A DNA stretch of 64,000 nucleotides from Longimicrobiales bacterium (GTDB lineage Bacteria; Gemmatimonadota; Gemmatimonadetes; Longimicrobiales; Gaopeijiaceae): positions 529,365 to 593,364 of the forward strand of contig JAWLHJ010000004.1 of the NCBI GenBank assembly GCA_041690395.1, in the 5' to 3' direction. Of this stretch, positions 1 through 64,000 are shown one piece after another (position 1 is the stretch's first letter; every line of letters starts with the position of its first letter). Made by a program: the position numbers and the translations under genes. The notes below the pieces were generated by a model. It was not told the DNA's origin. It saw nothing but the letters and a program-made list of their open reading frames with translations, and searched no databases.

Positions 1-354
1 CCCGTCACCCACTTCCGCGGCGTCCGGGCGCGCCAGCTCGCGCCCGAGCGCGCGTGACGAGTGGAGCAGCACGCCGAGCCGATGGAGCTCGAGCGCTTCC
101 AGCACCGCCCCCTCTACGGCGAGCCGGCGGATCGCGTCGTCGACGTCCGGCACTACGGGCATCCCCCAGTCGGGACGCTCTTCGTGGAACGTCATGACGG
201 CGCCGACGCGGTCGAGCTCCCGCGCCACGTCGGCGCGTCGGGAGCGCGGGCGCAGCGCGCGTACCCTGCGCTTTCCGGCGGCGCTGGCGGCCCTTTCCGC
301 GACGTGATCGAGCACCCGCTCGAACTCCAGGACGGCGAGCGCGTGGTCGCTCAT
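1..354 (-). CDS. mutS2: Endonuclease MutS2, N-terminal part (runs off the window edge)
   Basis: Manual translation from ATG at 354: MSDHALAVLEFERVLDHVAERAASAAGKRRVRALRP...DVDDAIRRLAVEGAVLEALEL, typical MutS2 N-terminus; not in the ORF track. Confidence 0.8.
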   Translation of the reverse strand, partial: MSDHALAVLEFERVLDHVAERAASAAGKRRVRALRPRSRRADVARELDRVGAVMTFHEERPDWGMPVVPDVDDAIRRLAVEGAVLEALELHRLGVLLHSSRALGRELARPDAAEVGDG

Positions 355-375
355 GGCGTCAGGACGGCCCCGGAA

Positions 376-816
376 TCACGCGCCGAGCTCCTCCCGCACG
401 ATCCGGTTGGCTTCCTTCCCGTCGAAGCGACCGCGGATCTCCGGCATGAGCTTGCCCATGACGGCCCCCATCTCCTCCGCCCCCGCGGCCACGATCCCGC
501 GGACGAGCTCCCGCACTTCGTCTTCGGTGAGTTGCGTGGGCAGGTAATTCTGGAGGATGACGGCCTGAGCCTCCTCCTGCTCGGCGAGCTCCTCACGTCC
601 GGCGCCCCTCATCTGCTCCGCGGCGTCGCCGCGCTGCTTGATCGCCTTGGAGACGACCTGGATCACGCCTTCGTCGTCGAGCTCCTTCCCGCCGTCGATC
701 TCCTTATTGCGGATCTCCGAGAGGAGCGTCGACAAGACGAGCAGGCGGGCCTTGTCGCGCTGCTTCCTGGCGGTGTTGAGGTCCCGCTGGATTCGTTCCT
801 TCAGGTCACTGGCCAC
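376..816 (-). CDS. yqeY: GatB/YqeY domain protein
   Basis: LKERIQRDLNTARKQRDK...EIRNKEID...KAIKQRGDAAEQ...YLPTQL...MGAVMG matches the YqeY family. Confidence 0.9.
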   Translation of the reverse strand: MASDLKERIQRDLNTARKQRDKARLLVLSTLLSEIRNKEIDGGKELDDEGVIQVVSKAIKQRGDAAEQMRGAGREELAEQEEAQAVILQNYLPTQLTEDEVRELVRGIVAAGAEEMGAVMGKLMPEIRGRFDGKEANRIVREELGA

Positions 817-830
817 GGTTCTTCCGTCTT

Positions 831-862
831 CAGAGGTTCGCGTCGGCAGAGGTTCGCGTCGG
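831..862. repeat. 16-bp perfect tandem duplication (CAGAGGTTCGCGTCGG x2)
   Basis: Directly visible at 831-846 and 847-862. Confidence 0.9.
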
Positions 863-898
863 CATTCCGGCTACCCGCGAGTTCCGGGGAAGGTACGA

Positions 899-1252
899 TC
901 AACCGGGAGGCCACGTCAGCCGCCGGCCGCCGAGCACGTGGGCGTGCAGGTGTCCGACCGATTGCCCCCCGTCCTCGCCGGTATTGATGACCGTGCGGTA
1001 GCCGGAGTCGGCGATCCCCTCCGTGCGGGCCACCTCCCCCGCGGCCCGCAGCACGTCCCCCAGAAGATCGCGGTCCTCGGGCCCGGCGTGGCCGAGCGAC
1101 GTCAAATGCTCCCTGGGGATCACCAGGACGTGGGTCGGTGCCTGCGGGTTCACGTCGCGGAACGCGATGGTCCGCTCGTCCTCGCGCACGATGTCGGAGG
1201 CGATTCGGCCCGCGGCGATGCCGCAGAAGATACAGTCTGATTCCGAGCTCAT
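899..1252 (-). CDS. hinT: Histidine triad (HIT) nucleotide-binding protein
   Basis: DCIFCGI...AFRDVNPQAPTHVLVIPREH...GQSVGHLHAHVLGGRRLTWPPG; HxHxH triad; start taken at MSSESDC. Confidence 0.93.
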   Translation of the reverse strand: MSSESDCIFCGIAAGRIASDIVREDERTIAFRDVNPQAPTHVLVIPREHLTSLGHAGPEDRDLLGDVLRAAGEVARTEGIADSGYRTVINTGEDGGQSVGHLHAHVLGGRRLTWPPG

Positions 1253-1420
1253 GGTTGTGCTCCGTCGTCTTCCGTTCATCGGATCCGGTGTCGGATGTTG
1301 TCCGTCTCGCGAGGGCGACGCAATGCGCCGACCGGCCGTCCCGTCGCGGCATGGAGACGTCCTTCCCCGGTCGCGACCTTCGACGTGCACTCCCTCTTCC
1401 CCCCGGACCCGGAGCCACAC

Positions 1421-1843
1421 ATGAACCCGATCGCCACGTGCACCGAACACTTCATGGCGGGCCACCCCCACCCGGCGCTCCGCATCGGCGAGATCCTCAC
1501 GCCCGTGGCCGAGCGGGTCGACCGTTCGCTGACGGCCGGACGGCTCAGGGCGGCCCTGGCCGAGCACCCGGAGACCTTCCGTCTGCTCGATCCGTGGCAA
1601 GGCCCGTGGCGCGTTCCGGCCGAGTCGGCGCCCTCCACGGAAGCCGACGTCTGGGTCGTTCTCCTTCCTGGCGCGGGCACGCAGGATCGTCCGGCGGGCG
1701 GTCCCGTCACCACGCTGCGTGAGAGCGTGCGGTGGCTCGCCCGCGGGATCGACCCCCGGTCGTCGCTGTCCGTCAGCCGGTGGTACGCGATCGCGCTGGC
1801 CGAGCGTGAGAGCCGGCGGGCGATCGCCGAGCGGAGCGCCTGA
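1421..1843 (+). CDS. Hypothetical protein (140 aa)
   Basis: ATG at 1421 preceded by GGAG; GC-rich codon usage; fills the gap between HIT and prmA and converges on prmA. Confidence 0.65.
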   Translation: MNPIATCTEHFMAGHPHPALRIGEILTPVAERVDRSLTAGRLRAALAEHPETFRLLDPWQGPWRVPAESAPSTEADVWVVLLPGAGTQDRPAGGPVTTLRESVRWLARGIDPRSSLSVSRWYAIALAERESRRAIAERSA

Positions 1844-1849
1844 CGTTCC

Positions 1850-2725
1850 TCACGACCGGCGGAAGAGGGCGGACCGCCACTCGCCGTCGGCGTCGACGGC
1901 CAGGAAGACGAACCCGTGCTCCGTGGCCGCCGCTTTCATCGCGGGCCATTCCTCCTCGAGGATGCCCGAGAGGATGAGCCAGCCTCCGCTCCCCACCGCC
2001 GCCGCGAATCCCGGGAGCAGTGGGTGGAGGATACCGGACTCGATGTTGGCCACCAGCCCGTCCACTGGGTCCTGCGCCCGTAACCAGCCGACGTCCGCCG
2101 CCCGGATCTCCCAGCTCACCCGGTCCGCGACGCCGTTCCGCTCGACATTCTCCTCGATGGCTTCGGTCGCGAGGGAATCCGATTCGACGGCATGGACACG
2201 ACCGGCCCCGAGCAGCGCGGCCCCGATGGACAGGATCCCCGAGCCCGCACCCACGTCGAGCACGCGGTGGCCGGGCTCCACCGCACCATCCAGGAGCCGG
2301 AGGCAGCCACGCGTGGTCCCGTGCTCCGCGTTCCCGAAGGCCATACCCGGGTCCAGCGTGATGACGAGGTCGCCGTCCCGGGCGTCGGGCACCTCCGTCC
2401 AGGAGGGCTTCACCACGATCCGCTCGGTGAGTCGCCGCGGCTCGAGGCCGCGCCGCCACGTCTCGGCCCAGTCCTCGTGCTCGCGCCAGGACACGTCGAT
2501 CTCGACGTCGTCGAGGCCCGACAGCTCCGTGAGAGTTCGCCTCGCCGAGGCCTCCAGCGCGGAGAGATCGTCGGGCTCCGGGAGGTGCGTCACGTACCAT
2601 CCGTCGCGCTCCTCGACCGCTCGGCCGCCGAGCGCTACGAGCCCTTCGGCGAGCAACTCGCCCGCGTCACCGCCGCCGGGGCTCCGGGCCCGCAGCTCGA
2701 CCCAGCGGCCGTCCGTGACGCTCAT
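1850..2725 (-). CDS. prmA: 50S ribosomal protein L11 methyltransferase
   Basis: [45 protein letters not shown] motifs; follows dnaJ. Confidence 0.93.
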
Positions 2726-3891
2726 CCGCCGGTGAACGCTTCCTTCACGCGCGACCAGAAGCCCTTGCGCGATCCACGCCGGACCTCGTCGGGAGCCGGC
2801 GCCTCGATCTCACGCAGCCGCTCGAACGCCTCCCGCTGCTCCGCGGTGAGGTCGTCCGGGGTCCAGACGACCACGCGCAGGAGCTGGTCGCCGCGAGACG
2901 CACCGTTCAGGTCGGGGAGTCCGAGTCCCTTGAGGCGCAGCACCTCTCCACTCTGGATACCGGGCGGGATCTTCACCCGCGCCACGCCGTCGATGGTGGG
3001 CACGTCGACCTCGTCGCCGAGCGCGGCCTGAGCGAAGGTGATGGGTAGCTCGTGGACCAGGTGCGAGCCCTCCCGCTGGAAGCGGGGATCGTCCTCGACC
3101 TCGAGCAGCACGATCAGGTCGCCCCGCACGCCGCCCCTCGGCCCGACGCTCCCTCGCCCCCGCAACGTCAGGAAGTTCTCGGAGGTCACGCCCGCGGGCA
3201 CTTCCACTTCGACCTCCTGCTCGCTCCGGACGCGTCCCTCTCCGCGGCACTTGGAGCAGCGGTTCTCGATCACGCGCCCCTCACCGGCACAGGTCCGGCA
3301 AGGCTGTACGCTGACGAACTGACCGAAGACCGAACGCTGGACGTGTCGCTCCTCACCGGCTCCACCGCAGGTGGGACACATGGTGGGAGCGCTGCCCGGC
3401 TCGGCCCCGGAGCCGTCGCAGTGCTCGCACGGATCGAGCAGGGAGACACGAAGGGTCTTGGTGACGCCGGTCGCGACCTCGGCCAGCGTCAGCGCCAGGC
3501 GGATGCGGACGGTCTGCCCCTTCCGCGACCCGGAGCGCTGCTGGCGCCCCCCACGCATGCCGAACATCTCCTCGAAGCCCGCGAAGCCACCCCCACCGCC
3601 GCCGAAGTCGCGCATGAAGATCTCGATCGCGTCGGCGAAGTCGAAGCCGGCCGGCCCTCCGCCGCCGGCGCCCTTCAACCCCTGCTCGCCGTAGCGGTCG
3701 TAGACGGAGCGCTTGTCCGGATCACGCAGCACCTCGTAGGCCTGCGTGATCTCCTTGAACTTCTCTTCCGACTCCTTGGAGCCGTTGTTCTTATCCGGGT
3801 GGTATTTCACCGCGAGCTTGCGGTACGCCTTCTTGATCTCTTCGGCATCCGCGGAGCGGTCCACGCCGAGAAGCTGGTAATAATCGGCCAT
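2722..3891 (-). CDS. dnaJ: Chaperone DnaJ
   Basis: J domain with HPD, G/F-rich region, four CxxCxGxG repeats. Confidence 0.97.
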
Positions 3892-3946
3892 CGATCTTCC
3901 GGAGATTCCGGCTCCCGGGGACGGACGCCCCGAGGCCGGAAGGGAA

Positions 3947-5017
3947 TCAGGTTCCGAGCACCCGCGAGACGAGCGTCGAAGTATAGTCCACGATCGTCAC
4001 GACTTTCTCGTACGGCATGCGCGTCGGGCCGATCACGCCGATCACGCCCTTGAGATCGCCCACGCGGTACTCCGCCGTGACGAGAGTGAAATCGGTCAGG
4101 ATGCTGGAGTCGTTCTCACCCCCGATGGTGATACGGAGGCGACCGCCATGCTCCCTCAGCCCCACCGCCTCGGCCAGCAGGTCCCGCTGCTCGGTGAGCT
4201 CGATGAGCCCCTTCATGCGCTCGCTCGTCTCGAACTCGGGCTGCGACGCGAGAACGCTCGTGTGCCCGAGGTGGAGCTGGGTGGAGTCCAACGACCGGAG
4301 GTCGAAGAGCTCGGCGCCCGACTGGACGAAGATGTTGATCAACTCCTCCCCCGGCTCGCCTCGCGCGACGTCCTTCAGCCGGTCGTGCAGCGTCAGCCGG
4401 ATGTCCTGGAAGGTCGACCCCGCCAGCCGCTCGTTCAGCGCGACCGTGATCTGCACCAACATCTCCTGCGGGACCTCGATGGGGAGGTCCACGTAGACGG
4501 TGCGCACCACACCGCCGCGGATGGTCGCGACGAGAAGGACCTTGTTCGAGGATACCTGGATGAGCTCCAGCTTCTCGAGAACCGCGTCCTCGAGCCGGGG
4601 CGCCATCGCGACGCCGAGCTCGTTCGAGATGAGGCTGAGCGCCCGGGTGGCGTGCATGACGAGCCGTTCGATGGCCGAGGAGCCCGCGAGCCCGACCTCG
4701 CGCTCGAGACTCTCGCGCTCGGCGGGAGACAGCGCGTGCGGCTCCATGAGCCGGTCGACGAAGAAGCGGTAGGCCAGATCGGTCGGCACCCGCCCCGCCG
4801 AGGTGTGCGGGTGGAAGAGATACCCCTTCTCCTCCAGGTCGCTCATGGTGTTCCGCACGGTCGCCGCGGACACACCGAGGTCGAACGCACGGGAGACCGT
4901 GCGGCTGCCGGCCGGCTCCGCACTCGCGACGTACGTGCGCACGACGGCGTCGAGAACCTGTCGTTCCCTGTCGGTCAGGTCGGTCCCGACCATCTCGTTG
5001 CGCGCTTTGGTGTCCAT
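3947..5017 (-). CDS. hrcA: Heat-inducible transcription repressor HrcA
   Basis: [30 protein letters not shown] and [10 protein letters not shown] motifs. Confidence 0.96.
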
Positions 5018-5027
5018 GGGATCTCGG

Positions 5028-5057
5028 AAGATCGAAACGGGGCGGCGGACGGGTCAA
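5028..5057 (-). promoter_or_regulatory. Putative sigma70-type promoter of hrcA (TTGACC-N18-GATCTT)
   Basis: Same geometry as the putative promoters at 29273-29302 and 48878-48907. Confidence 0.5.
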
Positions 5058-5112
5058 CCCACCGACGGGTCGCGGAGACCCGGGCGCACGCCGACGTACG
5101 GCGGCCCCGTTC

Positions 5113-6261
5113 TCAGCGGCCGGCGAGGTCCACGGCCAGACGGTCGAGCAGGAGCCAACCGTTCGGCGTGAGACGTACCCGTCCATCCTGGAGGATCGCG
5201 AGGCCCTGTTGTACCCACGAATCGACGATACGAGCCCGTCGCCCTCCGGGCTCGGGCGCCTCGAGGCCCGAACGAGTGCGCAGGCCGAGCCAGACGCGCT
5301 CGAGATCGACCGCCTCGTCGTCCAGCGTTTCCCGCGCTTCTTCCGGGCTCCCACCGGATACGACCCGCGTACGGTACGCGTCCCAGTCCCTCACGTTCCA
5401 ACGGCGGACGGGCGGCGCATAGGCGTGGGCGCCGTTCCCCAGCCCGAGATACGGCCCGCCGTTCCAGTACACCGCGTTGTGGCGGGCCTCGTGGCCGGGC
5501 AGGGCGAAGTTGGAGACCTCGTAGTGCACGTACCCCTGCGCGGTGAGCGTCTCCGCGGCCAGGAGGAACTCGTCGGCGTACCGCTCCTCGTCCACCGGCT
5601 TCTCCCGGCCCTCCGCGACCGCCCGCCCCAGCGCGGTACCGGGCTCGACGGTGAGGCCGTACAGGCTCACGTGCGGGACGTCGAGCTCGAGCGCGCGCTC
5701 GAGATCTCCGGCCCACGAGCGTCCGAGGTGCGCCGGCAACCCGAAGATCAGGTCGACGCTCAGCTCCTCGATGCCCGCCGCGCGCGCCGTGGCCACCGCG
5801 GCCGGGCCACCCTCCACGCCATGCATGCGGCCCATCCATCGGAGCGTCGGCTCGTGGAACGTCTGGACCCCCAGGCTGATCCGGTTCACCCCCGCGGCCC
5901 GCCATCCCTCCGCCACCCGCGCGTCGAAGCTCTCGGGGTTGGCCTCGGCCGTCCACTCCAGATCGCGCCGTCCGAGGCGCTCCTCGCCGATCAGCTCGGC
6001 CAGACCCACCATCGCGTCCGGCCCGAGCAGGGACGGCGTTCCGCCACCGACATAGAGGGTGTCCAGCTCCGGCGCGAGCCGGAAGAGTCCCTCGCTCCGG
6101 ACGATGTCGAGCTCGGCTCGCAACGCCTCCCACCAGGGCTCCGGGCCGCCCTCGGCTCGCACTTTCACCGCGAAGTCGCAGTAGACGCACCGACGCGCGC
6201 AGAAGGGCGCGTGCACGTAGACCGAGGCGACCTCGGTCGCGTCCGCCGCGCCCGCCTTCAT
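5113..6261 (-). CDS. hemW: Radical SAM heme chaperone HemW
   Basis: YVHAPFCARRCVYCDF (CxxxCxxC), GGGTPS, YEVSNF, HNAVYW. Confidence 0.92.
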   Translation of the reverse strand: MKAGAADATEVASVYVHAPFCARRCVYCDFAVKVRAEGGPEPWWEALRAELDIVRSEGLFRLAPELDTLYVGGGTPSLLGPDAMVGLAELIGEERLGRRDLEWTAEANPESFDARVAEGWRAAGVNRISLGVQTFHEPTLRWMGRMHGVEGGPAAVATARAAGIEELSVDLIFGLPAHLGRSWAGDLERALELDVPHVSLYGLTVEPGTALGRAVAEGREKPVDEERYADEFLLAAETLTAQGYVHYEVSNFALPGHEARHNAVYWNGGPYLGLGNGAHAYAPPVRRWNVRDWDAYRTRVVSGGSPEEARETLDDEAVDLERVWLGLRTRSGLEAPEPGGRRARIVDSWVQQGLAILQDGRVRLTPNGWLLLDRLAVDLAGR

Positions 6262-7415
6262 GCCGCTCGGAAGTGGAAGCCGGGCATCTGCTCGACCGCT
6301 CCGTCGAGCTCGAGACGCACGAGCAACGCCAGCGCCACCGGCACATCGAGTCCGGCTGCGGCCGCGAGGTCGTCGACGTGGAGCGGTCCGGCGTCCAGCG
6401 ACGACAGGAGCCGGCGCTCCGGCTCCGCCAGCCGCGATCGCGTCTCCTCGCTCTGCTCCCCGCCACCGGTCCCGTCCGTCGCGGGGGCATCAGCCGGCGC
6501 GCCCGCGCCCGCGGCCGGCCCACCCACCTCGTCGACAAATCGCTCGATAGAGACCAGCGGAAGGGCGCCATCGGCCAGGAGCCGGTTGCTCCCGTCGCAC
6601 GCCCGGGTGTCGATCGGGCCCGGCACGGCCCAGACGTCGCGGCCGAGGTCGAGCGCGTGCTCGACGGTGATCAGCGCACCGCTGCGCGGCCCGGCCTCGA
6701 CCACCACGACCGACTCCGACAGCGCGGCCATGATCCGGTTCCGACGGGGGAAGTGGTGGGGCAGCGGTGGAGTCCCCGGCAGGAACTCACTCACGACGAG
6801 CCCATGACGGAGGATCTCCTCGAACAGCCGCCGGTGTGACGACGGATACGCCGCGTCCGCCCCGCGGCCGACCACCGCCACGGTGGCGCCGCCGACTTCG
6901 AGGGCACCCCGGTGCGCGGCCCCGTCCACGCCGAGCGCCATCCCGCTCACCACAGGGACACCCGCGCGGCCGAGGGCGCGCCCGAGCCTGCGGGCGAGAT
7001 CCTTGCCGCGGGCGGTGCCCCGCCGCGATCCCACGACCGACACGCCACCCTCACCGAGCAGCTCGGTCCGTCCCCGCAGGAAGAGCACGGGGGGTGGATC
7101 GTCCAGACGGAACAGAGACTGCGGGTAGGCAGTTTCGCTCCAGGTGAGGACGCGCATGCCGAGGCGGCCGGCGAGCGCCAGAGCGTCGTCCACGACACGC
7201 CCGACCTCTCGGTCGCCGCGCGCGGTAGCCGCCGCGGGCCCCGCGACTTCCCTGAAGTGCCGGGTCGGGGCGGACAACGCGCCCTCCGCCGTGCCGAACG
7301 ACTCGATCAGCGCACGGATCCGTCGTGGACCCACACCCGGGAGTTGGTCGAGATGAAGGAGCGCGTGCGCCTCCCGGGGAGAAGCGCTCGCCGGACGCCT
7401 CACGGACTCCACCAC
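6258..7415 (-). CDS. dprA: DNA-processing protein DprA
   Basis: [44 protein letters not shown]-terminal winged helix. Confidence 0.95.
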
Positions 7416-8437
7416 TCCTCGTCGTCGTCCGCGACCTCGCTACGCGCCTCCGCCTCCACCCGCTCACGACTCGCCGCCCAGAGTTTTTCCATGAGCTCCG
7501 GAACACCGCGGTTCGTGATGGACGAGATCCCGTAGACCCCGAGGGCCTCCTTCACGTCGATCTCCGGGAGCGGATCGTCTGGGCCGAGCAGGTCGATCTT
7601 CGTGAGCGCCACGAGGAAGGGGGTGCGCGTCAGCTCCTCGGAGTATGCGGCGAGCTCCCGTCGGAGCAGGTCGTATTCGGCCTGAGGATCCTCCGCGTCG
7701 ACCGGAATCATGAGCAGGAGGATCCGCGTCCGCTCGATGTGCCGCAGGAACTGATGCCCGAGCCCCTTCCCCTCGTGCGCCCCACCGATGATCCCGGGGA
7801 TGTCGGCGATGACGAACGTGCGGTACCCGGACAGCTCGACGACGCCGAGGTTCGGCTCGAGCGTCGTGAACGGATAGGCCGCCACCTTGGGTCGGGCAGC
7901 CGTCGCGGTGGCGAGCAGCGTGGACTTCCCCGCATTGGGCTCCCCGACGAGACCGACGTCGGCGATGAGCTTGAGCTCGAGCCGAACACGCCGCTCCTCT
8001 CCTTCCTCACCCGGCTCCCACTTGGTCGGCGCCTGGCGGGTGGATGACTTGAAACGGATGTTCCCACGGCCTCCGCGCCCGCCCCGGGCCACGACGACGC
8101 GCTGGCCTTCCTCGAGCAGCTCGCCCAGGAGCTCGTCGGTGTCCTCGTCGTATGCGATGGTGCCCGGAGGAACCTTCAGCACCATGTCCTCCCCGGACCG
8201 GCCCGTCTTCTGGTTGCCCTCGCCGTGCATCCCGCGCTCGGCCTTGTAGTGCCGCCGGTAGCTGTAGTCGAGGAGCGTCGCCAGCTGGCTGTCGGCCTCC
8301 AGGATGACGCTGCCGCCGTCCCCGCCGTCACCCCCGGCCGGGCCGCCTCGCGGGACACCCCGCTCCCGCCGGAACGCCTCGGAACCGGAGCCTCCGGTCC
8401 CCCCGATGACCTCGATGACCGCGCGATCGACGAACAT
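7400..8437 (-). CDS. obgE: GTPase ObgE
   Basis: MFVDRA start, glycine-rich Obg fold, [23 protein letters not shown]. Confidence 0.97.
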
Positions 8438-8440
8438 GGC

Positions 8441-9466
8441 TCAAAGCTCCCTGGTCTGCGCACCGGCGAACAAACGTCCGCTCGGATCGAACTCGAATGC
8501 CGGTCGGATCTCGCCGACCACCTCTCCCCGCGTATTCCGCACCGCCGGCCGCCCGTGCCGGGACAGGGCCGCGACCTCGCCGGAGGTCAGTGCGCCGAGC
8601 AGCTCGAGCACCCGCACCAGCGCGACCTCGACCGCCCTGCGCCCTCCGTCCGCCACCTTGATGGCGAAGCCCAATCCTTCCGCCGGCCATCCCCCTCCGT
8701 AGACACCCTCGGCGCCCAGCTTCACGAACACACGGCCCTCGCCTCGCGCCATGACGTCCGTGCACGTGCGCCCCTCGCCACCCACCATGAACGGCCGGCC
8801 GGTCATGGCGCGTACGATCCGCGCCGCCGGCTCTTCGTCCGCGGCCGCCCGAGCGAAGCGCGCGAACGCTCCGGCCATGCGCTCGAGCGTCACGGCGAAG
8901 CACGGCACCCCGCATCCGTCCACCGCCACCGCAACGTCACGCCGCGGCACCTCGGACCACCGCGCGATCTCGTCGAGCATCCGCTCCTGCACCGGATGGT
9001 CCGGGAGATGGTAGTCCAGCGGATCCCAACCCATGCCCACGGCGAGCGCGAGCATGCCGGCATGCTTCCCGGAGCAGTTGTTGTGGATCCGCTGCGGAGC
9101 CCCTCCTTCCGCGTACACCGCCCTCGCCGCCTTCGACGAGTACGGAGCGTGTGCGCCGCACCGGAGCAGCGCCTCGTCGACCCCGGCCTTGGCCAGGATG
9201 GACCGGGCGGCCGCCACGTGTTCGGGGCTCCCCTCGTGCGAAGCGCAGCAGAGCGCCAACTCTTCCGAGGTGAGGCCGAGACGGTCGGCCACCTCCTCCT
9301 CGACCAGCGGCAGGGCCTGCATGGGCTTGGCCGCAGACCGGTAGAACGTGACCCCTTCCACGTCGCCGACCGACGCGACCCGTCGACCGGACGCGTCGCA
9401 CACGACCACCGACACCCGGTGGCGCGATTCGACGATGCCGCCACGCACGACCTCGACGTGACTCAT
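8441..9466 (-). CDS. L-asparaginase II (Rhizobium AnsA-type) family protein
   Basis: RSAAKP, HNNCSGKHAGML, DGCG, KLGAEG motifs. Confidence 0.9.
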   Translation of the reverse strand: MSHVEVVRGGIVESRHRVSVVVCDASGRRVASVGDVEGVTFYRSAAKPMQALPLVEEEVADRLGLTSEELALCCASHEGSPEHVAAARSILAKAGVDEALLRCGAHAPYSSKAARAVYAEGGAPQRIHNNCSGKHAGMLALAVGMGWDPLDYHLPDHPVQERMLDEIARWSEVPRRDVAVAVDGCGVPCFAVTLERMAGAFARFARAAADEEPAARIVRAMTGRPFMVGGEGRTCTDVMARGEGRVFVKLGAEGVYGGGWPAEGLGFAIKVADGGRRAVEVALVRVLELLGALTSGEVAALSRHGRPAVRNTRGEVVGEIRPAFEFDPSGRLFAGAQTREL

Positions 9467-9559
9467 GGGTCGCTTCCGGTCGTCGGGGGTTCGGTGAGCA
9501 CGTGCATGGGTTCAAGAGAGCCCGATTCGGCCGATCGCGACATGTCGGGATGGGACAGA

Positions 9560-11179
9560 TTACGAGCCGGAAGGCACCCCCGCACGCCCGTCGACCGCCG
9601 CGAACAGGTCGTCCGTCGACCGGGCTCCCGCGAGGAGATCGAGGGCCGCTTCGAGCTGACGATCGAACGGAACGCCCTGCTCGAACTGACCCTGCTCGCC
9701 CCAGGCCTGCAAGGCGATCTCCCGCTCCAGATGATACCGCACGAAGCGCTCCGCCCGCTCGAAGTCCTCGAGCGCAACGGGCTCGCCGTCCTCCGGAAGC
9801 GATCCGTAGAACTCGCGCAGGTCCCCTCCGCTCAGGGAGAAGCCACGAGCGAGCCCCGCGTGGTCGCGGACGTACGCCACGGCATAGCTGAAAAGCGCCT
9901 CCTGGAACGCGCCCCCGCGCCGGAAGATGCGCTGCACGGCCCGCGCCTCCGCCTCGCTGAGCGTCTCGGGTGTGACGAGGAGGTCCGGCACGATGCCGCC
10001 GCCGCCGTACAGGGTGCGGCCGCCCATCGACGTATGCGTGGGGCGGTCGCCGACGCCGGAGGAGTCGACCACCTGACCCGAGATCGCGAGCACGGGCTCG
10101 GTGCTTTCCGTCTCCATGTCCTCGAGCCGATCGATGGAGCGCCCGGCCGGCGTGAACCACCGAGCGGTCGTGAGGCGGAGCACGTTGCCGCCGGTCAGGC
10201 GGAACAGGCTCTGGACCGACCCTTTGCCATAGGTCGTCTGCCCCAGCACCACCGCCCGGTCGTGGTCCTGGAGTGCCCCCGCGATGATCTCGGACGCCGA
10301 CGCGCTCGTGCCGTCGACGAGCACCACCACCGGCACGCCGCCGTAGCGGTCGGGATCACTCGCCCGGAACACGTCGTTCTGGTCGACCGCCCGGCCGCGC
10401 GTCTCGACGATTCCGTCGCCCGGCTCCAGGAAGAGGTCCGTCACCGCGATGCCTTCATCGAGCAGTCCGCCGGGGTTGCCGCGCAGGTCCAGCACGAGCC
10501 CGCGCATGCCTTCGTTGCGCAGAGAGTCGATGGCCGCGCGCACCTCGCTGGACGAGGTCTCCCGCACCGTCTGGAGCGGCACGTAGCCCACGTCCCCCCG
10601 CAACATGGACGCGAACGGGACCGCCTTCAGCTGGATCACCGCCCGCTCGAGCGTGAAGGGGATCGGCTCCTCGACTCCGGGACGCAGCATGAGGACCCGG
10701 ACCTCGGTGCCCGGCCGGCCCCGGAGGAGCTCGACGGCCTGATCGGTGTTCATGGTATCCGCACGGATTCCGCCGATCTCGTAGAAGCGGTCACCCGCCC
10801 TCAGCCCGGCGCGCGCCCCGGGGGAGCCCGGTATGGGGCTCACCACGGTCACGTAGCCGTCCCGGTCGATTACCTCGAGCCCGACGCCTCCGTACTCCCC
10901 CTCGGTCCGGATCCGCAGGTCCTCGTAATCGCGGGCCGGGAGGAACGAGGAGTGCGGGTCGTCGAGGTCACGAATGAGCCCGTCGATGGCCGACTGGTAG
11001 AGGGTCTCCTGGTCGACCTCCTCGACGAAGCTGGACGTCACCCGGTCGACCACTTCCTGGAGGACCCGCACCTGCGTATAGAGGTTCGCCGAGCGATCGA
11101 CGCCTTCCTGGAGCAGCCACCCTCCGGCCGCGATCGAGAGCGCGACCACGAGCGTGGGCACCACGAGTCCTCTCTTCAC
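9560..11179 (-). CDS. S41 family C-terminal processing peptidase (PDZ)
   Basis: LDDPHS, PDZ domain, LDLRGNPGGLL, SASASEI, GKGSVQ; GTG start at 11179 after GGAGG. Confidence 0.93.
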   Translation of the reverse strand: MKRGLVVPTLVVALSIAAGGWLLQEGVDRSANLYTQVRVLQEVVDRVTSSFVEEVDQETLYQSAIDGLIRDLDDPHSSFLPARDYEDLRIRTEGEYGGVGLEVIDRDGYVTVVSPIPGSPGARAGLRAGDRFYEIGGIRADTMNTDQAVELLRGRPGTEVRVLMLRPGVEEPIPFTLERAVIQLKAVPFASMLRGDVGYVPLQTVRETSSSEVRAAIDSLRNEGMRGLVLDLRGNPGGLLDEGIAVTDLFLEPGDGIVETRGRAVDQNDVFRASDPDRYGGVPVVVLVDGTSASASEIIAGALQDHDRAVVLGQTTYGKGSVQSLFRLTGGNVLRLTTARWFTPAGRSIDRLEDMETESTEPVLAISGQVVDSSGVGDRPTHTSMGGRTLYGGGGIVPDLLVTPETLSEAEARAVQRIFRRGGAFQEALFSYAVAYVRDHAGLARGFSLSGGDLREFYGSLPEDGEPVALEDFERAERFVRYHLEREIALQAWGEQGQFEQGVPFDRQLEAALDLLAGARSTDDLFAAVDGRAGVPSGS

Positions 11180-11247
11180 ATTCCCTCCAGATATCCTTCG
11201 AAAGACACGCCTACCGACCCGGGCCACGAGCAGAGGGCATGAGAAGA

Positions 11248-11898
11248 TTAAACCTTCGCGGCCCCGAAGGTTTCGGGGTAGCGCCCCGAGAGCAGATCCC
11301 GGATGCGGCGGTGTACTTCTTCCAGCGTCCCCGCCGCGGAGATCGTCGCCACCCCCGCCTCCCCGGCCGAGAGCTCGAGGTACCCCTCCCTGACCCTGGT
11401 CAGGAAGGCGCTTCCGGCTCGCTCGATCCGGTCCGGATCCGCGCCCGACCTCCGTTGCCTCGCGGCGCCGTCCGCCACGGGCAGGTCGAGCAGCACGTAG
11501 AGATCGGGACGAAGCCCGCCGGTGGCGAAGTCGATGCCCGACCGCACGGCGTCGAGGTCCAACCCGCGCCCGTAACCCTGGTACGCGAGCGTCGACAGGG
11601 CGAACCGGTCCGCGAGCACGACCTTCCCCGCCTGCAGCGCGGGGCGAACCACGTCGCGGACGAAGGCGGCGCGTGCCGCCAGGATGAGGAGGAGCTCGGT
11701 CTCCGCCGGGACGTCGAGCTCGGCTCGACCGAGCAGAACTTCGCGGATCGCCTCGCCGACGGGCGTGCCGCCGGGCTCTCGCGCGGTCACGTGTGGCACG
11801 CCCAACTCGCGCATCCACTCGGAGAGCAACGCGACCTGGGTGGTCTTGCCGACCCCCTCGCCGCCTTCCAGCACCAGGAACAGCCCTCGTTCGCTCAT
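11248..11898 (-). CDS. tmk: Thymidylate kinase
   Basis: FLVLEGGEGVGKTTQ, REPGGT, DRFALSTLAYQGYGRG. Confidence 0.96.
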   Translation of the reverse strand: MSERGLFLVLEGGEGVGKTTQVALLSEWMRELGVPHVTAREPGGTPVGEAIREVLLGRAELDVPAETELLLILAARAAFVRDVVRPALQAGKVVLADRFALSTLAYQGYGRGLDLDAVRSGIDFATGGLRPDLYVLLDLPVADGAARQRRSGADPDRIERAGSAFLTRVREGYLELSAGEAGVATISAAGTLEEVHRRIRDLLSGRYPETFGAAKV

Positions 11899-11982
11899 CG
11901 GGTCAGGCTCCGTGCCAGGCGCCACGCGAGCGGGTGCGGCACGGCCCCTCGAGGCACCGCGCCGCACCGCGTCCGGGCGACT

Positions 11983-13299
11983 TCAGTCGTAGTACTCGAC
12001 GCCGAGGTGGGTGATCATCTCCTCGCCCATCATCCAGCGCAGCGTGTTCTTCAGCTTCCAGTGCTGGATGAAGATGTCGTGCTCCGGATACAGGCCGGGG
12101 GCGGTCTGCGGGCTCTTGAAGTAGAACGAGAGCCACTCCTGGATGCCGCTCATGCCGGCGCGCGACGCGAGGTCCAGGAAGATCGCCAGGTCGAGCACGA
12201 TGGGCGCGGCCAGGATGGAATCCCTGCAAAGGAAGTCCACCTTGATCTGCATGCCGTACCCCATCCACCCGAAGATGTCGATGTTGTCCCAGCCTTCCTT
12301 GTTGTCCCCACGCGGCGGGTAGTAGTTGATCCGCACCTTGTGGTACATATCCGCGTAGAGCTCGGGGTACATCTGGGGCTGGAGGATGCTCTCCAGGACG
12401 CCGAGCTTCGAGACCTCCTTGGTCTTGAACGACTCGGGATCGTCCAGTACCTCGCCGTCCCGGTTCCCCAGGATGTTGGTGCTGAACCAGCCGGAGACGC
12501 CGAGCATGCGCGTCTTGAAGCCCGGCGCGAGGATGGTCTTCATCAGGGTCTGGCCCGTCTTGAAGTCCTTCCCGCAGATCGGCACGCCCTTCTCCTTCGC
12601 CAGGTCCTCGAGGGCCTTGAAGTCGGCCGAGAGGTTCGGGGCGCCGTTGGCGTAGGGGACGCCCTCCATGATCGCGGCATACGCGTAGAGCTGGCTCGGC
12701 GCGATGTCGTCGTGGTTCTCTTCCATCCCCTTCTCGAACGACTCGAGCGTCTCGTGCACCGCGCTCGGGCGAACGTAGACTTCGGTCGAACCGCACCAGA
12801 CCATGACCAGACGGTCGCAGCCGTTGTCCTTCTTGAAGTTCCGGATGTCTTCCCGGAGCTGTTCCGCCAGCTCCCGCTTGTTCGCGGCCTTCTTCACGTT
12901 CGGGCCGTTCAGCTTCTTCACGTACCTCGTGTCGAACGCGGCCGGCATCGGCTTGATGGCGGACAGGAAGTCCTTGATCGGCTCGATGTGCTCGTGGCGG
13001 TCCAGGACACCGGCGTTCACGGCGCTCTCGTAACCGTCGTCGGCGATGGGATCCCAGGCCCCGAAGACGAGGTCGTCGAGCCCGGACAGCGGCACGAAGT
13101 CCTTGATGAGCGGGCTGTTCCCGTCGGTGCGCTTGCCGAGGCGGATGGTGCTCATCTGCGTCAGGCTACCGATCGGCTTGGCGAGGCCCCGGCGCGCGGC
13201 TTCGACGCCCGCCACGAAGGTGGTCGCCACGGCCCCGAAACCGGGGAGGAGCACGCCGAGCTTGCCCTCGGCCGGTTTGATCTCAGTCGGTTGCTTCAC
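11983..13299 (-). CDS. ino1: Inositol-3-phosphate synthase
   Basis: GFGAVATT, NGAP, GKDFKTGQT, NILGNRDG, DNKEGWD, CRDSILAAP. Confidence 0.94.
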   Translation of the reverse strand: MKQPTEIKPAEGKLGVLLPGFGAVATTFVAGVEAARRGLAKPIGSLTQMSTIRLGKRTDGNSPLIKDFVPLSGLDDLVFGAWDPIADDGYESAVNAGVLDRHEHIEPIKDFLSAIKPMPAAFDTRYVKKLNGPNVKKAANKRELAEQLREDIRNFKKDNGCDRLVMVWCGSTEVYVRPSAVHETLESFEKGMEENHDDIAPSQLYAYAAIMEGVPYANGAPNLSADFKALEDLAKEKGVPICGKDFKTGQTLMKTILAPGFKTRMLGVSGWFSTNILGNRDGEVLDDPESFKTKEVSKLGVLESILQPQMYPELYADMYHKVRINYYPPRGDNKEGWDNIDIFGWMGYGMQIKVDFLCRDSILAAPIVLDLAIFLDLASRAGMSGIQEWLSFYFKSPQTAPGLYPEHDIFIQHWKLKNTLRWMMGEEMITHLGVEYYD

Positions 13300-13353
13300 G
13301 TTGGTCCTCGTTCGGTGTTGTGGATCGGCCCCCGTCGCGCGTGAGCCTTGGTG

Positions 13354-13710
13354 TCACGTGAGGATGATGCGGCTCCGTGCGCCTTCTTCGATACCCTCGG
13401 AGACGGTCTCGTTCACCTTGTGCATGACCTTCTCGAAGTTCGCCTGCGCCGCGATGACCCGCTGGAAGGCGGGCCGCTGCTGCAGCTCCTCGGCCACGTC
13501 CTGGTACTCGGTGCGGAGCTCTTCGGTGGGCTGCTTGCCCGCGCGGATCTCCGCCTCGAGCTGCGACTCCAGCTTCTCGATGCGATTTCGAAGCTCGACA
13601 AGCTCGCGGTCCTCGTCCACCGCGTCCATCGCGCGGCGCAGCGCCTGGTACTCGTCCGAGCGCGCGATCGCGTTCCCGAGGTCCTTCGCCTTCTCCATGA
13701 TGCTCGACAT
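13354..13710 (-). CDS. YlbF/YmcA (Com_YlbF) family protein
   Basis: IMEKAKDLGNAIARSDEYQAL...AAQANFEKVMHKVNETV helical pattern of the YlbF family; GGAGG before the ATG. Confidence 0.8.
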   Translation of the reverse strand: MSSIMEKAKDLGNAIARSDEYQALRRAMDAVDEDRELVELRNRIEKLESQLEAEIRAGKQPTEELRTEYQDVAEELQQRPAFQRVIAAQANFEKVMHKVNETVSEGIEEGARSRIILT

Positions 13711-13739
13711 CGGTCGTGCCTCCTTCAGTCTGCTTTCGT

Positions 13740-14648
13740 TCAGTCGATACGGCCGGCGGAGCGCTCCGCCAAGACGACGCGCTCCCTGCCGGCCAGGTCC
13801 GCTCTCACGGTCACGCTGTCCCACCCTTCCATCCCTCCGAGCAGCCCCTCGACCGCTCCAGCCTGTCCGGCGCCGATCTCCAGCGCCAGCAGCCCACCGT
13901 CCCGGAGCCGCGCCGGCGCGCCGGCCACGATCCTCCGGATGACGTCCAGTCCGTCCGGGCCCGCGAACAGCGCGCCCTCCGGCTCCCATTCCAGGACCTC
14001 GGGCTGCAGCCCGGGCCGTTCCCGCTCCGCCACGTAGGGCGGGTTGGAGACGACGACGTCGAACCGCTCGTCCTCCGTCAGCGGCTCGAAGTCCGCGCCT
14101 TCGCGGAGGTCGACCCGCTCGTCCAGCCCCGCCGCCGCCCGGTTGAGAGCGGCCACGTCGAGCGCGGCCACGGAGCGATCCGTGGCGACGACCCGACGGA
14201 AGGGGCCCTCCACGGCGAGCGAGAGCGCGATGGCTCCCGACCCGGTCCCCAGATCGAGCGCATCCAGGTCCCCGCCTTCCGGGGCCCGCCCGCGCGCCCA
14301 GCCAAGCACCTCCTCGACCAGCACTTCCGTCTCCGGCCGCGGGATCAGCACGCGTCCGTCGACGAGCAGATCCAGCTCCCGGAAGGGCTGACTTCCAACG
14401 ATATATTGTAGCGGCTCACGACGCGCGCGTCTCTTCACCAGCGGGCGGAAGCCGTCGAGCTCCTCGGGCGTCAGGGGTCTGTCGTATTGCAGGTACAGAT
14501 CCAACCGCTTCAGGCCGAGCGCGTGGGCGAGCAGGTGCTCTCCTTCGAGTCGGGCCCGGTCCACGCCCTTGGCCGCGAGGTAGTCGGCGGTCCAGAGGAT
14601 CATGCGCAGGACTGTCCACGTGTCCGGCCCTCCGTCCACCCCCGTCAC
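13740..14648 (-). CDS. prmC: Release factor glutamine methyltransferase
   Basis: REPLQYIVG, LIPRPETE, DLGTGSGAIA, SNPPY. Confidence 0.96.
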   Translation of the reverse strand: MTGVDGGPDTWTVLRMILWTADYLAAKGVDRARLEGEHLLAHALGLKRLDLYLQYDRPLTPEELDGFRPLVKRRARREPLQYIVGSQPFRELDLLVDGRVLIPRPETEVLVEEVLGWARGRAPEGGDLDALDLGTGSGAIALSLAVEGPFRRVVATDRSVAALDVAALNRAAAGLDERVDLREGADFEPLTEDERFDVVVSNPPYVAERERPGLQPEVLEWEPEGALFAGPDGLDVIRRIVAGAPARLRDGGLLALEIGAGQAGAVEGLLGGMEGWDSVTVRADLAGRERVVLAERSAGRID

Positions 14649-14656
14649 CGCGACGA

Positions 14657-15751
14657 TCAGGCTTCCGAGGCCGCGAGACGCTCTTCCTCCGCGGCGATGC
14701 GGAGGGAGGCGATGATCTCGTCGAGATCCCCGTCGAGGATGTCCGACAGGCTGTGGAGGGTCAGGCCGATGCGGTGGTCCGTCACGCGGCTCTGCGGGAA
14801 GTTGTACGTGCGGATCTTGGCGGAGCGGTCTCCCGTGCCGACCTGGGTCTTCCGCTCCCGCGAGCGCTCGGCCTCGCGCTCCGCGACCAGGCGGTCGAGG
14901 AGGCGGCTACGCAGCACCTTCATCGCCTTGTTCTTGTTCTTGAGCTGGGACTTCTCGTCCTGGCACGACACGACGACGCCCGTCGGGATATGGGTGATGC
15001 GGACCGCCGAATCGGTCGTGTTCACGGACTGCCCCCCGGGGCCGGACGACCGGAACACGTCGATGCGCAGGTCGTTCGGGTCGATCTGGAGATCGACCTC
15101 CTCGGCCTCCGGGAGCACCGCGACCGTCGCGGCCGACGTATGGATGCGTCCTTGGCTCTCCGTCTCGGGCACGCGCTGCACGCGATGGACCCCGGACTCG
15201 TAGCGGAGTCGTCCGTACGCGCCCTTCCCCTTCACCGTGAAGACGGCCTCCTTGATGGCGCCGGGAATACCCTCCGACACGCTCATGAGCTCCACGCTCC
15301 ACCCTTCGCGTTCCGCCATCCGGCGATACATGCGGAAGAGGTCGGCGGCGAACAGGCCGGCTTCGTCGCCACCCGTGCCCGCGCGGATCTCGAGCACGGC
15401 GGCGCGGTCGGCGAGCGGGTCCGGCGGAATGAGGAGCTCCTTGACCCGGTCCTGCAGCTTGCCGATCCGTTCGTCGAGCGACTCGATCTCGCCCTCGGCG
15501 AGCGCGGCCATCTCTTCGTCGTCGGACTCGGCCAGCTCCCGGGCGCCCGCGCGCTCCTCGACCAGCGAGCGCAGCTCCCGGCCGGCCTCGACGACCGGCT
15601 CCAGGTGCGCCCGCTCCTGACCGAGCTTCCTCAGGCTGTCGGGATTCGACAACACCTCGGGGCTCGCCAGGCCGGCATCGACTTCTGCGAAGCGCGACTC
15701 CGCTTCACGGAGTCGCTCCTCGAGTCGGGGGTCCAACGCGTCGGGCTTCAT
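14657..15751 (-). CDS. prfA: Peptide chain release factor 1
   Basis: GGQ motif, PET anticodon-mimic (VPETE), RTYNFPQ; adjacent to prmC. Confidence 0.97.
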   Translation of the reverse strand: MKPDALDPRLEERLREAESRFAEVDAGLASPEVLSNPDSLRKLGQERAHLEPVVEAGRELRSLVEERAGARELAESDDEEMAALAEGEIESLDERIGKLQDRVKELLIPPDPLADRAAVLEIRAGTGGDEAGLFAADLFRMYRRMAEREGWSVELMSVSEGIPGAIKEAVFTVKGKGAYGRLRYESGVHRVQRVPETESQGRIHTSAATVAVLPEAEEVDLQIDPNDLRIDVFRSSGPGGQSVNTTDSAVRITHIPTGVVVSCQDEKSQLKNKNKAMKVLRSRLLDRLVAEREAERSRERKTQVGTGDRSAKIRTYNFPQSRVTDHRIGLTLHSLSDILDGDLDEIIASLRIAAEEERLAASEA

Positions 15752-15784
15752 GGGAGTGCAGGCGGGAAAAGGACCCGCACAGGG

Positions 15785-15991
15785 TCACTTTCCGGCTTTC
15801 TCGTACTTCCTCTTGAAGCGGTCGACACGACCGGCGGTGTCGACGAGGCGCTGCTTGCCCGTGTAGAACGGGTGGCAGACGGCGCAGATCTCCACGTGGA
15901 TCTCTTCCACCGTGGACATGGTCTCGAACCGATTTCCGCACGCGCAAACGACGTTGGTCGGCGTGGATTCGGGATGAATGCCCTGCTTCAT
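15785..15991 (-). CDS. rpmE: 50S ribosomal protein L31 (zinc-binding type)
   Basis: [32 protein letters not shown]. Confidence 0.97.
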
Positions 15992-16086
15992 GTCCTGCTC
16001 CAAACGTCCAAGGGGGCCGGCAGGGGCGCACGCGCCCGGCCGAGCTTCCGGGTCCGATTTCCGACCGGTCCCGGTATAGACTGGAA

Positions 16087-16115
16087 AAGTTACCGCGACC
16101 CGGGCCGAGGGTCCA
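16087..16115 (-). promoter_or_regulatory. Putative rpmE promoter (TGGACC-N17-TAACTT)
   Basis: Spacing and position about 95 nt upstream of the rpmE ATG. Confidence 0.45.
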
Positions 16116-16184
16116 GGGAGCGCGTCGGTGCTCGTGCTGTTCCGGAGGGCGGGCGACACCGGACCGGCTGGGCCAGGACGCCGG

Positions 16185-16369
16185 TCTCGTCCGCACGCGC
16201 TTCGAAAGTCGTTCGAAAGTCGAACGAAGCTCGAAGAGCCGCGACCCGTGGGTATGAGACCCTATGTCCTTGCCACCTCTGGTCATCGGGGCCCACGTCC
16301 GTTCGACGGTGACGGACGAGATCGTTCGAGACTCGAACGAGTCTCAATGTGGCGAAGAAAGGCGCCACA
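16185..16369. other. Structured intergenic element (candidate ncRNA or operator array)
   Basis: Two TCGTTCGA-N3-TCGAACGA palindromes, long-range pairing 16185-16193/16313-16321, further hairpins. Confidence 0.4.
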
Positions 16370-16384
16370 GCGCCTGGTCGCCGC

Positions 16385-17908
16385 TCAAGCTGCGGCGGCT
16401 CGGGCACGCCGGCCGATCCCCGGCAGCACGACGAGCCCCACCAGGAGGAGCGTCGACCCGAGCCCTACCAGATCCCCGGTGCGTGTGTAGAGCGTCACGA
16501 TCGAGCCGGATCGCACCACGCCCGTCGCGACACGGGTTTCCGGGCCAGGCGACAGGCGGGCACTCACTCGCCCGCTCGGGTCCACCACGTACGAGGCCCC
16601 ACCGTTGGCGCTCCGGACCGCGCCGACGCGATGCTCGATGGCCCGCATCACCAGGTGGGCCGCGTGCTGCTCCCGGCCCGCGCGCCCGAGCCCTCCGCTC
16701 GCGCCGAACCAGGCGTCGTTACTCACGTTCACGAGCAGGTCGGCGCCGGCGAGCCGCGCGTCGCGGGCCGCCTCCGGGAAGATCGCCTCCCAGCAGACCA
16801 GCGGTCCGAGCACCCGGCCACCGTCGCGCAGGGCGACGACGGGCGCCACCGCGGTCGAGCCTCCGGCCGCCGACGCGTCGCTGGGCCACCACTCGACCAG
16901 GGGCACCAGGCGCCGCTTCCGGTACAGCGCCGGGGCCGCACCGTCCGGGCGGGCGAGCACCGCGAGGTTCTGGGGTGCCGTCCGGCCCCTATCCACGTAG
17001 GCGCCGAGAAGGATCGAGACGTCCCGCTCGGCGGATGCCGAGCGCGCCCGCTCCACCAGGAGCGCCCCGTCGAGCCCCTCCGGCCCGGCCATGGCGAGGC
17101 CCTCGGGAAGCACCAACAGGTCGACGGCCTCGCCCCCCGGCGCGGCCGGCGCTGGCTCCACCGCCATGTCCAGCGCGACGTCCAGCACGGCGCTGGCTCG
17201 CTCGCGCCAGGCCGCGGTATCACGCCGCGCGGCGGCCGGAACGTCCGAGGCCACGACCGCCACGCGAGCCATGGGCACGGTCGTGAGCGTCCGAGCACGC
17301 GCGAGGCCCCACGCGGCGGGAGCCAAGACCACCGCGGCCAGGGCCAGCCCGATCCGCGCGCGCGCCCGTCGCGGCGACAGCAGCGCCGTCGCCAGAACGC
17401 CGCTGACGAGGGCGAGCCAGAACGCCACACCACGCGCGCCGACCAGCTCGGCCATGCCGACGAGCTCCGGATAACCGGTGAGCGACGTCCCGAGGCCGAG
17501 CCAGGGAAACGCCAGGGGGCCCGGAAGGTGGCCCTGGAGCCATTCCATGGCCGTCCAACCCACGGGAAGCGCCAGCCACATCGGCGCCCGGGCTCGGTGC
17601 ACCATCCGGTGCAGCGTCCATCCGAAGGCGGTCGTGAGACCCGCCAGCAACCCGACGACGAAAAGGAGCGCGAGAGGGGCCCAGCGCGTCGTCCACCACA
17701 GGGCCGGCGCGATCCAGTGGAGAAGCAGGCCGTGCATGACCACGCCGAGGAGGAGCCCCCCGCGCGCGGCCGCCGCGGCGCCGTCGGCACCGGCCGGAAG
17801 GCGGGCTACCCACACGGCGAATGGAACGAGCGCCAGGAACGGAGGGACGAGCAGGTGCAGCGGCGGGAAGCACGCCGCGAGCAGGAGCCCGGACGCGGCG
17901 GGAAACAA
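16385..17908 (-). CDS. lnt: Apolipoprotein N-acyltransferase
   Basis: TM-rich N-terminus, FPW, LPE, YRKRRLVP, VCWEAIFP, NVSNDAWFG, RSANGG. Confidence 0.92.
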   Translation of the reverse strand: MFPAASGLLLAACFPPLHLLVPPFLALVPFAVWVARLPAGADGAAAAARGGLLLGVVMHGLLLHWIAPALWWTTRWAPLALLFVVGLLAGLTTAFGWTLHRMVHRARAPMWLALPVGWTAMEWLQGHLPGPLAFPWLGLGTSLTGYPELVGMAELVGARGVAFWLALVSGVLATALLSPRRARARIGLALAAVVLAPAAWGLARARTLTTVPMARVAVVASDVPAAARRDTAAWRERASAVLDVALDMAVEPAPAAPGGEAVDLLVLPEGLAMAGPEGLDGALLVERARSASAERDVSILLGAYVDRGRTAPQNLAVLARPDGAAPALYRKRRLVPLVEWWPSDASAAGGSTAVAPVVALRDGGRVLGPLVCWEAIFPEAARDARLAGADLLVNVSNDAWFGASGGLGRAGREQHAAHLVMRAIEHRVGAVRSANGGASYVVDPSGRVSARLSPGPETRVATGVVRSGSIVTLYTRTGDLVGLGSTLLLVGLVVLPGIGRRARAAAA

Positions 17909-17928
17909 ACGCTCGCCCGAGCGCGCCG

Positions 17929-18945
17929 CTACGACAGCCTGACCTCCCGCCCGGACGCCGCCGCCTCGTAGGCTGCTTCCAGCAGCCGGAGAAGGTCGAC
18001 CTGCTCCCTGGGCAAGGGAACGTCCACCTGGCCCTTCACCGCGCGCACGAACTCGTCGAGCAGCCGCCGGTAAGCGTTGGTGTAGGGGTTCTCTCCCCCG
18101 CTGGGTGTCGGCTGGCGGGGCGTCACTTCGAGCGGCCGACCGCCGAGCTGGCGGAACACGCGGAGCGGCGGAAGCGCTCCGGAACCCTCGGTGCCGAGCA
18201 GACGCGCGTAGAAGCGGTCCTCACTGGCGTACAGCCGGTTGGTCACCTCGAGGGTGAGGGCCAGCCCGTTCTCGCCCTCGGCCATGAGCGTGGCGGCGTC
18301 CTCGACCTCGAACTCACCGTACGTCAGAATGCACGACACGCGCTCGATCCTGGGGGAGCCCGTGAGCCAGAGGCACAAGTCGAGCGCCGGCACGCCCAGG
18401 TCGATCAGCGCCCCACCCCCCGTGTCCCTCCGCTGCCGCCAGGTGGGCCGCGTCACGGTCGCGGGACGGGTCATCCAGCTGCCGCGGACCGAGTAGAGCC
18501 GCCCGAGCTCGCCTTCCGCGACCACGTTGCGCAGCGCGGACACCTCGGGGCGGAACCGGTGCGGCATCCCCACCATCAGGATTCGTCCGGTCCCCTCGGC
18601 CACGTCGACGATGTGCTTGGCGCCTTCCGACGTCGACGCCAGCGGGCGCTCGACGAGCACGTGCTTCCCGGCCTCGAGGGCGCGCACCGCCATACCTTCG
18701 TGGAGATGGTTCGGCGTGGTCAGCACGACCGCGTCGAGGTCCGGATCCTCCACGAGCGCCTCCCACTCCATCACCCGCGGCACACCGAACCGCTCCGCCA
18801 GGGTCTTCGCCTTGTGCGGATCGGCATCGGCGAGCGCCATGACATCGACGTCGGCGCGCTCGGTCAGGATCGGGACGTGCACGACCTGGCTGATCGCGCC
18901 GGTCCCCACGATGCCGAGGCGGATGGCCTCGGAGCGTTCGGTCAT
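17929..18945 (-). CDS. Gfo/Idh/MocA family oxidoreductase
   Basis: GIVGTGAI, TPNHLH, AGKHVLVERP, GGGALIDLG. Confidence 0.92.
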   Translation of the reverse strand: MTERSEAIRLGIVGTGAISQVVHVPILTERADVDVMALADADPHKAKTLAERFGVPRVMEWEALVEDPDLDAVVLTTPNHLHEGMAVRALEAGKHVLVERPLASTSEGAKHIVDVAEGTGRILMVGMPHRFRPEVSALRNVVAEGELGRLYSVRGSWMTRPATVTRPTWRQRRDTGGGALIDLGVPALDLCLWLTGSPRIERVSCILTYGEFEVEDAATLMAEGENGLALTLEVTNRLYASEDRFYARLLGTEGSGALPPLRVFRQLGGRPLEVTPRQPTPSGGENPYTNAYRRLLDEFVRAVKGQVDVPLPREQVDLLRLLEAAYEAAASGREVRLS

Positions 18946-19643
18946 CGTTTCTCCTCACCCGGAACGAGGTTACCCCAGAGGAACTGGCCTCCGAGCCGAA
19001 TCTGAAAATACTGCATGTCCTCGATGATCTCGTAACGTCCCTGGCTGTGGATCCGAAAGCGATCGGTCAGCGGGTACTCGAGTCCGAGATGCAGGTTGAA
19101 GCCGGCGCTCACGGAGTCGAGGAGATCCTCGATGAAGGTCCCCTCGATCGCGGCACCGCTTCCGTCCATCACGTGACCCGACACACCCAGCCCCGCGTAC
19201 GTCAGCACGTTGAACGGCACGGCCCACACGACGTGGGCGTCCAGCCCCAGCGAGTAGTCCGTCCACTCGATGGTGCCGAGGTCGACGCTCGGAGGCAGGG
19301 AGCCGGTCTGGCGCGACACGAGATCCGCGACGCGGTCCTCCAACGTGTTCACCTCCGAGGCCTGAAACGGCGACGACCAGTACGTGAAGCTCGGCACGAT
19401 GCGGAGCCCCGGCCCCAGATAGCCGAAGTCCAGGCGGAGGGTGTAGCTTTCCGTCCGCTCGACCCGGGTCGGGAAGAGGTAGCCGGCCTCGAAGCCGATC
19501 CCCCGGAACTCGAGGTGCTCGTAGTCGAGGTCCGCGAGATCCTGCGCCGTCACGGGGGCCGGCAGTCCACACAGGACCGCCGCCGCGACCGCCAGCGCCA
19601 GCCGGGCCGCGCTCCGCCGGATCCTTTCGCGTCCGTTCGTCAT
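18942..19643 (-). CDS. Exported protein, probable small outer-membrane beta-barrel
   Basis: Signal peptide (AVAAAVLCGLPAPVTA/Q), alternating amphipathic strands; start and stop overlap both neighbours. Confidence 0.65.
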   Translation of the reverse strand: MTNGRERIRRSAARLALAVAAAVLCGLPAPVTAQDLADLDYEHLEFRGIGFEAGYLFPTRVERTESYTLRLDFGYLGPGLRIVPSFTYWSSPFQASEVNTLEDRVADLVSRQTGSLPPSVDLGTIEWTDYSLGLDAHVVWAVPFNVLTYAGLGVSGHVMDGSGAAIEGTFIEDLLDSVSAGFNLHLGLEYPLTDRFRIHSQGRYEIIEDMQYFQIRLGGQFLWGNLVPGEEKR

Positions 19644-21109
19644 CCCCGTACCTCCGCTACCAGGTCGTAGTCCAAGGCGTCCACGATCTCCACGTCGACG
19701 AATTCGCCCGGCTTCAGCCGCTCCAGGAGCGCCGGGTCCGGGGCCAGCACGTTCGTCACGCCGTCGACGTCCAACGCCTGCGCGACCGTGCGGGCCGTCG
19801 CGGCGTATTCGCGGTCCTCGGGCGTCAGGCGGTCCACGAGCGCCTTCGAGCGCGTCCCGACCAGGGCGAGGTTGCGGTCGAAGGAGATGCCGCGCTGCAC
19901 TTCCATGAGCGTCTCGAGCCGCTCGTAGATGAGCGACTCCGGGAGCTGCCCGGGAAGATCCGCGGCCCTGGTCCCCTCCTCGACCGAATATCCGAAGGCC
20001 CCCACGCGGTCGAACTCGATCTCCTCGAGCAGGTCCAGAAGGCCCTGGAAGTCCTCGTCGGTCTCGCCCGGGAACCCCACGATGACGGTCGTGCGGAGCG
20101 TCAGTCCGGGGATCGCCTCGCGGAGCCAGGAGACGCGCTCGCGGATAGTGGCCTGCCGCTCCGGACGGCGCATGAGCTCGAGCACCCGGTCGCTCCCGTG
20201 CTGGATCGGCATGTCCAGGTACGGCAGGATACGCGGCTCCCCCGCCATGAGATCCACCATCTCGCGGGTGATCCCCGACGGGTACATGTAGAACAGGCGA
20301 TACCACGGAATGTCGGTGCCGTCGATGAGCCCGCGGAGCAGCTCCGCGAGGAGCGGAGCCTCGCGGTCCTTCCGCTTGAGGTCCCGTCCGTACCAGGTCG
20401 TGTCCTGCGAGATGATGTTGATCTCGCGCACGCCCTGGGCGCCCATGGAGGCGGCCTCGCGCACGAGCTCGTCGAGCGGGTGTGACCGGTGCAACCCCCG
20501 CATCAGGGGAATCGCACAGAACGCGCAGGTGTGGTCGCACCCCTCGCTGATCTTCAGGTACGAGGTGTGGCGCGTCTCGGACGAGAGCACACGGAGCGGC
20601 CGTTCCATGAGGGGGACCACGTCCTCCTCGGCGGGGAGCAGCCCCCGGCTCCGGAGCTCGGGGATCAGCCCGGGAAGGTCGGTGAGTCCCATGAAGACGT
20701 CGACCTCGGGGATCTCCTCCACGAGCTCGCTCTTGTACCGCTGCACGAGGCAGCCCACGGCGACCACTGCCTTCAGCCCACCCGCGGCCTTGACCTCGCA
20801 CGCCTCCAGGATCGTCTCGATGGACTGTTCCTTGGCCTCCTGGATGAAGCCGCAGGTGTTCACGATGACCACGTCCGCGCCGTCCACGTCGGACGTCACG
20901 CGGGCGCCGTGGCCGACGAGCGCGGCCATCATGCGCTCGGAGTCGACGGTGTTCTTGTCGCAGCCGAGCGTGATCAGCGCGATGCGCGGACCGTCCGCGG
21001 GTCCCGCCGCATCGAGGTCGTGCGACACGGCGCTCACGCTGGCGGGCACACCCGGGCGCACGGGCTCGGGAGTGACCGGGAAGACCGGAAGGTCGCGTGT
21101 TCGTGTCAT
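19640..21109 (-). CDS. rimO: Ribosomal protein S12 methylthiotransferase
   Basis: TLGCDKNTVDSE, NTCGFI, KISEGCDHTCAFCAIP, TRAM domain. Confidence 0.96.
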   Translation of the reverse strand: MTRTRDLPVFPVTPEPVRPGVPASVSAVSHDLDAAGPADGPRIALITLGCDKNTVDSERMMAALVGHGARVTSDVDGADVVIVNTCGFIQEAKEQSIETILEACEVKAAGGLKAVVAVGCLVQRYKSELVEEIPEVDVFMGLTDLPGLIPELRSRGLLPAEEDVVPLMERPLRVLSSETRHTSYLKISEGCDHTCAFCAIPLMRGLHRSHPLDELVREAASMGAQGVREINIISQDTTWYGRDLKRKDREAPLLAELLRGLIDGTDIPWYRLFYMYPSGITREMVDLMAGEPRILPYLDMPIQHGSDRVLELMRRPERQATIRERVSWLREAIPGLTLRTTVIVGFPGETDEDFQGLLDLLEEIEFDRVGAFGYSVEEGTRAADLPGQLPESLIYERLETLMEVQRGISFDRNLALVGTRSKALVDRLTPEDREYAATARTVAQALDVDGVTNVLAPDPALLERLKPGEFVDVEIVDALDYDLVAEVRG

Positions 21110-21119
21110 GGGATGGCCG

Positions 21120-21770
21120 TCAGCCGGATACGATGAGCGCGCCCTCGGGGGGCGTGAACGTGAACCACTCGCCCGCGGGATCGGAGGCGAAGTCGATGTT
21201 CGAGAGGGTGATCGTACGTACCGTCCCGTTCTCCTCTTCGATGCGGATACGGCGCAGGGCCGGCCGGCCTTCGTCGATCCAGAGCGTGGCCGCCCGATAC
21301 GAGGCGCGCTGCTTCGGGACGAGCCCCAGCCGATGGGTCGCGCGCCCGTCCACGGTGTCCGTCCCCTCGTAGGTCACGTCGTACTTCACCTCGGGATCCT
21401 CGAGGAACTCGCGGTGGAAGTCGTGCCCGCCGCGCTGCTGGGCGACCGGCATGCGCATCACCTGCTTCTCGTCGAGGCTGGGATAGTAGACCCAGACCCA
21501 TTCCCCGTCGATGACCACCCGGTCACCGTCGGGCTCGGTGAAGCGCATCGCGAACTTGTTGGGACGCGCCTGACAGATACGGCCCGTTCCGGTGCGCTCG
21601 TCTCCGAGGAGCGGCACGACCAGATGCTGCGAAAAGTCGGCGCAGAGCGCGTCGACCTGCTGGTACCGCTCCGCCGCCCCGTTGATGATCGCGAGGCCGT
21701 CCTGCGCGGCCGTCGGGGAGGGTGCGAATACGATGGCGACGAGGGCGAGGGCGATCGACGCACGCATCAT
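21120..21770 (-). CDS. lolA: Outer-membrane lipoprotein carrier protein LolA
   Basis: Signal peptide, ADFSQ, RPNKF, DGEWVWVYYP, FTFTPPEG; directly after ftsK. Confidence 0.88.
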   Translation of the reverse strand: MMRASIALALVAIVFAPSPTAAQDGLAIINGAAERYQQVDALCADFSQHLVVPLLGDERTGTGRICQARPNKFAMRFTEPDGDRVVIDGEWVWVYYPSLDEKQVMRMPVAQQRGGHDFHREFLEDPEVKYDVTYEGTDTVDGRATHRLGLVPKQRASYRAATLWIDEGRPALRRIRIEEENGTVRTITLSNIDFASDPAGEWFTFTPPEGALIVSG

Positions 21771-24154
21771 ACCGGCCCCGCCCCGCAGATGGCGTCGAGC
21801 TCGTCCATGCTCACCAGGACCTCCCGTCCCTTCGGTCCGTCGGACGGCCCGATGACGCCCGCGTCGTGGAGCTGGTCCACGATCCGGGCCGCCCGGCCGT
21901 AGCCGATGCTGAGCCTCCGCTGGAGCAGCGACGTCGACCCCGTCCCGTTCTGGATGCACACCTCCGCGGCCGCCCGGAACAGCTCGTCCCAGTCGCCCGC
22001 GATCTCCTCGACCTGCGCCGCGGCGTCGTCCAGCTCCTGGCTCTTCAGCTCGTCCAGGATGTCCGTCTCCGGAATCGGCTCCTCCGGACGGTCCTCGACC
22101 TCGCCCCTCCGTTCCAGGAGCTCGATGTACCAGCCCATCAGTCGCTCGGTGTCCTCGGTCGGCAGATACGCTCCCTGGATGCGCACGGGGTCGCTCTGGC
22201 CCGGCGGCAGGAAGAGCATGTCCCCGTTGCCGAGGAGCGCATCGGCGCCGTTCTGGTCCAGAATCGTGCGGGAGTCGGTCTTCGAGGCGACCCGGAACGC
22301 GATCCGCGTCGGGAAGTTCGCCTTGATGAGTCCGGTGATGACGTTCACCGACGGCCGCTGCGTCGCGACGATCAGGTGGATGCCGATCGCCCGCGCCTTC
22401 TGCGCGAGCTGCGTGAGCGGCTTCTCGATCTCGCTCTGCACGGTCATCATGAGGTCGGCGAGCTCGTCGACCACCACGACGATGTAGGGCATCAGCCCTT
22501 CCTGATAGATCCATCGGTCTTCGTCTCCCTCTGGGCCCCTCGGCTCGCTGCGCTTGAGCAGCACGCCGTCGCGCACCTTGCGGTTGAATTCCGCGATCGA
22601 CCGGACATGGTTGGCCTTGAGGAGCGTGTAGCGACGCTCCATCTCGATCACGGCCCACTTGAGTACACCGGCGGCGTCCCTGGGGTCGGTGACGACGTTG
22701 TGGCGCAGATGCGGAAGCCGTCCGTAGACCGAGAGCTCGACCATCTTGGGGTCGATCATCAGGAGACGGAGCGTCTCGGGCGTGTGACGGAACACGAGGC
22801 TCGTCACGATCGTGTTGATGCACACCGACTTTCCGGAGCCCGTGGCGCCGGCGATGAGCAGGTGGGGCATCTTCTCCAGCGGCGTAACGTAAGCACGCCC
22901 CGAGAGGTCCTTGCCCAGCGCGAGCGGCAGGTCGCCCTTCGCGTTCCGGAAGGCCGGCGTCTCCAGGATCTCCCGGAGGTTCACGATCTCCTTCTCGGGG
23001 TTGGGGATCTCGACGCCCACCGCGCCCTTCCCGGGGATCGGGGCCACGATACGGATCGTCTGCGCCTTCATGGCGAGCGCGAGATCCGCGTCGAGGTTCG
23101 CGATCCGGTTCACCTTCACGCCCGGCGCCGGCACGACCTCGAACTGCGTCACGACGGGGCCCGTGGTCCGGCCCCCGAGCTCGCTCTTGATGTTGAACGT
23201 GCTCAGCTTCTCGATGAGGATCTTGCCGAGCTCGTCCAGCCCCCGCTCCATCTTCGCGCGATCGACACGCTCCGGCGCGCTCAGTAGGTCGACGGGCGGC
23301 ATCTCGTGGTCGGAGCCGTCGGGCGCGTTCGGATCGGGGAGGTCGTCGTCGTCCGCGTCGTCGTAGTCGTGTGCCCCGGCGGGCGCCTCCGGCTCATGGT
23401 CCCACGCGGACTCACCTTCCCAGGGAGCCTCGCCCCCGTCGTCCTCGAGGTCCTCCTCGGCTTCCTCGCCTTCGACCTCCTCGGGCGCCGGGTCGGACTC
23501 CGCGTCGTCCTCGCGCATCCACTCGGGCTCGAGCCCCGGCACGGGGGCCACGTCCTCCGCGTCGGGCTCCTCGACCACTTCGAGCGCCCGGGCCTCCGCC
23601 GCCTGCCGGCGCTTCTCCGCGAGCTGGCGGGCGGCCCGGCCCGCCGCGTCGCCACCGGCCAGCAGGCCGCGCCCCGCCGCGCGGAGCGGATTCCAGCCCA
23701 GGGTTCCCACCGACAGCGCGACCACGCCCACGGAACAGACGAGCACCGCGCCCAGCCAGCCTACCCAGGCCTGCAGCGGCTCGCCGAGGGCTCGGCCGAG
23801 CCAGCCGGACCCGGCGGATCCGGCGGTGAAGATCCAGGTGGCGGTCGGGAGCAGGAGGAGCAACCCCGCGCCCAACACGGCCGCGCGCAGCGCCAGCCCG
23901 GGATCGATCCACTCGCCCAGGCGAACGCCCCCGAGCAGCACGAGGACGGGCACGAGGAACGCCGTTCCGCCCAGGAACGCCGTCAGGATGCCGTGGACCG
24001 TTCCGCCCACCATCCCCATCATGTTTCCGGAGGGGAACCACTCCACCCCCCGCTCGCCGAACAGCGCGACCGGAAGCAGGGACAGGAGCACGAAGAGGCC
24101 CACGGCGAGCAGCGCCACCGCGAGGATCTCCCGTCTCTGTTCCGCACTGAGCAT
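21767..24154 (-). CDS. ftsK: DNA translocase FtsK
   Basis: N-terminal TMs, PHLLIAGATGSGKS, DELADLM, ATQRPS, gamma domain (SLLQRRLSIGYGRAAR). Confidence 0.96.
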   Translation of the reverse strand: MLSAEQRREILAVALLAVGLFVLLSLLPVALFGERGVEWFPSGNMMGMVGGTVHGILTAFLGGTAFLVPVLVLLGGVRLGEWIDPGLALRAAVLGAGLLLLLPTATWIFTAGSAGSGWLGRALGEPLQAWVGWLGAVLVCSVGVVALSVGTLGWNPLRAAGRGLLAGGDAAGRAARQLAEKRRQAAEARALEVVEEPDAEDVAPVPGLEPEWMREDDAESDPAPEEVEGEEAEEDLEDDGGEAPWEGESAWDHEPEAPAGAHDYDDADDDDLPDPNAPDGSDHEMPPVDLLSAPERVDRAKMERGLDELGKILIEKLSTFNIKSELGGRTTGPVVTQFEVVPAPGVKVNRIANLDADLALAMKAQTIRIVAPIPGKGAVGVEIPNPEKEIVNLREILETPAFRNAKGDLPLALGKDLSGRAYVTPLEKMPHLLIAGATGSGKSVCINTIVTSLVFRHTPETLRLLMIDPKMVELSVYGRLPHLRHNVVTDPRDAAGVLKWAVIEMERRYTLLKANHVRSIAEFNRKVRDGVLLKRSEPRGPEGDEDRWIYQEGLMPYIVVVVDELADLMMTVQSEIEKPLTQLAQKARAIGIHLIVATQRPSVNVITGLIKANFPTRIAFRVASKTDSRTILDQNGADALLGNGDMLFLPPGQSDPVRIQGAYLPTEDTERLMGWYIELLERRGEVEDRPEEPIPETDILDELKSQELDDAAAQVEEIAGDWDELFRAAAEVCIQNGTGSTSLLQRRLSIGYGRAARIVDQLHDAGVIGPSDGPKGREVLVSMDELDAICGAGPV

Positions 24155-24157
24155 CGG

Positions 24158-24889
24158 CTAGCTCTTCCGTTCCACCGTCGCGGTGATCGCCTGGTCCGTC
24201 ATCTCCGGCACGATGCCGTGTCGATCCACGTCCGCGCAGATCTCCAGATCGTCGGACAGCCCGATCTCGGAGAGCACCCCGGCCGCCGCGGTGTCCGCCA
24301 GGACCGCCCGGTCCGGCTGCAAGGACTCTGCCAGGACCAGGGCCGCGCGGGACGCGTCGTTCAGACGGGGAGACTCGCCCGCCGCATCGTGGATCCTCGA
24401 GATCAGGGCACCGGCGCAGAGGGCGTCCTCTATGGAAAACTCGTCTTCCTTGCCGGCGCAGAGGATGGCCACCGCCTCGGAGCCTGCCAGCGCTCCGGCC
24501 ACGGCCCCCAGGTTGGTGAAGGCGCAGACGACGAGGCGCTCCCCTTCCGCGCCGGCCACCAGGGCGCGGGTTCCGTTCGTGGTGCTCATCACGAGGCGCT
24601 TGCCCCGCACGGCCTCCGCGGTGAACTCACGCGGCGAGTTCCCGAGATCGAAGCCTTCGATCTTCACCCCCTTCCGCTCACCGCAGAGCAACGTGTCCTC
24701 GCGCCCGAACGACTGCGCGAGCCGGACGGCGTCCTCGGTGGAGGCCGTCGGGTAGATGGCGCGGGCGCCGTTGGCGAGCGCCTCGGTCATGGTGGTGGTC
24801 GCCCGGATGACGTCGATGACCACCACCACCGACGTGGCGAGGGCCTGCGGGTCCACCTCGGCCGTGGTGAAGTACGTGTCGATCCTCAT
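24158..24889 (-). CDS. comB: 2-phosphosulfolactate phosphatase family protein
   Basis: VVIDVIRATTT, GERKG, DLGNSP, TTNGT, EDALCAG. Confidence 0.9.
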   Translation of the reverse strand: MRIDTYFTTAEVDPQALATSVVVVIDVIRATTTMTEALANGARAIYPTASTEDAVRLAQSFGREDTLLCGERKGVKIEGFDLGNSPREFTAEAVRGKRLVMSTTNGTRALVAGAEGERLVVCAFTNLGAVAGALAGSEAVAILCAGKEDEFSIEDALCAGALISRIHDAAGESPRLNDASRAALVLAESLQPDRAVLADTAAAGVLSEIGLSDDLEICADVDRHGIVPEMTDQAITATVERKS

Positions 24890-24899
24890 CGGCCGCCCG

Positions 24900-26261
24900 T
24901 CACGCGTGCTCGCGCGCCGCGTCCTCCGCCTGAATCCGCGCCACGAATCCGGTGTCCACGTCGCCCCGGATGAACGCCTCGTCGTCGAGGATCCGCCGGA
25001 GGAAGGGGAGCGTGGTATGGATGCCTTCGATGATGAACTGGTCCAGGGAATGCCTGGCCCGCACGATGGCCTCGTCCCGGTCGCGACCGCTCACGATGAG
25101 CTTCGCGATCAGCGAGTCGTAGTAGGGGGGCACCTTGTACCCGGCGTACACGTGGGTGTCGAGGCGGACACCCGGACCGCCCGGCGGGTGGAAGGTGTGA
25201 ATCGTCCCCGGGGACGGCGCGAAGTTGCGCGCCGGGTCCTCGGCGTTGATGCGGAACTCGATCGCGTGCCCGCGGAGCTCCGCGCCCTCGGGGTTGGACA
25301 GCGGCTCGCCCGCGGCGACCCGGACCTGCTCCTTCACCAGGTCGACCCCGGTGCACACCTCGGTCACGGGATGCTCCACCTGGATCCGGGTGTTCATCTC
25401 CATGAAGTAGAACGACCCGTCCTGGTCGAGCAGGAACTCCACGGTCCCGGCTCCGACGTAGTCGATCGCCTGGGCGGCCTTCACGGCGGCCTGGCCCATC
25501 TCCTCCCGAAGCTCGGGGGTGAGCGCGGGCGACGGCGCCTCTTCGAGCAGCTTCTGGTGACGTCGCTGGATCGAGCAGTCGCGCTCTCCGAAGTGGACGA
25601 CCTTCCCCTTGCTGTCGCCGAAGACTTGGATCTCGACGTGGCGCGGCTTCAGGATGCACTTCTCGAGGTACACGCCCCCGTTGCCGAACGCCGCCTGTGC
25701 CTCGACCTGCGCGGCCTTCAACTGCTTCTCGAACGTGTCGGGCTTGTCGGCGATCCGCATCCCCTTGCCGCCCCCGCCCGCCGACGCCTTGATCATGATC
25801 GGGTACCCGATCTCGTCGGCGACGCGACGGGCCTCGTCCATGTCGTCGATGATCCCCTCGGAGCCGGGCACGGTCGGCACGCCCACGTCCATCATGGTCT
25901 GCCGGGCCGTCGCCTTGTCGCCCATCAGCCGGATCTGCTCCGGCGTGGGCCCGATGAAGACGAGCTCCGAACGGGCGCAGATCTCGCTGAACTCGGCGTT
26001 CTCCGCGAGAAATCCGTACCCGGGATGGATCGCCTCGGCGCCCGTCACCTCGGCGGCCGCGATGATCCTCGGGATGTTCAGGTAGCTCTCACTCGCCGCG
26101 GCTGGACCGATGCAGACGTCTTCGTCGGCGAAGCGCACGTGCAGCGACTCGCGATCGGCCTCCGAATACACCGCGACGGTCTTCACGCCCAGCTCGTGGC
26201 AGGCGCGGATGATGCGCAGCGCGATCTCGCCTCGATTGGCGATCAGGACCTTCTGGAACAA
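24900..26261 (-). CDS. accC: Acetyl-CoA carboxylase biotin carboxylase
   Basis: [46 protein letters not shown]. Confidence 0.97.
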
Positions 26262-26370
26262 GCGTATCCCTCCATGAACGCGGCACGTCCGATCCTCGGG
26301 GGCTCGGACGTGCCTCGACTCCTCCCGAAGGAGGAGAATGTGTCAGTCTTCCGGGCCGGCGCCGTGCGCG

Positions 26371-26859
26371 TCAGCTCGGACGGACCCGGAACAGGACCTG
26401 GCCGAACTCCACCGGCTGAGCGTTCTCGACGCAGATCTCGACCACGGTGCCCTTCACCTCGGACTCGAGCTCGTTCATGAGCTTCATCGCCTCGATGATG
26501 CAGAGCGTGTCGCCGAGCGCGATCTTGCTGCCCTCGTCGACGTACGCGGGGGCGTCCGGCGCGGGGGCCCGGTAGAACGTGCCCACCATGGGCGACGTGA
26601 CCTCGATGAGGTCTTCGTCCTTCGCGGGCGCGCCGGCGGGCTCGGATTCGGCGCCGCCGGAAGCCGGCGCCGGGGCTGGCGCCTGGGGCTGAGGGGCCGC
26701 GGGCGCGAGGGCCGGAGCGGCCTGCACGGCCGGCGCCGCGGCGACGGGCGGCGTCTTCGCCAGCCGCACCCGCGTGCCTCCGCGCTCGATCTCGAGCGAA
26801 TCCACTCCGCTCTCGTCGAACGCACGAATCAAACGCTCGATGAACTCCAAGTCGATCAT
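26371..26859 (-). CDS. accB: Biotin carboxyl carrier protein
   Basis: [16 protein letters not shown]. Confidence 0.97.
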
Positions 26860-26863
26860 GCGT

Positions 26864-27424
26864 TCACACCCTGGAAAGGTATTTGTCTTCGGTTCGGTCG
26901 ATCCTCAGCACGTCGCCCTCTTCGACGAAGAGCGGGACCTGGATCACGGCGCCGGTCTCGAGGGTCGCAGGCTTCGTGCCACCCTGGGCCGTGTCGCCCC
27001 GGAGGCCCGGATCGGTCTTGGTCACCTCGAGCTCCACGAACTGCGGCAGCTCTACGCTGATGACCTTGTCGTTATGCACGAGGCCCTCGCACTCCATGTT
27101 CTCCTTGAGATACTGGAGCTGCTCCTCACCGAGCAGGTCCCCCGAGATCGGGATCATCTCGAAGGTGTTGGCGTCCATGAAGTAATACAGGACGCCGTCG
27201 GTGTAGCTGTAGTTCACCGGCCGTCGCTCGAGGCGCACGTCCGTGACCTTCTCGCCGGCCCGGTACGTCTTGTCGACGACCGCGCCCGTCAGGACGTTCT
27301 TGAGCTTGGTGCGCACGAAGGCGCCGCCCTTGCCGGGCTTCACGTGCTGGAAATAGCTGATGGCCCAGAGATCACCTTCGATCTCGAGGACCATTCCGTT
27401 GCGGAAATCCGCGGTGCTCGCCAT
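26864..27424 (-). CDS. efp: Elongation factor P
   Basis: [25 protein letters not shown]. Confidence 0.97.
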
Positions 27425-27469
27425 GCGGCCTCGCGTTGGGGATCGTGTGCTTGGATTCGCTCCGCGACT

Positions 27470-27904
27470 TCAGTCGCGGAGCCGGGCCACCAGGCCCCGG
27501 AGCCCTAGAAGATAGCTCTCGACGCCGAAGCCATAAACCACACCGGCCGCGACACCCGAAAGATAGGAGTGGTGCCTGAACGGCTCCCGGGCCGCCGTGT
27601 TGGAGAGGTGCACCTCGACGAACGGACGGTCCACGCCCGCGAGCGCATCGCGGAGCGCCACCGAAGTATGGGTCAGCGCGCCGGGGTTGATCACGAAGCC
27701 GTCGACCCGACCGGCGGCCTCCTCGACGTGGTCGAGGATCTCTCCCTCGTGGTTCGACTGGAACGTCTCGAGCTCGACGTCGAGCTGGCCCGCGAGCTCG
27801 CCCAGCGCGGCGTTCACGTCGGACAGGGTGGCGGTGCCGTACACCTCCGGCTCACGCCGGCCCAGGAGCCGAAGGTTCGGCCCGTGGATCACTCCGACCC
27901 TCAC
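27470..27904 (-). CDS. aroQ: Type II 3-dehydroquinate dehydratase
   Basis: [38 protein letters not shown]. Confidence 0.96.
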
Positions 27905-29175
27905 GAGCGGTCCCCGTCCCGGCCCCAGCTCAGGAGGTCGTCGAAGTACCGGCCGATGCTGGGACCCGCTTCGGATGCTTCACCCGACTCCGAGCCCTCG
28001 TCCGAGTCGGCGGCTTCACCGGCCCAGGCGAACGGTGTGTCGATGTCCGGCTGGCTCTCCCGATGCTCCGCCAGGTCCCGCGCCAGCGCTTCGAGCTCCT
28101 CGTCCCGCTCCCGGGCACGGGCCTCCCTCGCGGCGGAGTCGGCGACCGGATCCGGGGGCGAAGGCGCCTCTTCGGAGGCCGAGGCACCTCCGCTCGTGTC
28201 GTCCTCCGGCTCGTAGGCTCCGTCCATCCGTGCCTCCAGCTCCTGGAGTCGTGCCGCGAGGTCCTCGTCGTCGGGGCGCTCGGACCGAAGCTGGCGGAAC
28301 ACCTCGACCGCCCGGTCGAGGAAGCCCTGCTTGGCGTAGAGCTCACCCAGCGTGCGGGTATAGATCCGTGGCGCCCCGCTCGCCGACGGCGTCGCCTGCG
28401 ACTCCTCGGGCGGAGTGGGGGCCGCCTCCTCGGGCGGCGGGTCGGCGAAGTCGGGCGCGAGGGCCGTGACGTCCAGCACCGGCTCGTCGGCCTCGAGCTC
28501 GGGCGCGAGGGCCGCCACGTCCAGCACCGGCTCGTCGGCTTCGGGCTCGGGCGCGAGGGCCGCCACGTCCAGCACCGGCTCCTCGGCTTCGGGCTCGGGC
28601 GCGAGGTCCGCCACGTCCAGCACCGGCTCCTCGGCTTCGGGCTCGGGCGCGAGGTCCGCCACGTCCAGCACGGGCTCGTCGGCTTCGGGCTCGGGCGCGA
28701 GGTCCGCCACGTCCAGCACGGGCTCGTCGGCTTCAGGCTCGGGCGCGAGGTCCGCTGCGTCCAGCACCGGCTCGGGCCGGGTCACGGACTCCTCTTCGAG
28801 GACCTCCGGCTCGAGCGCGGCCAGCGTCTCGAACGCGTCCAGCGCCTCGGTCGCCCGGCCGGCCCCGTCGAGCGCCTTCACGAGCGCGGCCAGCGCGCTC
28901 ACGTTCTCGGGATCCAGATCGAGGGCACGACGAGCGGCCAGCTCGCCCTCCTCGAAGAGACCTTGCTCGACGTAGAGGCGCGCGGCGACGACGTGCCCCG
29001 GCGCGAAGTCCGGGACCCGGCTCAGGCCGTCGGTGAGGAGTCCGAACGCCTTGCGAGGCTCCTTCGCCCGCCGGTAGGCGTCCGCGAGGGGCGCGAAGGC
29101 ATGGCCGCCGGGATCCCTCTCGGACCCCAGGATGGCATGGAGTGTCCGGATCTCTACTTCGAGGGTCTCGAGCAC
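27901..29175 (-). CDS. TPR protein with acidic 16-aa repeat linker
   Basis: N-terminal TPRs ([10 protein letters not shown]), [16 protein letters not shown] repeats, C-terminal TPR ([10 protein letters not shown]); GTG start after GGAG. Confidence 0.85.
28451..28774. repeat. 48-bp intragenic tandem repeat, about 6.75 copies
   Basis: Units begin at 28451, 28499, 28547, 28595, 28643, 28691 and 28739. Confidence 0.95.
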
Positions 29176-29272
29176 GACAACTCCGGATTGGGCGAGGCGC
29201 GGAAGAAGAAGACGGGCACGCCGGGCGCGGAGGGCGTCGGGGTGGTCCGGGCGACCCCCCACATGCGCCCGC

Positions 29273-29370
29273 AAGATACGGAGGTGCGGGAAAAAGTGTC
29301 AACGCGAAGGGAACACCGCTCCCTTCCCGCCCGTAGTTCCGTTGAGACCAACCCGAGGACCGGTTATCCT
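29273..29370. promoter_or_regulatory. Divergent promoters: TTGACA-N18-TATCTT (minus, TPR gene) and TTGAGA-N17-TATCCT (plus, surA)
   Basis: Minus: -10 at 29273-29278, -35 at 29297-29302; plus: -35 at 29342-29347, -10 at 29365-29370. Confidence 0.6.
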
Positions 29371-29430
29371 TCCGGTTCTATTCTGCAGCACCTCTTTTCA
29401 CCCGGTCAGGGTCGTAGGAGACGCCGTCTC

Positions 29431-31266
29431 ATGATGCGTCAAATGAGGGAAGCGACGAAGCCGATCATGCTGGTCACGGCCTTGGCGTTCGTCGCGCTCA
29501 TGGTTTTCGAGTGGGGCATGGACGCCAGCGGCATGAGCTCCGGCTCCGTCGGGGAGATCGGCCGCGTCAACGGCGATCCGGTCAACTACGACGACTACAT
29601 GGCGGCGTACCGCCGACTCTACGACCAGGTGCAGAACTCCCAGGAGGGCATGATCACCTCCCAGCAGAATCGGGAGCTCGAAGATGCCGCCTTCGATGAG
29701 GTCGTCACCCAGATCCTGATCCAACAGGAGCTGCGCGAGCGCGGTATCCGGGTGACCGACCGGGAGATCAGCGAGGCCGCCCAGTTCAGCCCGCCGGACT
29801 ACCTCCGCCCGCAGTTCATGAACGATCAGGGCCAGTTCGACCTGCAGGGCTACCAGTCCTTCCTGGCCTCGCTGCCGCCGGAGCAGCTCCTCATCCTCGA
29901 GGCGTTCTACCGCGACGTGATCCCGCGCGGCAAGCTCCTGCGGCAGGTCACATCGGGCATCTACGTGAGCGACGCCGAGCTCTGGCAGCGGTACCAGGAC
30001 CAGAACGAGCAGGTCGAGATCCGGTTCGTCCCGTTCGACCCTGCCGGCCGGTATCCGGACTCCGAGTTCACGGTGCCGGAGAGCGAGATCGAGGCGTATT
30101 ACAGGGACAATGAAGAGGAGTTCGAGGTGCCCGCGCGCGCCAGCGTACGAGCGGCGGTGCTCCCGAAGACGCCGACCGCGGCCGACAGCGCGGCCGCTCT
30201 CGAGCGGGCGCAGCAGGTCCGAGCGGAGATCGTCGGCGGTGAGGACTTCGCCACGGTCGCGGAGCGCGAGTCCGCCGATGAGGGTTCCGCCGCCCAGGGC
30301 GGAGATCTCGGTGTCTTCCAGCAGGGTCAGATGACCCCGGCCTTCGACCAGGCGGTTTTCTCGGCGCCGGTGGGCCAGGTCACGGAGCCCGTCGAGACGC
30401 CGTTCGGATACCACCTGATCGAGGTGATGGAGCGGTGGGCCCAGGACAGCGCCCAGGCCCGCCACGTGCTCGTCCCCATCGAGCGCACCGACGACAGCGA
30501 GATCGAGCTTCTGGTGCTGGCGGACTCGCTCGAGGACATGACCGAGTCCAACACCCTGGAAGAGGCCGCCGCCGCGGTCGGGGCCACCGTATCCACGCTG
30601 GACATCAGCGAGGACTTCCCCTTCATCACGGGCGCGGGGCAGGCCTCGGAAGGCGCGGACTGGGCGTTCGAGGAAGCGGCGCCGGGCGAGGTGTCGCCGG
30701 TGTTCGAGACCGCGCAGGCGTTCTACGCGCTCGAGCTCATCGAGTCCGAGCCGGCAGGGGTGCTGCCGCTCTCCGACGTGCGGGCCTCGATCGAGTCGAG
30801 GCTCCGGCTGGAGATGAAGATCGAGCGTGCCCGCTCGGAGGCAGAGGAGATCCTCGCCCGCGTGCGCGGCGGCGAGGCTCTGGCCAACGTCGCGGCGGAC
30901 GCGGGGCTCGAGGTGCGCAGCGCCGGGCCGTTCTCGCGCGTGGACTTCGTTCCGGGGATCGGTCGTCAGAACGCGGCCATCGGCGCGGCATTCGGCACGC
31001 CGGTCGGCGAGGTCAGCGACGTGGTGACCACGGCCGCCAACGCCTTCCTCGTCGAGGTGGTCGGTCGGACGCCGGCCGATTCCACGGCCTGGACCACGCA
31101 GCTCGGCGAGCAGCGCGCCCGCGTCATCCAGTCGCTCGAACAGCAGCGGCTGGACGAGTGGATCACGGCGCTCCGGGAGTCGGCCAGCATCATCGACCGT
31201 CGGTCGGAGGTGCTGCGAGAGCCCGGCGACGAGGAGGTTCCGCTCCAGATGCCGATGGGCTTCTGA
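29431..31266 (+). CDS. SurA/PpiD-type peptidyl-prolyl isomerase
   Basis: N-terminal TM, SurA_N region, parvulin domain (GGDLGVF..M..FDQAVF..PVETPFGYHLI). Confidence 0.92.
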   Translation: MMRQMREATKPIMLVTALAFVALMVFEWGMDASGMSSGSVGEIGRVNGDPVNYDDYMAAYRRLYDQVQNSQEGMITSQQNRELEDAAFDEVVTQILIQQELRERGIRVTDREISEAAQFSPPDYLRPQFMNDQGQFDLQGYQSFLASLPPEQLLILEAFYRDVIPRGKLLRQVTSGIYVSDAELWQRYQDQNEQVEIRFVPFDPAGRYPDSEFTVPESEIEAYYRDNEEEFEVPARASVRAAVLPKTPTAADSAAALERAQQVRAEIVGGEDFATVAERESADEGSAAQGGDLGVFQQGQMTPAFDQAVFSAPVGQVTEPVETPFGYHLIEVMERWAQDSAQARHVLVPIERTDDSEIELLVLADSLEDMTESNTLEEAAAAVGATVSTLDISEDFPFITGAGQASEGADWAFEEAAPGEVSPVFETAQAFYALELIESEPAGVLPLSDVRASIESRLRLEMKIERARSEAEEILARVRGGEALANVAADAGLEVRSAGPFSRVDFVPGIGRQNAAIGAAFGTPVGEVSDVVTTAANAFLVEVVGRTPADSTAWTTQLGEQRARVIQSLEQQRLDEWITALRESASIIDRRSEVLREPGDEEVPLQMPMGF

Positions 31267-31304
31267 TCGGGCGGCCCGCCTGGGCCGTCACCCGAGGGAA
31301 AAGA

Positions 31305-31338
31305 AAGCGGCCGCCGGGGAATCCCCCGGCGGCCGCTT
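31305..31338. terminator. Bidirectional intrinsic terminator between convergent surA and tatA
   Basis: AAGCGGCCGCCGGGG-aatc-CCCCGGCGGCCGCTT with A/U-rich flanks. Confidence 0.85.
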
Positions 31339-31359
31339 CTTCTTGTCCTGCCGTCCCGG

Positions 31360-31656
31360 TCAGGTCGTCGGGGGCGACTCGCTCAAACTCCGCGGGCCGC
31401 CGTCGTCGTCGTCCTCGACGGGCGTGGTGACCTTCTCCTGATCGGCGGCCGCCTGCTGCTGTGTGGGGCGCTTGATCTGCTGGCGCTGGTCGGGAACCTT
31501 CAGCTCCTTCTCGATGTCGCTCACCGAGCTCTTGAACTCCCGGATCCCCTTACCGAGGGACGAGCCGATCTCGGGTAGGCGCTTGGCGCCGAACAGGAGG
31601 AGCACGATCAGGAAGATGAAGATCATCTCCCCCATTCCGAATCCACCTAAACCCAT
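31360..31656 (-). CDS. tatA: Twin-arginine translocase TatA/TatE
   Basis: LLLFGAKRLPEIGSSLGKGIREFK. Confidence 0.95.
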   Translation of the reverse strand: MGLGGFGMGEMIFIFLIVLLLFGAKRLPEIGSSLGKGIREFKSSVSDIEKELKVPDQRQQIKRPTQQQAAADQEKVTTPVEDDDDGGPRSLSESPPTT

Positions 31657-31724
31657 TTCAAACCTCCGTGGGGGGTCAACGACCCCTCGTTGTGGGCGCG
31701 GGCTCCAACGTCACCGAAAACGGC

Positions 31725-32000
31725 TCAGATGAGCGAGCGCGCTACCAGAGCGACGATGGCGATACCCACCAGCGTCAAGAAATTCAGTGTCAGAACCAGT
31801 GGCCCGAGCTCGAACGCCACAGCGACCAGATCGACCGCGAGCGGCCCCACCGAAGCGTTCACCGACGTCAGCACGAAATCCCGCGCGACGCTGTCCGGGA
31901 GCATCTCGGCGAACCGGGAGAGCAAGCCTCCGAGGAAGAAGCCGAGCACCATCGTCCAGGCGACGCGGACGGCCGTGCGCCGTCGACTATCAACCAACAT
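31725..32000 (-). CDS. Small membrane protein, DUF4321-like
   Basis: Two hydrophobic segments, VDLVAVAFELG-like motif. Confidence 0.7.
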   Translation of the reverse strand: MLVDSRRRTAVRVAWTMVLGFFLGGLLSRFAEMLPDSVARDFVLTSVNASVGPLAVDLVAVAFELGPLVLTLNFLTLVGIAIVALVARSLI

Positions 32001-32062
32001 ACCGTATTCCAGGCAAGCGGGTTCCGTGCATTGTGGACCGTGACGTCATCGTTTCGACTCGC

Positions 32063-33040
32063 TCATCGGCGCCGGTCGACGGCATAGGAGACCGACGCCT
32101 CCAGCGCGTCCACCGCCGGGCCAGGGGGAAGCTCGCGCAGGGCGCCGAGCGCCCGCTCCGCATATTCGGCGGCCTTTCGCTGCGCATAGTCGAGGCCTCC
32201 GCGCTCCATGACGATCTCCACGATACGGGCGATCTCCTCGTCACTGGGGTCGACCCGGGTGAAGAAGCGACGGATCTCGCGGTCCTCGGTCTCGGAGGCG
32301 TCGCGAAGGGCTCCGATCAGCGGTAGGGTGACCTTCCGCTCCCGGAGATCGTGACCGGTCGGCTTGCCCGTCACCTCCTCGGTCCCCGTGTAGTCGAGCA
32401 GGTCGTCCGCGATCTGGAACGCCATCCCCAGGCCGTGCCCGTAGCGGGCCAGCGGTTCCCGGTACGCCGGAGCGCCCGAGAGGGCGCCCATCTCGCACGC
32501 GGCCGACATCAGCGAAGCCGTCTTGGCGGCGATGAGCCGGTAGTAGTCCTCTTCCGAGAAGTCGAGCGCGTCGTACGACGTGAGCTGCCGCATCTCGCCG
32601 ACCGACATCTCGTTCGCGGCGTTCGCGAGCACGGCCAGCGCGTCGATGTTGCCGACGCGGGCCAGCTCGGACACACCTCGGGAGTACAAGTAGTCCCCCA
32701 TGATGACCGCGATCTGGTGCGTCCAGAGCGCGTTCACCGTCGGCAGACCGCGACGCAGCACCGAGTGGTCGACGGAGTCGTCGTGCACGAGGGTCGCCAG
32801 GTGCACCAACTCCACGACCGCGGCCAACGTCAGCGCGTCGTCCCCCTCCCGACCGTCGACCGCATCGGCGAGGAGCAGGAGCGTCGGTCGGAACAGCTTC
32901 CCCTGCATGAACAGGAGATGCTCGTTCACGTCCTCGATCATCGCGAAGTCCGACAGCACGATGCGCCGGATCTCGCCAGCCACCTGGTCGAGCTGGTCCT
33001 TCACCGGTGCCTGGATGGCGGACAGCTTCGGGGGCGTCAC
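32063..33040 (-). CDS. Polyprenyl diphosphate synthase (IspB/HepT-like)
   Basis: GKLFRP, LVHDDSVD..RRG, KTA, FQIADDLLD, GK..G.DLRE. Confidence 0.93.
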   Translation of the reverse strand: MTPPKLSAIQAPVKDQLDQVAGEIRRIVLSDFAMIEDVNEHLLFMQGKLFRPTLLLLADAVDGREGDDALTLAAVVELVHLATLVHDDSVDHSVLRRGLPTVNALWTHQIAVIMGDYLYSRGVSELARVGNIDALAVLANAANEMSVGEMRQLTSYDALDFSEEDYYRLIAAKTASLMSAACEMGALSGAPAYREPLARYGHGLGMAFQIADDLLDYTGTEEVTGKPTGHDLRERKVTLPLIGALRDASETEDREIRRFFTRVDPSDEEIARIVEIVMERGGLDYAQRKAAEYAERALGALRELPPGPAVDALEASVSYAVDRRR

Positions 33041-33065
33041 GGCGCGACGCCGGACCCGGGTCGCA

Positions 33066-34799
33066 TCAGCGGAGGGCACGAAGGCGCTCCGTGACGTCCG
33101 CGAAGTTGATGTCGAGCGCGAACACGCGGTCGTAGAACTCGACCGCCGACTCGTTCTGCCCGAGCTTCTCGTGGGCCCGGGCGAGGTAGTAGTAGATCCC
33201 GAGGAGCTCGTCCTCGACGCCGGTCGGGATCTTGAGCGCTCGCTCCAGCGACTTCACGGCCGCCTCGTTCTTGCCCATCTCGAGGAAGGTCTGGCCCAGG
33301 AGCTCGTAGGTCGGCAGGTGGTCGGCCGAAGCACGGAGAGCCGCCTGGAACTCACCGATCGCCTCGTCGAGCAGCCCCATCTCCTTGTAGGCCGTGCCGA
33401 GGTCGTGGTGGGCCCTCACGTCGGACGCCTCGAGGTTCTCGGAGACCTTCTCCTTGAACTGCGAGAGCATCTTCTGGAAGTCGGCCGTCTCGTCGCCGCT
33501 CGGCTCCTCGTACTGGACCCGGAAGCGGGTCGTCTTGGGCTCCGCGGGCTCGTCGCCGAAGATCATCGACCCGAGATCGACGTAGTCGCCGGCCGCGGGC
33601 TCCTCGGTCTCCCCCGGGGCCTCGGCTTCCGTCTCCTCGGGCTCGTCGAAGCCGGGGAGATCGACGACCTCGTCGTCGTCGTCCCAATCGTCGGGCTCCG
33701 CCTCGATGTCGGCCGTGTCGAGGCCGAACTCGCCCGCTTCGTCCAGGACCTCGGTCGATGCGGGGACGACGTCCTCGTCGCCTTCGTCCGGTCCGTCGAA
33801 ACCGATCAGCGGCAGATCGGGCGCCTCGTCTTCCTCGTCCTCAGGCTCGTCCTCGGCTTCGGGCTCGGCGGCGGCTTGCTCCTCTTCCTCTTCCTCTTCC
33901 TCTTCCTCCTCTTCCTCGTCCTCGGCTTCGGGCTCGGCGGCGGCGTCCTCCCACGCGTCCTCGAGCGCGTCCATGACGGGGAGCTCTTCCAGCTCGGCGG
34001 GCTCGTCCTCCGCCTCCGCCTCGACTGCCGGAGCGGGCTCGTCCGGGACGAGGGCATCGGCGTCGTCCAGCCCCTCGGCCGCGACCGGCGCCACGTCCTC
34101 GTCGTCCTCCTCCCCGAACGGCTTCATGTACTCGAAGCCGTCGCCCGGGGCGGCACCCTTGTCGAGCGCCTCGACCGCGAGCGCCTCGAAATCGATGTCC
34201 GGATCGAGCTCGAGGAGTCGGCTCTCGAGCCCGAAGGCCCGATCGTCGCGGCCGGTCTGTTTGAGGACCTGATAGGCGATCGACAGCTGCCCGATCCCCT
34301 CCTCGGTCCGGTCGCTCGCCAGCATCTGGTCGGCCACCGCGACGCGGACGTCGACGTCGTCCCGCACGAGGTCGGCGAACTCGACGAGCGCCCGGAACGA
34401 TTCGTCCAGGTCCCCCGCCTCCGACATCAGCTCGGCGTACTTCAGGAAGTTCTCGCGGGCGTCGGGAATGAACCCCTGCTCGGCCCTGATCTGGCCCATG
34501 ACGAGGTAGATCTGGTCCCGGCCGGGCACGTGCCGCACGATCTTCTTGCAGACCGCGATGGCATTGTTGGGGAGATACGCGTCGCGGTAGAGCGCGATGG
34601 CGCGATCGTAGTGCTCGAGCGCCTTTTCGTAGTTCCCGACCTTCACGTACAGGTCACCGACCCGGTTGTGGAGACCGCTGTCGGGCTGGTCTTCCTCGTC
34701 CAGCTTCGCGATCGCCTTACCGTATTGGTCCAGTGCCTTCTGCCACTCTTCGCTCTGTTCGTGGCGTCGGGCCTGTGCTTTGAGCGACTCGATGCTCAT
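33066..34799 (-). CDS. TPR protein with acidic linker, SgmX-like
   Basis: N-terminal TPRs, long E/D-rich linker, C-terminal FKEKVSENL..DVRAHHDLGTAYKEMGLLDEAIGEF. Confidence 0.8.
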   Translation of the reverse strand: MSIESLKAQARRHEQSEEWQKALDQYGKAIAKLDEEDQPDSGLHNRVGDLYVKVGNYEKALEHYDRAIALYRDAYLPNNAIAVCKKIVRHVPGRDQIYLVMGQIRAEQGFIPDARENFLKYAELMSEAGDLDESFRALVEFADLVRDDVDVRVAVADQMLASDRTEEGIGQLSIAYQVLKQTGRDDRAFGLESRLLELDPDIDFEALAVEALDKGAAPGDGFEYMKPFGEEDDEDVAPVAAEGLDDADALVPDEPAPAVEAEAEDEPAELEELPVMDALEDAWEDAAAEPEAEDEEEEEEEEEEEEEQAAAEPEAEDEPEDEEDEAPDLPLIGFDGPDEGDEDVVPASTEVLDEAGEFGLDTADIEAEPDDWDDDDEVVDLPGFDEPEETEAEAPGETEEPAAGDYVDLGSMIFGDEPAEPKTTRFRVQYEEPSGDETADFQKMLSQFKEKVSENLEASDVRAHHDLGTAYKEMGLLDEAIGEFQAALRASADHLPTYELLGQTFLEMGKNEAAVKSLERALKIPTGVEDELLGIYYYLARAHEKLGQNESAVEFYDRVFALDINFADVTERLRALR

Positions 34800-35758
34800 T
34801 CGGTGCCGTCCGAGGTCTCCGTGCTCCCGCCGACGCGCCGTGCGACGTGCTGGGCGAGCCGGTGGGATAGGACCCGGGCGGGTCCCAGGTCAGGAACGAC
34901 TAATCTGTCCCCCCCGGGCGGAAGCACAAGGGTATCGGGCATCATACCGATGACCTCCGTCTCCTCGACAGAGCCGCCGAGTGCCTCGATCCCGGTGTGG
35001 ATTCCGGCCAGGACGTCGAGCGGCGAGACACCGACGGGATCCTCGAGATTCATGGAGATCTGGAGCTGGCCGGAGCCGGGCATGCGGAGGCCCAGCGCGC
35101 GCAGGGATCGGAAGCCACCCCCCCGCTCCCGGATCTCCGCCGCGATCCGACGGGCGTCGTCGAGCGTGACGCCACGCACCCAGACGTTCCAGGCGAGAAG
35201 AACGGGCCGAGCACCCACGCAGGTGACGCCCGCGGTCGGGTGGGGCCGGAGACCGCGCGGGCGCGGGGTTCCGCCCGGCCACAGGTCGGGCTCTCTCCCC
35301 GCCGGGAAGCCGTCCCGCAGTGCCTCCACGCCGCCGCGTCGGAGCTCGGCCAATCCCCGCCCCGGCGGATCGGAGGCCTGGGCGTAGAGGTAGACCGGCA
35401 CGTCGAGCTCCGCCGCGATCCTCCGGCCGACCCTGCGCGCCGAGGCCACGGCGTCCGCCATCGTCAGGTCGTGGAGCGGCACGAACGGGAGGACGTCCAG
35501 CGCTCCCACACGTGGGTGGATCCCCTGGTGCTCCCGCAGGTCGATGTGCTCCACCGCGAAGCGGGCTGCGGTGAATGCCGCCTCCTCGACCGCGGACGGC
35601 TCTCCGATGAAGGTGAGGACGGAACGATGATGGTCGGCGTCCGACGACCAGTCGAGCACGTCGACGCCGACGGCCTGCACGAGCTCGACGAGCCGCCCGA
35701 CCTTCGCGACGTCACGTCCTTCGGAGATGTTCGGAACCGCTTCGAGAACCGGAATCAT
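34796..35758 (-). CDS. Glutamate formiminotransferase (stand-alone FT domain)
   Basis: LEAVPNISEGRD, DADHHRSV, HPRVGALDVLPFVP, QISMNL; no cyclodeaminase domain. Confidence 0.88.
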   Translation of the reverse strand: MIPVLEAVPNISEGRDVAKVGRLVELVQAVGVDVLDWSSDADHHRSVLTFIGEPSAVEEAAFTAARFAVEHIDLREHQGIHPRVGALDVLPFVPLHDLTMADAVASARRVGRRIAAELDVPVYLYAQASDPPGRGLAELRRGGVEALRDGFPAGREPDLWPGGTPRPRGLRPHPTAGVTCVGARPVLLAWNVWVRGVTLDDARRIAAEIRERGGGFRSLRALGLRMPGSGQLQISMNLEDPVGVSPLDVLAGIHTGIEALGGSVEETEVIGMMPDTLVLPPGGDRLVVPDLGPARVLSHRLAQHVARRVGGSTETSDGTE

Positions 35759-35789
35759 GCCGGACAAGATAAGGCCGGATGCCACCGGG

Positions 35790-35805
35790 CAGTTACCGCG
35801 GTAAC
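35790..35805. promoter_or_regulatory. Palindrome GTTACCGCGGTAAC over the -35 region of the formiminotransferase promoter
   Basis: Perfect 14-bp palindrome at 35792-35805; -10 TATCTT at 35766-35771 (minus); the same 16-mer occurs at 58267-58282. Confidence 0.55.
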
Positions 35806-35841
35806 CGGCACAGGTGACGGGCTCGGCCGACCGTGACGACG

Positions 35842-35876
35842 AAACCGGCCCACCGGGAGCGATCCCGATGAGCCGG
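35842..35876 (-). terminator. Intrinsic terminator after the FN3 lipoprotein gene
   Basis: Minus strand CCGGCUCAUCGGGA-ucgc-UCCCGGUGGGCCGG-UUUCG, 14-bp stem with two G.U pairs. Confidence 0.75.
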
Positions 35877-35949
35877 CCATGGCGGGCTGGACGCCGCGCG
35901 TATCTCGCGTCCGGTCGGCGCCCAACCCCGATGCGTCCGTGTTCGTCGG

Positions 35950-37086
35950 TCAGGACCTACCGGGAACGAGCTCCGGGTTCCCCGGCTGGAGCTGGTAGGC
36001 CCAGTCGAAGATCATCACGCCACCGTTCTCGTTCTCCCCCTGCATCGTGACGCGGATCGCCCCGTAGTGGACCTCCCCGTCGTCACCGATGACTTCGAGG
36101 AAGTAGATGTACTCGGGCTCGATCGGTATCACGTCCTGCGTGTATCCGGTCGTTCCCGACGGAGCGATGGTAGCGTCGAGGCAGTCAAAATCCGCAGCCA
36201 CGCCGCACTTGAGTTGACTCGAGAAGAACCCTTCGTCATAGACCCACGTCCCGGCCGCAACGGTCGGCCGTAGCCACCAGAGACCGGTTCCATCGCGCTC
36301 GACGCTGAAATGCGCGTCCGGATCGTCGCCTGGCAGGATGGAACCGTCTGCGTCATCCTCGGGGAAGCGGAAGCCCGACGCCGAGTTATCGTCGAAGTAG
36401 TCGTAAATAATCTGTGCGGTATAATCCGGTCGCGGCGTCCCCGACGCGATCGTGCTCGACGCGCCCTCGTGCCCGTCCACGTCGACGGCCGTCACGAAGT
36501 AGTCGTAGGTCATCCCGTTCCCGGCCAGCAGGTCGAGGAAGCCCTCCGAGTCCGTTTCACCGAGCAGATAGTCGTTCCCATCCGGCGCGGCCTGGTAGAC
36601 GCGGTAGAACGAGAAGTCCGTGGCGTCCCGTGAGCGATCCCCCCAGACGATGTAATTCGCATCGTCCAACGCGATCACGCGGCTCTGGTCCGGGGCCGGA
36701 GGCGCGGTCCGCTCGGGTGAGAACACCTCGACGGTGAAGTCCGAGGGCGTCTCGAGGCCGGCACCCGGATCCCAGGCGGCCACGTAGTACTCGTACGTGA
36801 CGCTCGGCTCGATGTTGGTGTCGCTGTAGGAGCACAACCCGCTCGTGCAGCTCGTCACCTCGGCGATCAGGAAGTAGTCGGCGTCGCTCACGCGGCGGCC
36901 GTAGACGCGGAAGGACTCACCGTCCCACCCGGATCCCAGCTCCCAGGTCAGCGTGATGGCGCCGGCGTAGTAGCCGCCCTCCAGCGCCCTCGGTGCGGCG
37001 GGTGCCCCCACGACCACCGTCGAATCGTTGTTGCACCCGGCGGCCCCGATCAGGGTGGCGAGCACAACGAACATGACACGTCTCAT
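35950..37086 (-). CDS. Lipoprotein with fibronectin type III-like domains
   Basis: Lipobox AAGC; LTW..F.VY, YEYYVAAWD, YDYFVTAVD..G.E FN3-like strands; GAGGAG RBS. Confidence 0.8.
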   Translation of the reverse strand: MRRVMFVVLATLIGAAGCNNDSTVVVGAPAAPRALEGGYYAGAITLTWELGSGWDGESFRVYGRRVSDADYFLIAEVTSCTSGLCSYSDTNIEPSVTYEYYVAAWDPGAGLETPSDFTVEVFSPERTAPPAPDQSRVIALDDANYIVWGDRSRDATDFSFYRVYQAAPDGNDYLLGETDSEGFLDLLAGNGMTYDYFVTAVDVDGHEGASSTIASGTPRPDYTAQIIYDYFDDNSASGFRFPEDDADGSILPGDDPDAHFSVERDGTGLWWLRPTVAAGTWVYDEGFFSSQLKCGVAADFDCLDATIAPSGTTGYTQDVIPIEPEYIYFLEVIGDDGEVHYGAIRVTMQGENENGGVMIFDWAYQLQPGNPELVPGRS

Positions 37087-37144
37087 GATTCCTCTCCTCG
37101 GTCGGGCCCCGCGGTGCGAGGCCTTGCGTGACACCCAACGCAGG

Positions 37145-37191
37145 AGCACGGCGCGTGCCGCGCACTCAAGTCGTTGTAGAACAGCACGTTA
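37145..37191 (-). promoter_or_regulatory. Putative sigma54 (-24/-12) promoter with upstream IHF-like site
   Basis: Minus strand CGGCACGCGCCGTGCT (GG-N10-GC) at 37145-37160; CTACAACGACTTG at 37167-37179. Confidence 0.5.
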
Positions 37192-37256
37192 CGAAACGCA
37201 CGGTCGCGCGTAGCGTCCTCACCAGGGGACACCTGACGCGCAGATGGGAGACAGCC

Positions 37257-40200
37257 TCAGCCCCCTCCGCCCCCCTGCGCGGGAAGCCCCACGTCGAGGT
37301 TGCGCTGGCGGTAGTCGAACTTCAGGTCGCGGTTGTCGGTCAGGGCCACCTCGAAGCGGAAGCTCCAGTTCCCGGTCGCAGTCTGCATGAAGTCGAAGTG
37401 AGCCTGCCAGCGGTGAAGGTCGCGGGTGAGCCGGATGATGTGGTCGTTGAACGCGTTCGCCTCGAGGTCGTACGACGTCCGCCAGCTCATGTCCCAGTTC
37501 TCGGTGGGCTGCAGCCGGAGGGTCCCGCTGAGCATCTGACTCAGCCGGTCCGGATCGTTCCTGGGCCGTTGCAGGCTGTACGAGATGTTGGCGTTCCACT
37601 GCCCGATGTCCGAGCTCCGTCGCTCGGGACCCTGCTGCTCGAGGGTCCTCGGATCGTCCGCTCCGGGAATGATGGAGCCCTCGCCCATCATGTCGTCCCC
37701 GAACGGGTCGTCCAGGTCGTCGAAGGCCTCGTCTTCGTCCCTGGGAGCCGGGTCCTCGCTCTGCCCCCCACCGAGCCCCAGCCAACGCACGATCCCGGAG
37801 CGTGAGCTGAGGGAGAATCCCAAGTTCAGCGAAGACAGGTGGGGGCGGAACCGGCGCTCCTGGAGCACGCCGTCGGCCAGCGAGTCCGCGAACAGCTGGT
37901 GGCGCATCGAGATCGAGAGGCCGCGCAGGTAGTCCGAGGTGATCTGGTTGGACAGCTCCGTGGTCTCGAAGCCCGCGAGGAACATCCCCGCGGAATCGGC
38001 CTCCACGAAGTCGTACCGGACCACGCTGGTGGTGAGCCCGAGCAGCGTCGTCACCGGAGGCCGCTGGATACGGCGTGGCCCGCCCTCGTCCTGCTGGGCC
38101 GTGTCCGGCCCGGTGAGCTCCGCGATCGACGCCGTGTCCGACAGGGGAACGTCGGGGTCGCCAGCCAGGGGGTCGTCGGGGTCACCGGTCTCGACGACGC
38201 CGGCGGGACCCGCCCGCCGGGCCGCGGCGGCCGAGTCGGCGCCCGGATCCTCTCGCCTACGCGCCTCGAACGTCTGGTTCAGCGTGACCGCGACGACGTT
38301 GCGCGGCCGAATGGCCCTGGATCCGAACACATCCTGCTGGAGTTGGCTCGGGTTGGCCGTCGGGGTCCACGCGTAGGTGATGGAGGGCGTGATCTTGTGC
38401 CGGATCGCCTCGAACGGGCCGACACCCGGGAAGAACCCGTAGATGTCGCTCTTCAACGTGGCTCCGAGCGACAGCCTGGTCGGGGCCGCCACGAAGTCCG
38501 ATGCGAGGCTCGACGTGTCGGCGCGGAAGAGGTCCCCGGAGAACGAGAGGTCGGGGGTGAGGGTCGTGGAGCCGATCAGCCGCTGCTGGTAGTTGATCGA
38601 GGTCCGCCACTCGATGGTCGCGTCCGCGATGTCCCGCGCCGGAGCCCCCGACACCAGGTCCTCCGGGCTCGGCGGTACCCCGGGCTCGGCATTCAACAGG
38701 GCTTCCGGCACCCCGATCGTGCGCCGCTCCGCGAAGGAGATCGACGGCGCCACCCGCAGATTCCCGATCCCGAGCCCGGTCGACACGCTCGCCCTCGCCG
38801 CCTCACGGTCCGCCCGCGCCAACGCGAACGTGTCCTGGGGCGCGTAGTCGGACGTGGTGCGCGAGAAGCTGGTATTGGCGTTCCACGTCATGTTGTTCCA
38901 GAAGGCCGCCTCGGTCGAGGGGGCAGGGAACAGCGTGCGGGAGGTGAACGACAGGCTGGCCTGCGGAAGCGTCCACTCGACGCGGTCGTCCGAAAGGTAT
39001 TGGTTCCGGTTGGCGTTGACGGTCAGGTTCCCCCAGTCGAAGCGCCGGCTCACGCCCCCGCTGGACGTGATCTGCTGGGTGACCTCCCTGGGGTCGAACG
39101 AGAACTCGCGGACGAAGTCGGCGGCCGCGTAGCGGGCGTCGATGTTGAGGCGCGTGCGCTCGTCGGGCTGCCAGCTGTGGTTGCTGTCGAGCGCGAACTG
39201 CGTACCGTCCTCCCCCCAGTAGCGCGTCACGTTCGCGCGCCCGTCGAGGAACTGCCGGTTGAGCCTGTACTGGAAGGCCGTGGTGAGGCTGAAGAAGGTG
39301 TCGCTGAACCAGTCGAAGGCGATCTGCGCGTCCGTGTAGTCGCTCATCGCCCAGTAGAAGCCCAGGTTGCTGATGCGTCGCCGGTAGCCCCTCGACGTCC
39401 TCACGATGTCGTTGATGCTGAAGCGTGGCGTGAGCAGGCCGGACGCGCGTCCCTGCTCGAGGTCCTGGGCGATGAACGGAAGCCAGGCCACGGGCACGTC
39501 GGCGAAGTACAGCCGCACGCCGCGCGCGACGAGAATCCGGCCTCCAATCACCTTGATCTGGTCGGACTCGAAGTGGTAATGCGGCTCCTCGAGGTCGCAG
39601 GAGGTGAACCGCGCGTGCGACATGAACGTCGAGTCCTGGCCCGCCCAGGGCATGTCCCCGGTCATGATCCACTGGGTGCCGCCCTCGCTGAACTCGGTCC
39701 GCGCCCCTAGCGCCGACCCGCGCTCCTGGTTCAGGTCGTATATCATGTCCACCGCGTCCACCGGGTCGTTGTCCGGCGGCGTGAAGGTCGACATGCCGCG
39801 GGTGCGCATGAGCCCGGTCGACTCGTCGAAGACGATCGCCGAGTCGGCCTGGACCTCGATCCCCTCCCTGCGGACCACGGCGCGCCCGTCCTCCGGCGCC
39901 TGCAGCACGAGCACGCGCTCCGTGGCTGTGAAGTCGGCGGACTCGCCCTCGTAGCGCGTCAGCGAGAAGCCCGGGAGCGCCGAGAGGGCGGCGATCACCG
40001 AATCCGCGTCCCCGGCCATGGCCGGGCGCCTCCCCGCCTGGGCCTCGGCCTGCCGGATCGAGTCCTCCTGGAAGAGCACGCTGTCCGCTCCGATCGGACG
40101 CGCGAGCCTCCGGAGGCGCTCCCGGAGCGCCTGCTCCACCGAGTCGGCCCGGGCGAGCGCACTGTCGGCCGCGAGCGTGTCCACTGCCAGCGTCGTGTCC

Positions 40201-40295
40201 GGGGGCGGGACGGGATCCTGACCGAGCGCGCGAGCGGGGGAGAGGACGCCGCAGAAGGCCAGCACCAGCGCGAGCGCTCCCCCCCTCCACGTCAT
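37257..40295 (-). CDS. lptD: Putative LPS assembly protein LptD
   Basis: Signal peptide, FTSCDLEEPHYHF, LYFADVPVAWLPF, SGLLTP, large barrel ending RDLHRW. Confidence 0.85.
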   Translation of the reverse strand: MTWRGGALALVLAFCGVLSPARALGQDPVPPPDTTLAVDTLAADSALARADSVEQALRERLRRLARPIGADSVLFQEDSIRQAEAQAGRRPAMAGDADSVIAALSALPGFSLTRYEGESADFTATERVLVLQAPEDGRAVVRREGIEVQADSAIVFDESTGLMRTRGMSTFTPPDNDPVDAVDMIYDLNQERGSALGARTEFSEGGTQWIMTGDMPWAGQDSTFMSHARFTSCDLEEPHYHFESDQIKVIGGRILVARGVRLYFADVPVAWLPFIAQDLEQGRASGLLTPRFSINDIVRTSRGYRRRISNLGFYWAMSDYTDAQIAFDWFSDTFFSLTTAFQYRLNRQFLDGRANVTRYWGEDGTQFALDSNHSWQPDERTRLNIDARYAAADFVREFSFDPREVTQQITSSGGVSRRFDWGNLTVNANRNQYLSDDRVEWTLPQASLSFTSRTLFPAPSTEAAFWNNMTWNANTSFSRTTSDYAPQDTFALARADREAARASVSTGLGIGNLRVAPSISFAERRTIGVPEALLNAEPGVPPSPEDLVSGAPARDIADATIEWRTSINYQQRLIGSTTLTPDLSFSGDLFRADTSSLASDFVAAPTRLSLGATLKSDIYGFFPGVGPFEAIRHKITPSITYAWTPTANPSQLQQDVFGSRAIRPRNVVAVTLNQTFEARRREDPGADSAAAARRAGPAGVVETGDPDDPLAGDPDVPLSDTASIAELTGPDTAQQDEGGPRRIQRPPVTTLLGLTTSVVRYDFVEADSAGMFLAGFETTELSNQITSDYLRGLSISMRHQLFADSLADGVLQERRFRPHLSSLNLGFSLSSRSGIVRWLGLGGGQSEDPAPRDEDEAFDDLDDPFGDDMMGEGSIIPGADDPRTLEQQGPERRSSDIGQWNANISYSLQRPRNDPDRLSQMLSGTLRLQPTENWDMSWRTSYDLEANAFNDHIIRLTRDLHRWQAHFDFMQTATGNWSFRFEVALTDNRDLKFDYRQRNLDVGLPAQGGGGG

Positions 40296-41143
40296 GAGTC
40301 CTCCGACGAGTCCCTTCGCTCGACGGCTCCCACCGGCGGCTCCTCGCTCGGCGAGTACTTCGCCCGGTACTCCTCCTCCAGCTCGCGCTCGCGTTTCCGG
40401 CGCCCACGGTAGATGCCCACCGACAGGAAGATCCCCAACTCGTAGAGCAGAATGAGCGGGAACATCATCATGACCGTGAGCGTGATCGCGTCGCCCGGCG
40501 TGATGAAGCTGGCGAGCACCGTGATCAGTACGATCGCGTGTCTCCGCTTCTCTCGGAGGAACTCGGGCGTGACCAGCCCGAGCGCGCTCAGGATCAGGAT
40601 GACGATCGGCAGCTCGAACACGACCCCGAACGCCAGGAGCATCTTCACGACGAAGCCCAGCGTGTTGTTGATCTCCAGCTGCCCGACCAGCGACTCGGTC
40701 ATGAATCCCTGGAAGAACTCCAGGGTGACGGGAAGGGCCGCGAAGTACGCGAGCGCCACGCCGGCCGCGAACAGGACGACGCCGAGGTAGAGCGCGGGAA
40801 GGATGGCGCGCTTCTCCCGCTTCTCCAGCGCCGGGGAGAGGAACGCCCAGATGTTGTAGACGAGGATCGGGAGGGCCAGGATGAGCCCGATGTAGATCGC
40901 CAGCCGGATCGTCACGAAGAACGGGTCCGCCGGGGACAGGTACACGAGCTGCAGGCTCGGATCGTCGCGCGCCGCGCGGATGGGCCGCATGAGGAGCTCG
41001 AGCGCATCGTAGTACGTCACCAGGAAGAACCCGATGCCGGTCCCGATGATCACCGCCACCAGCGACCAGAGGATACGCCAACGAAGCTCTTCCAGGTGAT
41101 CCAGGAAGGGCATCTCGCCTCGAGCATTGCGATGGCGCGTCAC
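40292..41143 (-). CDS. tatC: Twin-arginine translocase TatC
   Basis: MPFLDHLEELRWR, WAFLSPAL, FELP, ITPGD, LYE; start uncertain. Confidence 0.95.
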   Translation of the reverse strand: MTRHRNARGEMPFLDHLEELRWRILWSLVAVIIGTGIGFFLVTYYDALELLMRPIRAARDDPSLQLVYLSPADPFFVTIRLAIYIGLILALPILVYNIWAFLSPALEKREKRAILPALYLGVVLFAAGVALAYFAALPVTLEFFQGFMTESLVGQLEINNTLGFVVKMLLAFGVVFELPIVILILSALGLVTPEFLREKRRHAIVLITVLASFITPGDAITLTVMMMFPLILLYELGIFLSVGIYRGRRKRERELEEEYRAKYSPSEEPPVGAVERRDSSEDS

Positions 41144-41179
41144 GCGTGGGCTTCTGAGGGGCACGACAGGGTCCGTGGG

Positions 41180-41677
41180 CTAAATCGGAAGCTCTACCTG
41201 GTTTCTGCGGAGCTCCTCGCGTTCCTGAGCCGCAGCCATCTCGTCGATGAACTCTTGAAACTCACCCGCGTCCTGGAAGTTCCGGTAAACCGACGCAAAC
41301 CGCACGTAAGCCACGCGGTCGATCGGTCGCAGCAACTCCATGACGAGCGCACCCAGCTTCACGCTCGGCACTTCGAGGGACGCGGCCTTCGAGAGGTCGT
41401 CCTCCACGCGATCGACGAGCGCCTCCATGGTCGAGGCCGACACCGGCCTCTTGGCGCAAGCGATCTTCACGCTGTCGAGGAGCTTCCCACGATCGAAGTC
41501 CTCGACCGCGCCGGAGCGCTTGAGGACCTGGAAAGGCCGCTCTTCGACGTACTCGTACGTCGTGAAGCGCGCACCGCACACGGAGCACTCGCGTCGGCGC
41601 CGGACGGCCCGCCCGCCCCGACTGGCCCGAGTGTCGACGACCCGGTTCTCCGTGGCATCGCACTCGGGACACCGCAT
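41180..41677 (-). CDS. nrdR: Transcriptional repressor NrdR
   Basis: MRCPEC, RRRRECSVCGARFTTYE, ATP cone, VAYVRFASVY. Confidence 0.97.
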   Translation of the reverse strand: MRCPECDATENRVVDTRASRGGRAVRRRRECSVCGARFTTYEYVEERPFQVLKRSGAVEDFDRGKLLDSVKIACAKRPVSASTMEALVDRVEDDLSKAASLEVPSVKLGALVMELLRPIDRVAYVRFASVYRNFQDAGEFQEFIDEMAAAQEREELRRNQVELPI

Positions 41678-41718
41678 GGGTCAGCGCGACGATCGCAGGG
41701 CGACGACGAGGCGCCGCA

Positions 41719-42516
41719 CTACCCGATCTCTTCCAGCTTGTCCCGCGCGATCAGGGCGATCGCGGTGTCGGGGTACGTATTCACGATCCGCTGGAGGAGC
41801 TCCCGCGCTTCGTCGACGTCACCCGTCTCGATGTGAAGGAGCGCCATGCGATACAGCGCGTCCGGCACCCGTGACGACGAAGGGAAGCGCGCCTGGACCT
41901 CCGAGAAGGCTTCCAGCGCCGCCTCGGAGTCGCCCTCCTGGACCAGGATGTCCGCCAGGAAGAAGTACGCGTCTGGCGTCCGGGCGTGGTTGGGGTACTC
42001 CTCCACGAACTGCCTGAACGCACGCTGCGCGGTGCTCAGCGATCCCCGCGACAGCTGCTGGGACGCGGCCTGCCAGAGTTGCTCCGCATCGGAGCCTCCG
42101 CCGCCCATCCCGGGCACTCCCTCGTTGCCGCCCGGCGTCGCGCCTCCTCCGGAAGGCGCGGTCTGCGTGCCGCCTCGCGCCATCTGATCACGCAGCATGG
42201 CGATGCCGCGCTGATTCTCACCCGTGAGGGCGCGCATCTGCCCGAGCTCGTCCCGCACCTCGCGCAGGAGGCGAAGCACGTCACCGCGGAAGTCGAACAG
42301 CTGCCCGGACTGGGTGCGCAGCGTGTCCTGGGTCATCGCGGTCGCCATGCGCAGCTCCGTGATGAGCGAATCCTGCCTGACCGTCAGGGTACGGATCTCA
42401 CCCTGGAGGTCCCGGATGTCGCTCTTCATGGCGCAACCGCCGAGCGTGGAGACGGCGGCCACCGCCAGGAAGGCGCGGGCCGCCGTGGAGCGTCTCTTTC
42501 GTGTCATGTTCGACAT
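41719..42516 (-). CDS. cpoB: Tol-Pal associated protein CpoB/YbgF
   Basis: Lipobox LGGC, coiled coil, TPRs; directly after pal. Confidence 0.85.
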   Translation of the reverse strand: MSNMTRKRRSTAARAFLAVAAVSTLGGCAMKSDIRDLQGEIRTLTVRQDSLITELRMATAMTQDTLRTQSGQLFDFRGDVLRLLREVRDELGQMRALTGENQRGIAMLRDQMARGGTQTAPSGGGATPGGNEGVPGMGGGGSDAEQLWQAASQQLSRGSLSTAQRAFRQFVEEYPNHARTPDAYFFLADILVQEGDSEAALEAFSEVQARFPSSSRVPDALYRMALLHIETGDVDEARELLQRIVNTYPDTAIALIARDKLEEIG

Positions 42517-42571
42517 TGGGTCCCTCCCCCGGTGTGGTGTCCGGGGGAGGGAACCCGCAAGGGTCGTACCG

Positions 42572-43168
42572 TTAGTTGGCCGGATTGATCGCGTTCGCGC
42601 CGGCGGTGATCACGAACTCACCACGCCGGTTCTGCGACCAGGCCTGCTCGTTCGAGCCCGTCGCGATCGGACGGCCCTCGCCGAACGACACCGTCTCGAA
42701 ACGGTTGGCGGCCAGACCGAAGTCCGTCAGGAACTCACGGATCGCCTCAGCCCGGCGGTTGCCCAGCGCGAGGTTGTACTCGGTGGAGCCACGCTCGTCG
42801 GCATGTCCCTCGATGCGGATGCGCACCTGCGGGCTGGCCTGGAGGATCGCGGCCTTCTGCCGGAGCAGTGCCTCTGCGGCCGGCTCGATGTCCGACTCGT
42901 CGTAGTCGAAGAACACGCGGGCCTCGAGGGTCTCGCGGGCGCTGGCGACGGCACGAGCGCGCGCTGCTGCGGCGGCGCTGTCGGCGGCCGCGCGAGCGGC
43001 GGCTTCCGCGGCGGCGCGCTGGGCGGCGGCGACGGAGTCACGGTAGCGCTGGAGCGAGTCCTGATCGGGGGCCGGCGGGGCCGGCGGCGGCGGCGGCGGG
43101 TCGCCGCCGCAGGAACCTGCGACGAACGTGGCGACCAGAACCGTCAAGACAAAGCGGCGGACGATCAT
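42572..43168 (-). CDS. pal: Peptidoglycan-associated lipoprotein Pal
   Basis: VFFDYD, IEGHADERGSTEYNLALGNRRA, SFGE, NRR. Confidence 0.93.
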   Translation of the reverse strand: MIVRRFVLTVLVATFVAGSCGGDPPPPPPAPPAPDQDSLQRYRDSVAAAQRAAAEAAARAAADSAAAAARARAVASARETLEARVFFDYDESDIEPAAEALLRQKAAILQASPQVRIRIEGHADERGSTEYNLALGNRRAEAIREFLTDFGLAANRFETVSFGEGRPIATGSNEQAWSQNRRGEFVITAGANAINPAN

Positions 43169-43339
43169 CCGAACTCCCGGGTTGAACCTGTGGTGTGTTG
43201 AGCGGTGCCCGCCGTTCGGCCAGGCGACGCAACGAAGGTAACCACCTTTTCCGGTGGCGAAAGCCCTCTTGCATATATGCCGAAAGTGGCTGGAATGCAA
43301 CACTTTCAGAACGCGTCCGGCCGGGGTGGGCCCCGGCCC

Positions 43340-44704
43340 TCAGCGGAGCGCCGGCGACCAATCCGGAACGCCCACCCTCCGGCCCGACATCAGCGCCCGG
43401 ATCCGGCCCGTGGCCGCATCCACCACGAAGAGTCCGTACCCCCAGCTGCGCTCCCCGACGAACACGAGGTGCCGTCCGTCGGGGGCCCAGCTCGGGTCCT
43501 CGTTGTTCCCCTCCGAGGTGAGCTGGCGCAGCACGCGTCCCCCGTCCTCGAGGTTGGCGACCAGGATGTGGTAGCGGCCACGCTCGATCCGTCCGTGGAA
43601 CGCCACCCGGTCGCCGTGCGGCGCCCAATCCGGCGACGTGTAGTATCCGCCGCTGCCGTACTGGTAGGGCGAGAGGGTCTCTGCCTCACCGCCCTGCGCG
43701 GGCATCAGCATGATCTGCGGCACGGCGTCGCCGAAGCGGAGCGTGTTGAACGCCAGCCAACGCCCGTCCGGCGAGTAGGTGGGCGACAGGTCGTACCACT
43801 GCCCGCCCGACAGGTACGTCAGGCAGCAGTCGCGCGCGATGTCGTACGTGAAGATGCCACTCTGTCCGCCACGGCCGAGCACGGAGAAGGCGAGCGTCCG
43901 CCCGTCGGGGTGGTACGCCGGCGTGATGTAGTCACCCGCCCCTCGCACTTCCGGGATCATGGTGCGCGAGCCCGTCGCGAGCTCCGTCTCGAAGATCCGC
44001 GGCTGGCCGTTGGCCCACGACGCGTAGGCGATCTTGCGCCCGTCGGGCGACCAGGTGGGGGACTCCACGAGGCTCGCCTCGTCGGTGACCCGCCTCAGGT
44101 TCTCCCCGTCCGAGTCGATGATGTAGATGTCCTTGTTGTTGTTCTGGTCGGTCATCGTGAACGAGATCCGGCTCGCCGCCATCCCGGGCTCTCCGGTGAT
44201 CCACTCGACGATCCGGTCCGACACCCGGTGCACGGCCATCCGGAAGTCGGGGTCGGCGGCGGTCGGGAGCATGAAGCGCTCGGTCTCACTCACGCCCCCG
44301 TAGACGACGTCGTGGACCGAGAGCACGAGCACGAAGCCCTCCCCCGCCCCCTCGACCCGCCCGTCGACCAGCCAGTCGGCGCCGAGGCGGTCCCAGAGCG
44401 CGTAGTCGACCGCGTCGTCCATCATTCCGTCGGGGAGCTGGTCGATGACGTTGAACCGATCGGAGTTCCGGAGATCGCGCCCGATGATGGCCTCCACGTC
44501 GGGGGCCACGCCGGCGCCCCCGAAGCTGCCCGAGAACGGCTTGACGGCGAGAGCCGGCTGGTACGCCGTCTCGTAGACGAGTCCGAGACTGACGCCGGGA
44601 ATCTGGTCGGGCTCCTGCGCGGCCGACCGCGTGGGGAAGACGAGCGTCGCCGCGAGGGCGAGCCCCACGAGCGTCCAGTGGGTCACTTTCCATGCTCTCT
44701 TCAC
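43340..44704 (-). CDS. tolB: TolB
   Basis: TolB N-domain plus PD40 repeats (PTWSPDG, PAYHPDG, PSWAPDG). Confidence 0.9.
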   Translation of the reverse strand: MKRAWKVTHWTLVGLALAATLVFPTRSAAQEPDQIPGVSLGLVYETAYQPALAVKPFSGSFGGAGVAPDVEAIIGRDLRNSDRFNVIDQLPDGMMDDAVDYALWDRLGADWLVDGRVEGAGEGFVLVLSVHDVVYGGVSETERFMLPTAADPDFRMAVHRVSDRIVEWITGEPGMAASRISFTMTDQNNNKDIYIIDSDGENLRRVTDEASLVESPTWSPDGRKIAYASWANGQPRIFETELATGSRTMIPEVRGAGDYITPAYHPDGRTLAFSVLGRGGQSGIFTYDIARDCCLTYLSGGQWYDLSPTYSPDGRWLAFNTLRFGDAVPQIMLMPAQGGEAETLSPYQYGSGGYYTSPDWAPHGDRVAFHGRIERGRYHILVANLEDGGRVLRQLTSEGNNEDPSWAPDGRHLVFVGERSWGYGLFVVDAATGRIRALMSGRRVGVPDWSPALR

Positions 44705-44711
44705 GCGCGTC

Positions 44712-45473
44712 TCACCTCTCCATGCCGGTCGGCCTGAAATTGAACTGAATCGGAAGCCTGTCATACGGAAGATCCTCCGGCAGGGGTCCGAAGCGCCCCT
44801 GACCGGCGCACTCGATGGCGCCCATGGCCGTGAAGTCGAACTGGGTGTTTCCCGAGCGGGTCGCGAACTCGATGTCGGTCGCGGTCCCGTCCCTCCGGAT
44901 CGCGAAGCGGATCGTCGTCTCCCAGCTGCCCGAGCCCTGCCAACGGAAGCACCGCTGGATCTGCCGGATGATGTTGTCGTAGTAGGCCGGGTAGTCCCGC
45001 CGCAGTCCTTCGAGCCGAACGTTGATGTCCTCCCCGGACTCCGTCGCGTCCTCGGTCGGCTCCTCGGTCGTGGTGGCGGGGGTCGGCTCCTCCTCCACGG
45101 GTGGCTGCGGCTCCTCGGCGGGCGTCGCCGGCTCGGGCTCGGGCTCGGGCTCTGCCTCCTCGGGCTCCGGCTCGGGCTCGGGTTCCGGTTCCGGCTCGGT
45201 CTCCTCCGGGGGAGGCGGCGTGGGCTCGGGTTCGGGCTCCGGCTCCGGCCGGGTCTCGACGGGGCGCTCGACGACCAGCTCCTCGGCGGCGACCTGTCGC
45301 ACGTCGGCCTGGGTGGTCGGCGGGGGCGACACCAGCTCGATCTCGATGGCCGCGAACTCGATCACTTCGGGCCGGTACAGCGTGCTCAACCAGCCGAGCA
45401 CGAAGATCCCGGCGTGGAGCACCAGCGACAGGGCGAACGCCCTCCGCTCCCGCGTGGCTCGGGACCGCGCCAT
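44712..45473 (-). CDS. TolA/TonB family protein
   Basis: SLVLH TM motif, EP-rich linker, TonB_2-like C-terminus. Confidence 0.85.
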   Translation of the reverse strand: MARSRATRERRAFALSLVLHAGIFVLGWLSTLYRPEVIEFAAIEIELVSPPPTTQADVRQVAAEELVVERPVETRPEPEPEPEPTPPPPEETEPEPEPEPEPEPEEAEPEPEPEPATPAEEPQPPVEEEPTPATTTEEPTEDATESGEDINVRLEGLRRDYPAYYDNIIRQIQRCFRWQGSGSWETTIRFAIRRDGTATDIEFATRSGNTQFDFTAMGAIECAGQGRFGPLPEDLPYDRLPIQFNFRPTGMER

Positions 45474-45479
45474 GCCGTC

Positions 45480-45914
45480 CTACCTCGAGCCGCGGTACGG
45501 CTCGGCCACGACCGACCAGTTCACGCCACTGTTCACCGCGGTCGACATGGCCTTGAGCACCGGACCGTAGGGCGCCAGGGAGTCCGCACGGATGTAGATG
45601 CGCTCGACCTCCCCGACCTCCATGAGCTGGGGCAGGGTCGTCTCGAGCTCCTCGAGCGTGACCTCCGTCTCCTCCATGAAGATCCGGCCGTCGCGCATCA
45701 CCGTGATGAAGAACGGGCTCTCCTGGGACGTGATCGGCCGGACGTCCGCTCGCGGGATCGACACCTCGATCCCACCCTGCAGGATGGGCGCGGTGATGAT
45801 GAAGATCACGAGCAGCGTGAACGCCACGTCCACCAGGCTGGTGACGTTGATCTCGGCATTGATGGGCAGATCGCTCCGCCCCACGCCACGCGAGCTCCGA
45901 CCCCGTCGTGGCAT
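45480..45914 (-). CDS. tolR: TolR/ExbD
   Basis: EINVTSLVDVAFTLLVIFIITAP. Confidence 0.9.
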   Translation of the reverse strand: MPRRGRSSRGVGRSDLPINAEINVTSLVDVAFTLLVIFIITAPILQGGIEVSIPRADVRPITSQESPFFITVMRDGRIFMEETEVTLEELETTLPQLMEVGEVERIYIRADSLAPYGPVLKAMSTAVNSGVNWSVVAEPYRGSR

Positions 45915-46636
45915 CAGACGCGCCCTTCGCGCGCCAGAGTCCCGATGAACTCGCTCGAGAAGCCCTCGAGCTCCCCGGTGACGAGGTTCAGCTTCGACAC
46001 GAAGTGGTTGTAGGCGATGACCGCGGGGATCGCGACCGCCAGGCCCGCCACGGTGGTCACCAGCGCCTCGGCCACGCCGGGCGCCACGGCCATGATGTTG
46101 CTGGAGCCGGACTGGGTGATCCCCAGGAAGGCGTTCATGACGCCGATGACGGTGCCCATGAGGCCCATCAGCGGCGACACGGACCCGACCACGGCGAGCG
46201 AACCGAGACCGTGCGCGAGCTCGTCACGCTCCTCCGCTTCTTCCTTCTCCAGCACCATACGCAGCGCTTCGAGCTGCGTGAGCGACAGACCCTGGGTCGG
46301 CGGCGCGCCCTGCCGGAGCGCTCCCGGACGCAGCTCGCTGAAGAAGTTCACGCCCTGCCGGAAGACCCTTCCGTATGGCGAATCCGGCAGCGTCAGGATC
46401 GCCTTGTACGCGTCTTCGAGCCGCTGCGCCCGCTCCATCTGCTCCAGGAAGCGGTCGCCCTCGAGGCGAACGTCCCGGAACTGGCGCCATTTCACGAAGA
46501 TCATCCACCAGGAGAAGAGCGAGAAGACGGCGAGCACGCTGAGGACGATCTTCGTGGGGAGCGTGCCCCCGACGACCATCTCGAACGCGTTCGTGGGCGG
46601 CGCAGCCTGCAGGAGGAAGAAGTACGTCGCGCTCAT
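45914..46636 (-). CDS. tolQ: TolQ/ExbB proton channel
   Basis: SPLMGLMGTVIG, VAPGVAEALVTTVAGLAVAIPAV. Confidence 0.9.
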   Translation of the reverse strand: MSATYFFLLQAAPPTNAFEMVVGGTLPTKIVLSVLAVFSLFSWWMIFVKWRQFRDVRLEGDRFLEQMERAQRLEDAYKAILTLPDSPYGRVFRQGVNFFSELRPGALRQGAPPTQGLSLTQLEALRMVLEKEEAEERDELAHGLGSLAVVGSVSPLMGLMGTVIGVMNAFLGITQSGSSNIMAVAPGVAEALVTTVAGLAVAIPAVIAYNHFVSKLNLVTGELEGFSSEFIGTLAREGRV

Positions 46637-47601
46637 GCCTTCCCGGCCCTCGTCTCTCGGATGAATTCGTACGTTTCCCGGAGCCCCTCTTCTAGCGTGA
46701 AGGCGGGGGCCCATCCCCGACTCCGCAACAGGCTCGCGTCGAGCGTGCTGTGCCGGAGCTCCCCGGGACGCTCGGACTGGTGGTCCCTGGGCTGGGACGT
46801 TCCAGCGATCCCTTCGAGCACGTCGGCGAGCTCGTTCACGCTGGTTCCCTTCCCCGTACCCACGTTGAACGCGCGCGCGTCCAGGCCCTGCTCGTCGGGC
46901 AGGTCGAGCTCCGACGCGGCCATGTTCGCCGCGACCACGTCACGCACGAAGACGTAGTCCCGTGTCTGCTTGCCGTCCCCGAACACGGTCAGACGCTCGC
47001 CGGAGAGGAGCCGGTTGCAGAAGATCGCTACTACACCCGCCTCACCATGCGGATCCTGGCGCGGTCCGAACACGTTCGAATAGCGCAGCGCGACATACTC
47101 GAGCCCACGGATGCGCCGGTAGTAGTTCAGGTAGTACTCGCCGGTGAGCTTCGTGACGCCGTACGGCGAGAGCGGAAGCTTGGGCGCGGACTCCGGCGTC
47201 GGGATCTGCTCCGGCTCGCCGTAGACCACGCCGCCGCTCGACACGTAGACGACGCGCCTCGTGCCGACCTCGATCGCCGCCTCGGTCAGGTTCAGCAGCC
47301 CCATGACGTTGATGCTGGCGTCCTTGGCGGGGTCCGAGACCGAGACACGCACGTCGATCTGCGCGGCGTGGTGATTCACGATGTCGAAGCGGACCTCCCG
47401 GAAGAGGTTCCTGATGGCCGGATCGCGGATGTCCATCTGGACGAACTCCGCACCGGCGGGCACGTTCGCGCGCTTGCCGGAGGAGAGATCGTCGACGATC
47501 CAGACGGCGTCACCGTTGGCGAGATACGCGTCGGCGACGTGGCTCCCGATGAAGCCGGCGCCGCCGGTCACCAGGACGTTTCTCTTCGAAGGGGGCGTCA
47601 T
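46633..47601 (-). CDS. NAD-dependent epimerase (UDP-glucose 4-epimerase-like)
   Basis: VTGGAGFIGSH, YGVTK, NVFGPRQDPHGEAGVV. Confidence 0.9.
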   Translation of the reverse strand: MTPPSKRNVLVTGGAGFIGSHVADAYLANGDAVWIVDDLSSGKRANVPAGAEFVQMDIRDPAIRNLFREVRFDIVNHHAAQIDVRVSVSDPAKDASINVMGLLNLTEAAIEVGTRRVVYVSSGGVVYGEPEQIPTPESAPKLPLSPYGVTKLTGEYYLNYYRRIRGLEYVALRYSNVFGPRQDPHGEAGVVAIFCNRLLSGERLTVFGDGKQTRDYVFVRDVVAANMAASELDLPDEQGLDARAFNVGTGKGTSVNELADVLEGIAGTSQPRDHQSERPGELRHSTLDASLLRSRGWAPAFTLEEGLRETYEFIRETRAGKA

Positions 47602-47649
47602 GACATCGATACGGAGGGTGAGGGGAGTGCGAACCTGCTAAGTAAACGA

Positions 47650-47681
47650 GAGTCCCCGCCGGCGGAAACCGGCGGGGACTC
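47650..47681 (-). terminator. Intrinsic terminator after the LysM gene
   Basis: GAGTCCCCGCCGG-cggaaa-CCGGCGGGGACTC, followed on the minus strand by UCGUUUAC. Confidence 0.75.
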
Positions 47682-47732
47682 CGTGTCCTGCGTCAGCAGC
47701 GAGCCGGCAGGGTCTCCGCTCGCCTGAAAGGG

Positions 47733-48824
47733 TCACGGCATCTGGCGAACGAGCCGGACGATGACCCCCTGACGGAAGACGTCGTCGGTCATGGCGGAAA
47801 TCCGCACGGTCGACGACGTCGGCATCACGCTCACCACCTGGAGTCGACCCCTGACCTCGGAGCTGACGACGTCACTGTAGAGGACGAACTCGTCCCCGAC
47901 GCCGATCCCGTGGTCCGTGCCCAGATCGAGGAACATGTGATGCCCCATGTCGTTCAGCTGCTGACGACCCGAGGCGCCCATGATCATCGCTTCCGACCCA
48001 CCGCTCACGTCCTGCGCGCGCGCACCCGCCGCGACCGAGTACGGAGGCAGTGGTCCGACCAGGTCACCGGCCTGGACCCGGCCGTACTCCTTCGACACCA
48101 CGGCGACCGCGGTCGTGTCACCCACCGCCGTCACCGTCAGCACGCCGGTCGGAGAGACGACCTGCCCGACCTGCGGGATCGATTTCGTGACGCGGAACGT
48201 ACGCAGCTGGTCGCCGACACGGACCGGTGAGCTCGTGTCGATGGTCACCTGGTGGAACTGCCGCATCGTCGACCCTCGATCGGTCTCGAGCGCGAAGCCC
48301 CTGAGGGTCCCGACGTGCTCCGGAGTGCCCAGGATGGGCCCTAGATACGGCGCCGAGTAGACCTGGTCGACGTCCACCGCGACGTACTCGCGGTCCAGCA
48401 TCGCGACGACCGAAGCCGTGGGCTCCTGCTGGCGATAGAAGATCGTCCGGCGGTCGGCCGGAGCGATCCCGTCGGACGGGCCTCCCGGTCCCATCCCGGG
48501 ATCGCCGCCGCCCGGCTCACCCCCGCCGGGCTGGGCGTCCGGCTGACCTCCGCCGCCCGCAGGTGGGCCCGCCGCGGTCTGATCGCGGGTCGGGGCCCCG
48601 GGTATGGTGAACACCTGACCCGGATAGATCAGGTTGGGATCGTCGATCTCGGAACGATTGGCCTCCCAGATCGTTCGCCACTCCCACGGACTGGAGTAGT
48701 ACCGCTGGGCGAGATCCCACAACGTGTCGTCATCGACGACCGTGTGAGAGCCCTGCGGCTGCTGAGCGAACGCTAAACCTGGAAGAATCAGCACGGCGAG
48801 GAACGCCGCCGCCGAGCGAACCAT
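47733..48824 (-). CDS. LysM peptidoglycan-binding protein (TsaP-like)
   Basis: Signal peptide; HTVVDDDTLWDLAQRYYSSPWEWRTIWEAN..IDDPNLIYPG; C-terminal beta-rich domain. Confidence 0.85.
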   Translation of the reverse strand: MVRSAAAFLAVLILPGLAFAQQPQGSHTVVDDDTLWDLAQRYYSSPWEWRTIWEANRSEIDDPNLIYPGQVFTIPGAPTRDQTAAGPPAGGGGQPDAQPGGGEPGGGDPGMGPGGPSDGIAPADRRTIFYRQQEPTASVVAMLDREYVAVDVDQVYSAPYLGPILGTPEHVGTLRGFALETDRGSTMRQFHQVTIDTSSPVRVGDQLRTFRVTKSIPQVGQVVSPTGVLTVTAVGDTTAVAVVSKEYGRVQAGDLVGPLPPYSVAAGARAQDVSGGSEAMIMGASGRQQLNDMGHHMFLDLGTDHGIGVGDEFVLYSDVVSSEVRGRLQVVSVMPTSSTVRISAMTDDVFRQGVIVRLVRQMP

Positions 48825-48877
48825 ATGGGCTCCTTCGGCAAGTAGGACAGGGCTTTCCGCCCGGTGGACACTGCTCG

Positions 48878-48907
48878 AAGATACGAGAGGCCACCATACG
48901 CGGTCAA
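48878..48907 (-). promoter_or_regulatory. Putative promoter of the LysM gene (TTGACC-N18-TATCTT)
   Basis: Near-consensus hexamers with an A-tract upstream. Confidence 0.6.
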
Positions 48908-48928
48908 CGAGTTTTTTGCGAATTGACT

Positions 48929-49603
48929 TCAAATGTTCCCCCCGAGCTCGCAGGAGAGGGACACGTAGCGTCCCCATCCGACCACGACATGGTCGAGCAC
49001 CGGAATTCCCAGGGCCCGTCCCGCTGCACCAAGTTGCCGGGTCACGGCACGATCTTCCGGCGACGGCGCGGGATCTCCGGACGGGTGATTGTGAACCAGG
49101 ATCACCCCCGCCGCCCCTTCCGCCACCGCCGGCCTGAACACTTCCCGCGGATGGATCAGGGAGGCGTCCAGGATGCCCCGTGTTATCAGCACTTCCCGTA
49201 CCACTCTGTGGCGGGTGTTGAGCAGGAGCGCGTGGAACTCCTCCTGCGGCAGGTCCCGGAGCCTCGGACCCATACGGCGGAACACGTCGTCGGGGCCCCG
49301 GACGGGCTCGCCCGGATCGGTGGCCTCGGAGGCGGCACGCCGTCCGAGCTCGAGCGCGGCGAGGATCCGGCAGGCGGTCGCAGTCCCAATCCCCGGGACG
49401 GCTTCCAGCTCACCGACGTCGAGGGAGGCGAGCCGCGCCAGCGAGCCTTCGACCCTGGACGCCAGCCCATCGGCGACCTGGCGGGCGGACCCGCGCGCTC
49501 CACCGCTCCCGACGAGGAGGGCGAGGAGCTCACCGAGGGCCAGATGGCGTGCGCCGGCGTGACGGAGCCGCTCGCGGGGACGTTCGGAGGGTGGTGGCGT
49601 CAT
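48929..49603 (-). CDS. radC: RadC/UPF0758 JAB-domain protein
   Basis: ERPRERL, HPREVF, HNHPSGDPAPSPED, LDHVVVG. Confidence 0.95.
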   Translation of the reverse strand: MTPPPSERPRERLRHAGARHLALGELLALLVGSGGARGSARQVADGLASRVEGSLARLASLDVGELEAVPGIGTATACRILAALELGRRAASEATDPGEPVRGPDDVFRRMGPRLRDLPQEEFHALLLNTRHRVVREVLITRGILDASLIHPREVFRPAVAEGAAGVILVHNHPSGDPAPSPEDRAVTRQLGAAGRALGIPVLDHVVVGWGRYVSLSCELGGNI

Positions 49604-49652
49604 GGACCAACACTGCCTCGGTGGGCCGGGCGCGGCCATGCCCGAACGGGCC

Positions 49653-50183
49653 TCAGTCCAACTCCAGCGCCATGACCCGCGCGTCCTCGCGGGGTTCCTG
49701 GTAATAGCTCCGACGGCGCCCCACCTCGCGGAAGCCGAAGCGCTCGTAGAGCCGCAGCGCCGTCTCGTTCGAGTCCCGGACCTCCAGATACAGCTTGGTC
49801 ACGCCCCTCCGCCGGGCCGCGGCCAACACCTCGTCGAGGAGCCGGGCTCCGAGGCCACGCCCCCGCAGCTCCGGCCGAACCGCGATGTTCGCCAGCTCGC
49901 CCTGGTCCAGAACGCACCAGAGCACGGCGTAGCCGAGGACTTCGGCGGCCCCGCCCGGGCTCCCGGCCCCACCCGCGTGCTCGGCCCCACCCGGGTGCTC
50001 GACCGCGCCCGCGAGCACCAGGAGCTCCAGCCCGTCCCGGTCCAGCAGCGCCTCGAAGGTGTCGGCCTGCCACGGCGTCGAGAACGCCTCGGTCTCGATG
50101 GCGACCACGGCCGGGACGTCCGCGGCGGTCATGCGCCGGACAGTCGTCCCGTCGGCGGCCCGAGCCGGGTTCCCCGCCGTCAC
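49653..50183 (-). CDS. rimI: Ribosomal-protein alanine N-acetyltransferase
   Basis: FSTPW, NIAV..RGRGLG, LEVRDSN, RRSYY..PREDA. Confidence 0.9.
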   Translation of the reverse strand: MTAGNPARAADGTTVRRMTAADVPAVVAIETEAFSTPWQADTFEALLDRDGLELLVLAGAVEHPGGAEHAGGAGSPGGAAEVLGYAVLWCVLDQGELANIAVRPELRGRGLGARLLDEVLAAARRRGVTKLYLEVRDSNETALRLYERFGFREVGRRRSYYQEPREDARVMALELD

Positions 50184-50890
50184 ACCGTCCACAGCCGCTC
50201 GGCGCTCGACGCGCGCACGTACCGCGGCTCCCAGCTCCCCGGGTCGCCGACCTCGGGGGCCGCCCCCAGGCCGGCACACCGGAGCAGTCCGGGCGCGAGC
50301 GGGAGCGCGCCGGCCTCGGCGACCACGCGATATCCGGCGTCCTCGAGGCGCGGACGATGCTTCGAGGCTCCGTCCCCGGTGAAGACCGCATCCGGCGGCA
50401 CGTCCCCCTCGAGCACGTCGTCGATGCGTCCCGCGTGCGGCGCGACGAGCTCTTCGAGGGTCCGCTCCCCCGCGCGATAACAGGCGCCGTACACCCGGTC
50501 GCCCCGCGCGTCGAAGAGCGCGTAGCGCGTGCCCGTGGCGGGCGACGACGTCGGGCCCTCCCCCAGGGCGACCAGGGCGGCGGCCGCGAGGCTCGAAGCG
50601 GGCCGAAGCGCGATGCCCGCGGACCCCGCGAGCCCCTTGGCCGTGGCCGCCGCGACGCGGACGCCCGTGAACGAGCCCGGACCCTCCCCGACGACGATCC
50701 CGTCCACGTCGCCGATCTCGAGACCGGCCTCGCGCAACACCTCGTCGATCGCCGGGAGGAGCTTCGAGGCGTGCTCGGCCCGGTCGGGCAGGATCGTCCC
50801 GGCCCGGAGCGTATCCCCGATCCCGACCGCCACGGACCCGTAGGCCCCGGACGTGTCGAAGGCGAGAAGTACGGGGTCCCGGCTCCTCAC
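50180..50890 (-). CDS. tsaB: t6A biosynthesis protein TsaB
   Basis: LAFDTSG, GPGSFTGVRV, DARG, EPRYVR. Confidence 0.93.
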   Translation of the reverse strand: MRSRDPVLLAFDTSGAYGSVAVGIGDTLRAGTILPDRAEHASKLLPAIDEVLREAGLEIGDVDGIVVGEGPGSFTGVRVAAATAKGLAGSAGIALRPASSLAAAALVALGEGPTSSPATGTRYALFDARGDRVYGACYRAGERTLEELVAPHAGRIDDVLEGDVPPDAVFTGDGASKHRPRLEDAGYRVVAEAGALPLAPGLLRCAGLGAAPEVGDPGSWEPRYVRASSAERLWTV

Positions 50891-51357
50891 CGCTCTCCGC
50901 TCCCGAGCGTCATGGGGAACCCGGGCAGCGTGGGCGGACGGCCGACCCGGCGCACCTCGATGTCCCGCAGCTTCCGGTTTCCGCGCGTCACGCCGAGCTC
51001 GATGCTCCAGTAGTTCGGCGGCATGAGCGGGCCGGCCTGCTCCGGCCATTCGATGAGCACGATCTCGGGCTCGGCGCCCAGGTCGGCCCACCCGAGCTCC
51101 CACACCTCGTCCGGCTCGGCGATGCGGTACAGGTCGAGGTGCACCACGGCGACTCCGGAGGGGAGCTCGTACCGGAGGAGCAGGTTGAACGTGGGCGACG
51201 GCATCGGCGTCTCGACCCCGGCGCCCTCACCGATCGCGCGGGCCAGCACGGACTTGCCCGCGCCGAGCGGCCCCTGGAGGGCGATGACCACGGGCGGCTC
51301 GACCTCGCGGCCGATGGCGCGACCCCAACGGACGAGGTCGGGCTCGCTCAGCCGCAT
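50887..51357 (-). CDS. tsaE: t6A biosynthesis ATPase TsaE
   Basis: GPLGAGKS, SPTF, HLDLYR, IEW. Confidence 0.95.
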   Translation of the reverse strand: MRLSEPDLVRWGRAIGREVEPPVVIALQGPLGAGKSVLARAIGEGAGVETPMPSPTFNLLLRYELPSGVAVVHLDLYRIAEPDEVWELGWADLGAEPEIVLIEWPEQAGPLMPPNYWSIELGVTRGNRKLRDIEVRRVGRPPTLPGFPMTLGSGER

Positions 51358-51441
51358 GCCGCGAGCGGGGTGAGGCGAAGGTCCTGGCGGAGGGTCGATA
51401 CGAACATGGCCGCAATATAATGGGCGTCAGCACGATGGGCC

Positions 51442-52077
51442 TCAGGCGACATACAGCCCTCGCGCGCGAATCACGCGGGCCACGGCTTCCGGCACCTGGT
51501 CCCCCGGGTCACGCCCCTCCGCGACGCGTGCGCGCACCCCGGTCGACGAGACGTCGACGTCGGTGACGGGCACGAAGACCGTGGCCTGCTCCAATCCCTG
51601 CACCGCCTTCGCGACCTCCGGAGCGACGGTCCGGGGCGAGGCACCCGCGCGGTTCATGACCGCGAGCCGCGCCACCCGGACGATCCGCTCGGGCTCGCGC
51701 CAGCGGGGGAAGTCCTCGAACTGGTCGGCGCCGAGAACGAGGAAGATCTCGGCGTCGGGATGCTCGGAACGGATCGCCTCCAGCGTGTCGATCGTGTACG
51801 AAGGCCCCGGACGGTCGAGCTCGCGCGCATCGACTTCGAAACGGGGATCGAGCTCCGCGGCCCGTCGCACCATCTCGAGCCGGATCTCCGCGTCGGTGAC
51901 GGCTTCCTCACGCTTGAACGGCGAGACGCGCGCGGGCACCCACAGCACGCGGTCCAGATCGAGCCGGTCCGCGACATCGGTCGCGACGCGGACGTGGCCG
52001 CGGTGGGGCGGGTCGAAGGTGCCGCCGAAAACGCCGAGCCGCTCCGGGGGTGCGTTCCCATCCGGGCCGACGGCCAC
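51442..52077 (-). CDS. nadD: Nicotinate-nucleotide adenylyltransferase
   Basis: GGTFDPPHRGH, SYTIDT, GAD, VSST. Confidence 0.95.
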   Translation of the reverse strand: MAVGPDGNAPPERLGVFGGTFDPPHRGHVRVATDVADRLDLDRVLWVPARVSPFKREEAVTDAEIRLEMVRRAAELDPRFEVDARELDRPGPSYTIDTLEAIRSEHPDAEIFLVLGADQFEDFPRWREPERIVRVARLAVMNRAGASPRTVAPEVAKAVQGLEQATVFVPVTDVDVSSTGVRARVAEGRDPGDQVPEAVARVIRARGLYVA

Positions 52078-52080
52078 GGA

Positions 52081-52827
52081 TCAGCCCCTGTCGCCGCCCG
52101 TGCGCAGCTCCTCGGCCGCCGGGGACTCGGGGTAGCGCGCCAGGAGCTCCTCCCGCGCGTCTTCGGCGAGGTCGTCGTAACCGATCGCCGAGTTCGCCTT
52201 GTAGATGCCCAGGAGAGCTTGCGGGGCGACCGGAGTGTCCGGGTATCGCTGGATGACGAACTCGAAGTACTTGATGGCCGAGTCGTACATCTCCCTGCGC
52301 AGGTAGAAGTCGCCGTTCAGGTAATCCTTCTCGGCGAGGTTCTCCCGCATCGCGGACGCGAGGAGCGCGGCCTCGGCTGCCTGTGACGTGCCCTGGAAGT
52401 CGATGGCCGTGTTGCTGCACTCGGTCAGCGCCTGCTGGGTGTACGTCTGGTCGCGCTCGGGGCGGGGCGCCATCTCGGCGAGCGCCTGACAGCGGCCGAG
52501 GGCCGCATCGGGCGCCTCGGCATGGCCTGGATATCGATCGAGGAACCGACGGTACTCCGCGGCCGCCGTCAGGTAGTCCTCCTTCTCGTGGTACGTGTTC
52601 GCGAGGAGCATGCGGGCCTCGGGGAGTCGGTCCCAGTCACCGTAGCCCAGGATCAGCCGGTCGAGGGTCCGGATCGCGTTGTCGTGCTCCCCTTCCGCGA
52701 CCTCCTGCTGGGCGAGGCGGAAGAGCGCGTCGGCGTCCATCCCCTGATAGATGTCCCGACGGCCGCCGCACGCGGCCAGCGCGACGAGGACGAGGAGCAC
52801 GACGGAGCGAATCGATATGGCTTGCAT
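52081..52827 (-). CDS. bamD: Outer membrane assembly lipoprotein BamD
   Basis: Lipobox LAAC, TPRs, ERDQ, LAEKDY..GDFY. Confidence 0.88.
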   Translation of the reverse strand: MQAISIRSVVLLVLVALAACGGRRDIYQGMDADALFRLAQQEVAEGEHDNAIRTLDRLILGYGDWDRLPEARMLLANTYHEKEDYLTAAAEYRRFLDRYPGHAEAPDAALGRCQALAEMAPRPERDQTYTQQALTECSNTAIDFQGTSQAAEAALLASAMRENLAEKDYLNGDFYLRREMYDSAIKYFEFVIQRYPDTPVAPQALLGIYKANSAIGYDDLAEDAREELLARYPESPAAEELRTGGDRG

Positions 52828-52859
52828 GAGGCCTGCTTACAATGGGTCGGAGACCGGGC

Positions 52860-53825
52860 TCAACGGCACCGGCCTCCACGATAGGACTCGAGACCCCGCC
52901 CGAAGCGGATCTCGTCGAAGGCGGCCTGGGCCCGATCGATCAGCGCGCCGGCCTGATCCGCGTACCGCACCTGTGCGTACGCTTCCATGGCCTCCTCGCA
53001 TCGACCGAGATCGGCCAGTGTTTCTCCCTTCTCGAACCACGCGCGGGCCTGGATGTTCCGGGGCTCCCCGAGCTCCAGCGCGCGATCGAGCAGCGTGAGG
53101 GCCCGCTGCAGGTCCGGCTCGCGAGCCGTGGAACGGGCCAGCAGCTCGCGCGCCACGTTGAACGAGCACGTACCGATGTACCAGTCGACCTCGCCTCGCT
53201 CCCACGGGCGCACGAGCTCGCGGAAGCGCTCGAAGAAGACGATCGCATGCTCGCAGTCGCCGATCTCCTCGTACGCCTGGCCGACTTCGAACACGATGTC
53301 GGGCGTCGAGTCGCGCATCTCGGCCATGGCGATCTGGTAGAACGGGAGCGCCTGCCCGTACTCGCCGTTCTGGAAGTAGTGGCGGGCGAGCGGCAAGGCG
53401 ATGTCCCCGACCCCCACGGAGGGCTCGAGGTCGAGTGCGGCCTCCACGGCGGTGGCCATGGCGAAGCGGTCTCCGCTCAGCTCGGCCTCCCGCGCCATCC
53501 GCATGAGATCGGACAGCGCCTGGTCCGCCAGCTCGGCGTCGAGCGAGACGGCGGTCCGGTAGTTCTCCGCGGCGAGATCGACGCGCCCGAGCCGGGCGTA
53601 GGTATGAGCCACGCGTGCCTGGACCAGCGGATCGTCCGCGCCCTGGCGGACTGCGAGCCGGTACTCGGCGAGGGCGTCCTCGAGGCGGCCGACCGCGAAG
53701 GCGATGTCGCCGCGCTGGACGGCACTCTCCTCGTCGGCGGCCGAGCAGGCGGTCAAGCCGGTCACGACGGGGATCGCTACGATGGCGAGCGCCACGGCGG
53801 CCAAACGTCGGCGAATCCCGGTCAT
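52860..53825 (-). CDS. TPR lipoprotein
   Basis: Lipobox LTAC, multiple TPR-like helices. Confidence 0.75.
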   Translation of the reverse strand: MTGIRRRLAAVALAIVAIPVVTGLTACSAADEESAVQRGDIAFAVGRLEDALAEYRLAVRQGADDPLVQARVAHTYARLGRVDLAAENYRTAVSLDAELADQALSDLMRMAREAELSGDRFAMATAVEAALDLEPSVGVGDIALPLARHYFQNGEYGQALPFYQIAMAEMRDSTPDIVFEVGQAYEEIGDCEHAIVFFERFRELVRPWERGEVDWYIGTCSFNVARELLARSTAREPDLQRALTLLDRALELGEPRNIQARAWFEKGETLADLGRCEEAMEAYAQVRYADQAGALIDRAQAAFDEIRFGRGLESYRGGRCR

Positions 53826-54556
53826 GTCACTTCCTCCTGGTCGAACGCTCGTACACCGACCGACGCCAGATACGCCCTCGCGCGCATGTCGGTCGGATCG
53901 TCGTCCATGCACCGCCTCCACTCGTGGATCGCCCGGTCGACGTCGCCCAGCTTCTGGAGCACCACCCCGAGGCGCACACGCGCGCCCACGAAGTTCGGTC
54001 GTGGCTCGAGGATCGCCTCGAGCTCGACCCGGGCTTCCTCGTGCTCGCCCAGCTCGATGAGCGCCTCGGCGTACTTGCTCCGGATGTCCATGAAGCGCGG
54101 CCGGATGTCGAGCGCCTTCCGGTAGTGCTCCATGGCTTCCTGGGGGCGGTCCGCCACGAGATACAGGTCACCCAGTTGGGCGTGCGTCACGGCGAGACGG
54201 TTGCCCACGTCCGACGGGAACGTCCGCGAATCCCGGTGATCGAGCTCGTCGGCGCGGGCGAAGGCCTCCTGCGCCTCTTCGTGGCGACCGAGCTCGTTGA
54301 GCACGATGCCCCTGTTGAGATGCGCCTCCGCGTAGGCCGGGTTCTCGACGAGCGCGGCGTCGAAGTGCTCGAGCGCCTCCTCGAAACGGGCGAGCATGGC
54401 GAGGCACAGCCCCGCCTTGTTGCGGACGTCGGCGAAGCGCGGGAACTCGTCGAGCACCTCGAGGAAGGTCTCGAGCGCCCCCTCGTAGTCCTCGCGCTCC
54501 CATGCGCTGATGCCGCGCGCGACCGCCTGCCGCGCCTGTCTCGCGTCACCCGTCAT
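53822..54556 (-). CDS. TPR protein
   Basis: Tandem TPRs (NPAYAEAHLNRGIVL). Confidence 0.85.
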   Translation of the reverse strand: MTGDARQARQAVARGISAWEREDYEGALETFLEVLDEFPRFADVRNKAGLCLAMLARFEEALEHFDAALVENPAYAEAHLNRGIVLNELGRHEEAQEAFARADELDHRDSRTFPSDVGNRLAVTHAQLGDLYLVADRPQEAMEHYRKALDIRPRFMDIRSKYAEALIELGEHEEARVELEAILEPRPNFVGARVRLGVVLQKLGDVDRAIHEWRRCMDDDPTDMRARAYLASVGVRAFDQEEVT

Positions 54557-54664
54557 ACCGCTCCCCGAATCCCTCCATGGATGGTCGTTCCGCATGATAA
54601 CCCGGCGGCCCTACGAGTTCCCCGCACCCGGGAGTTCCCTGGGTCCGGAAGTGCCCCGCGGCCA

Positions 54665-55624
54665 CTAGATCGTCCTCGCCCGCGCGTCGTGCAGCTTCAG
54701 CTGCTCGCGGAAGTAGGGGATCGTCCTGCGGATCCCGTCCCGGAGCTGCACCGTCGGTTCCCATCCGAGCACGTCACGTGCCACCGTGATGTCGGGCTCC
54801 CGCACCTTCGGATCGTCGGACGGAAGCGGGAGGCGGGTCAGCTTCGAGTCGCTGCCGGTCTCCTCGATGACGACCTCCGCGAGCTCGAGGATGGTGAACT
54901 CGTTAGGGTTGCCGATGTTCGTCGGGTCGGTCCGGTCGGAGTTGAAGAGCCGGAAGATCCCGTCGACCTCGTCCGACACGTAGCAGAACGAGCGGGTCTG
55001 GCTGCCGTCCCCGTAGATGGTGAGCGGCTCGCCGCGCAGCGCCTGCATGATGAAGTTGGACACCACCCGCCCGTCGCCGGGGCGCATGGCCGGACCGTAG
55101 GTGTTGAAGATCCGAACGATCCGGGTATCCACTCCGTGATACCGGTGATAGGCCATGGTGATGGCCTCGGCGAAGCGCTTCGCCTCGTCGTATACGCCCC
55201 GGAGCCCCACCGGGTTCACGTTCCCCCAGTAGCTCTCGGTCTGCGGGTGCACGAGGGGATCCCCGTAGACCTCCGACGTGGACGCGAGGAGAAAGCGCGC
55301 CTTCTTCGCCAGGGCGATCCCGAGCGCGTTGTGCGTGCCCAGGCTCCCGACCTTCAGGGTCTGGATGGGCATCTCCAGGTAGTCGACGGGGCTCGCGGGC
55401 GACGCGAAATGCAGGATCCCGTCGATCTCCTCGTCGAGATAGAGCGGCTTCGAGATGTCGTGCTCGAGGAGCGTGAAGCCGTCGTGCTTCTGGAGGCGCT
55501 CCGCGTTCTCGTGCGAGCCGGTCACGAAGTTGTCGACGCCGAGGACCTGGTGCCCTTCGGCGAGGAAACGCTCGGAGAGGTGCGAGCCGAGGAAGCCGGC
55601 GGCGCCGGTCAGGAGGATGCGCAT
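54665..55624 (-). CDS. UDP-glucuronate decarboxylase-like SDR
   Basis: [39 protein letters not shown]. Confidence 0.92.
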
Positions 55625-55627
55625 GGG

Positions 55628-56971
55628 CTAGGCCTCGCGCCCGGCGGCGGCGGCAGCCGGCACCGCCGTCTTCCGGCCGATGCTGTAGTACTCGAAGCCG
55701 GCCGCGGCCATGCCGGCCGGATCGTAGAGGTTCCGGCCGTCGAAGACGAACGGCTGCGCCATCGCCTTTCTCATGCGCTCGAAGTCGGGGCGGCGGTACG
55801 GGTGCCACTCGGTGTGGATGACCAGCGCGTCGGCGCCGTCGAGGGCATCGTAGTTGACGTCGACGTAGTCGATGCTGTCGCCGAAGTGATGCTTCCGGGC
55901 CTCGTCGATCGCGACCGGGTCATGGGCGATGACCTTCGCGCCGGCGTCGAGCAGGCCGCGGATGGTCACGAGGGCCGGCGCTTCCCGCATGTCGTCGGTG
56001 TTCGGCTTGAACGCCAGCCCCCACACCGCCACGGTCCGGCCCGACAGGTCGGGACCGAGGCGCTCGAGGAGTCGCTCGAGCATGGTCTTCTTCTGGCGCT
56101 CGTTCAGGTCGTCGACCGCCTGCAGGATGGAGGCGTCCGCACCCAGCTCGCCCATCGTGCGGACGAGCGCCTTCACGTCCTTCGGGAAGCACGAGCCGCC
56201 GTAGCCGATCCCCGGGAAGAGAAAGCTCGGGCCGATGCGGCCGTCCGTGCCCACGCCCTGGCGGACCATGTCGACGTCGGCGCCGGTGCGCTCGCAGAGC
56301 TGCGCGATGGCGTTCATGAAGCTGATGCGGGTCGCCAGCATGGCGTTCGCGGCGTACTTCGTGATCTCCGCGGAGGGCACGTCCATGATGAGGACCTGGT
56401 GGCCCTGGCGGACGAACGGGCTGTAGAGGTGTCGCAGCGTATTCGCCGCCTTCTCCGAATCGACGCCGAGCACGACCCGGTCGGGCTTCATGAAGTCCTC
56501 GATCGCCGCCCCTTCCTTGAGGAACTCGGGGTTCGAACAGACGTGCACCGGGATGTCCGTCTCGCCCTCGATCGCCTCGCGGACCAGCCTGGCCGTGCCG
56601 ACCGGCACCGTGCTCTTGGTGATCACGATCTTCTCGGCCTGCATGGTCTGGCCGATGGTGCGGGCGACCGCCAGCACGTACTGGAGATCGGCCGATCCGT
56701 CCTCGCCCGGAGGCGTGCCCACCGCGATGAAGATCACGTCGGAGCGACGGACCGCGTCGGGCACGTCGGTCGTGAAGCTCAACCGGCCCGCCTCGAGGTT
56801 GCTCTCGATGAGCGGCTCGAGCCCAGGCTCGTAGATCGGCACGCCGCCACTGTTCAGCAGATCGATCTTCTTCTGATCGATGTCCGCGCAGATGACGTCG
56901 TTGCCGGACTCGGCGAAGCACGCCCCGGCGACCAGTCCCACGTATCCCGTTCCGATGACCGCGATTTTCAT
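55628..56971 (-). CDS. ugd: UDP-glucose 6-dehydrogenase
   Basis: [36 protein letters not shown]. Confidence 0.95.
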
Positions 56972-57317
56972 GATGGCGTCGTCGTTCCCCGTCCGTTGGC
57001 TCGGCGGCGTCCCCCCACGGGACCCCGCGGATCGCAAGCCCTTAAGGTAGCCCGGATCGGAGGGAAGGGAGAGGGGGCGCGCATCCGTCCCATCCAGACA
57101 TTGACAGGATTTCCAGGGTCGCGGTGGGGGTGACCGAGCACCCTCGCCTCGAGCCGCCCTCTCGCGCTCGGATGTCGCCCCAGGAGCGACATCGCGGCCC
57201 TCCGGTTCCGGAGTTGATCTCCACAGGCGCGTTCGTGCCGCGTCGGCCGACTCAGAAGGCCGCCAAACCGGCCTTTATATTGGAAGCAAGTCACTGCGCG
57301 CCCACGACTTGAGTGGG

Positions 57318-58850
57318 ATGGGACCCAGGTTTCGCGGCCAATCTGGCGATCGCCCGGACGCTACTTCGAGGATGGCCGCTACTACGAGGAGGAGGAGGAT
57401 GGGGAGGATGATGACGACGATGGCGAGTGACGCGCGCCTGACCCGCCTCGACCGGGTCGCCGAGCTATACGCCGGAATCACCGCTGCCACGCGGGTCTTC
57501 CTGGCGGCACTCGCCGAGTGCGACCGGCTCGGTGACTGGTCCGAGGAAGGGTTCACGTCATGCGCCGAGTGGCTCAGTTGGCGCCTCGGGATCACCCGGA
57601 ACACCGCCAACGAGAAGGTCCGCGTCGCCCATGCCCTCGAGCGGCTACCCGAGATCGCCGGCGCCATGGAGCGGGGCGAGCTCTCGTTCAGCAAGGTCCG
57701 GGCGCTCACGCGCGTGGCCACGCCCGACAACGAGCGCGAGCTGCTGCCGTATGCCCTCTCGGTGTCGGCGGCCGGGCTCGAGCGCTTCGTCCGGAGCTGG
57801 CGGGAGATCGATGGGGAGGATCCCTCCGCTCGGGAACGGAGACTCCATGCGCGCCGGACATTCTCGGTGTTTCCGGGCGAGGACGGGCTGTACGTCCTTC
57901 GCGGTCGGCTCACCCCGGAGGTCGCCGCCGTGCTGATGCGGGCGGTCGAAGCGGCCAGCGACGCGTTGTACCGCGAGGCCCGCCCAGTCCGCGAGCTCGA
58001 CCCGAACGCCCGGTTCGACCTCGACGACGAAGCAGACCGCCGCGCCGCCGCGCAGCGCCGTGCCGACGCGCTCGGGCTGATCGCGGAGCGCGCGCTGGCG
58101 GCCGGATTCGGGGACGACCGCGCGCCGGTGAGCGGGTCCAGGGCCGAGCGGTATCAGGTCGTGCTGCATGTGGGGGCGGACGGCGACGCGAAGCCCCGCG
58201 GCGCGGCGCCCCTCGACGACGGCGCGGCGCCCCTCGACCGCGGCGCGATCCTCGACGACGGCACGTCAGTTACCGCGGTAACTGCTCGGAGGCTCGCCTG
58301 TGACGCCGCACGGGTCGACGTGACACACGCCGCGGACGGCCAGGTCCTGGACGTCGGGCGCCGCACCCGCACGGTCCCCCCTTCGATCCGACGCGCACTC
58401 GAGGCCCGTGATGGCGGATGCCGCTTCCCCGGTTGCGGATCGCGCTTCACCGACGCCCATCACGTCGTGCACTGGGCGGAGGGCGGAGAAACGAGTCTGG
58501 GGAACCTCGTTCTACTCTGTCGAAGGCATCATCGGAGCGTGCACGAGGGAGGTGTCACGGTCGCCATCGACCGTCACCAGCGCATCGTGTTCTTCACTCC
58601 GGATGGGCGGGCGATGGCGGCGTGCGGAACGATGAAGGCCCGCGCGAGGGGGACGGCAGAAGCGAGGGGGATGGCAGAAGTGAGGGGGAAGGCAGAAGCG
58701 GGCGGGACGGCAGAGGCGAGAGTGGCCGCAGGGACGGGAGCGACCGGAGGGGACTGGCACACCTCACGCCCCTACAAGAGCGACGCGCTCGTTCCCTGGC
58801 GACTCGAGGCAGCCGCGTGGGAGGCCCTCGACCCGCCGGACGCGGCGTAA
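57318..58850 (+). CDS. DUF222 domain protein with C-terminal HNH endonuclease
   Basis: SCAEWLSWRLG..EKVRVAHALERLP..GELSFSKVRALTRVA (DUF222); RRALEARDGGCRFPGC..DAHHVVHWAEGGETSLGNLVLLCRRHH (HNH); start uncertain (57318-57420). Confidence 0.9.
   Translation: MGPRFRGQSGDRPDATSRMAATTRRRRMGRMMTTMASDARLTRLDRVAELYAGITAATRVFLAALAECDRLGDWSEEGFTSCAEWLSWRLGITRNTANEKVRVAHALERLPEIAGAMERGELSFSKVRALTRVATPDNERELLPYALSVSAAGLERFVRSWREIDGEDPSARERRLHARRTFSVFPGEDGLYVLRGRLTPEVAAVLMRAVEAASDALYREARPVRELDPNARFDLDDEADRRAAAQRRADALGLIAERALAAGFGDDRAPVSGSRAERYQVVLHVGADGDAKPRGAAPLDDGAAPLDRGAILDDGTSVTAVTARRLACDAARVDVTHAADGQVLDVGRRTRTVPPSIRRALEARDGGCRFPGCGSRFTDAHHVVHWAEGGETSLGNLVLLCRRHHRSVHEGGVTVAIDRHQRIVFFTPDGRAMAACGTMKARARGTAEARGMAEVRGKAEAGGTAEARVAAGTGATGGDWHTSRPYKSDALVPWRLEAAAWEALDPPDAA
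58644..58733 (+). repeat. 18-bp degenerate tandem repeat (ARGTAE-like x5) in the HNH gene tail
   Basis: GCGAGGGGGACGGCAGAA-like units at 58644, 58662, 58680, 58698 and 58716. Confidence 0.8.
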
Positions 58851-58860
58851 GCCGGGCGTA

Positions 58861-58926
58861 GCCGCGGCGCGAGCGGGGCGTGGCCGCGGCGCGAACGGGG
58901 CGTGGCCGCAGCGCGAACGGGGCGCA
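58861..58926. repeat. 22-bp tandem repeat x3 downstream of the HNH gene
   Basis: GCCGCGGCGCGARCGGGGCGTG-like units at 58861, 58883 and 58905. Confidence 0.85.
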
Positions 58927-58934
58927 GTCGCGCC

Positions 58935-60047
58935 CTATCCGTAGAACGCCCGCACCACCTCGCACACCCTCGCGACCCGCTCCTCCCCGAGCTCGGGGAA
59001 GATCGGCAGCGAGAGCACCTCCCCGCACAACGTCTCGGTGACGGGCAGGTCCCCGGCCCGGCCGCCGAGCGACGCGAAACACTCCTGGAGGTGGAGCGGC
59101 TCGGGATAGTAGACGCCACTGCCGACCCCGCGGTCCGTCAGGTACCGGCGCAGCTCGTCGCGCCGGCGCACGCGGATGGTGAATTGGTTGTAGACATGCC
59201 TGGAGCCCGGCCCGCCGTCCCCCGGGAGCAGGACCTCCGCCACGTCCTCCAGCCCCTCCCGATACAGGTCCGCGTTCCGCGCCCGCGCCTCAGCCCACCC
59301 GTCCAGATGCCGCAGCTTGACCCGCAGCACGGCGGCCTGGAGCGCGTCGAGCCGCGAGTTGGTGCCCACCAACTCGTGATGGTACATCTGCCGGCCCCCG
59401 TGCACGCGGAGCTTGCCGACCCGCTCGGCCAGAGCGGCGTCGTTCGTCGTGACCAGCCCGCCATCCCCGAAGCCCCCGAGGTTCTTCGTCGGGAAGAAGC
59501 TGAACGCCCCCGCGTCGCCGACCGAGCCCGCCGCGCCCTCGGGCCCGCTGGCGCCGATCGCCTGGGCCGCGTCCTCGAGCACGAACACCCCGCGCGTCGT
59601 CGCCAACTCCATGATGTCACCCATGGGCGCCGTCCGCCCGAACAGATGCACGGGCACGACCGCCACCGTCCGCTCCGACCAGACCGCCTCGAGCGTGGCC
59701 GCGCTCACGTTGAACGTCTCCGGATCGACGTCGCAGAAGACCGGCCGCAGCCCCGCGTTCCACACCGCGCCCGCGGTCGCGAAGAAGGTGAACGACGGCA
59801 CGATCACCTCCGAGCCCGGCTCCGCGTCGATCGCCTGAAGGGGGAGAAGCAGCGCATCCGTCCCGGACGCCACCCCGACAGCGTGACGCACCCCGATGTA
59901 CCGCGCGATCTCTTCCTCGAACGCCTCCACCTCCGGACCGAGCACGAAGCCCTGACTCTCGACGACGCGCGCGACGGCGCGATCGAGCTCTTCACGAATC
60001 GATGCGTACTGAGCCTTCAAGTCGAGGAGCGGGATCTGCTGCGACAC
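58935..60047 (-). CDS. DegT/DnrJ/EryC1/StrS sugar aminotransferase
   Basis: IPLLDLKAQY, SGTDAL, EDAAQAIG, SFFPTKNLG..GDGG, NSRLD. Confidence 0.94.
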   Translation of the reverse strand: MSQQIPLLDLKAQYASIREELDRAVARVVESQGFVLGPEVEAFEEEIARYIGVRHAVGVASGTDALLLPLQAIDAEPGSEVIVPSFTFFATAGAVWNAGLRPVFCDVDPETFNVSAATLEAVWSERTVAVVPVHLFGRTAPMGDIMELATTRGVFVLEDAAQAIGASGPEGAAGSVGDAGAFSFFPTKNLGGFGDGGLVTTNDAALAERVGKLRVHGGRQMYHHELVGTNSRLDALQAAVLRVKLRHLDGWAEARARNADLYREGLEDVAEVLLPGDGGPGSRHVYNQFTIRVRRRDELRRYLTDRGVGSGVYYPEPLHLQECFASLGGRAGDLPVTETLCGEVLSLPIFPELGEERVARVCEVVRAFYG

Positions 60048-60200
60048 GTCGGAATCCAATCTGCGGTGAACGATGAGCTCGGCGAATGCCTGTCCGGGAC
60101 GGCCCGATATCCAAACGGGCCCCGTCACTCCAAAGGTACCGGACCCGCCCATCGCGGCCTACCTTGGAGCACCCTCCCTTCCCCCCAGACCCCGCGCTCC

Positions 60201-61712
60201 ATGACGCCTCCATCGTCCGTCATCCCCGTCCTCATGTGTGGCGGATCGGGGACCCGCCTCTGGCCCCTCTCGCGGGCATCCGCGCCTAAGCAGTTCGTGC
60301 CGCTCACCGGAGACCGCAGCCTCCTGCGTGAAACGTGCGCCCGGGTCGCGCCCCATGCCGGTTCCCGCTGGATCGCCGTCACGAATGTCGATCACCGCTT
60401 CCTGGTCGCCGAACAGCTACGCGCCGAAGGGCTCGAGCAGTCCGCCATCCTCCTCGAACCCGTCGCCAGGAACACCGCCCCCGCCATCGCCGTCGCCGCG
60501 CTCGAAGCGCTCGCCAAGGGGCCCGGAACCGCTGGGGAAGTGGATTCCGATGCGGATCCGATCCTCCTCGTTCTTCCCTCGGATCACGTCATACGCAACC
60601 GGGAGGCCTTCGGTGACGCCCTCTCCCAGGCCGTGACGGAGGCCGCGAGCGGCGCCCTCGTCACCTTCGGCGTCGTCCCCACCGGCCCGTCGACCGGCTA
60701 CGGCTACATCCGGGCAGGTGACGCGGAGAAGGGTGACGCGGAGAAGGGTGGCGCGGCCGGCGCGGGCGGCACCGCGGCCGCCTCCACCGCCCGCCCCGTC
60801 GCCGAGTTCGTCGAGAAGCCCGACGCCGACACCGCCGCCCGCTACGTCGCATCCGGCGACTACTTCTGGAACAGCGGGATGTTCGTCTTCCGCGCGAGCC
60901 GGTACCTGGCCGAGCTCGAGCGCCACCGGCCCGACATGCTCGCCCTCTGCCGGAAGGCGTTCGACGCCCGCCGCGCCGAGTCCGACTTCGTCAGGCTCGC
61001 CGACGAGCCTTTCGGCGCCATCGAGCCCGAGTCCATCGACTACGCCGTCATGGAGCATACCGACGCCGCCGTCGTCGTGCCCCTCGACGCCGACTGGAAC
61101 GACGTCGGCAGCTGGGACGCGCTCTGGGACATCGCCGACAAGGACGCCGACGGCAACGCCACCGCCGGCGACGTCCTCACCGCCGACACCTCCGGGTCCT
61201 ATCTCCGGAGCGATGGCCGGCGACTCCTCGCCGCGGTCGGCCTCCGGGACATCGTCGTGGTCGACACCCCCGACGCCGTGCTCGTCGCGCCTCGCGCCCG
61301 CGCGCAAGAGGTCAAGGCGATCGTCGAGCAGCTGAAGGCCGCCGACCGGGAGGAGGCCCAGCTCCCCGCCCGTGTCCTCCGCCCCTGGGGCGACTACGAG
61401 AGCCTCGACGTCGGGAAGATGTACCAGGTCAAGCGGATCACCGTGAAGCCCGGCGCCAAGCTCTCGATCCAGAAGCACCGGCACCGCGCCGAGCACTGGA
61501 CCGTCGTCGAGGGAACCGCACGGGTGCTGCGGGACGACGAGACCTTCGATCTCGAGGAGAACGAGTCGTGCTTCCTGCCGCTAGGTTGCGTGCACCGACT
61601 CGAGAACCCCGGCACCGAGCCGATGATTCTCATCGAGGTGCAGTACGGCGACTACCTCGGCGAGGACGACATCATCCGGTTCGAGGACGAGTATGGGCGG
61701 GTGGAGAAGTAG
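60201..61712 (+). CDS. manC: Mannose-1-phosphate guanylyltransferase / mannose-6-phosphate isomerase
   Basis: GGSGTRLWPLSR..PKQF, EPVARNTAPA, FVEKPD, WNSGMF, RPWG, cupin C-terminus. Confidence 0.95.
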   Translation: MTPPSSVIPVLMCGGSGTRLWPLSRASAPKQFVPLTGDRSLLRETCARVAPHAGSRWIAVTNVDHRFLVAEQLRAEGLEQSAILLEPVARNTAPAIAVAALEALAKGPGTAGEVDSDADPILLVLPSDHVIRNREAFGDALSQAVTEAASGALVTFGVVPTGPSTGYGYIRAGDAEKGDAEKGGAAGAGGTAAASTARPVAEFVEKPDADTAARYVASGDYFWNSGMFVFRASRYLAELERHRPDMLALCRKAFDARRAESDFVRLADEPFGAIEPESIDYAVMEHTDAAVVVPLDADWNDVGSWDALWDIADKDADGNATAGDVLTADTSGSYLRSDGRRLLAAVGLRDIVVVDTPDAVLVAPRARAQEVKAIVEQLKAADREEAQLPARVLRPWGDYESLDVGKMYQVKRITVKPGAKLSIQKHRHRAEHWTVVEGTARVLRDDETFDLEENESCFLPLGCVHRLENPGTEPMILIEVQYGDYLGEDDIIRFEDEYGRVEK

Positions 61713-61733
61713 GGCGCGGAGGGCCCACCCCCC

Positions 61734-63770
<2,037 letters not shown>

Positions 63771-63923
63771 GGGAGCGTTTGCCGGGGGTTGGTGCGGAAA
63801 CCGAGATGGAGGCCGATCGGGCCATGTCGCCGGCCCGGGGGCCGCGCGAGGATCCTCATGATTCCCGTATGGAGACCGTAAGTTCCTATCCTTCCCGGCC
63901 CAGGAGGTATTACATTGTATGAC

Positions 63924-64000
63924 ATGAAGACCTCGACCCTGACGATTCGACTGGATCCAGAGATGGAGGCGCAGCTCGACCGGGCGGCTGAGCGGGCGGG
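63924..64000 (+). CDS. Ribbon-helix-helix (CopG-like) protein, probable antitoxin, partial
   Basis: [27 protein letters not shown]-rich TACA-T-TGTA palindrome just upstream. Confidence 0.7.

Follow-up and report, generated by a model that had tools for sequence, protein, structure and literature searches.

A parS-like palindrome inside a DUF222-HNH gene as the probable recognition site of the protein it encodes

The DUF222/13E12 family is very large (7742 matches among 7997 candidates scored), and the locus described here raises the question of why one of its genes carries a perfect 18-bp palindrome within its own reading frame, the central word of which is found again between two other genes of the window (the whole stretch of 64,000 nucleotides analysed). 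The window lies on contig C4 of a 4.33-Mb genome with 69% G+C. The gene belongs to the DUF222/13E12 HNH family by its Pfam matches to PF02720 (E 1.6e-28) and PF01844 (E 1.4e-7), both above cut-off, and the catalytic and zinc residues of its HNH domain are invariant or nearly so in 120 homologues. The closest named homologues are from Gemmatimonadota MAGs. Coordinates of the features are collected in Table 1.

Table 1. Features of the window that bear on the palindrome and its gene
Feature	Position	Strand	Remarks
DUF222-HNH ORF	57399..58850	+	483 aa from database start 57399; alternative ATG 57420
Predicted ParB/Noc/KorB-like DNA-binding domain, residues 30-138	57486..57812	+	from models and fold searches
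Start of predicted recognition helix, residues 67-71	57597..57611	+	
Codon of residue 124	57768..57770	+	Ala in the window gene
HNH nuclease motif	58419..58544	+	Cys341, Cys346, His354/355, Asn369, Cys374, His378 and His382 present
Perfect 18-bp palindrome	58267..58284	.	within the DUF222-HNH ORF; conserved unit is the central 16 bp
Central 16 bp of the palindrome	58268-58283		parS-sized; likely binding site of the DUF222-HNH protein
Second, free-standing copy	35790..35805	.	intergenic, between a gene ending at 35950 and ftcD
Left-end motif	57087..57112	+	imperfect inverted repeat, then GATTT
TATATT, -10-like hexamer	57276..57281	+	conserved in the upstream DNA of homologues; putative promoter of the DUF222-HNH gene
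TATCTT, -10-like hexamer	35766..35771	-	7 nt before the ftcD ATG; inferred leaderless promoter

The palindrome was pointed out by a sequence-only reading of the window, and its description holds: the site is perfect over 18 bp, lies about 870 nt into the ORF and in frame with it, and encodes S-V-T-A-V-T. The codons called atypical in that reading are indeed rare in seven other genes of the window, where GTT and GTA make up 2.4% and 0.8% of 252 Val codons, TCA accounts for 0.7% of 135 Ser codons and ACT for none of 139 Thr codons. The announced recurrence of the 16-mer is also present and intergenic, in the same variant as the in-gene word, but its palindromic part is confined to the inner 14 bp (35792-35805). 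Because long palindromes are common in the window (17 of at least 14 bp, two of which reach 18 bp), the signal resides in the rarity of the codons and in the repetition of the word. For the exact 14-mer, Markov models with word lengths of 4, 6 and 8 predict 0.0008-0.0017 copies in this genome, whereas two are present, so that the proposed comparison with a k-mer null comes out in favour of the site. A scan of the window with one mismatch allowed returns two matches for a shuffle mean of 0.23, a number reached by 2 of 100 shuffles. The copy at 35792-35805 is the only perfect free-standing one in the host genome. A third genome match of the originally proposed pattern, at C2:678766, is non-palindromic, lies in an unrelated gene and was taken as chance.

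Comparison of the 120 homologous proteins at the palindrome-encoded pentapeptide reveals VSAET (53), VTAVT (15), LSAES (10), FSAEN (9) and VPAGT (2), plus near variants, with VAAAT also present on palindromic DNA. A 14-bp palindrome can encode the pentapeptide of 89 of these proteins, compared with 15 of 1800 random pentapeptides. At the DNA level, loci were anchored on residues downstream of the motif, so that the motif itself did not select them, and three mis-anchored loci (L095, L105 and L107) were dropped before counting. The resulting 282 homologous loci contain 135 perfect 14-mers in 12 different sequences, 54 sites with one mismatch and 93 with more. The expectation that homologues read VSAET or VPAGT on palindromic DNA, with compensatory changes, proves correct. 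Genes encoding the peptide on non-palindromic DNA, which had been named as evidence to the contrary, are a minority, since 54 of 67 non-redundant VSAET genes are palindromic when 6.6% are expected from their own codon use; rare codons are picked in them, with GTT in 64 and GAA in 62 of the 67. Sixteen of the 93 decayed loci have a perfect family palindrome elsewhere in or beside the gene, in another frame in the case of G369. Unlike the window gene, most actinobacterial and some proteobacterial homologues among the fetched loci have no such palindrome at this position or nearby.

Symmetry of the site is maintained through correlated changes. In an earlier non-redundant set, the synonymous flanking pair is complementary in 87 of 96 genes for 53 expected, and within a 72-nt window the palindrome axis has a summed excess pairing of 1.36, the next of 113 axes reaching 0.39. 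Joint changes were counted on a tree of 318 branches from which the site and the recognition helix had been masked. Pair 6/9 has both members changing together on 16 branches, pair 4/11 on 9, pair 0/15 on 5, pair 3/12 on 4, pair 1/14 on 3 and pair 2/13 on none. In independent-pair tests, 6/9 and 4/11 are significant, the latter being the pair for which covariation had been suggested as a check, while 0/15 is borderline and the remaining pairs are not significant (3.9 versus 2.0 for 3/12). Compensation also affects synonymous positions and has taken place repeatedly, on independent branches. Since the palindrome is kept by compensatory substitutions while amino acids change, selection acts on the DNA, a claim of the sequence-only reading that both the covariation and the excess in codon choice bear out. 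Its conserved CCGCGG core is drawn too narrowly, as pair 6/9 also covaries and is the most informative of all. From these alignments the site is, by every indication, conserved as a DNA palindrome with a unit of 16 bp, and the parS-like layout attributed to it stands, in the form of a 16-bp dyad.

The protein partner of this site is suggested by a scan of all protein columns against each site base. In 160 genes, Ala124 accompanies C6/G9 in 117 cases and Thr or Val at position 124 accompanies A6/T9 in 31, with other combinations in 12. Fifteen of 17 changes of residue 124 share a branch with a change of base 9 (p 3e-20; 0.004 for the next of 327 columns), even though bases 6 and 9 are synonymous positions located 500 nt from the codon of residue 124. 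When the DNA-contact helices and the site are removed from the tree, the association persists (8.8 independent pairs versus 0, p 0.004), whereas the neighbouring columns 121-123, 125 and 126 show none in the same test. For the outermost pair, residue 71 of the predicted recognition helix tops 309 columns, with Arg facing C-G in 114 genes and Asn, Ser, Gly or Thr facing A-T in 21, an association built on three joint changes and 2-3 independent contrasts (sign test p 0.5). Pair 4/11 has no explaining protein column outside the site's own codons in the all-column scan. Relocated sites provide an out-of-sample check, in which 12 of 14 testable loci (16 given) are predicted correctly, although only one of three is right where Thr was predicted. 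The co-change of residue 124 with bases 6 and 9 points to self-recognition, and the DUF222-HNH protein is very likely to bind the site inside its own gene; the earlier suggestion of a cognate site of the DUF222 protein is in this respect strongly supported.

How the protein would contact DNA is indicated by structure prediction. The N-terminal 197 residues are modelled with a pLDDT of 87, and the top four VIA matches of this model are ParB, KorB, Spo0J and KorB (Z 8.0, 7.6, 7.5 and 6.8, the next being 5.8; rmsd 2.5-3.3 over 91-97 aligned residues), the best being 6s6h (Z 8.0, rmsd 2.5, 97 aligned). The full model matches DNA-binding domains of the ParB family with Z of 10.1, 9.8 and 7.5, and the top ten Foldseek matches are all Noc or ParB/Spo0J, but with E of 0.011-0.044. 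At the sequence level, profile comparison with the host ParB is not significant (probability 0.4%), PF17762 does not match the gene, NCBIfam gives sub-threshold matches only, and a sequence search of the PDB finds only HNH domains (best E 0.002). The CTPase (ParBc) domain is absent: ahead of the matched domain there are only some 30 residues, which the model shows as helix, and Pfam has no ParBc match. Residues from about 140 to 320 have no clear structural match, and an ESM Atlas search with residues 140-330 returned unnamed clusters at 0.90 and no lead. The match of the predicted N-terminal fold to the ParB family is consistent but of moderate strength, with a VIA Z of 8 to 10 for a helical domain.

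The end points of the structural alignment place residue 124 near ParB residue 226. According to the portion of the ParB study available, region 162-234 is crucial for parS binding and helices 4, 6 and 8 touch DNA (PMC7383237). Residue 124 may accordingly lie in the counterpart of ParB helix 8, and the invariant Arg101 would fall in register with ParB Arg204. As in ParB, specificity apparently depends on a small number of residues, placed in those helices that contact DNA in ParB (PMC7383237). Between the two lines of support for self-recognition, co-evolution is stronger evidence than the fold match.

A further question is what a protein gains from a binding site in its own gene. The gene is part of a unit of about 1.8 kb with a conserved left end, and homology between paralogous copies begins 3-5 nt before the left-end motif and ends near the stop codon. 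In its strict pattern, this motif is found upstream of 71 of 185 full-length genes and matches the host genome only twice, both times at DUF222 loci. Up to 18 DUF222 matches occur per genome, with a patchy presence. The window copy sits between ugd and a DegT aminotransferase gene, the placement found in G000, G002 and G004; since it is syntenic in three genomes of the same genus, it is, to judge from gene order, not a recent jump. Two sister genomes lack the unit at this spot, which is empty in G005, where the spacer is 150 bp, and holds another gene in G001. The multi-copy and patchy distribution, the sharp left end and the empty site together suggest mobility. Against it, an HNH domain alone cannot join DNA. 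Pfam, NCBIfam, PDB sequence and fold searches find HNH and ParB-like domains only, with no HUH/Y1 transposase domain. No terminal inverted repeat or target-site duplication was seen by eye in 28 listed copies (22 with the left motif); the copies are 73-92% identical, so that old target duplications could be lost.

Given these features, the explanation preferred here, with somewhat better than even confidence, is that the palindrome is the cognate site of the DUF222-HNH protein and is maintained within a compact selfish element whose copying the bound nuclease probably assists. A dimer would bind the 16-mer through its ParB-like domain, the two protein copies each occupying a half-site, so that the outer bases would be read by the recognition helix and the inner pair by the helix that begins close to residue 124. 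Once docked, the protein would keep its HNH domain on the element that encodes it, a stretch reaching from the left-end motif to about the stop codon. Nicking of that stretch would call in the recombination or repair machinery of the host, by which the unit would be copied into new intergenic spots and paralogues would be converted. That docking serves the spread or recombination of the element is rather probable. In mycobacteria, the accessible passages of three reports describe 13E12/DUF222 loci as gene-conversion hot spots with 87 events (PMC13061034), as inversion breakpoints (PMC13157036) and as including LexA-bound, damage-induced members (PMC3381160). Recombination hot spots and LexA binding in this group fit spread by docking.

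Sites of the same kind also exist away from the in-gene position. In the fetched flanks, 58 of 189 loci contain additional copies that deviate by at most one mismatch from the variant in their own gene, 81 in all, while a reversed-word control gives none. Preferred locations are the upstream region, a variable loop, the tail and the stretch directly behind the stop codon. Copies of the site are also found between convergent genes and in frame in DUF11 repeats. In G015, a genome in a single contig, genes of two types are each paired with a 16-mer of their own, present in nine and five exact copies and with no cross forms; the seven copies that lie apart from its detected genes are free of DUF222 remnants. 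In G444 and G407, a rarer variant is present both inside genes and elsewhere, and the variant of the window is also free-standing in G002 and G003, of the same genus. Searched genomes hold 0 to 47 pattern matches, with a mean of 6.9 in those with the gene (n=30) versus 1.1 in those without it (n=31), in-gene copies being included and related genomes not being independent. The extra copies count toward self-binding, since their variant is that of the gene nearby. Copies such as 35792-35805 would then be secondary docking sites or leftovers of element activity, and not conserved regulators of ftcD.

This last point bears on the strongest of the rival explanations, autorepression, in which the in-gene site is an operator or roadblock limiting a toxic nuclease while free copies titrate the protein or regulate host genes such as ftcD. 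Such a role is unlikely, even though the residue-base code fits it equally, extra copies surround the promoter in many loci (870-1470 nt 5′ of the in-gene site), and KorB, one of the structural matches, is reported to be a repressor (PMC13768133). The conserved copy lies deep inside the ORF, at about 870 nt, and repression makes little sense for copies after stop codons, between convergent genes or in DUF11 repeats. As for ftcD, the second copy spans -47 to -34 from the ATG (35758). The sequence-only reading placed it over a promoter, and it does overlap the inferred -35 position, a point in favour of regulation; a TAnnnT hexamer lies 6-8 nt before the start codon in 20 of 30 ftcD orthologues. 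Consensus promoter and terminator scans, for their part, find nothing there or at the DUF222-HNH locus. A special link to ftcD finds no support in the distribution: the palindrome lies upstream of ftcD in only 2 of 30 orthologous regions, those of the window genome and of G003 (at -44, with unrelated flanks), and is absent from the other 28 (two of them short or mis-anchored), which include five genomes of the same genus. For this reason the second copy is probably not a regulator; conserved regulation of ftcD appears unlikely from these orthologues, and a local effect on the gene may occur. An origin of this copy from a decayed element is unsupported, because no DUF222 remnant is found within about 1.5 kb of ftcD in the 30 loci and no left-end motif near 35790-35805.

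Lower still stands the possibility of a domesticated defence or DNA-damage nuclease, which would attack incoming parS-like DNA or be held on its own sites until damage occurs. The HNH motif is intact, as this role would have it, and four actinobacterial loci carry an SOS-box-like palindrome some 840 nt 5′ of where the site would be. The LexA-bound, damage-induced mycobacterial members, as described in the available text of that study (PMC3381160), are in line with it as well. At the window locus, comparison by eye of the lexA and recA upstream regions with the DUF222-HNH promoter revealed no common box, and PADLOC gave no match. The multi-copy, patchy and decaying distribution and the sharp left end have a selfish look, and perfect sites would not be retained within the gene of a nuclease whose targets are foreign. 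A role of this type is, on these grounds, quite improbable.

Readings without a dedicated binding protein, or with one from the host, fare worse. The site could form a REP-like hairpin in single-stranded DNA or mRNA, with a possible stem of 7 bp and a loop of 4 nt, and free-standing copies are often intergenic, as REPs are; its symmetry could also arise by template switching, which perfects quasi-palindromes, with no protein involved. Folding is no better than that of shuffles (z -1.2 and -0.6), pair 6/9, the best-covarying one, would sit in the loop, G-T wobbles account for just 11 of the 54 single mismatches, and no Rfam match is found in window positions 30000-64000. Both versions leave co-change with a residue encoded 500 nt away without an explanation, and the co-change of residue 124 largely refutes this already very unlikely reading. 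Still less credible is the loading of host ParB, or of a Noc-like host protein, onto the element, as once proposed from the 16-bp dyad of parS layout, and even though a variant of the family equals the parS core except for the two central bases. The host has a separate partition system, with two canonical parS (C1:255698 and 255784) between dnaA (C1:248307) and parB (C1:257699); the window 16-mer differs from host parS at 8 of 16 positions, a parS-type centre occurs in 1 of 135 perfect sites, and the two variants coexisting in G015 each go with their own gene type. It is the DUF222 protein, rather than the host system, that the site follows. A chance agreement between a conserved peptide and codon choice can be set aside almost entirely, for although conservation holds at the peptide position and common non-palindromic peptides (VTAET, FTAEN, IAAET and others) occur in 27 of 120 homologues, rare codons are chosen, synonymous pairs covary, and the site turns up again in other reading frames as well as outside genes.

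The preferred reading, a selfish element docking on its own site, has partial parallels in several known systems. ParB-parS, Noc-NBS and KorB-OB share with it the 16-bp dyad and, as far as models tell, the DNA-binding fold. Unlike these proteins, DUF222-HNH has no CTPase domain and carries an HNH nuclease after its DNA-binding domain; its gene is multi-copy and patchy, has no parA partner beside it and contains the site within its own ORF. Likewise, and unlike a parABS locus, the window lies on contig C4 and the host parS-parB-dnaA cluster on C1. ParB-HNH fusions keep the CTPase fold, and the portion of text available on them makes no mention of DUF222 (10.1101/2025.10.10.680097).

Two selfish systems are also comparable. 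RAYT (TnpA-REP) proteins consist of a nuclease with an HUH/Y1 domain whose gene is accompanied by cognate, dispersed REP palindromes forming hairpin repeats. As in REP/REPIN systems, short cognate palindromes occur here beside a nuclease gene and between genes, in the variant matching the local gene. The DUF222 nuclease is of HNH and not HUH/Y1 type, and its site, unlike a REP, is a loop-less dyad of double-stranded type with its main copy in an ORF and tens of copies at most (0-47). Free-standing HNH homing endonucleases resemble it as selfish, intergenic HNH genes with a separate DNA-binding domain, and spread of the element would likewise depend on host repair. Such enzymes cut a site missing from their own allele and spread to one cognate locus, whereas the DUF222 element carries its site and occupies many unrelated loci. 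Classical homing, one of the roles proposed at the outset, is a poor fit because the site is retained by the element: the filled allele carries it, and the empty ugd-degT spacer of G005, the one empty allele, has no match to the palindrome pattern. Taken together, the sequence comparisons indicate that the protein very probably recognizes a real, conserved site in its own gene.

The closest relatives by domain content are the REP13E12/13E12 copies of Mycobacterium tuberculosis, which have the same Pfam domains (PF02720) and are dispersed in the genome. In the available parts of the reports on them, they are termed insertion elements, LexA-controlled, recombination-prone and lacking a defined function (PMC13061034, PMC13157036, PMC3381160). 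Within those parts, a binding site, a ParB-like fold and an element end are not given for 13E12, and they are proposed here for DUF222-HNH. No published description of a palindrome-protein pairing was found in the DUF222/13E12 literature, judged mostly at the level of listed records.

More broadly, and only as a tentative proposal that may well not hold, DUF222-HNH could define a class of mobile elements in which a CTPase-less, ParB-derived reader joined to an HNH nuclease reads a parS-like word in its own ORF, copies itself using that word and the left end, and seeds the word genome-wide, including in tandem protein repeats, where it would promote recombination. If true, the recombination hot spots at 13E12 loci would have an explanation, and the readable residue-base code would turn the protein into a compact reprogrammable nickase. 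For the DUF222/13E12 family, the pairing amounts to a one-residue prediction, Ala or Thr at position 124 for C6/G9 or A6/T9, and proposes a specific substrate for a large family that lacks a defined function in the literature. It would also be an uncommon natural case, in the ParB family but outside chromosome segregation, in which a DNA-binding protein has evolved jointly with its target while a single gene holds both and the genetic code restricts the changes.

The palindrome of the DUF222 family is not confined to its usual position within the gene. DUF222 copies of G369 (for example L336, L372, L325 and L370) have a decayed site at that position and carry a palindrome 60–100 nt downstream of it, in a different reading frame and within a variable loop. 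Of the 93 loci whose site has decayed, 16 have a perfect palindrome of the family at another place within the DUF222 gene or next to it. A degraded gene, the second DUF222 copy of G000 (the genome of the window), keeps both the left-end motif, where homology between paralogous copies starts, and a perfect A6/T9 palindrome, with about 140 nt between them; G002 has a full-length copy at the syntenic position.

The site is also found within giant DUF11 repeat proteins of G361 and G369, built from a repeat unit of 119 aa, in which many repeats contain the palindrome in frame, written with rare codons. In G369, 6 of the 32 DUF11 units listed carry the exact variant of this genome's own DUF222 genes, and in G361 13 of 40 units hold a form one base off its commonest variant. 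Free-standing copies in G002 and G003 have the same 18-bp variant as the gene in the window and are placed directly past a stop codon; since both lie at most 10 bases from a contig end, assemblies may break at such sites.

Coordinates of features in and around DUF222 elements and of palindrome-bearing loci elsewhere
Feature	Location	Remark
Minisatellite, 21-bp units	window 58199-58262	directly ahead of palindrome
Minisatellite, 18-bp units	window 58644-58720	C-terminal tail
Minisatellite, 22-bp units	window 58841-58924	spans stop codon
ugd-degT spacer of G001 (L415)	G001:C185:1881-3311	
Second DUF222 copy (L171)	G000:C2:31095-31525	internally deleted and frameshifted
Giant DUF11 repeat protein (L389)	G361:C28:450793-461875	
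Giant DUF11 repeat protein (L390)	G369:C1:997211-1006151	
Free-standing copy (L111)	G002:C89:993	
Free-standing copy (L112)	G003:C1:2284	

All three minisatellites fall in variable parts of the DUF222 element. In G001, an unrelated gene some 330 codons long, methyltransferase-like by eye, occupies the ugd-degT spacer that bears the element in G000.

The likely origin of G000 is a cluster in which dnaA, two canonical parS and parB are found within 10 kb (C1:248307-257989); two more DnaA-family matches occur at C4:471722-473278. In four actinobacterial homologues (L021, L033, L047 and L049), the promoter region, around 840 nt upstream of the position of the site, contains a perfect palindrome of the Gram-positive SOS-box type. 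Upstream of ftcD (L131-L160), 20 of the 30 orthologues have a -10-like hexamer 6-8 nt ahead of a start codon, which suggests leaderless transcription; the true ftcD start in the window is probably the ATG at 35758 rather than the GTG at 35785.
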